Shown here: piece by piece, positions 1-38,799 of the stretch | Layout of the letters: each line of letters starts with the position of its first letter | Numbering within the stretch: the stretch's first letter is position 1 | NCBI GenBank assembly: GCA_002842085.1 | Contig: PHCA01000014.1 | Span: 1 to 38,799, forward strand | Reading direction: 5' to 3' | Source of the DNA: Chloroflexi bacterium HGW-Chloroflexi-1 | Lineage (GTDB): Bacteria > Chloroflexota > Anaerolineae > CG2-30-64-16 | Length of the DNA stretch: 38,799 nucleotides | Made by a program: the position numbers and the translations under genes | The notes under the pieces: model-generated | What the model saw: the letters and a program-made list of their open reading frames with translations, nothing else | What the model was told of the DNA's origin: nothing | Database searches by the model: none

Positions 1-308
1 CGCGCTCCAAGGCATCGACCAGCCGGCGCATGGCCGGGAGCACCTCGCCGTTCAGCTCGTTGAAAAAGGCGGTTGCCCCGCGGCCTTGCCAGCCGCCCCC
101 TGCTAAGGACTGAGGATTAAATAACTTGGGCAAGTCCCCTCTTCATTTGCCGGAGCAGATGAGTAAGTTATTTAGTCCTTAGCCCTAATGGTCGCATGGC
201 TCGCTGCACGCGGTCGGTCAGCTCCTGGTTGGCTCGGGCCTGGCTGCCGAAGCGTCTAGCCAGGTTGGCAAGCTCGTCGTACCAGGCCTGGATGAAGTCG
301 CTGGACAT
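1..308 (-). pseudogene. WXG100-domain protein interrupted by a MITE; runs off the window edge
   Basis: ATG at 308 reads MSSDFIQAWYDELANLARRFGSQ...AMRPL, then hits a stop at 168-170 inside the insert. Removing 107-185 plus one TAA restores the frame: RPL-AGGGWQGRGATAFFNELNGEVLPAMRRLVDALER, matching the other two WXG100 N-termini. Confidence 0.85.
107..185. mobile_element. 79-bp MITE with 21-bp imperfect terminal inverted repeats and TAA target duplication
   Basis: Left end GGACTGAGGATTAAATAACTT versus reverse complement of right end GGGCTAAGGACTAAATAACTT (18/21). TAA at 104-106 and 186-188. Confidence 0.9.
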
Positions 309-366
309 GGTTCGTGCCTCATCGATGATGAACTGGTCCAGGGCTGACCGTCAGAGATCACCGGCC

Positions 367-1176
367 TTACAGGCTCTTGGCCAGCAGGTCGCGAATCTCC
401 TCCGCCGTCGCGGTCTTCACCAGGAGCGGCGCCTTGGCCTCCTGGCCGGCCGCGGGCGCCACCCACCAGGCATGTTTACCGTTTTGCACCAGGGTGAACT
501 CACGCGAGCGCACTGCCTGGTTGCCTTGTTGTTTCAGCGTTTGCAGGATCGAGACGCGCGGGGAGGAGACCAGCGTGGACACCAGGGCGCCGGCTGCGGC
601 GTTCGGGACGCCGGCTTGCGTCAGCAAAGCCGTCGCGCGCGCCGCGTCGCCGGCACTGGCGAGTTGCCGGGCATCGGCGAAGTCCTGGCGCGGCACGGTG
701 AACTCCAGCGGTTGCGCGACGGGCACATCCCCGCACTCGCAGAAGGCCAGCACCTGGTTGACGAGATCCTCCTTGGATTGCAGCAAGGTGAACCGGTGCA
801 ACACGGCAGACGGTCGGGTGTGGACGACCACGTCGGCGCCACGGATGTGCCCGAAGAGGCGGTGCGGTGCTTGACCACCTGACGGCCAATGATAGGCCAG
901 CACAGCATCTTGCGAGTAGGCGCAGACGCCCACGGCGGTCAGCAAGGCGCGGTGCACCAGCAACTCACCGTCGGCCCGAATTTGCGCCAACTCGCGGGCC
1001 AGCAAGGCGCGCCTGGCAACCACCACGGCAAAAGCCTGTTGATCAGGCGCCAACTCTCCCGTCGGCTCGCGATCCAGGCCCGGGATCGTCGGGGCGCGCA
1101 GCACGTCCAGGATCGCCAGCAGCTCCTCGCGCGACAACAGCACTGTCAGCGGTTGTGATCGAGACTCCTCGTTCAT
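367..1176 (-). CDS. EspG-like T7SS chaperone candidate (269 aa)
   Basis: N-terminal LSREELLAIL...ARRALLARELA...LLTAVGVCA resembles the EspG family pattern. Start overlaps the stop of the upstream WXG100 gene. Paralogue of 14610-15398. Confidence 0.55.
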   Translation of the reverse strand: MNEESRSQPLTVLLSREELLAILDVLRAPTIPGLDREPTGELAPDQQAFAVVVARRALLARELAQIRADGELLVHRALLTAVGVCAYSQDAVLAYHWPSGGQAPHRLFGHIRGADVVVHTRPSAVLHRFTLLQSKEDLVNQVLAFCECGDVPVAQPLEFTVPRQDFADARQLASAGDAARATALLTQAGVPNAAAGALVSTLVSSPRVSILQTLKQQGNQAVRSREFTLVQNGKHAWWVAPAAGQEAKAPLLVKTATAEEIRDLLAKSL

Positions 1177-2351
1177 GGTGCTCCTTTCGACTTGTCCTTG
1201 ATAGCTTTGCCCAACAGTGCCAGGAACGGGCTGAGCGCGGCCAGGCCCATCGGGATGCCCACATTGGCCTGCGCAGCTAGCTGCCCCGCGGCCGCCCCAC
1301 TGCCGGCTCCGCCCTGGGCCGCAACGCTCGCTGGCGTGGCTTTCACTGCGGCGCCGAGGCTGCCCGCGCCGCCGATGCTTTGGTAGCGTAGCGGGCCAGG
1401 CGGCAGCGCGGCTGCCGCCTGGCTGCCGGCGCCGGCGCCGTACCCTTGCCCAAACGGGCTGCCGCCACCGGATGGCTGGCTCATGCCGGCGCCAGTGCTG
1501 GGACCGCCACCTCCCGGCGAGCCACCACCGCTGCCCATGTCACCACCACCCCCGCTGGGAGCGCCACCTCCACTGGACCCGCCGCCGAGACCGCTGTCCA
1601 TCCCGGCGCCAGCGCCGCCACCCATGCCGTCGCCGAGTCCGCCGCCACCAGCGCTGCCACCCATGCCAGCGCCGTAAGCCTGGTCAACCCCGGAAAGCCA
1701 GTCGTCGGGAACGCTGAAGTCGCCAGCGCCGCCCCCCAGCCCACCGCCGCCGGCGCCGCCGCCGGCGAAATCGCCGTCAGAGCCATACCCGTAGTCATTC
1801 TGTATCTGGTCCAACCGCGCATCATCGATGTCGCCGGGCATGAAACCACCGTCGTCCCAGGCGCCTCCAGCCCCCCCACCGAGATCACCGATAGGATGTG
1901 TTTCACCGCTGTTGGCGAAGAAATCGCCGATGGTCTCACCCGTTCCTCCTACACCAAGGCCGCCGCCGATGTCGCCACCGACGTCGCCTCCCGCACCGCC
2001 GATGCTGCCCCCTGCATCGCCGACCGCGCTCCCGATCGCAGCCCCGCCACCGGTATCCTGGCGGAAGGGTGAGGCGGCCTGCTCCTCGGCGTTGCGCAGG
2101 ACTTCCTCGATCTGTTTTGTCACGCGGTCGGCCTCGGCCAGCGCAGCCGCCAGGCGCTGTACCGCCGGCAGGACCTTGTCCGACAGCTCTGCGAAGAATG
2201 CCTCCGACCCCTTGCCGACCCAGGCCGGCCTCAGCAGAGACATCTGGCGATGCAGATCGCTGTGCATCTGGCGCATCTTGTTCGCCTGCTGCGCGAAGCG
2301 TTTCGCCAGGGCCGCCAAAGACTCATAATTCGCCTGAATGATATCCGCCAT
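1173..2351 (-). CDS. WXG100-domain protein with long Gly-rich low-complexity tail (392 aa)
   Basis: About 95-aa helical N-terminus with WVG (AWVGKGSEAFFAEL), then a Gly/Asp/Ala-rich region and a hydrophobic plus basic C-terminus. AAGGAGG RBS upstream. Confidence 0.85.
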   Translation of the reverse strand: MADIIQANYESLAALAKRFAQQANKMRQMHSDLHRQMSLLRPAWVGKGSEAFFAELSDKVLPAVQRLAAALAEADRVTKQIEEVLRNAEEQAASPFRQDTGGGAAIGSAVGDAGGSIGGAGGDVGGDIGGGLGVGGTGETIGDFFANSGETHPIGDLGGGAGGAWDDGGFMPGDIDDARLDQIQNDYGYGSDGDFAGGGAGGGGLGGGAGDFSVPDDWLSGVDQAYGAGMGGSAGGGGLGDGMGGGAGAGMDSGLGGGSSGGGAPSGGGGDMGSGGGSPGGGGPSTGAGMSQPSGGGSPFGQGYGAGAGSQAAAALPPGPLRYQSIGGAGSLGAAVKATPASVAAQGGAGSGAAAGQLAAQANVGIPMGLAALSPFLALLGKAIKDKSKGAP

Positions 2352-2405
2352 GGTTTACCCTCCTTGCGTCAAACGGATTCTCGATTTTGGGCTTATTGCC
2401 CAGTC

Positions 2406-2921
2406 CTACATCGTATGCAGGTACAACAGTACTTGGTTGCCAACGATCACCACATAGCCATCCTGCAGGGAGCCCTTTGCAAATAGCTCCGGTTGAAAGC
2501 GCCGCGCTGCAAGCCTTAAGTAGTCCGGATATAAATCATCAACCACGAATGCCTCCCGGATTGTCTCAGGGAACCAGGATTGAACGAAGGTCTTAGCAAC
2601 ATAGACCACACTTGGATTGGTCTGCTCAACCATTTGCTTCTCTAGTTGGAGGATGGCTGCGTCAGCGAATTCCAATATGGCAACCAACTCGAAATCAGTT
2701 GGGCCGATGCCTGCGGTACGGACACCTTTTTCGGTTGTCTGCCAACGCGCCTCAAGGGGCGGCATAGGAAGCTCGATCAACTTGCCTAATTTGATGGCGT
2801 CTGTTTCGTACGATATTGTCATGGTAGGCTCCTTAACGGGTCGCGTTTCCGGACCGCTTTGGCATGCGCCCAGAAGCAATAAGATCACGATCATAGTCAA
2901 TAGGAGTATCATTGCTCTCAT
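2406..2921 (-). CDS. Lipoprotein, candidate orphan immunity protein
   Basis: Signal peptide with lipobox LLLGA-C. Visibly more AT-rich than neighbours. ATG at 2921 overlaps the upstream TGA (TGATG). Confidence 0.7.
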   Translation of the reverse strand: MRAMILLLTMIVILLLLGACQSGPETRPVKEPTMTISYETDAIKLGKLIELPMPPLEARWQTTEKGVRTAGIGPTDFELVAILEFADAAILQLEKQMVEQTNPSVVYVAKTFVQSWFPETIREAFVVDDLYPDYLRLAARRFQPELFAKGSLQDGYVVIVGNQVLLYLHTM

Positions 2922-3531
2922 CAAGTGTTGAACACCAGTAGATAGATGACGAGCGTTTCCGCAGTAAGATTAATGACCACCAGGTTATATAGTGAGTCAG
3001 ATAAAGATTCGTAGGGGCAGTGCCTTGCGCCTGCCCTGGGCGACCGCAAGGGATCGCCCCTACCACGAAACATTATCTGAACTTTGCGTCCGGGACTTGC
3101 CACCAATCTGTGGCGTCCGCAAACGGCGCTTCGGTCGAGAGGAAGGGGGTGTCGCCCGGCGCCAGCGGCTCCGTCACACCGAGAGCGGCCAGATAGGCAG
3201 CCAGGTCACTACTTGGCAGGTTGAAGCGGGCAATGACCATCGTGTCCAATGCCGCTTCTCCCATCGTGTGGATCTCGGTAGCACTGGCAGGCATCGGCTG
3301 ACCGATGCACTGTTCGACGGCCTTACGATCGAACTGTTGGGTCAAGAATCGCATGGGATCGAAGGTCTGGGTTTCTGGCTTCTTCATATTGGGACTCGCC
3401 TCGCAGGCGGTTAATGCGACCAGCGCAATCAGGAAAAGCGCCACTCTTATGGCCGTGCAACTCGATAAGGGGCGGTGGGCGTTCGCCAATTGCCCCGTAT
3501 CAGACCCGGTTAGCTTAGAACAGTTTATCAT
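2921..3531 (-). pseudogene. Lipoprotein disrupted near its 3' end by a palindromic insert
   Basis: Lipobox VALTA-C. The ORF stops at 3073 inside the 2997-3080 element. A plausible C-terminus (YNLVVINLTAETLVIYLLVFNT*) continues in another frame to a stop coupled to the next gene's start. Confidence 0.6.
2997..3080. repeat. 84-bp palindromic element containing a GTAG-type REP pair
   Basis: Outer inverted repeat TCAGATAAAGATTCGT / ACGAAACATTATCTGA (14/16). Inner GTAGGGGC...GCCCCTAC at 3011-3063. Confidence 0.75.
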
Positions 3532-3546
3532 AACCTATCTCCATTC

Positions 3547-3680
3547 GTAACTACTCAGCTTGTCATTGCGAGGAGGTGTTTTTTGCGGTTGCGAGGCACG
3601 CAGCAAAGCAATCGGGATTGCCGCAATCCGAGATTGCTTCGCAAAAAACGCTCGCAATGACACGGCGGCTGAGTAGTTAC
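3547..3680. mobile_element. MITE with GTAACTACTCAGC terminal inverted repeats, copy 1
   Basis: Perfect 13-bp TIR enclosing a GTCATTGCGAG...GCAATC / GATTGC...CTCGCAATGAC palindrome. Inverted relative to the copy at 38610. No target duplication seen. Confidence 0.85.
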
Positions 3681-3728
3681 GAAAACCTTATGAACGTTGT
3701 CTGCTTGCCGTAAAACTTTCGACGAATA

Positions 3729-4436
3729 TTAGCCATCCGCCGCTTTCTCGGCAGGGCTAATGGCGCCCGCTTCGGCAGCAACGGGCGCGGCCGGCTGAGC
3801 GCGCACGATGAACTTGAGCGCCAGGTCGCTGCGATCCAGGCGAAGCGCATCCCCTGGGTGCAACGCCTGCCGTCGCGCGCCCAACGGTATCGCGGCCGAG
3901 CCGTCCTGCGGCACGAGGGAAGCCGGATTGCCCGACAAGTTTTCGGCGTACCACACGCCGTCTTGCTCGGTCAGCTTCACGTGGCGCCGCGAGACCCGCA
4001 GACCGGTGGTGTATGACTTCAGATCGACCGCGACCAGCTCGTTGAGCGGCTGGCGCTCACTGGCTCGGCCTATGATCGCCGGCTGCCAGTGGATCCTGTA
4101 TGCCTGGCCCATGCGTGGCTCGCGCAGGTAGATCGGTTGCGAAGGCCGTCCGGCGCCCTCCGGCAAGGGCAGATCGATCTCCTCCAACCGCAATCGCGCG
4201 CCTTCCTGGAGCCCCTGCTGCCCGATCGGTGTCTCGTCATCCAGCGGATAACCGTCTGCCGCGCGCACCAGCCGATAGTCGGCCGGGGTGTCGCCCAGGT
4301 ATTCCAGCTCGCGGAACTCCTGTAGGATCGTCTCGACCAACTGGGGCGGCTTCAGCTCGGGGAGCGCCAGGGCCTGCTGGTCGGTCTTCTCGAAGATATC
4401 AATACGCAAATCGAGACGTTTCTGGCTGGATGCCAT
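3729..4436 (-). CDS. YukD/EsaB-like ubiquitin-fold domain fused to an FHA domain (235 aa)
   Basis: N-terminal ...YRLVRAADGYPLDDETPIGQQGLQEGARLRL fits the YukD pattern. C-terminal IIGR...VSRRH...WYAENLSGN are FHA signatures. Confidence 0.75.
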   Translation of the reverse strand: MASSQKRLDLRIDIFEKTDQQALALPELKPPQLVETILQEFRELEYLGDTPADYRLVRAADGYPLDDETPIGQQGLQEGARLRLEEIDLPLPEGAGRPSQPIYLREPRMGQAYRIHWQPAIIGRASERQPLNELVAVDLKSYTTGLRVSRRHVKLTEQDGVWYAENLSGNPASLVPQDGSAAIPLGARRQALHPGDALRLDRSDLALKFIVRAQPAAPVAAEAGAISPAEKAADG

Positions 4437-4454
4437 TGGTTTCGCTCCTTCATG

Positions 4455-7400
4455 TTATCCAACTTCGTCGGCGCGGCTGCTCCCGCCCGGCGGCGGGAAC
4501 ATCTCATCGACCGCCATCAGGATCGAGGTGTCGTCCATAACCCCCGCCATGCTGTCGATGCTGTCGTCGGTCAACCCCATCTCCCGCTGGCCCTGCCACC
4601 ACACCTGCTTGAACAGCGGCATCAGGGAGGCGGTATCGCTCCAGCTCGCTGCGTCGAGCGCACCCAGCGCGGGCGCCACGATCGGCGTTGCACCCGGCGA
4701 ATCCTGCAGGCGTTTTGCCTCCCACTGCAGCGCGCGTTGCACACGCGCCATCGTCTCCAGCGCCTTCTCGCCCTGCTCGGGGGCCGGCGCGTCCCCGGCG
4801 GCTGCCGGCGTCTGACCGTTGCCCTCCGCGGGTGCGGCCGACCACGTCGCCCGGGGGCCAGGATGCCGGTCCAGGAGCATCTCGATCCACCAGTCGAGCG
4901 CCTGGGGGAGCTGGTCTTCCTCCTCCGAGCCGGAGCCGGGTGGCAGGTTCAGGCCATCGTAAGGGCTGGCGACCTGGATCATCGTGGGCAGCCCCGACTT
5001 AACCGCGTAGCCACGGCCGATCGCCAAATCCTTGCCGCTGCGGAAACTGGCTGGGATGCGCATCACCCGCAGCGCGTCCAGCGAGCCCGGGGTGCGCAGG
5101 CCGACGCCGAAATAGGTGGCCTGCACCGCCCGCCTGAACTCACTGATGCCGCTGTCGAGTGCACCTGCCAGGACGAAGTGGGCTCCGTCGCGGCCGTAGC
5201 GGCGGGCCACGGTCGCCAGATCCTGTACCAGCTCGCTGTGGCGGTCTATCTCCTCAGCGATATCGTCGTAGTTATCGATCAGGACGAAAATCTCGCGCAC
5301 CGGGACGCGCGTCGCCAACGCCTGCGCCTCGGCCTTCAACGCACGCGCCATGGACACCAGCTCGTCCAGCTCGTTGACCGTGGCGACCACGTGGGGCAGA
5401 TCGTCCAGCCGGCGCCGGCCGCCGTACTCGACGAACCGGCGCTGCGGATCAACCAGCACCAGCAGCACTTGTTCGGGCGTGTAGCGGTAGGCCAGCGACA
5501 GCACGAAGTTGACCAATGTCGTCGTCTTGCCGGAAACGGGCGGGCCAACCACCAGGAAGTGTAGGCCGGTACGCTTGAGGTCGAAGACGGCCGGCTGCAA
5601 GTCGCCGCTTTGTCCCAACACCGCCTCGACACGATTCGTCCTGACCGCGGGGGACCGCTCCAGCATAGACTTCAGCGGCACGATCTCCGGGAGGATGTCG
5701 ATGTGATCAGGCTTCGACCGCCAGGCCCGCCGGCCAGCCGCCATCTCGGCCGCCATGTTGCCGGCCAGCAGACGCAACTCATCCGCCTCCAGCCGCGTGT
5801 CACGGCCATCTGCCCCCGGCAGCGCGCCGACCGGGAGGGCCGCCTGGAACAGCATCGGCCGGCGGCTGATGCGGATGTAGCCGCGGCCCGGGATGTCGTC
5901 GATCTCGATGGCCCCGCGGCCGACGATATCCATGTAGCGATCCGGATTGCTCTGCTTGAAGGTGATCTGCTCGCCGATGAGTGCCAGCAACCGGCTGGGC
6001 AGGTTGTTTGGACCGTTGGCAGCCATGACGAAGCTGATACCGGCCGCCAGCGAACGACGCACCAGCGGAGTCACCATGGCATCGATGAACAGCTCGTAGT
6101 TCTCGTGCAGCGGTGCGAAGTTGTCGATCACCACCAGCACCGCCGGCAACGCCTGGTCGGGGAAGCGCGCGTTGTACTCGTAGAGATTGCTGACCCCCGC
6201 AGCGGCCAGGGTCTGGCTGCGTTCGTCCGCCAGGCGAGTCAGCTTGTCCAGCAGGCGCTGGAGTCGCTCATCGAAGCTTTCCTCGTCGGCGTAGAGCACG
6301 GCGCCCATCTGCGGCAACGCCTCCAGGCTGCGGTAGTTACGGCCGCCCAGATCGAGCACGTGGATGTGCAGCTCGTCCGGCGAGTGAGTCGCGGCGAGAT
6401 CGACGATCAGGCTGCGCAGGAACGACGTCTTGCCCCAGCCAGAATCGCCGAACACGGCCAGGTGTTGGCGGGTCAGATCGAACCCTAACGGCGTCTGCCG
6501 CGCTTCTGCCGGATCATCCACCAGGCCGACGGCCGGCCGCATGGCCCCACTTTCCCAGTTCACGCCCGGCCAGAGATCGACCGTCTCGCCGTTGAGCCAG
6601 TCGGTCACGGCCTCGTTCAGCACAAAGGAGCGCTCGGCCTGAGCATCGAAGATGGCTGACTGCAGGCTGATGCTGTGGGGCGGCCGCGGCAGGAAGGCGG
6701 GCCATGGCTTGCGAGCCATCTGGCCCCCGGTCAGCTCGCCGGCCAGCATCACCACCGCGTCAAACAGCTTCGGCACGTCATCGCCGGCGAAGGTTTGGGC
6801 CGGGCGCGGCCGGGCGGGCCAGGTTACCGGCGGCTCACGATCGTCCGGTTGCGACTCGCCGGTGTAGGATACCTGGATCAGCTCCAACGGCTCGTTGCCG
6901 ACCTGCAGGTAGCCGCGGCCCGGCATCCCGTTCGGGAGGAACGCGGCGTCGGACCGGCGCAGCATCTCCTGGCTGGTGTCCGTCTGCTCCACCCGCAGGC
7001 ATAGCTTCAGCTTGATGTTGGCGCGCATCTGGTCGGTGACGCCCTTGGGCCGCTGCGAGGCCAGGATCAGATTGACGCCTTGGGAGCGGCCCACGCGGGT
7101 AATGCTTTCCAACTCATCCTTGTACTCCGGGTTGTCATCGATCATCTCCGCGTATTCGTCGATGATGATGAACAGGTGCGGATACGGCTCGCGGGTCAAA
7201 TGCCGCCCCTTGCGCCGGTACTCGATGATGTCCTTGGTGCCCGTGTCGGCGTTGAGCTGCTGCCGCCGCCGAATCTCGGCGTTGATCGCCGTGAACATGC
7301 GATTGACGGCAGCCTTGTTCAGGTTGGTGACGCTGTCCACGCAGTGCGGCAGCCGCTCGAACGGCTTGAACGCGCCGCCGCCCTTGTAATCTACCAGCAC

Positions 7401-10400
7401 GAAGTTGAGGATTTCCGGCGAGTAGTTCAGCGCCAGGCCGACGATCATGGTCATCAGCGCCTCGGACTTGCCCGAGCCGGTGCCGCCGGCCAGCATGCCG
7501 TGGACGCCGTCCCGCTTCGCCTCCAGGTGGAGCCGGCGCGGCTTCATCCCCGACTTGATGCCGATCGTCGCCTGCAGCCAGTCGGCGGCCTCGGCGGTCG
7601 CGTTACGCGCCCAGGTGCGGGCCATCGCGGCCTTCAGCTCGTCCAGGAACGCCCGGTCCGGGCTGAGGCCGAGCTCCTCCGTCAGCACCTGGCGATAGGA
7701 CGAGTTCTTGGGCAGTGCGTCGATACGCAGCGGCTCGCGGAACTTGTGCGTCGCGGCAGTTGCCGCCACGAACAACTGCATCTGCGCGCCGATGGCGCGA
7801 ATCTGCGCCGCCTCGCCGCGAATCTGGCCGGCGCTGAGCTGCGTGCCCGGCGGCAGTGCGATCTGGAACGCCAACGGTTGGCGGTCCACCCGCGTGAAGC
7901 CGCGGCCGGCGATCTCCTCCACCTCAGGGACGCGCGCGCCGACGATCCCGGCGTAGTCATCGGCCTCCGCTAACCGCAGCGTCAGCCGCTCGGTGAAGAG
8001 GCTGAGCAGCCGGCCGGACAGCACGTTCAGCCGGTTGGCGGTGATGACGAAGTGGATGCCGTACGCCTTCGACTGGCGCATCAGCGCCACCAGGGCCTCC
8101 AACAGGTTACTCGCGTCGTTCGCCTTGTCGTCGCCGCCGAAGGTTTCGATGTACTCGCCAAAATTGTCGATCGCGACCAGGATGGCCGGCTCGACTTTGC
8201 CGCTCCCGGCGCTGTTATACTCCGGCAACGTAGATACGCCCGCCTCGGCAAAGAGTTTCTTGCGCGCATCCAAGACGTCGTTCAGCTCGCGCAGGAGCTG
8301 CTGTACGCGCTCCTGGTAGCCCGGCTCGTCGGGCATGATGACGGTGCCCACCTGCGGCAGGCTGCGCAGCACCTCCAGATTGCGGCCGCCCAGGTCCAAC
8401 ACGTGCGCCTGGAACTCGTCCGGCGAATGTGTGCCGGCCAGGCTCAGGATCAGCGAGCGCAGGAAGGTCGTCTTGCCCCAACCGGAGGCGCCGAACATCA
8501 CCGCGTGGCCCTTGTTGAAGTCGACCAGCAACGGCAGTTGGCGCGCGTTGTACGGGTCATCCAGCAGCCCCGCCACCGCCCGCATGGCTTGCTTCGTCCA
8601 ATCGACATCCGGCCAGGCGCCTTTGCCGTCCAGCCAATCCTGCAGGAACGGGTTGAGCGCCAGCGGTTCGGCTGGCCCCAGCGGCGCCAGCGAGCGATAG
8701 GCCGGCTCGAAGTAGCGCTCGGCCAGGGGACTGGCCATGGTCAGCGCAGTGGGCAGGAAGGGCGGCCACGGGGTGCACGGCCGCGCCACCTGCCCCTCCG
8801 CCAGCAGATCGTTAGCCATGTCCACGATCACGTCGTAAAACTTAGGGGCTCGGCCACCCTCGCGCACCTCGGCGTAGGGGTAGGTCTCGCCGGTGTAGGC
8901 GGTCTGCATCAGCTCGATGCCTTCGCTGCCCACCTGCAGATAGCCGCGGCCGGGCAGACCACCCGGCAGGAACGCCGCGTCGGAGCGGCGCAGCATCTCG
9001 CGGCTGGTTTCGGTCTCTTCCACGCGCAGGCAGATGCGGAACTTGATGTTGGCTCGCATCTGGTCGGTGACGCCGATGGGCCGCTGCGCGGCCAGCAACA
9101 GGTTGACGCCTGCCGAGCGGCCTACGCGCGTGATGCTGTCCAGTTCCTCCTTGAACTCCGGGCTTTCGGAGATCATCTCGGCGTACTCGTCGATGATGAT
9201 GAAGAGGTGCGGATAGGGCGCGCCCGTCTGGTGATAGCCCTTCTGCCGGTATTCGACGATGTCCTTGGTGCCGGTGTCAGCGTTGAGCTTCTGCCTGTGC
9301 AGCATCTCCGCGTTGATCGCGGTGAACATGCGCCGGACGGCGGCCTTGTTCAGGTTGCTGATCGAGTCCACGCAGTGCGGCAACTCCTCGAACGGCTTGA
9401 ACGCGCCGCCGCCCTTGTAGTCCACCAGCACGAAGTTGAGGATGCTGGGGTCGTAGTTCAGCGCCAGCCCAACGACCAGCGTCATCAGCAGCTCGGACTT
9501 GCCGGAGCCGGTGCCGCCGGCGATCAGGCCGTGCACACCATCCCGCCTGGCTTCCAGGCGCATCTCGCGCGGCCGGTCGCCCGAGACCAGGCCGAGGGTC
9601 ACCTTCAGCCAGTCTGCGGTCTCGCTCTTGACGCTCGCGGCCCACCTGCCGCGCGTGATCTCCTTCAGCCGCGGCAGGAATGCCTCGTCCAGCGCCAGAC
9701 CATGCTCGCGCGCCAGGAGTTGCTTAAGGAGCACTGCTTTGGGCAGCGCACCGATCACCACCGGCGTCCGGTACGGTTTCGGCGCGCGCGCTATGAAGGC
9801 GCGCATGTTGGTCGCCAGGCGCTCCAGCTCGGAGTTTTCGTTGATCTGCTCGCCCCCGGCGGCGGCCGCCGCGTGCAACGCATCGGTCCGGTCGGCCCGT
9901 TGCAGGTCCACAGGCAGGGCCACCTGGAAGCTGAGCGCCAGGCGGTCGAGGCTGACGTAGCCGCGGCCGGGGATGTCGGCGATATCGGGCGCCGCCGCGC
10001 CCACGATGGCCCGGTAGTCGGTCGCGTCCCCCAGCTTCAGCGTGAAGCGCTCGGTGAAGAGGTTGAAAAGCTGAGTGGAGAGCACGTTGAGCTGGTTGAC
10101 CGTGACGATCAGGTGGACGCCGTACGGCTTGCATTCGCGGGCCAGGGTCACGAATTTGTCCAGCACGGTCTCCACGTCCTCCTTGCCGCCGCCGAACGTC
10201 TCCTTGAATTCGGTGAAGTTGTCGATGGCAACGACGATGCCGGGCAGCGGATCGTTGGGGTGGCTGGCGTTGTACTGGTAAATATCGCCCAGGCCGGCGT
10301 TGCTCAGGATCGTCTTGCGCTTGTCGACGATGGTGTCGAGCTCGCGCAGGAGCTGCTCGACGCGTTCCTGGTAGCCTTCCTCGTCAGGGTTGATCACGGC

Positions 10401-17805: not shown

Positions 17806-18939
17806 ATGTTCAATTCACGTCTCGCCTCCATCATCCGCAAGGAATTCATCCAGATCACGCGCGACAAACGCACGCTGATCATCATCCTGGTCATCCCCAT
17901 CCTGCAGTTGTTCCTGCTGGGTTATGCCGCCACCAGCGATATCCGCAACGTCCCACTGGCGGTCTTCGACCAGTGCCAGTGTGCCGAATCGCGCTCCCTG
18001 CTGGATGCTTACCGCGTCGCCGACTACTTCCGCCTGGCCTACATGGTCGGCGCTGAGGACGAGATCCGCGTCCTCATCGAGCAGGGCGACGCCCGCGCCG
18101 GTCTCATCATCCCGCCGGATTACAACACCGCCCTGGCGCAGGGCGAGGCCGAAGTGGCGTTCATCCTGGATGGATCGGACGCCACCGCCGGGTCCACCGC
18201 GCTGGCGGCGGCCACGCTGATCGGCCAGGCCCACGCCACGGACCTGATGCTGGAACGGCTGGAGCGCTCCGGCATGAACGTCGAAACCTTCCAGCCGCCG
18301 GTCACGGTGCATACGCGCGTCTGGTACAACCCCGATCTGGTCAGTGCCTATTTCATGATCCCCGGCGTGATTGGCATGATTTTGTATGCTATCACCTCGA
18401 TCCTCACCGCCACTGCCATCGTGCGCGAGCGCGAACGCGGCACCATCGAACAACTCATCGTCACCCCCATCCGTCCCTGGGAGCTGGTGGTCGGCAAAAT
18501 CCTGCCCTACGTCATCCTGGCCTTCATCGACGCGCTCGAAGTGCTGGCCATCGGTCACTGGTGGTTCGGCGTGCCGGTGCGCGGCGACTTGAGCCTCATC
18601 CTGGGCTGTTCCGGTCTGCTGCTCTTATCTGGTCTCGGAATTGGGCTGTTCGTCTCCACCATCGCCAACACCCAGCAGGAGGCCATGCTGACGGTTTGGA
18701 TGACGCTCCTGCCCAGCATCTTCCTCTCCGGTTTTTTCTTCCCGCTGGAAGCCATGCCGAAAGTGTTGCAGTGGATTTCCTACGCCATCCCGCTGCGCTA
18801 CTACCTCATCATCATTCGCGCCCTGCTCATCAAGGGCGTCGGGGCCGGCCCTATCTGGAGTGAAATCCTGGCCCTGACAATTTTTGGCATCGTGATCATG
18901 GGCGCGGCCTCCCTGCGCTTCCGCAAACGTCTTGACTAA
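17806..18939 (+). CDS. ABC-2 type exporter permease (YbhS/YbhR-like)
   Basis: RKEFIQITRDKRTL, RVWYNP, RERERGTIEQLIVTP, LSGFFFPLEAMP. Confidence 0.92.
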   Translation: MFNSRLASIIRKEFIQITRDKRTLIIILVIPILQLFLLGYAATSDIRNVPLAVFDQCQCAESRSLLDAYRVADYFRLAYMVGAEDEIRVLIEQGDARAGLIIPPDYNTALAQGEAEVAFILDGSDATAGSTALAAATLIGQAHATDLMLERLERSGMNVETFQPPVTVHTRVWYNPDLVSAYFMIPGVIGMILYAITSILTATAIVRERERGTIEQLIVTPIRPWELVVGKILPYVILAFIDALEVLAIGHWWFGVPVRGDLSLILGCSGLLLLSGLGIGLFVSTIANTQQEAMLTVWMTLLPSIFLSGFFFPLEAMPKVLQWISYAIPLRYYLIIIRALLIKGVGAGPIWSEILALTIFGIVIMGAASLRFRKRLD

Positions 18940-18948
18940 GGAGTTTCC

Positions 18949-20289
18949 ATGAAACACAAACGCCCCCCCGTTCCTGTGATTATCGTCCTCGCGCTGGCCG
19001 TCCTGGCCGCCGCCTATTGCGGCATCCGCGCCCTGCTCGACAAGGGTGACGGCGCGCTCTCCGCTTCCGGCGCCATCGAAGCCATCACAGTGACCCTCTC
19101 GCCCGAACTCGGCGGCAAGGTCGCCGAAGTCTACGTGGACGAAGGCGGCGTGATAAAAGCCGGCGACCAACTCTTCCGTCTGGACGACACCCTGCTCCAG
19201 GCCCAGCGCGCCGTCGCCGCGGCCTCTCTGGACCTGGCGACTGCCGCCGCCAAAACCGCGGCTGCCGCCCTGGCGACTGCTCGAGCGAACTACGAGCTGA
19301 CGCTGGACGCCGCTCGCGCTGAATCCGCTACCACTCGCACCTCAGACTGGCGCGCCGCCAACCCGGCCGGCTACACCCTGCCCGGCGGCTATTTTGGCCG
19401 CGCCGACCGGATCGCGGCTGCCCAGGCCGAAGTAGACACAGCCAGGTCTGCCCGCGCTGCCGCACAGGCCAGTCTCCATACCCGGCTGGTTGACGCGGTC
19501 AACGCGGATTTCGTTGCCGCCGAGACGCGCCTCGTCAACGCGCGCGCCGCTTCCATCGTTGCCCAGGATGTGCTGACGCGCACCAATCTCTCCACCAACG
19601 CCGCCCTGTGCGCCGCCGCCCAGACCGCCTACGACGCCGCCGATACCGAATTGGCCGCCGCCCAGACCGCCTATGATGACCTGAAAAACAGCGCCGCCGC
19701 CCAAGCCACCCTCACCGCCCGCGCCGGCCTGGCCGTAGCCGAGGAGCGTTACCAGTCCGCGCAGGACGAACTGCTCCTGCTCCAGACCGGCGTCGACTCG
19801 CCGCGCGTCGCCGCCGCCCAGGCCGTCTTGAATCAGGCCGTGGTCGCCGCCGAACAGGCGCGCCTCGCCATTGCCCAGTCCGAAGCCAGCCTGGCTTTGA
19901 TTGACACCCAGATTGCCAAACTGACCGGCATCGCCCCGGCTGATGGCGTCATTCTCACCCGCGCCATCCAGCCCGGTGAAGTCGTCGCCCCCGGTGGCAC
20001 GGCCCTCACCCTCGGCCGCCTCGATGACCTGACCATCACCGTCTACGTCCCCGAAGACCGCTACGGCGAGATCTCCCTCGGCCAGTCTGCCACCGTCAGC
20101 GTGGACTCCTTCCCCGGCGAGACGTTCACCGCCACTGTCGTCTACATCGCCGACAAAGCGGAATTCACCCCGCGCAACGTCCAGACTGTCGAGGGGCGCG
20201 CCTCCACCGTTTTTGCCATCCGGCTCCAGGTTCAGGACCCGGACGGGACACTCAAACCCGGCATGCCTGCGGACGTGGTTTTTAAGTGA
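18949..20289 (+). CDS. HlyD-family membrane fusion protein (YbhG-like)
   Basis: N-terminal TM, ASGAIEA, Ala-rich coiled coil, APADGVI, AEFTPRNVQT, LKPGMPADV. Confidence 0.92.
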   Translation: MKHKRPPVPVIIVLALAVLAAAYCGIRALLDKGDGALSASGAIEAITVTLSPELGGKVAEVYVDEGGVIKAGDQLFRLDDTLLQAQRAVAAASLDLATAAAKTAAAALATARANYELTLDAARAESATTRTSDWRAANPAGYTLPGGYFGRADRIAAAQAEVDTARSARAAAQASLHTRLVDAVNADFVAAETRLVNARAASIVAQDVLTRTNLSTNAALCAAAQTAYDAADTELAAAQTAYDDLKNSAAAQATLTARAGLAVAEERYQSAQDELLLLQTGVDSPRVAAAQAVLNQAVVAAEQARLAIAQSEASLALIDTQIAKLTGIAPADGVILTRAIQPGEVVAPGGTALTLGRLDDLTITVYVPEDRYGEISLGQSATVSVDSFPGETFTATVVYIADKAEFTPRNVQTVEGRASTVFAIRLQVQDPDGTLKPGMPADVVFK

Positions 20290-21287
20290 TGTCAAATGTC
20301 GAATGTCGAATAATGATTGACGCATCCCATCTTTTCAAATCATTCGGCCATACTCACGCCGTAGAGGACGTTTCTTTACGAGTGAAAGCGGGCGAAATCT
20401 ACGGCCTGGTCGGCTCGGACGGGGCGGGTAAGACCACCACGCTCCGCCTGCTGGTCGGCGCTCTCAAAGCTGACGCGGGCGAGATCGCCGTCTGCGGTTT
20501 CGACGTGCGCAAGCAGGGCGAACAGGCGCGTGCCCACATCGGCTACCTCTCCCAGCGCTTCTCGCTCTACGAAGACTTGACCGTGCTGGAGAACATCCGC
20601 TTCTTCGCCGAAGTGCGCGGCCTCAAGGCGGATGAGTGGCTGCCGCGCTGCATGGAAATCCTCGAGTTCGTCGGGCTGGCAACCTATAAAGACCGCCGCG
20701 CCGGTCAACTCTCAGGGGGCATGAGGCAAAAACTCGGCCTGGCCTCCGCCCTGGTCACCCGCCCAAAGGTGCTCCTGCTCGACGAACCCACCACCGGCGT
20801 TGACCCCGTCACCCGGCAGGACTTCTGGCAGTTGATTATTCGCCTTGTGGCGCCCCCCTCTCCCGCCGGGAGCCCCACGGGGGTGCTGCGCGCAGGGGCC
20901 GGAGGTGAGGGCGAGGGTGTCGCCATCCTCCTGACCACTCCCTACATGGACGAAGCCTCCCGTTGTACCCGCGTCGGCTTCATGCGCGGCGGGAAGATCA
21001 TCGTCGAAGGCGCGCCGTCCGAGTTACGCGCCACGCTCGAGGGCCGCATCCTCGAAGTGCGCGGCCCATCGCTGGCTTCCCTCCGCCAGGCGGCTCAGAA
21101 CATCGACGGCGTGGAAAATGTCCGCGCTTTTGGCGACAAACTGCACCTGCGCGTCGTCTCCGGGCAGGCGGACTCCGTGATCGCGGCCCTGGCGGAGGCT
21201 TTCCCCGCCCGCGCCGGCTCCCGTGTCGAAGCGCGTCTCGTCCCCCCGACGCTGGAGGATGTGTTCATCGCCCTATCGGTAGACTGA
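20289..21287 (+). CDS. ABC exporter ATP-binding protein
   Basis: GSDGAGKT, LSGGM, LLLDEPTTGVDP. Start may alternatively be at 20313. Confidence 0.92.
   Translation: MSNVECRIMIDASHLFKSFGHTHAVEDVSLRVKAGEIYGLVGSDGAGKTTTLRLLVGALKADAGEIAVCGFDVRKQGEQARAHIGYLSQRFSLYEDLTVLENIRFFAEVRGLKADEWLPRCMEILEFVGLATYKDRRAGQLSGGMRQKLGLASALVTRPKVLLLDEPTTGVDPVTRQDFWQLIIRLVAPPSPAGSPTGVLRAGAGGEGEGVAILLTTPYMDEASRCTRVGFMRGGKIIVEGAPSELRATLEGRILEVRGPSLASLRQAAQNIDGVENVRAFGDKLHLRVVSGQADSVIAALAEAFPARAGSRVEARLVPPTLEDVFIALSVD
20853..20912. repeat. GC-rich palindromic repeat inserted in-frame in the ABC ATPase
   Basis: CCCCCTCTCCC...GGGGCCGGAGGTGAGGG encodes an extra PPSPAGSPTGVLRAGAGGEG that is absent from the adjacent paralogue (ELAAGGVTVFVTT). 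Confidence 0.6.
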
Positions 21288-21306
21288 GGTCTCAAAAGGC
21301 TTTTTC

Positions 21307-22218
21307 ATGTCTGAATCCGTTGTCCGCGCTGAAAACCTGACCCGCCGCTTTGGCGACTTTGTGGCCGTGGACCACGTCTCCTTTTCTGTGGAAGAAGGCG
21401 AAATCGTCGGCTACCTCGGCCCAAACGGCTGCGGCAAAACCACCACCATCCGCATGTTGCTCGGCCTGCTCCAGCCCAGCGATGGTCACGCCACGGTGCT
21501 CGGCTTCGACGCCTTCCGCCAGTCCGAGGAGGTGCGGGCGCGGGCCGGGTACATGTCGCAAAAGTTTGCCCTTTACGAAGACCTGACCGTGCTCGAAAAC
21601 CTGACTTTTTACGGCGGTGTTTATGGCATTCGCGAGCAGAAGCAAATAGACGAGACCATGTCGCTGGTCGGGCTGGCAGATCACGGGTCCGAACTGACGC
21701 GGGAACTGTCGGCCGGCTGGCGTCAAAGGCTGGCGCTCGGCATCGCCCTGGTCCACCATCCCAAACTTTTATTTCTCGACGAACCCACCTCGGGCGTGGA
21801 CCCGGCGGCGCGGCGCGTCTTCTGGGATTTGATCTACGAGCTGGCCGCGGGCGGCGTGACCGTCTTCGTCACCACGCACTACATGGACGAGGCCGAGTAC
21901 TGCGGGCGGGTGGGCATCATGCGCGATGGCAAACTGCTGGCGATGGACACGCCCACCGCGCTCAAGGCGAGCGGCATTCCGGGCGACGTGTGGGAAGTCC
22001 ATGCCGAACCGCTGCTGGCAGCGCTGAACGCCTGCGGGACATGCGCCGGGGTACTGCGCGTCGGCCTGGCGGGCGACCACCTGCGAATCATCGCCGAACG
22101 GGGGACAAAAGAGAAGGATTTGCGCGCCGGGCTGAAATCCGCCGGGCTGGCGCTGCGCGAACTGACGCGCGGCGAACCGACGCTGGAGGACGTGTTCCTG
22201 TCGCTGGCGAAGGGATGA
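21307..22218 (+). CDS. ABC exporter ATP-binding protein
   Basis: GPNGCGKT, LSAGW, LFLDEPTSGVDP, TTHYMDEAE. Confidence 0.92.
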   Translation: MSESVVRAENLTRRFGDFVAVDHVSFSVEEGEIVGYLGPNGCGKTTTIRMLLGLLQPSDGHATVLGFDAFRQSEEVRARAGYMSQKFALYEDLTVLENLTFYGGVYGIREQKQIDETMSLVGLADHGSELTRELSAGWRQRLALGIALVHHPKLLFLDEPTSGVDPAARRVFWDLIYELAAGGVTVFVTTHYMDEAEYCGRVGIMRDGKLLAMDTPTALKASGIPGDVWEVHAEPLLAALNACGTCAGVLRVGLAGDHLRIIAERGTKEKDLRAGLKSAGLALRELTRGEPTLEDVFLSLAKG

Positions 22219-22246
22219 TCAGCATTTGTGGACAGCGGGCTAAATT

Positions 22247-22312
22247 AGCCTTGCGAAGGTTTTTGCCCCGACTTGGGCTAGAAATGGCGTCTTCGGGAAC
22301 CTTCGCAAGGCT
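22247..22312. repeat. 66-bp inverted-repeat element, copy 2
   Basis: Near-identical direct copy of 14529-14594. The inverted repeat extends to TTAG...CTAA here. Confidence 0.9.
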
Positions 22313-22422
22313 AACAATGTGCATCAAGACTCTGCGCAAGAGCGACCGGGGGGTGCGCCGTGGATGGCGCGCCGGCTCCGTCGGGTGCGCCCGCGCGAGG
22401 GTTGGCTGATCCTGGCCCTGGC

Positions 22423-22547
22423 CGTCAACGCTTCAGCACGCCGACCACGCCCGACGCGCCACGCGAAATGAAGACACCTTCCAACTGTGTCAACCGACAA
22501 TGCCAGAAAGCCGCGTACGTGGCGTGGTCGGCGTGCGTGTGTCAGGC
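22423..22547 (-). other. attC-like recombination site of cassette 2
   Basis: Minus strand: GCCTGAC-ACAC-GCACGCCGACCACGCC ... GGCGTGGTCGGCGTGC-TGAAGC-GTTGACG. Contains the stop codon of the DUF2442 gene. Confidence 0.75.
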
Positions 22548-22826
22548 GACGGCTTTCTCTCCCGCTATCGTTTCAGCAAGATGGGTTTCAGAAATGCTGT
22601 CCAGGTATAGTGTATCGGGGCATAAGTCTTGACCGTGTTCCCATTGCACACTGCCTAAGAATGGTTTGACCGAGTTGAAGACGCTCATGCTTTTCAACTC
22701 TCGAAATATCCCTATGTTCAGATAGGGTTTCACATCAAAGCGTTTTACTTCGCCATTGGTGAAAACCAAAGTGATTGTGTAATCGAGATTCGGTTTGACC
22801 ATCTTGACTCGCGGATTCATAAACAT
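22542..22826 (-). CDS. DUF2442 family protein (DhiA-like antitoxin)
   Basis: YTITLVFTNGEVKRFDVKPYL...VQWEHGQDLCPDTLY pattern. Paired with DUF4160. Confidence 0.85.
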   Translation of the reverse strand: MFMNPRVKMVKPNLDYTITLVFTNGEVKRFDVKPYLNIGIFRELKSMSVFNSVKPFLGSVQWEHGQDLCPDTLYLDSISETHLAETIAGEKAVA

Positions 22827-22832
22827 CCCCTC

Positions 22833-23102
22833 CTATCTCAAAGGTTCAATCTTGAAAACGTCTTGCCCGTGGCTGGCAAGTTCCCAGTCTGCCATCAGTT
22901 CATCCTGATGGATTTCAATCCATGCCAAAAGCAATTTCAATCTGTTTGCCTTTAGTTCGCCTTCCAGTATCTCGCCGCTTGGGATAGCGATGACTACCTC
23001 TTGGTCTTGATACTTGACGTGAATATGAGGGAGGTGATGCTTGCGAGTATCAAGGAAGTACATTGAGACGATGATGCCGTAGAACATTGATATGACTGCC
23101 AT
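22833..23102 (-). CDS. DUF4160 family protein (DhiT-like toxin)
   Basis: MAVISMFYGIIVSMYF...HHLPHIHVKY...WIEIHQDELMADW...IEPL. Confidence 0.88.
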   Translation of the reverse strand: MAVISMFYGIIVSMYFLDTRKHHLPHIHVKYQDQEVVIAIPSGEILEGELKANRLKLLLAWIEIHQDELMADWELASHGQDVFKIEPLR

Positions 23103-23166
23103 AGATTCACTGCTCCTTATCATCGCGTCGCTTGTGGTACTGCCGTCCTGTCAAAAAAGTGCTGTC

Positions 23167-23259
23167 GCCTAACGCTACAGCACACCGACAACGGCGGACG
23201 AATTGAAAGCACCTTCGATTGCCAGCCGCCCCGCCGTTGTCGGTGTGCGTGTGTTATCT
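23167..23259 (-). other. attC-like recombination site of cassette 1
   Basis: Minus strand: AGATAAC-ACAC-GCACACCGACAACGGCGG ... CCGCCGTTGTCGGTGTGC-TGTAGC-GTTAGGC. Contains the TAA stop of the antitoxin gene. Confidence 0.8.
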
Positions 23260-23529
23260 GCCGCGCGTCGTCTTTTGTACTCCTGGCCGACGGCGCATCT
23301 CCTCGCTGGAGATACCGCCTTCCGCTCTCTGTCGTGCGCGCGAACGCCCAATCAGCGCGATGAATTGAGGATGGGTGCTGAGCGTTATTGTTTCCAAGTC
23401 TGCGTTTTCAACAGACACTAACGCGGCCATAGGTTTTCCGCGCACAGTCAGTATCACTGGCTCTCTACTCACGTCCCGCGCATACTCAGCGAGCGGAGCA
23501 GTTGCCTGCGCCATTTCAAGTGTTCTCAT
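23254..23529 (-). CDS. Phd/YefM-family antitoxin
   Basis: QATAPLAEYA...EPVILTVRGKPMAALV. Confidence 0.85.
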   Translation of the reverse strand: MRTLEMAQATAPLAEYARDVSREPVILTVRGKPMAALVSVENADLETITLSTHPQFIALIGRSRARQRAEGGISSEEMRRRPGVQKTTRGR

Positions 23530-23826
23530 AGGTCAATCACCTCTCTTCCGATGCGAACCCGATTACCTGCTTTGACTCCAACCGCGCGAATGTAAACCAA
23601 AGGTTCAGGGTCTTCTTCCACGTCCATAGTATACCCGAAGGTTGCCGATACGAAGTTCCCATGGGGCCACTGGGTTAGGGCGCATGACCTTGCGGTTCTT
23701 CGTTTCCACCTTCGGCTGATACATCAATTGATCGTCCACCGCATCCAAGACGATTGCTTGTTGTCGCGCGGTCAGTACGCGCATGTGGTCTTCAGCGTCA
23801 GGAGAATAGTCAATTCGATACAGCAA
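23526..23826 (-). pseudogene. RelE/ParE-family toxin with a +1 frameshift
   Basis: YRIDYSPDA...WELRIGNLRVYY. Removing one G at about 23624 restores DVEEDPEPLVYIRAVGVK...VIDL*, whose TGA overlaps the antitoxin ATG. Confidence 0.8.
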
Positions 23827-23869
23827 TGTACTTGCTCCTCAGTGCAAGACTTGGGGGACAAAAGGGCGT

Positions 23870-23949
23870 GGCAGATAACTTACGTTCCACGACACAAAAC
23901 TGTCGGGATAACACCCTCATGGGTGGTATTACCCGCAAGTTCTGTGTCG
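23870..23949 (-). other. attI-like primary insertion site: core site plus 60-bp hairpin
   Basis: Minus-strand GTTATCTGCC (23879-23870) is the exact complement of the inverse core at 23253-23262. Imperfect hairpin at 23890-23949 just after the recombinase stop. Confidence 0.55.
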
Positions 23950-23983
23950 GGTAACCAACCGGGCGCCACGCGCCCGCCAACTC

Positions 23984-24200
23984 CTACAATTGCATGTTGT
24001 CCAGCGGACTCTTGATCCGCGCCAACGCCGGCTGCGTCACGTGCGTGTAACGCTCGGTCGTCTTGATGCTGTCGTGCCCCAGCAATTCCTGGATGTAACC
24101 GATGTCGGTCCCATCTTCCAGCAAGTGCGTCGCGAACCATGTCCTGGGCGAAGTCGAAGGGAAGTGATGCAGCGTGCCGTCGCCCAGGATACCCGCAAGG
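23984..24200 (-). pseudogene. C-terminal remnant of an integron-integrase-related tyrosine recombinase
   Basis: [33 protein letters not shown]...[10 protein letters not shown]. The HxxR box is degenerate and interrupted by a CCCTTCGACTTCGCCCAGGAC insert. No start codon. Confidence 0.85.
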
Positions 24201-24273
24201 CCGCTGGCTATCAGAGGTCAGCTGGATTATAAGACTTCCGAAGCTAAAAGTCTAGGGTTTGTTGCGCACGAAG

Positions 24274-24495
24274 TCACTTTTCGACGCCCTCGAGGCGCAT
24301 CGCCGGTTGACGACGAACCGGCCGCACGGGCTTGGATGAAGGGGCCATGCGCACGTCGCTGCGTCGTTCTGACTGACGGGTCACGATCTCTTGATACTGC
24401 CGTTCCAGGTTCGTCCGGAATTCCTTTGGCGCCCCCAGCACACGCTCCAATTGCACAGCCATTTCGGGAGTGACGGGCGCCTGGCCCTGGATAAT
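24274..24495 (-). pseudogene. HigA-type antitoxin remnant
   Basis: IQGQAPVTPEMAVQLERVLGAPKEFRTNLERQYQE is the C-terminal half of a HigA HTH. The N-terminus is missing. Confidence 0.7.
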
Positions 24496-24773
24496 CCGCC
24501 GTCAGGTTGTTTGGGTATCGGGTCGTTGGCCGGCTCACAGATCAGCCGATAGGGATGATCCAGGTCGAGCGACAATTGGCCTGCCCGGTTGCCGGTCAAC
24601 TCATGACAGCGCACCTGTGGCAACTTCCTCAAATCCTCCAGCACATTGGCAGCACGCAACTGAATCAGGCGCCGTTGGAGAAGCTGCGCCCGGCGCGGGC
24701 CGTGACGTCTGACCAAGAGTTGCCCGGTATTGAATTCTTTGGCCAGCTTGCTGGTCTGAAAAAGAAGGTCCAC
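24493..24773 (-). pseudogene. HigB-type (RelE-fold) toxin truncated at the C-terminus
   Basis: RCHELTGNRAGQLSLDLDHPYRLICEPANDPIPKQPDGGL, then an out-of-frame fusion to the HigA remnant. Confidence 0.75.
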
Positions 24774-24861
24774 GGCGCGGTCTCCCGCGATTCCAATAAA
24801 CGCCGGGTGTCAATCGCATTGTAACTGGCGTGTCCGGTTCTGTCAATGGTTCGAATTGACG

Positions 24862-25074
24862 TTTGACGTGATCCGGGACATCCTGCAGAAGGACGGCGAC
24901 TTCCTCCTCAAAGTGCCGGCCCAGGTCAAGTTCCACCGGACGCAGCGCTTGGCCGATGGCAGTTGGCTGGCCGAGTTGACTGGCAAGATCATCGACCCGG
25001 CAGTTCCGCTTGAAAATCGTTGACGCGGAACTGATTGGAGCACCAGCCAGTTGAAGTTTCATTCACGGGTATTG
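24862..25074 (+). mobile_element. Possible IS4-family transposase fragment and IS end
   Basis: FDVIRDILQKDGDFLLKV...RLADGSWLAEL resembles IS4 DDE transposases. ...CACGGGTATTG resembles an IS4 terminus. Confidence 0.4.
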
Positions 25075-25151
25075 GATTGGGGCTAGTGGGGCATTTGGCA
25101 CGAATATGCCCCTTTTTACCTCTAGTAAAGGGTACAAGCATAGCAAATGCC

Positions 25152-26101
25152 TCACTCGTATTCCCGACTATTCGGCGGCGCCGACACGGTCACGCGCTCG
25201 CGCTCTTCGGGCTCGTCCATCTCGGGCGTGATCACTAGAAACTGGCCGGGGTCGGTGGCAAAGCCGGCCGCGTGGCCTTGTGGGTCGAGCACGAGCAGAT
25301 CGATGCTTCCGCGCCCGGCCCCGGGCAGCGCCAGGTCCTGCATAGCGCGGGCGCCCGCCTCTGCCACGCTGTAGCCCAACTGTAGCAACAGCGACACCGT
25401 GCGCGCTGTGCCCGCGCGGATGGCCACTTCGCCCACGCCGGTGCAGGCCGCCGCCCCCCCACGGTTGTCGGCGTAATAGCCCGCGCCGCAAATGGGCGAA
25501 TCGCCCACCCGGCCGGGGTACTTCCAGGCACAGCCGCTGGTGCTGACGCCGGCGCACAGATTACCCGCCGCGTCCAGCGCCAAAAAGTCGATCGTGCCGC
25601 CGCGTTGGCGCTCGTTCAGCGCCCGCCAGACGAGTGTCACCAGGTCGGGGTGCGTCGGCAATTCCTCGGGCCGCACGCCCGCGTACTGGTTCAGCCGGTC
25701 GAGCCAGGCTTGTTTGGCCTCGGGGGTGAGCAGGTCGCTGCGCTCAGCAGCGATCTCGGCGGCAAAGCGCTCCGCGCCCGCGCCCACCAGGAATACGTGG
25801 GGCAACCGGATCATCACCTGCCGCGCCACCGAGATGGGGTGCGCGAACCCGCGCAGGGCGGCGACGGCCCCCACAGCGCGGTTGGAACCGTCCATAATGC
25901 CCGCGTCCAGTTGCACCTCGCCCAGAATATTGGGATAGCCGCCCAGCCCCACGCTGTGATCCTGCGCGTTCAGCTCAACCTGGCGGATGCCCGCCTCGAC
26001 AGCGTCTAGGGCTGAACCGCCAGCGCGCAGGGCGTCGCGCGCAGCCTTCATGCCCAGGCGACCAGTGACGCCAGATACAACGATCACGATGCCAGACTCC
26101 T

Positions 26102-26105
<4 letters not shown>
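25152..26105 (-). CDS. Ntn-hydrolase, isoaspartyl peptidase/L-asparaginase (glycosylasparaginase) family
   Basis: SVGLGGYP, LDAGIMDG, GGTI (Thr nucleophile), STSG...PGRVGDSPICGAG, TGVGE. Confidence 0.9.
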
Positions 26106-27091
<986 letters not shown>

Positions 27092-27095
27092 CACG

Positions 27096-28124
<1,029 letters not shown>

Positions 28125-28152
28125 TTCAGGCTCCGGGTGCGCCGATCAGGTC

Positions 28153-28232
28153 GCGTTCAAAAATAACTTAGTTGTTTCGCGGTAAAATTGCACGGAAGAG
28201 CGGCCTGAAAGTACGGAGTTATTTTTGAACGC
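28153..28232. mobile_element. 80-bp MITE-like element with perfect 16-bp inverted ends
   Basis: GCGTTCAAAAATAACT ... AGTTATTTTTGAACGC. Shares the AAATAACT core and size with 107-185. Confidence 0.7.
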
Positions 28233-28236
28233 TTAC

Positions 28237-29121
28237 TTAGACATTGACGTTCACGTCGATGGCTTGCCGCAAACCGTCAGCAAGGCCCTGGAACGCCAGC
28301 ACAGAGATGACGATGCAAAGCGACGGAAACAGAAACACATGCCAGTAGTACATCCAGTACTGGCCGGCCTGCCCCAGCATCTGGCCCCAGCTCGGTATGG
28401 GCGGGCGAATGCCGATGCCCAGGAAGCTCAGGCCCGCCTCGGCAAACACCGATCCCGGGATGCTGGTGGCAAAGCCCCACAACAACAGAGGAGCTATCTG
28501 CGGGAGGACATGTCGGGCGAGGATCTGGCGCGTGGGGATGCCCAGCGCGCGCGCCGCCTCCACAAAGTCGTACTCACGCGCTGAGAACGTGAGGCCACGC
28601 ACCAACCGGCAGGAGCCTACCCAGCTACTAACACTGAGCGCCAGGATCAAGTTCCACACGCTTGGCGACAGCACCATCACCAGGTAGAGCACCAGCAGGT
28701 ACCAGGGCAGCGCTGAAAACAGATCGACCAAACGCTGGATGAACCAGTCGAACGCCCCCCCCAGATAGCCCGCCAGAATGCCCAGGGGCACACCGATGAC
28801 CATGCCCACGGCCCCCGTGAGGATGCCGACCAGCAGCATGGGCCGCGCGCCCCACATCAGGCGCGTAAGCATGTCGCGGCCAAGATAGTCGGTGCCCAGG
28901 AGATGCTGCCAGGTGGGCAACTGCAGGGTAATGCCATAGTCGACCCGGTCGTAAGGGTAGGGAGAGATCACCGGCGCCATTACCGCGACGAACAGGATGA
29001 TGATAAAGTAAACCAACCCGAACATCGCCAAGCCACTGCGGCGAAAGCGACGCCAGGCCGCGACCCAGTTCGAGGCATAGCGCGTCTCTGGCGCGTTACG
29101 TTGCGACTTGGCCCTGGTCAT
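28237..29121 (-). CDS. oppC: Oligopeptide ABC permease
   Basis: HLLGTDYLGRD, FVEAARALG, EAGLSFLGIG, PSWG. Confidence 0.9.
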   Translation of the reverse strand: MTRAKSQRNAPETRYASNWVAAWRRFRRSGLAMFGLVYFIIILFVAVMAPVISPYPYDRVDYGITLQLPTWQHLLGTDYLGRDMLTRLMWGARPMLLVGILTGAVGMVIGVPLGILAGYLGGAFDWFIQRLVDLFSALPWYLLVLYLVMVLSPSVWNLILALSVSSWVGSCRLVRGLTFSAREYDFVEAARALGIPTRQILARHVLPQIAPLLLWGFATSIPGSVFAEAGLSFLGIGIRPPIPSWGQMLGQAGQYWMYYWHVFLFPSLCIVISVLAFQGLADGLRQAIDVNVNV

Positions 29122-30050
29122 GAGGATTTCTGCGTGATACGCACGCGCGGATCAATGACACCGTAGAGAATATCGGTTATAAAGTAGGTCACAGAGAGCA
29201 ACAGGGCCCAAAAAACCGTAATGCCCAACACCATAGGATAGTCGCGGTTAGTGCTGGAGAGAACAAACTGCTTGCCCAGCCCGGGCAATCCAAAGACCAT
29301 CTCGATGAACATAGAACCCGTCATCATGCCCGGAAACATGGGCAGAAAGCTGGTGACCATGGGGATCAGAGCGTTGCGCAGCACGTGTTTGGACATGACT
29401 TGCGAGCGCACCAGGCCCTTGGCGTAGGCGGTGCGAACATAGTCAGACGAGATAGTATCCACCATGCACTGGCGTGTCCAACGGGCAACGCCGCCGATCG
29501 CCGGGAAGCCATAGGCAAAGACCGGCAGCACCAGGTACTTGGGGCCGCCCCAGCCGCCGGCGGGCAGGATCGCCAGCTTGGCGGCAAACACGTACACCAC
29601 GACAAAGCCGAGCACAAAGGCTGGGATTGAGCCGACTACAATAGAGTAGGTGACAATAGCATTGTCCAACCACGAGTTCTGGTGGGCGGCCGCTATCATC
29701 CCGAGGATGATGCCCACCGTAAGCGAGAAGACGCAGGCCAAAAACCCCAAGAGCGCGCTATAGGGCAGGAGCTTGAAAATCAGCCCGGTCACGGTCATCT
29801 CGGGGGCCGTAAAAGGCACGCCAAAGTCCAGCCGCACCGCCTGGCCAAGCCAGGTAACGTACTGCTCCAAAATGGGCTTGTCCAGGCCGTATTTGGCCTT
29901 GAACAACTCTAACTGCTTCTTGCCCATGGGCACCTCGACTTTGCCAAAGGGTCCGCCGGGTACCGTGCGGGACAAGACAAAGGTAACGAAGGAGAGCAGC
30001 AAGAGCATGATGAGAATGCCCAAAAAACGCCGTAGCACATAGTTCAACAT
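29118..30050 (-). CDS. oppB: Oligopeptide ABC permease
   Basis: YGLDKP, DYVRTAYAKGL, HVLRNALIP, NRDYP. Confidence 0.9.
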   Translation of the reverse strand: MLNYVLRRFLGILIMLLLLSFVTFVLSRTVPGGPFGKVEVPMGKKQLELFKAKYGLDKPILEQYVTWLGQAVRLDFGVPFTAPEMTVTGLIFKLLPYSALLGFLACVFSLTVGIILGMIAAAHQNSWLDNAIVTYSIVVGSIPAFVLGFVVVYVFAAKLAILPAGGWGGPKYLVLPVFAYGFPAIGGVARWTRQCMVDTISSDYVRTAYAKGLVRSQVMSKHVLRNALIPMVTSFLPMFPGMMTGSMFIEMVFGLPGLGKQFVLSSTNRDYPMVLGITVFWALLLSVTYFITDILYGVIDPRVRITQKSS

Positions 30051-30095
30051 GGGTCGGCCTATCCTTCAGCAAGGCAGCAATTTCCGTTATGGGGT

Positions 30096-30155
30096 TCGTA
30101 GTAACGACTTTAGTCGTTCGAGCCGCGTAACCAGCGACTAAAGTCGCCACTACGA
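30096..30155. repeat. GTAG-type REP inverted pair
   Basis: TCGTAGTAACGACTTTAGTCG ... CGACTAAAGTCGCCACTACGA. Confidence 0.75.
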
Positions 30156-30167
30156 TGCCGGCATCGC

Positions 30168-30215
30168 GATGCCATATCACACGGTGATGATGCCATATCA
30201 CACGATGATGATGCC
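30168..30215. repeat. 21-bp tandem repeat, about 2.3 copies
   Basis: GATGCCATATCACACGRTGAT twice, then GATGCC. Confidence 0.8.
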
Positions 30216-30249
30216 AAAACGGGAATTGCTGTTCGAGGATAGCGGGCCA

Positions 30250-30269
30250 GGCGCCGGTTTCCCGGCGCC
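30250..30269 (-). other. GC-rich stem-loop after oppA (possible mRNA stabiliser)
   Basis: GGCGCCGG-GAAA-CCGGCGCC on the minus strand. No U-tract. Confidence 0.45.
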
Positions 30270-30304
30270 CAGAGGTTCGCTTGTTCGGACAACGCGACTG
30301 GGGG

Positions 30305-31803
30305 TTACTTGCCCTTCAGCGCGTCGCGACAGATAGAGTTGCTCCAGTGTAGGTGCTGATAGGCCTCGATCACGCTGCCGCCGCCGGTACCCATGGAGAA
30401 GCCGTTGCGGTTGGGCATCGCGCCGGGACCGGCCAGGTTGCACGGGAACATGGTGTACGAGAACGGGCTGTCCATGCCGAAAAAGACCGTGCTGTCGACC
30501 AGAGCGATCTCGGCCTTCTTGACGGCCTCAAAACGCTTGACCGGATCCATGATCGAGTTGGCCGCGTTGTACTGGGCGGTCCATTCGGGCATCTCGCAAG
30601 GATGCCGACCGCCGTCGCGCCAGATATTCAGGAAGGTGGCCGGGTCGAAATAGTCGAGTTGGTAGGCCACCCAGTAGATCGGGGCGGCTTTTTGGCCAAA
30701 GGCCTGCTCGGTGAACCCGGAGTAGTCCGCGCCCTTCAGGGTGACTTTGATCCCCAGGTTGTCCTTCCAGGCCGCCTGCACGGCTTCGGCGTAGGCCGAG
30801 ACGCTGCCACGGCACCAGAACTCGAACTCGGGAAAGCCCTTGCCATCGGCATAGCCAGCCTTGGAGAGCAACTGCTTGGCCGCCTCGGGATCGAACTTGT
30901 TGGGCTCCAGCTCCTTCAGCACGTCGTCGTTGTTGCCCGGGAAGCCCTTGGGCAGCATGCCCCAGGCGGGGAGGGCAAAGCCTTTGCCCACCTGGGCCAC
31001 GATGGTGGCCTTGTCGATGGCCTTGCACATGGCCAGGCGCACGTCGGGGTTATCCAGCGGCGCGAACTTGCCGGGCAGGGTGTTAAAGCCGAAATAGTCG
31101 GTCAGGTACGGGGCGACCGGGTGCGTCTCGGCACGCAGGATGGGGCTGGTGTTGATAAAGGCCTGCTCGCCCGGAGGCGTGCCCGCGCCAACGCTGTAAA
31201 AGATGGTCTCGCCGGCCATGTAGGCGGCCAGGCCACCGGCCAACGGGCCTTCGTGGCACTTTTCAAAGTAGACCGTGCGCACGCCCTTGTACTTCTTGTT
31301 GACTTCCCACTCGCAGCCGGTGGCGCGGTCCAACTTGACCAGGGTCCACGGGCCAGAGCCGTTGAACGTCTTCGGGTCGAGCTCGTACATCTCGCCCGCT
31401 GTCTCATACGCCTTCTTGGACATGACCAGGAACCAGCACATCACCGAGGGCAGGTACGGTGTCGGCAGTTCCGTGGAGATCTGGAGTGTAAAGTCGTCAA
31501 CCGCTTTGATCCCCAGCTCCTCAGCGGGAAGCTGTCCGCCTGAGACCTTGGATGCGTTCTTGATGTCTGAATAGTACCAGGCGTAGTCATAGCCGCTGCC
31601 CATGGCGCGCTTCATGGTCCATTCCCAGTCCTGGGCGGTGACGGGCGAGCCATCGGTGAAGGTGAGTTCCTTACGCAGCTTGAACTCCCAGGTCAAGCCG
31701 TCTTCCAAGATCCGGTAGCTCTCGCAACCGGCGGGATAGGGGTCACCGTTGAAGTCGAGGCCCACCAGGCGAGTACTCAACAGACGGCCCACCAGGGCGC
31801 CAT
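30305..31803 (-). pseudogene. oppA: Peptide ABC substrate-binding protein (family 5) lacking its N-terminus
   Basis: DGLTWEFKLR...FTDGSPVTAQD, GSGPW, VRLAMCKAIDK. No signal peptide. The ATG with a GGGAGG RBS (31803) is out of frame with the body (31792-30305). Confidence 0.75.
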
Positions 31804-32121
31804 CTGTGAATTCCTCCCTTCAGCCCAGCCTGCTTATGGCCAGACTCCGCCCCACGGACACTCCGGGGGCGCCCGTGCGCGGCGTTCGGGCCAGGGAGGT
31901 CATCCAACCACCCACCGACTAGCGCATACTGTGCTTCGAGAATCCTTACATAGACCCTCCCTTCACGCAGCTCTCGTCTCGTCTTCCGCGAGGTTCGCCG
32001 ATAGCGCATAGTAACGCGGCAGCGTACTCACCCTGAAGACCGAACGAGCGCATCGGGAACCGCCCCTTTGCTGCCCAGTCAATCTCGACGATGAGGAGTA
32101 GATATGTTAACAGACAAATAA

Positions 32122-32149
32122 ATTATACTACAGTACCGTAGTCTGTCAA
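32122..32149 (-). promoter_or_regulatory. Sigma70-type promoter of the opp operon with overlapping palindromic operator
   Basis: TTGACA-16 nt-TATAAT on the minus strand. The spacer region ACTACGGTACTGTAGT (32127-32142) is a 14/16 palindrome. Confidence 0.8.
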
Positions 32150-32212
32150 GTTACGCTTGTTGGGGTATCTGCTCCATTTTTCGGGGGATCGCCCGCTGTG
32201 GCCGGTCTGCAA

Positions 32213-33883
32213 TCAAACCTCCAACACCGCGCCTTCACTCCCCGACGTGACTATCGCGGCGTAGCGCCGGAGCCAGCCGGTCAGCTCGCGGCGCACCGGC
32301 CGCCATGCGGCTCGACGCCGCGCCAGTTCCGCATCGGAAAGCTCCACCTCCAGCCGCCGACCGGGGATGTCGATGGCAATGATGTCGCCGTCCCGGAGCA
32401 GGCCGATCGGGCCGCCGGCCGCGGCTTCAGGCGAGACGTGGCCGATGCATGCGCCGCGCGTGCCGCCGCTGAACCGGCCGTCAGTGATCAGCGCGACCGA
32501 TGTGCCCAGCCCCATGCCCATGATGTTCGACGTGGGCGCCAGCATCTCCTGCATGCCCGGGCCGCCTTTGGGCCCCTCGTAGCGGATCACCACCACGTCG
32601 CCCGCCTTCACCTTGCCGGCGAGGATGCCCGCGTTGGCCTCGTCGTGCGAATCGAAGACGACCGCGGGACCGCGATGCAGCATCATCTCCGGCAGGATGC
32701 TCGCGCTCTTCACCACCGCGCCCTCGGGCGTCAGGTTGCCGAAGAGGATCGCCAGCCCGCCGCGCTCGCTGTAGGGATGGGCGAGGGGGCGGATGCAGGC
32801 CAGATCGCGACTCTCCGCGCCCTGCACGTTCTCGTACAGCGTCTTGCCGGTCACCGTGATCGCATCGCGATGCAGCACGCCGGGCTTTTTGGATAGCTCC
32901 CACAGGATGGCCGACACGCCGCCGGCCGCGTCCACATCCTCCAGGTGATAGCTGGAGGAAGGCGACACCTTGCAGATGTTCGGCACGCGCTCGGCGACCT
33001 CGTTCAGCCGCGCCAGCGGATAGTCGACGCCCGCCTCGTGCGCCAACGCCAACGTGTGCAACACCGTGTTGGTCGAGCCACCCATCGCCATGTCCAGCGC
33101 AAACGCGTTGTCGATCGCCGCCGCGGTGACGATGTCGCGCGGCTTCAGGTCCAGGTCGATCAGCGTCATCAACTGCCGGGCGGCCTGTCGCGCCAATTCC
33201 TCGCGTCGCGGATCGACCGCCAGGATCGTACCGTTGCCGGGCAGCGCCATGCCCAACGCCTCGCACAGGCAGTTCATCGAGTTGGCGGTGAACATGCCGG
33301 AGCATGAGCCGCACGTCGGGCAGCCGAACTGCTCCAACTCCAGCAGCGCCGCGTCGTCAATCTTGCCTGCCTTGTGTGCGCCCACCCCCTCGAACACCGA
33401 AATCAGGTCCACCACCTTGCCCGACGGCGTCACGCCCGCCCGCATCGGCCCGCCGCTGACGAAGATAGTCGGCACGTTGAGCCGCATGGCCGCCATCAAC
33501 ATGCCGGGCACGATCTTGTCGCAGTTGGTGATGCAGATCATGCCGTCGAAACAGTGCGCCTTGACCATCGTCTCCACCGAGTCCGCGATCAGCTCGCGAC
33601 TGGGCAGACTGTACTTCATGCCCGCGTGGCCCATCGCGATGCCATCGTCCACGCCGATGGTGTTGAACATGAACGGCACGCCGCCCGCGGCCCGGATCGC
33701 ATCCCGCACGACCTCGCCCAGCACGTTCAGGTGCGCGTGGCCGGGAATGACGTCGATGTAGGAGTTGGCGATGGCGATGAACGGTTTGCGGAAGTCGTCC
33801 TCGCTTTGGATCACGCCGGTGGCACGCAGCAGCGAGCGGTGCGGCGCGCGCTCGAACCCCTTTTTGATCATGTCCGAGCGCAT
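32213..33883 (-). CDS. ilvD: Dihydroxy-acid dehydratase
   Basis: [56 protein letters not shown]. Alternative start at 33913. Confidence 0.96.
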
Positions 33884-33929
33884 GGCGCGCCTCTTGAAGT
33901 CATTCTTGCCCATTAGACCCCCAAATAAT

Positions 33930-34017
33930 GGAACGCGGATGAACGCGGACGACGCGGACTACGCGGACAAAAACAGAAAAATCCGCGTCATCCGCGCTCT
34001 CCGCGTCGTCCGCGTCC
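33930..34017. repeat. Intergenic hairpin built from about 9-bp ACGCGGA units
   Basis: Four ACGCGGA units, an A-rich loop, then four TCCGCG(T) units. Confidence 0.85.
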
Positions 34018-34034
34018 GGTTTTTCGAACGAATG

Positions 34035-35139
34035 TCAATCGCCTACCAGCCTGGTCACCTTGTCGCCCATTTGTTGTGTATCCAGCAGAATCCCGCCCGG
34101 GGTCATGATGTCGCGACAGCGGTAGCCGGCGGCCAGCACATCCTCCACAGCCTTCTCCACCGCGTCCGCCTCCGCGTGGAGGCCAAAGGACCAGCGCAGC
34201 AGCATGGCGCAGCTCAGGATCGTCGCCAGCGGGTTGGCGATGCCCTGGCCGGCGATGTCCGGCGCGCTGCCGTGGATCGGCTCGTAGAGGCCGAAACGCC
34301 GCGCCCCTCCGGCCCCCCAATCCTGGGGGGTGTCCGCCACCCCCGAAATCGGGGGCCGGGGGGCAACCATCTCCCCCGAAGTCGGGGGCCGGGGGGCCAT
34401 CACCGCGCCCAACGACGCGGACGGCAACATGCCCATGCTGCCGGCCAGCATCGCCGCCTCGTCCGACAGGATGTCGCCGAACAGGTTCTCGGTGGCGATC
34501 ACGTCGAAGTCGGCCGGGCGGCGGATCAGGTACATGGCGCAGGCGTCCACCAGGATGTCTTCCATCCGGACATCAGGATAATCGGCGGCCACTTCGTGCG
34601 CCACCGTGCGCCAGAGTCGCGACGAGGCCAGCACGTTAGCCTTGTCCACCGAGGTGACCTTGCCCCGCCGGCCGCGGGCCAGGTCGAACGCCACGCGCAT
34701 CAGCCGCGCGACCTCCCCTTCGGTGTAGCGCAAGGTGTCCACGCCTTCTCGGTGCGGCGCGGCGCCCGACTGGCCTTGCGGCTTGCCGAAGTACAGGCCA
34801 CCGGTTAGCTCGCGCACGATCACCAGGTCCACGTCCGCAACGACTTCCGGCTTCAGGGGCAAGCAAGCCTTGCTCCGGCCGGACTTTGGCGCGCGGATCG
34901 CTCCACTTCGGCCCACCGACCGCGCCGAGCAGGACGGCGTCACTCGCCCGGCACAGCGCCAACGTCTCGTCGGGCAAAGGATTGCCGGTCGCGTCGATGG
35001 CGATGCCGCCGGCCAGCCCCTCGGTGAGCTCGAACGTGTGACCGTACTTCTCGGCGACCGTCCGCAGGACCTTGATCCCCTCGGCCACCACCTCCGGGCC
35101 GATGCCGTCGCCGGGGAGAACCGCTATTTTCGCGTGCAT
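34035..35139 (-). pseudogene. leuB: 3-isopropylmalate dehydrogenase with internal deletion and frameshift
   Basis: The N-terminal part [13 protein letters not shown]...RPEQGLL and the C-terminal part PLKPE...[10 protein letters not shown]...[11 protein letters not shown]...[12 protein letters not shown] are in different frames. The junction is at about 34859 and the LRK...ANLRP segment is absent. Confidence 0.88.
34303..34397. repeat. G/C-tract palindromic repeats inserted in-frame in leuB
   Basis: 25-bp direct repeats at 34340-34364 and 34373-34397 (24/25) plus an inverted copy. Adds about 30 aa between SASLG and GLYEP. Confidence 0.8.
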
Positions 35140-35183
35140 AACTTTCCTTTCGATCGAAATGTAGCGCAAGCTGGCAGCTTGCG

Positions 35184-36743
35184 TTACACGCCCGCCAACG
35201 CCTCCACCTGCCAGTCGGCGATGCCGCGGGTCTCCGGATCGAAGCCAACGCCGATCAAGGTGACGGGCTTGCCGGCCAGCCGGTAAGGCTCGGCATAGCC
35301 GCGCGCTTTGATTTGCGCCAACGCCTCGGCCGCGCTGCCGCGCAGCTTGAACTCGAAGACGAAGACCCCCTCGGCCACCTCGACCACCGCGTCGGCGCGA
35401 CCGCGGCTGGTACGCACTTCGGTTCCCACCTGCAGTCCCACCAGCCGGAAGATCAGGTAGAAGACCGTCTGGTAGTAGCGCTCCTGCGGGATCTGGAGGT
35501 CGTAGGGGATGTCGCTGAAGAAGACGCCCAGGATCTCGAAAAAGCGGTCGAAGTCCGCGGCGCGCAACGCCTGCGTCAGCCGCCAGAGATAGCCGCCCGC
35601 GATGCCATCTTCGACCGGGGTGAAGGAAGTGAGCAAACGGCTCAGGAAGGCCAGTTCGACCTCGTAGTTGGGGTAGCCCAGTCGATAGATGCGGCTCTTC
35701 CGGTCGTAGCCCTTGACGGTCAGATAGCCGGTCTGGAAGAGCAGCGGCACGATCCGGAGCGTCTCCAGCTCATAGCTGCTGAAGGCCAGCTCGTCCAGCT
35801 CCAACTGATCCAGGTCGCGCACGTCGTACCCGCGCTGCTGGATCAGCTTGATCAGGAAGGTGGGGGTGCCGGTCTCGAACCAGTAATCCCTGAAGCTCTG
35901 CGTCTCAAGCAGCAGCAGCAGCGAAAAGGGGTTGTAGACCGACTCGCACGTCCGCGAGAAGCAGAAGCCATCATACCAGTGCCGGATTTCGGCGAGCAGA
36001 GCCGCTTCCGACACCTCCTCGTGTGCGGCAAATCGTTGGATGTAGTCGGGAAAGCAGGTTTCCACCTCGGCCTGGGTGATTCCCAACATGGCCGAGAAGC
36101 GGTCGTCCGTGCTGAGATCGCGCAGATTGTTCAGGCCGGAGAAGATGCCCACCTTGCTGAACTTGCTGACGCCGGTGAGGAACACGAAGCGCACGTAGGC
36201 GTCCATGCCTTTGATGACGGTGTAGAACCCCTTCAGCACTTCGCGGATGCGCTGCGCCTCGGCCAGGTTTTCCAGGTTGTCAATGAGCGGCTTGTCGTAT
36301 TCGTCAATCAGGATGACGACCTGACCGCGCTCGGCCAGCAGACGGATCAGATCGGCGAACTGGTGGTAGTAGGCCGCGTCGTCGAGCGTCACCTGGTACT
36401 CGCCGGCGATCTGGCGCAGGGTATACCGGATGTGCTGTTCCAACGCCTCAGCGCTCTTCACCTGGGCCAGGCTGAAGTCTATGCGGATGACCGGATAAGG
36501 CCGCCAGTCGTAGGGCTGGTCATACAGCCACAACCCGCGGAAGAGCTCGCGCTTGCCCTGGAAGATCTCCGCCAGGGTGGAGATGAGCAGGCTCTTGCCG
36601 AAGCGCCGCGGCCGCGACAGGAAGTAGACACCCTTGGCAGGACGGATCAGGTCGTAGATCCAGCGGGTTTTATCCACATACAAAAAGCCACCCGCGATGA
36701 TATCCTTGAACGTCTGGATGCCGATAGGCAACGGTTTAGACAT
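35184..36743 (-). CDS. AAA-ATPase-like protein with C-terminal PD-(D/E)XK nuclease domain
   Basis: [45 protein letters not shown]...FEFK...ALAQI...Y. Confidence 0.9.
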
Positions 36744-36805
36744 GGCTGACCTCGCTCTGGCTGGAACGGCCTGGACGGATTCCATCACTGACCCCACTGC
36801 CCACA

Positions 36806-38404
36806 TTATACCACGAGCGCGTACTCCATGCTATCGGCTAACGCCTGCCACGAGGATTCGATGATGTTGGTGGATGCGCCGACGGTGCTCCACGCGCTGT
36901 GGCCGTTGCGCGTGTCGATGATGACGCGCGTCGTGGAGGCAGTGGCCGCGTCTCCGTCGAGGATGCGCACCTTGTAATCAACCAACTGGATGTCGGCAAG
37001 CTGCGGGTAGTGCGGCAAGAGCGCCTTGCGCAGCGCCCGGTCGAGCGCGTTGACCGGGCCGTTGCCCTCGGCGACCGTGTGGGCGATCTCGTCGCCGATC
37101 TTGACCTTGACCGTGGCCTCGGCGAAGATGCCGCGACCCTGGCGATGCTCGACCACGGCCATGAAGTCCACCAACTCGAACGGCGGCCGGTAGCCGGGCT
37201 GCAACCGTTTCAGCATCAGCGCTACCGACGCCTCCGCGCCCTCGAAGAAGAAGCCGCGGCTTTCCAACTCCTTGACGTGCTCCAACACCTGCTTGACGTC
37301 ATCCCGGGAAGCGTCCAGGCCGTACTCCCGGGCCTTGAACACCAGGTTGCCGCGACCGGAAAGCTCGCTGACCAACACGCGCTTTTCGTTGCCCACCAGC
37401 GCCGGGGCGATGTGTTGATAGCTCTCCTCGACCTTCATGATCGCGGCGACGTGGATGCCACCCTTGTGCGCAAACGCGCTGGCCCCCACGTAGGGCTGGC
37501 GGGAATCGTGGGCCAGGTTCGCGGTCTCGCTGACGAAGCGGGAAAGCTCGGTGATGCGGCGCAGATTCTCGGCCGAGAGGCAGGTCATTCCCATCTTGAG
37601 CTGCAGCGCGGGGATCACTGTGCACAGATTGCAGTTGCCGACCCGCTCACCGTAGCCGTTGATGGTGCCCTGCACGTGGGTGCAGCCGGCGCGCACCGCG
37701 GCCAGCGCGTTGGCCACCGCCAGGCCGCCGTCATCGTGGGTGTGAATGCCCAACACGACCGGCCGAGGAGGATTTCCGAGGTCTCGGAGACTTTGGAAAT
37801 CTGTCTGAGCCAGGAAACGACCGGTCGCCGCCACCGCGTCCTCGACCTCCCATGGCATGGCGCCGCCGTTGGTATCGCAGAGGACCACGCAGTCGGCGCC
37901 GGCCTCATACGCCGCGCGCACTGTGGCCAGCGCGTAGTCCGGGTTGGCCTTGTAGCCGTCGAAGAAGTGCTCGGCGTCGTAGAACATCTGGCGGCCGTGA
38001 TCCCGGAAGTAACGCACGCTCTCGGCGATCATGGCCAGGTTTTCTTCCAGCGTAGTCGCCAAGATGTGGTGGACGTGCAGGTCCCAGCTCTTACCGACCA
38101 CCGTGACGATGGGCGTCTCTGCTTCGAGCAGCATCTTGATCTGCGGGTCCGTCTCGCAGGTCAGATGCGCCTTGCGGGTCGAACCGAAGGCAGCGATGCG
38201 CGCCTGCTTGAGTTGTAGCGTGCCGGCAAGTCGAAAGAATTCGGCATCCTTGGCATTGGAGCCAGGCCAGCCCCCTTCGATGTACGGGAGGCCCAAGTCG
38301 TCGAGGCGCAGGGCGACCTTGAGCTTGTCCTCGAGAGAGAAGGAAACGCCCTCCCCCTGGGCGCCATCCCGCAAGGTGGTGTCGTAAACAGATATCTGGG
38401 TCAT
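36806..38404 (-). CDS. cimA: Citramalate synthase (LeuA/CimA family)
   Basis: DTTLRDGAQGEG, YIEGGWPGSN, YDAEHFFDGY, GTINGYGER, HKGGIH, allosteric domain GNGPVNALD. Confidence 0.9.
   Translation of the reverse strand: MTQISVYDTTLRDGAQGEGVSFSLEDKLKVALRLDDLGLPYIEGGWPGSNAKDAEFFRLAGTLQLKQARIAAFGSTRKAHLTCETDPQIKMLLEAETPIVTVVGKSWDLHVHHILATTLEENLAMIAESVRYFRDHGRQMFYDAEHFFDGYKANPDYALATVRAAYEAGADCVVLCDTNGGAMPWEVEDAVAATGRFLAQTDFQSLRDLGNPPRPVVLGIHTHDDGGLAVANALAAVRAGCTHVQGTINGYGERVGNCNLCTVIPALQLKMGMTCLSAENLRRITELSRFVSETANLAHDSRQPYVGASAFAHKGGIHVAAIMKVEESYQHIAPALVGNEKRVLVSELSGRGNLVFKAREYGLDASRDDVKQVLEHVKELESRGFFFEGAEASVALMLKRLQPGYRPPFELVDFMAVVEHRQGRGIFAEATVKVKIGDEIAHTVAEGNGPVNALDRALRKALLPHYPQLADIQLVDYKVRILDGDAATASTTRVIIDTRNGHSAWSTVGASTNIIESSWQALADSMEYALVV
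37771..37801. repeat. Short palindrome in-frame within cimA
   Basis: GATTTCCGAGGTCT-CGG-AGACTTTGGAAATC (12/14 stem), encoding DFQSLRDLGN in a loop before LGIHTH. Confidence 0.55.
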
Positions 38405-38405
38405 C

Positions 38406-38591
38406 TCAACTGTGCCAGGAGCCGTGATAGTAACGCCACTCAGGATCAGAGTAGTCCGGATGCATCACGGCCCGCTCGGCCTGGCTGGTCGTAGGCTGCG
38501 CATTCTCGCGTTGCCCGTTAGCGCGCTGCCCGTCGGCACTCTCCGCGGCGCGCAACTGCCCGTTCTCCTGCTGTATGATCTCCCGTTGCAT
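38406..38591 (-). CDS. Small hypothetical protein (61 aa)
   Basis: AGGAGG RBS 6 nt before the ATG. Stop lies 1 nt before the cimA start. Confidence 0.55.
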   Translation of the reverse strand: MQREIIQQENGQLRAAESADGQRANGQRENAQPTTSQAERAVMHPDYSDPEWRYYHGSWHS

Positions 38592-38609
38592 GGATAACCT
38601 CCTGAAAAC

Positions 38610-38761
38610 GTAACTACTCAGCCGCCGTGTCATTGCGAGCGTTTTTTGCGAAGCAATCTCGGATTGCCGCAATCGAGATTGCCGCAATCTCCTGGCACTC
38701 AACGCGGGGATTGCTTCGTCGGCAAAAAACGCCTCCTCGCAATGACAAGCTGAGTAGTTAC
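38610..38761. mobile_element. GTAACTACTCAGC MITE, copy 3, with 8-bp target duplication
   Basis: Perfect 13-bp TIR. CTGAAAAC at 38602-38609 and 38762-38769. Confidence 0.92.
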
Positions 38762-38770
38762 CTGAAAACT

Positions 38771-38799
38771 GCTGACTCGCTGACTCGCTGACTCGCTGA
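38771..38799. repeat. 8-bp tandem repeat running off the window edge
   Basis: GCTGACTC three times plus GCTGA. Confidence 0.8.

Follow-up and report, generated by a model that had tools for sequence, protein, structure and literature searches.

The minus strand of the stretch of DNA analysed here (38,799 nt, hereafter the window) carries a tyrosine recombinase gene of which only the last ~70 codons are left, then a conserved attI-like site that terminates in GTT, and then two cassettes with toxin-antitoxin-type genes. With a probability of roughly two in three, this locus belongs to an integron-like system for gene capture in Chloroflexota and is a decayed platform of it. The titles of the records carrying the system give Anaerolineae, Anaerolineales and other Chloroflexota. 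Rfam at gathering thresholds yielded no match within the window, and no description of the recombinase family or of its class of sites was found in the literature searched.

Both cassettes had been recognised in a sequence-only reading, whose statements about the sequence, including the positions, all proved correct. Cassette 1 (23173-23878, 706 nt, minus strand) contains a toxin-like ORF, a Phd/YefM-like antitoxin ORF and attC-like site 1 (23171-23255), and cassette 2 (22429-23172, 744 nt, minus strand) contains DUF4160 and DUF2442 genes and attC-like site 2 (22427-22543). On the minus strand cassette 1 is delimited by GTTATCTGCC from 23879 and GGCAGATAAC at 23262-23253, which are complementary at 10/10 positions, and cassette 2 by GTTAGGCGAC from 23173 and GTCGCCTGAC at 22550-22541, complementary at 9/10 positions with AAC replaced by GAC. 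As had been claimed, a stop codon lies in each end box: TAA 23256-23254 overlaps AAC 23255-23253 in cassette 1, and TGA 22544-22542 overlaps GAC 22543-22541 in cassette 2. In cassette 1 the heptamer that follows the upstream GTT is identical at 7/7 positions to the reverse-complemented heptamer preceding AAC, and the 7 nt adjoining GTT and AAC in cassette 2 were likewise complementary at 7/7 positions. Complementarity of at least 6/7 was present at 16 of 26 consecutive boundaries, compared with 5.1% of non-cognate pairings (n = 650), and at 7 of the 10 boundaries that start from an attI-like site. Junctions from a script that chose an internal GTGTT in 6 of 22 sources were kept out of the counts. 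The cassettes therefore have, as classical integron cassettes do, inverse core sites GTT.../...AAC that are able to pair in the circular form.

The toxin-like ORF of cassette 1 (23826-23605) had no Pfam family at E <= 0.1 and contains a +1 frameshift near 23624, where its homologues from lake metagenomes have one base fewer. The antitoxin ORF behind it (23529-23254) is Phd/YefM-like with an E-value of 8e-05, which is under the Pfam cut-off. In cassette 2 the DUF4160 gene (23123-22833; E 5.8e-25, 87.7 bits, cut-off 23) is followed by the DUF2442 gene (22826-22542; E 1.3e-09, 38.5 bits, cut-off 23.9), a pair which we take to be a toxin-antitoxin module.

The attC-like sites at the cassette ends are long hairpins. 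Site 1 consists of AAC, ACAC, a perfect 18-bp stem (23180-23197 paired with 23231-23248, 18/18) around a loop of 33 nt, TGTAGC and GTT, and site 2 of GAC, ACAC, a perfect 16-bp stem (22436-22451 paired with 22521-22536, 16/16) around a loop of 69 nt, TGAAGC and GTT. The spacers of both sites measure 4 nt and 6 nt, and no stem base is unpaired. The description of the sites as bulge-free thus holds for the window but not for the family as a whole, in which 10 of 40 distinct sites have an unpaired conserved A in the 5′ arm, at a position resembling that of one classical extrahelical base. The GTT of site 2 is followed by GACGGCCAGG.., which was also found after the last site of contig C137.

In the 4.45-Mb genome the paired-stem pattern occurred 3 times, in the reversed control never, and it is therefore more frequent than expected by chance. 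A covariance-model search retrieved only 10 sites in the 4.45 Mb, 8 of which are located on the four contigs with a copy of the attI-like site, downstream of this copy and co-oriented with it. In an alignment of 41 sites (40 distinct), 94.9% of the cells were paired, with compensatory changes at 12 of 19 pairs, while slid controls gave 24-50% pairing; since this alignment had been fitted to the covariance model, its pair counts lean towards structure. An unfitted alignment gave 94.7% paired cells and 8 compensatory pairs. As in attC sites, it is hence the structure of the family sites that is conserved, not their sequence. A strong strand asymmetry was observed with the site model R1, which scored 90-129 bits on the forward and 22-36 bits on the reverse strand; for the minus and plus strands, respectively, the scores were 92.4 and 35.5 bits at site 1 and 118.5 and 23.2 bits at site 2. 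That the motif also flanks other genes had been proposed as a check, and many such genes were found behind intact family members. An array of 9 co-oriented sites is located behind another C-terminal remnant in a further genome (G078). Loose scans of the genome for AAC...GTT hairpins did not outperform the reversed control and were too noisy for counts; only family members recognised by eye were used from them. A weak R1 match at 33925-34034 of the window (26 bits) was rejected as a different GACGCGGA-type repeat. The genome abounds in other palindromic repeats.

The attI-like site (23877-23958, minus strand) is formed by two inverted-repeat pairs, GTTACCCGACAC-AGAAC-TTGCGGGTAAT at 23955-23928 and TCCCGACA-GTTT-TGTGTCGTGGA at 23908-23886, followed by the 6 nt ACGTAA and the crossover GTT at 23879-23877. 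Four recombinase remnants of this genome are followed by conserved copies of it, whose homology stops exactly at GTT. Among 21 family genes from other MAGs, 16 are followed by the layout of two palindromes, ~6 nt and GTT, and the order of recombinase, attI-like site and co-oriented cassettes is repeated in other genomes. Judged from the end of homology and from the complementarity at the junction, the site corresponds to an attI beside its integrase with insertion at G|TT, as known from classical integrons. A by-eye search for co-variation between the attI palindromes and the attC stem bases across loci was not convincing. A search on the upstream side of the recombinase genes revealed only a promoter-like TTGAC...TATAAT and no conserved boundary of an element.

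The recombinase remnant (23984-24214, minus strand) comprises ~70 C-terminal codons and ends with a stop codon at 23986-23984. Its frame matched positions 140-169 of the 172 positions of PF00589 (E 4e-07), positions 318-382 of the 382 positions of the family profile and positions 265-315 of TIGR02249; the first ~300 codons are absent and the HxxR region is disturbed. The remnant is directed into the array, as the sequence-only reading had reported. Its closest kin in the genome are other remnants (on contigs C296 and C160), not the true IntI on contig C220. The recombinase is broken in all four platforms of this genome, and no intact family recombinase was found in the assembly. The local platform is dead, because its recombinase is reduced to ~70 codons, and since, in addition, one toxin gene is frameshifted, the array is static unless it is served in trans.

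Full-length relatives of the remnant have 376-395 aa and contain PF13495 and PF00589. TIGR02249 was the best NCBIfam match of six of them, with 200-208 bits at a cut-off of 265, and it matched in two stretches with profile positions ~179-232 skipped. Their scores against the Xer equivalogs were all below the respective cut-offs (XerA 188-195, cut-off 220; XerD 169-186, cut-off 329.6; XerC 162-178, cut-off 335) and also below their TIGR02249 score. When the family profile was compared with solved structures, the best match was 2A3V (IntI4, VchIntIA) with 151 bits, and Xer structures reached 130-135 bits. Residues 183-237 of VchIntIA are opposite only 13 residues of the family profile, so that ~42 residues are missing at the position of the IntI insertion, a gap which is also visible in the sequence alignment. 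The full-length homologues, for which the presence of this insertion had been suggested as a check, are consequently not bona fide IntI. The family has an extra N-terminus of ~100 aa, the first ~60 residues of which are predicted to fold as beta-beta-alpha-beta-beta-alpha; this part had no Pfam match at E <= 10, and its Atlas scores were all <0.9. Foldseek with the whole predicted model retrieved XerA and IntI4 about equally. In a quick version of the recombinase tree with a narrow outgroup of 6 Xer-like rows, a branch with SH-aLRT 100 united the family and IntI against the latter. Of the proposal that an IntI sister family runs the system, the phylogenetic part is supported by this grouping with IntI rather than with Xer-like proteins and by the lacking insertion, but the role as catalyst rests on the adjacency of recombinase gene and cassettes, from which we infer that the neighbouring family probably operates the cassette system.

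Several features of the locus agree with those of sedentary chromosomal integrons in the parts of Cury et al. (2016, PMC4889954) consulted here: a tyrosine recombinase beside an attI with crossover at G|TT, small cassettes that look promoterless and have complementary GTT.../...AAC boxes, a terminal hairpin of imperfect sequence and conserved structure, and a cargo rich in toxin-antitoxin genes. The co-orientation of recombinase and cassettes is shared with the inverted-integrase group of Treponema and others described in the same parts of that survey, and is by itself already known from these integrons. Unlike sedentary chromosomal integrons, the family has a recombinase without the IntI insertion, with a TIGR02249 score below the cut-off and with an additional N-terminus; its sites have a 4x6-nt spacer, a long stem and zero or one instead of two or three bulges, and several platforms are present per genome. 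The R boxes differ from cassette to cassette, unlike the GCCTAAC/GTTAGGC of the local classical arrays. The window also resembles a CALIN as this term is used in the consulted parts of Cury et al. (2016), since it has at least two cassette sites, no functional IntI within 4 kb and an adjoining broken recombinase; in contrast to a CALIN, the broken gene is no intI pseudogene and the attI-like site has been kept. Also mentioned there are tyrosine recombinases, four in all, which neighbour fewer than three attC sites, are called "intermediate between IntI and Xer" and were dismissed as non-IntI without further analysis. Compared by description only, these resemble the present family in the absence of intI_Cterm, the proximity to cassette sites and the tree position between IntI and Xer.

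An intact platform comprises an IntI-like recombinase of ~380 aa without the I2 region and with the extra N-terminus of ~100 aa, an attI-like site of two short palindromes, ~6 nt and GTT directly behind the recombinase stop codon, and cassettes in the same orientation with insertion at G|TT. The end of every cassette has the form (A)CG-N4-AAC, 4 nt, a stem of 16-19 bp enclosing a loop, 6 nt and GTT. One strand of the site would fold, and the R-box duplex, the unpaired 4x6-nt spacer and the conserved stem base GC.C.CCGAC may then mimic a core site; only one strand would be exchanged there, as happens in integrons and when XerCD integrates CTX phage. Where the IntI insertion was lost, extrahelical bases may have been lost or reduced as well. 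An analogy is offered by XerCD acting on the folded single-stranded attP of CTX phage and IMEX, which suggests, as far as the consulted parts of Escudero et al. (2020, PMC7790495) extend, that a recombinase without I2 could likewise use as its substrate a hairpin imitating a duplex core site whose centre is unpaired, where only one strand exchange would be allowed. In the same parts the XerCD/CTX system has no cassettes, arrays or dedicated attI beside the recombinase gene, unlike the platforms described here, and the Xer-like proteins encoded in the same genomes are more distant from the present family than IntI is.

We tentatively propose that these platforms form a natural lineage run by a relative of IntI that never had or has lost I2, and in which hairpins with zero or one bulge, a two-palindrome attI and an additional DNA-binding part at the N-terminus take the place of the recognition of extrahelical bases by I2. 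This lineage could be a living intermediate between Xer-like proteins and integrons or an independent solution, and it would coexist with classical integrons in the same cells. IntI is held to have gained hairpin recombination of single strands via the I2 helix, which reads the extrahelical bases as landmarks (Escudero et al. 2020, PMC7790495, consulted parts), and in the parts consulted of Cury 2016 and Nemergut 2008 genome surveys all define integrons by the IntI insertion. If the proposal is true, either I2 is not strictly required for capturing cassettes or there is an intermediate or alternative state; natural proteins and sites would then allow the origin of integrons to be tested, and the cassette reservoirs of groundwater and lake Chloroflexota would have been under-counted. 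The platforms would also offer a second structure-specific recombination system for engineering.

It is unlikely that the cassettes are ordinary integron cassettes in a CALIN-type cluster which are moved by the classical IntI of the genome, with the family as a bystander or an insertion hot spot only. A true IntI is encoded on contig C220 of this genome (490 bits, cut-off 265), and classical bulged GCCTAAC...GTTAGGC sites, which adjoin true IntI in relatives, are present as well. Both site classes have in common the AAC...GTT boxes, a ~6-nt 3′ spacer with GC as its last bases and, in the 5′ arm, a conserved G-A-C. Cross-use of family-class sites by IntI is possible, because in one array (L086) a family-class site and two classical attC sites occur together, all oriented alike. 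Classical attC stems have two or three extrahelical bases, and in classical integrons the folded bottom strand is recombined, followed by replicative resolution. The classical sites of the relatives showed two bulges, whereas the sites of the window and of the family have zero or one. The family sites lie behind the family's own conserved attI-like site at many independent loci, with the first cassette complementary to the junction, and no R1 match at E < 0.1 was obtained in 55.7 kb of classical arrays beside true IntI. Model R2, built from 14 classical Chloroflexota attC sites, gave 0 matches at E < 0.1 among the 41 family sites, and the two site populations of this genome are on disjoint contigs. 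Co-occurrence does not discriminate between the family and IntI as the operator: among 17 other genomes with sites the family was present in five (three full length, two fragments), all of which have a true IntI too, and the genomes richest in sites also carry true IntI. In three of the 17 a true IntI was found without a family match and in nine neither was found, so that the presence of IntI does not explain the sites either.

The idea that an integrative mobile element ends with the recombinase and the conserved downstream sequence, that element and chromosome meet at GTT and that the hairpins are terminators or REP-like palindromes would account for the several platform copies per genome (four in this genome, four in JACQWQ01), for the many contigs that end just behind the recombinase gene, as at repeats, and for other palindromic repeats in which the genome is rich. 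It is nevertheless very improbable in view of the complementarity of cassette ends at 16 of 26 boundaries against a background of 5%, of up to 9 co-oriented sites per array with cassette-like spacing, of the confinement of the 10 sites in 4.45 Mb to such arrays, and of an upstream side of the gene at which a conserved element end was not seen. The occurrence of the same cassettes elsewhere, broken at GTT, also argues against a mobile-element end and is consistent with the integron-like platform.

This occurrence was observed in the lake metagenomes X3 and X4, considering contigs of at least 90% identity and setting aside joints with short sides. Two joints, 22534>23249 and 23263>23862, could reflect cassette loss and were not used, as their sides were shorter than about 30 nt. 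Both window cassettes were present at 90-99% identity without their flanks, and the contig pieces stopped at 23879 and at about 23175, i.e. at the GTT boundaries. On one contig from X3, cassette 1 is preceded by another site of the window's class.

Read from the minus strand, positions 24214-22427 of the window hold, in order, a recombinase remnant, an attI-like stretch and two cassettes with hairpin sites. The locus is a genuine integron-like platform, of a variant kind and in decay, with modular cassettes. The remnant begins at 24214 as an open frame of 77 codons covering PF00589 profile positions 140-169 of 172, and the attI-like stretch is about 100 nt long, structured, and has its GTT end at 23879-23877. 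Cassette 1 carries a toxin-like and then a Phd/YefM-like ORF and is ended by a site consisting of AAC-ACAC, a perfect 18-bp stem and TGTAGC-GTT. Cassette 2 follows with a DUF4160 and then a DUF2442 ORF and is ended, at the array end (22427), by a site consisting of GAC-ACAC, a perfect 16-bp stem and TGAAGC-GTT; all of these features lie on the minus strand. The complementarity of the cassette ends described in the sequence-only reading (10/10 and 9/10) was correct on re-reading, as were all its statements on the sequence, and the stop codons within the AAC/GAC boxes were confirmed. Directly upstream of the remnant, at 24274-24773 (minus strand), a HigB-like ORF (PF05015, E 1.4e-4, under the cut-off) and a possible HigA-like ORF were seen. 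Their frames seem to be shifted or to overlap, and they possibly record the event by which the recombinase lost its first ~300 codons.

The window comprises bases 1-38799 of the 58,959-base contig C81, in a genome (G000) assembled into 419 contigs. In this genome the paired-stem pattern occurred at three places, and at none in the reversed control. Nine perfect sites had the 4-nt/6-nt geometry in common, their stems measuring 16-19 bp. When 11 sites were aligned with MAFFT, without fitting, 94.7% of the cells were paired (33-48% in slid controls), with compensatory changes in 8 of 16 stem pairs. A covariance model of these sites detected ten in the 4.45-Mb genome (contigs C81 with two, C160 with three, C296 with two, and C137, C372 and C328 with one each), eight of which were located downstream of an attI-like copy in the same orientation. 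For 41 sites from 25 sources, in an alignment fitted to the model, 94.9% of the cells were paired (slid controls 24-50%) and compensatory changes were found in 12 of 19 pairs. The sites are asymmetric, with 90-129 bits for one strand against 22-36 for the opposite one, and within any array they share one direction. Of 40 distinct sites, 10 have no partner for a conserved A located nine positions into the 5′ arm; the proposed absence of bulges therefore holds for the two sites of the window and is not a trait of the site family.

Cassette boundaries were assessed by comparing the 7 nt that follow the upstream GTT with the 7 nt that precede the next AAC, the latter read as reverse complement. 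With the near-identical loci L027 and L078 counted twice, 16 of 26 consecutive boundaries matched at 6 or 7 of 7 positions, versus 5.1% of 650 non-cognate pairings; for boundaries starting from an attI-like site it was 7 of 10. Most of the misses are long intervals, in which sites probably went undetected. On G078:C22 another C-terminal recombinase remnant is followed by an array of nine sites in one orientation, with distances of mostly 500-800 bp between them, and on G116:C58 a full-length recombinase gene is followed by a site. The cargo was sampled by searching 54 of 93 listed ORFs, of which 20 had a Pfam match, 14 of them to toxin-antitoxin-type families (DUF4160, DUF2442, PemK, ParE, PIN, BrnT, DUF433, DUF5615, RelB-like); a 1090-aa Eco57I/N6-methylase protein was among the others.

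The sequence after the recombinase stop is conserved in the C81, C160, C296 and C137 copies, and homology stops exactly at the GTT. From named Chloroflexota MAGs 28 family-encoding loci were taken, many of them on contigs that break off no more than a few hundred bases from the gene, the way contigs do at repeats. Downstream sequence was read for 21 loci: 16 showed two inverted-repeat pairs (3-6-nt spacers), about 6 nt and GTT, after which the sequences diverge, and in the other five the contig ended, the gene was truncated or the GTT was mutated. The second palindrome, the 6 nt and the GTT have the same geometry as the 3′ half of a cassette site. A sequence starting with GACGGYCAGGSCC after the last GTT is common to several platforms (C81 downstream of 22426, C137 ~560 downstream, L031 and the first cassette of C296) and lies in L031 directly behind the attI-like site; it may represent either a common last cassette or the right-hand flank native to an empty platform.

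The nearest kin of the window remnant are a frameshifted remnant of ~120-150 codons on C296 and one of 19 codons on C160; C137 retains even less of the gene. An intact family gene was not found in the G000 assembly, whose marker-based completeness is 97.9%. The C296 piece retrieved more than 100 proteins with 69-100% identity, most of 376-395 aa with PF13495 and PF00589; the 120 listed matches are named tyrosine recombinase, site-specific integrase or XerD by their sources, none of them integron integrase, and the closest relatives are labelled Chloroflexi/Chloroflexota. For six full-length members TIGR02249 was the best model (200-208 bits, under the cut-off of 265), with a match split at about 2-178 and 233-314 of 315, and Xer models scored lower and also under their own cut-offs. 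Among solved structures the family profile matched best 2A3V (Vibrio cholerae IntI4; 151 bits; Xer proteins 130-135). These homologues lack the IntI-specific insertion, as residues 183-237 of 2A3V stand opposite only 13 family-profile residues, and the same gap of ~40 residues appeared in the alignment with three local IntI proteins. A quick maximum-likelihood tree, built from 36 rows with a narrow outgroup, has a branch of SH-aLRT 100 that separates 12 members of the family, 14 IntI proteins, an IntI fragment and L013-L015 from the six Xer-like proteins of that outgroup, with no firm order inside the group. L013 (G042:C202), L014 and L015 are further IntI-like recombinases without the insertion; the N-terminal part of the family is present in L013 (374 aa) and absent from L014 and L015 (~290 aa). 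This extra part had no Pfam match, and an AlphaFold model with a mean pLDDT of 78 shows a beta-beta-alpha-beta-beta-alpha arrangement for residues 3-60, with a low-confidence linker behind it.

A true integron integrase is encoded in the same genome at the end of C220 (TIGR02249 490 bits, cut-off 265), and its translation shows the insertion. The window remnant is not a copy of this IntI. True IntI was found in 20 of 61 relatives, and the sites in arrays adjoining it are classical attC (GCCTAAC...GTTAGGC) whose 5′ arm has two bulges of one base each, a type also present in G000. The new-class model gave no match at E < 0.1 on 55.7 kb of classical arrays, and a model of 14 classical sites matched none of 41 new-class sites at E < 0.1, the sole overlap having 13 bits and E 0.49; in G000 the contigs matched by the two models are disjoint. 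The two classes look related, with AAC/GTT boxes, a 6-nt 3′ spacer with a GC end and a conserved G-A-C in common, the A of which is the base that is bulged or paired. At L086 (G088:C21, 1501-2473) one new-class site lies ~300-400 bp from two classical bulged attC on the same strand; the array may be a mixed one and hints at cross-use.

Among 151 related genomes sampled from the class, 18 carried new-class sites. Besides G000, a family recombinase was present in 5 of the 17 site-bearing genomes (three full length, one N-terminal piece, one C-terminal remnant), true IntI in 8, among them all five with the family recombinase, and neither was seen in 9, so that the enzyme serving the sites cannot be told from co-occurrence. 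The conserved adjacency of gene, attI-like site and cassettes argues for the family as the putative catalyst, which would act on a folded strand.

Cury et al. 2016 (PMC4889954) define IntI by the intI_Cterm profile, record inverted-integrase integrons and integrons in Chloroflexi, and set aside four recombinases without intI_Cterm, intermediate between IntI and Xer and near fewer than three attC; the additional domain was also a selection criterion in Nemergut et al. 2008. According to Escudero et al. 2020 (PMC7790495), acquisition of the IntI-specific insertion (I2) is the integrase innovation towards single-strand recombination, attC extrahelical bases are landmarks for I2 recognition, and Xer proteins are without I2. 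No account of the family or the site class was found by full-text literature searches; the supplementary figures of Cury et al. 2016, outside this search, may bear on it.

Evidence for movement was drawn from metagenome contigs throughout. Two groundwater runs contain the window stretch nearly whole and may be its source, and many lake-water runs contain about a tenth of its sampled words. In the lake runs X3 and X4, aligned at 90% identity or more, both cassettes are covered and the side of the recombinase remnant is not, depth is highest at the two hairpin sites, and contig pieces stop at 23879 and ~23175, the two GTT boundaries, continuing into unlike sequence. One X3 contig has cassette 1 behind another new-class site in place of the attI-like site. 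The base at 23624 is missing from the lake homologues, and therefore the toxin-like gene of the window has a +1 frameshift, which the groundwater contigs share; its downstream frame would end by overlapping the start of the antitoxin gene at an ATGA.

Several other repeats were observed. Between the array and an ABC-transporter gene lies a perfect 17-bp inverted repeat (22245-22314; TTAGCCTTGCGAAGGTT...AACCTTCGCAAGGCTAA), in whose bin the contig depth of run X1 reaches ~7500; palindromes of its CCTTGCGAAGGTT type also occur on C207, C264 and C276, and it is probably a genome-wide REP-like repeat outside the cassette system. At 33925-34034 a hairpin-forming repeat of GACGCGGA/GACGACGCGGA units, also on C88 and C273, is weakly matched by the site model (26 bits). 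A palindromic repeat, GCTGTGGCCGGTCT..GACCGAGCC...GGCTCGGTC..AGACCGGCCACAGC, is inserted within or next to cassette arrays and at other places of G000 (C160:20080-20150, C372:4250-4300, C105, C52, C356), and a long palindrome (GATCCACGAAGGACACAAAGCACACGAAGA/TCTTGGTGCCCTTCGTGTCCTTCGTGGATC) lies within or beside arrays in L032, L033 and L035 of one MAG (JACQWQ01).
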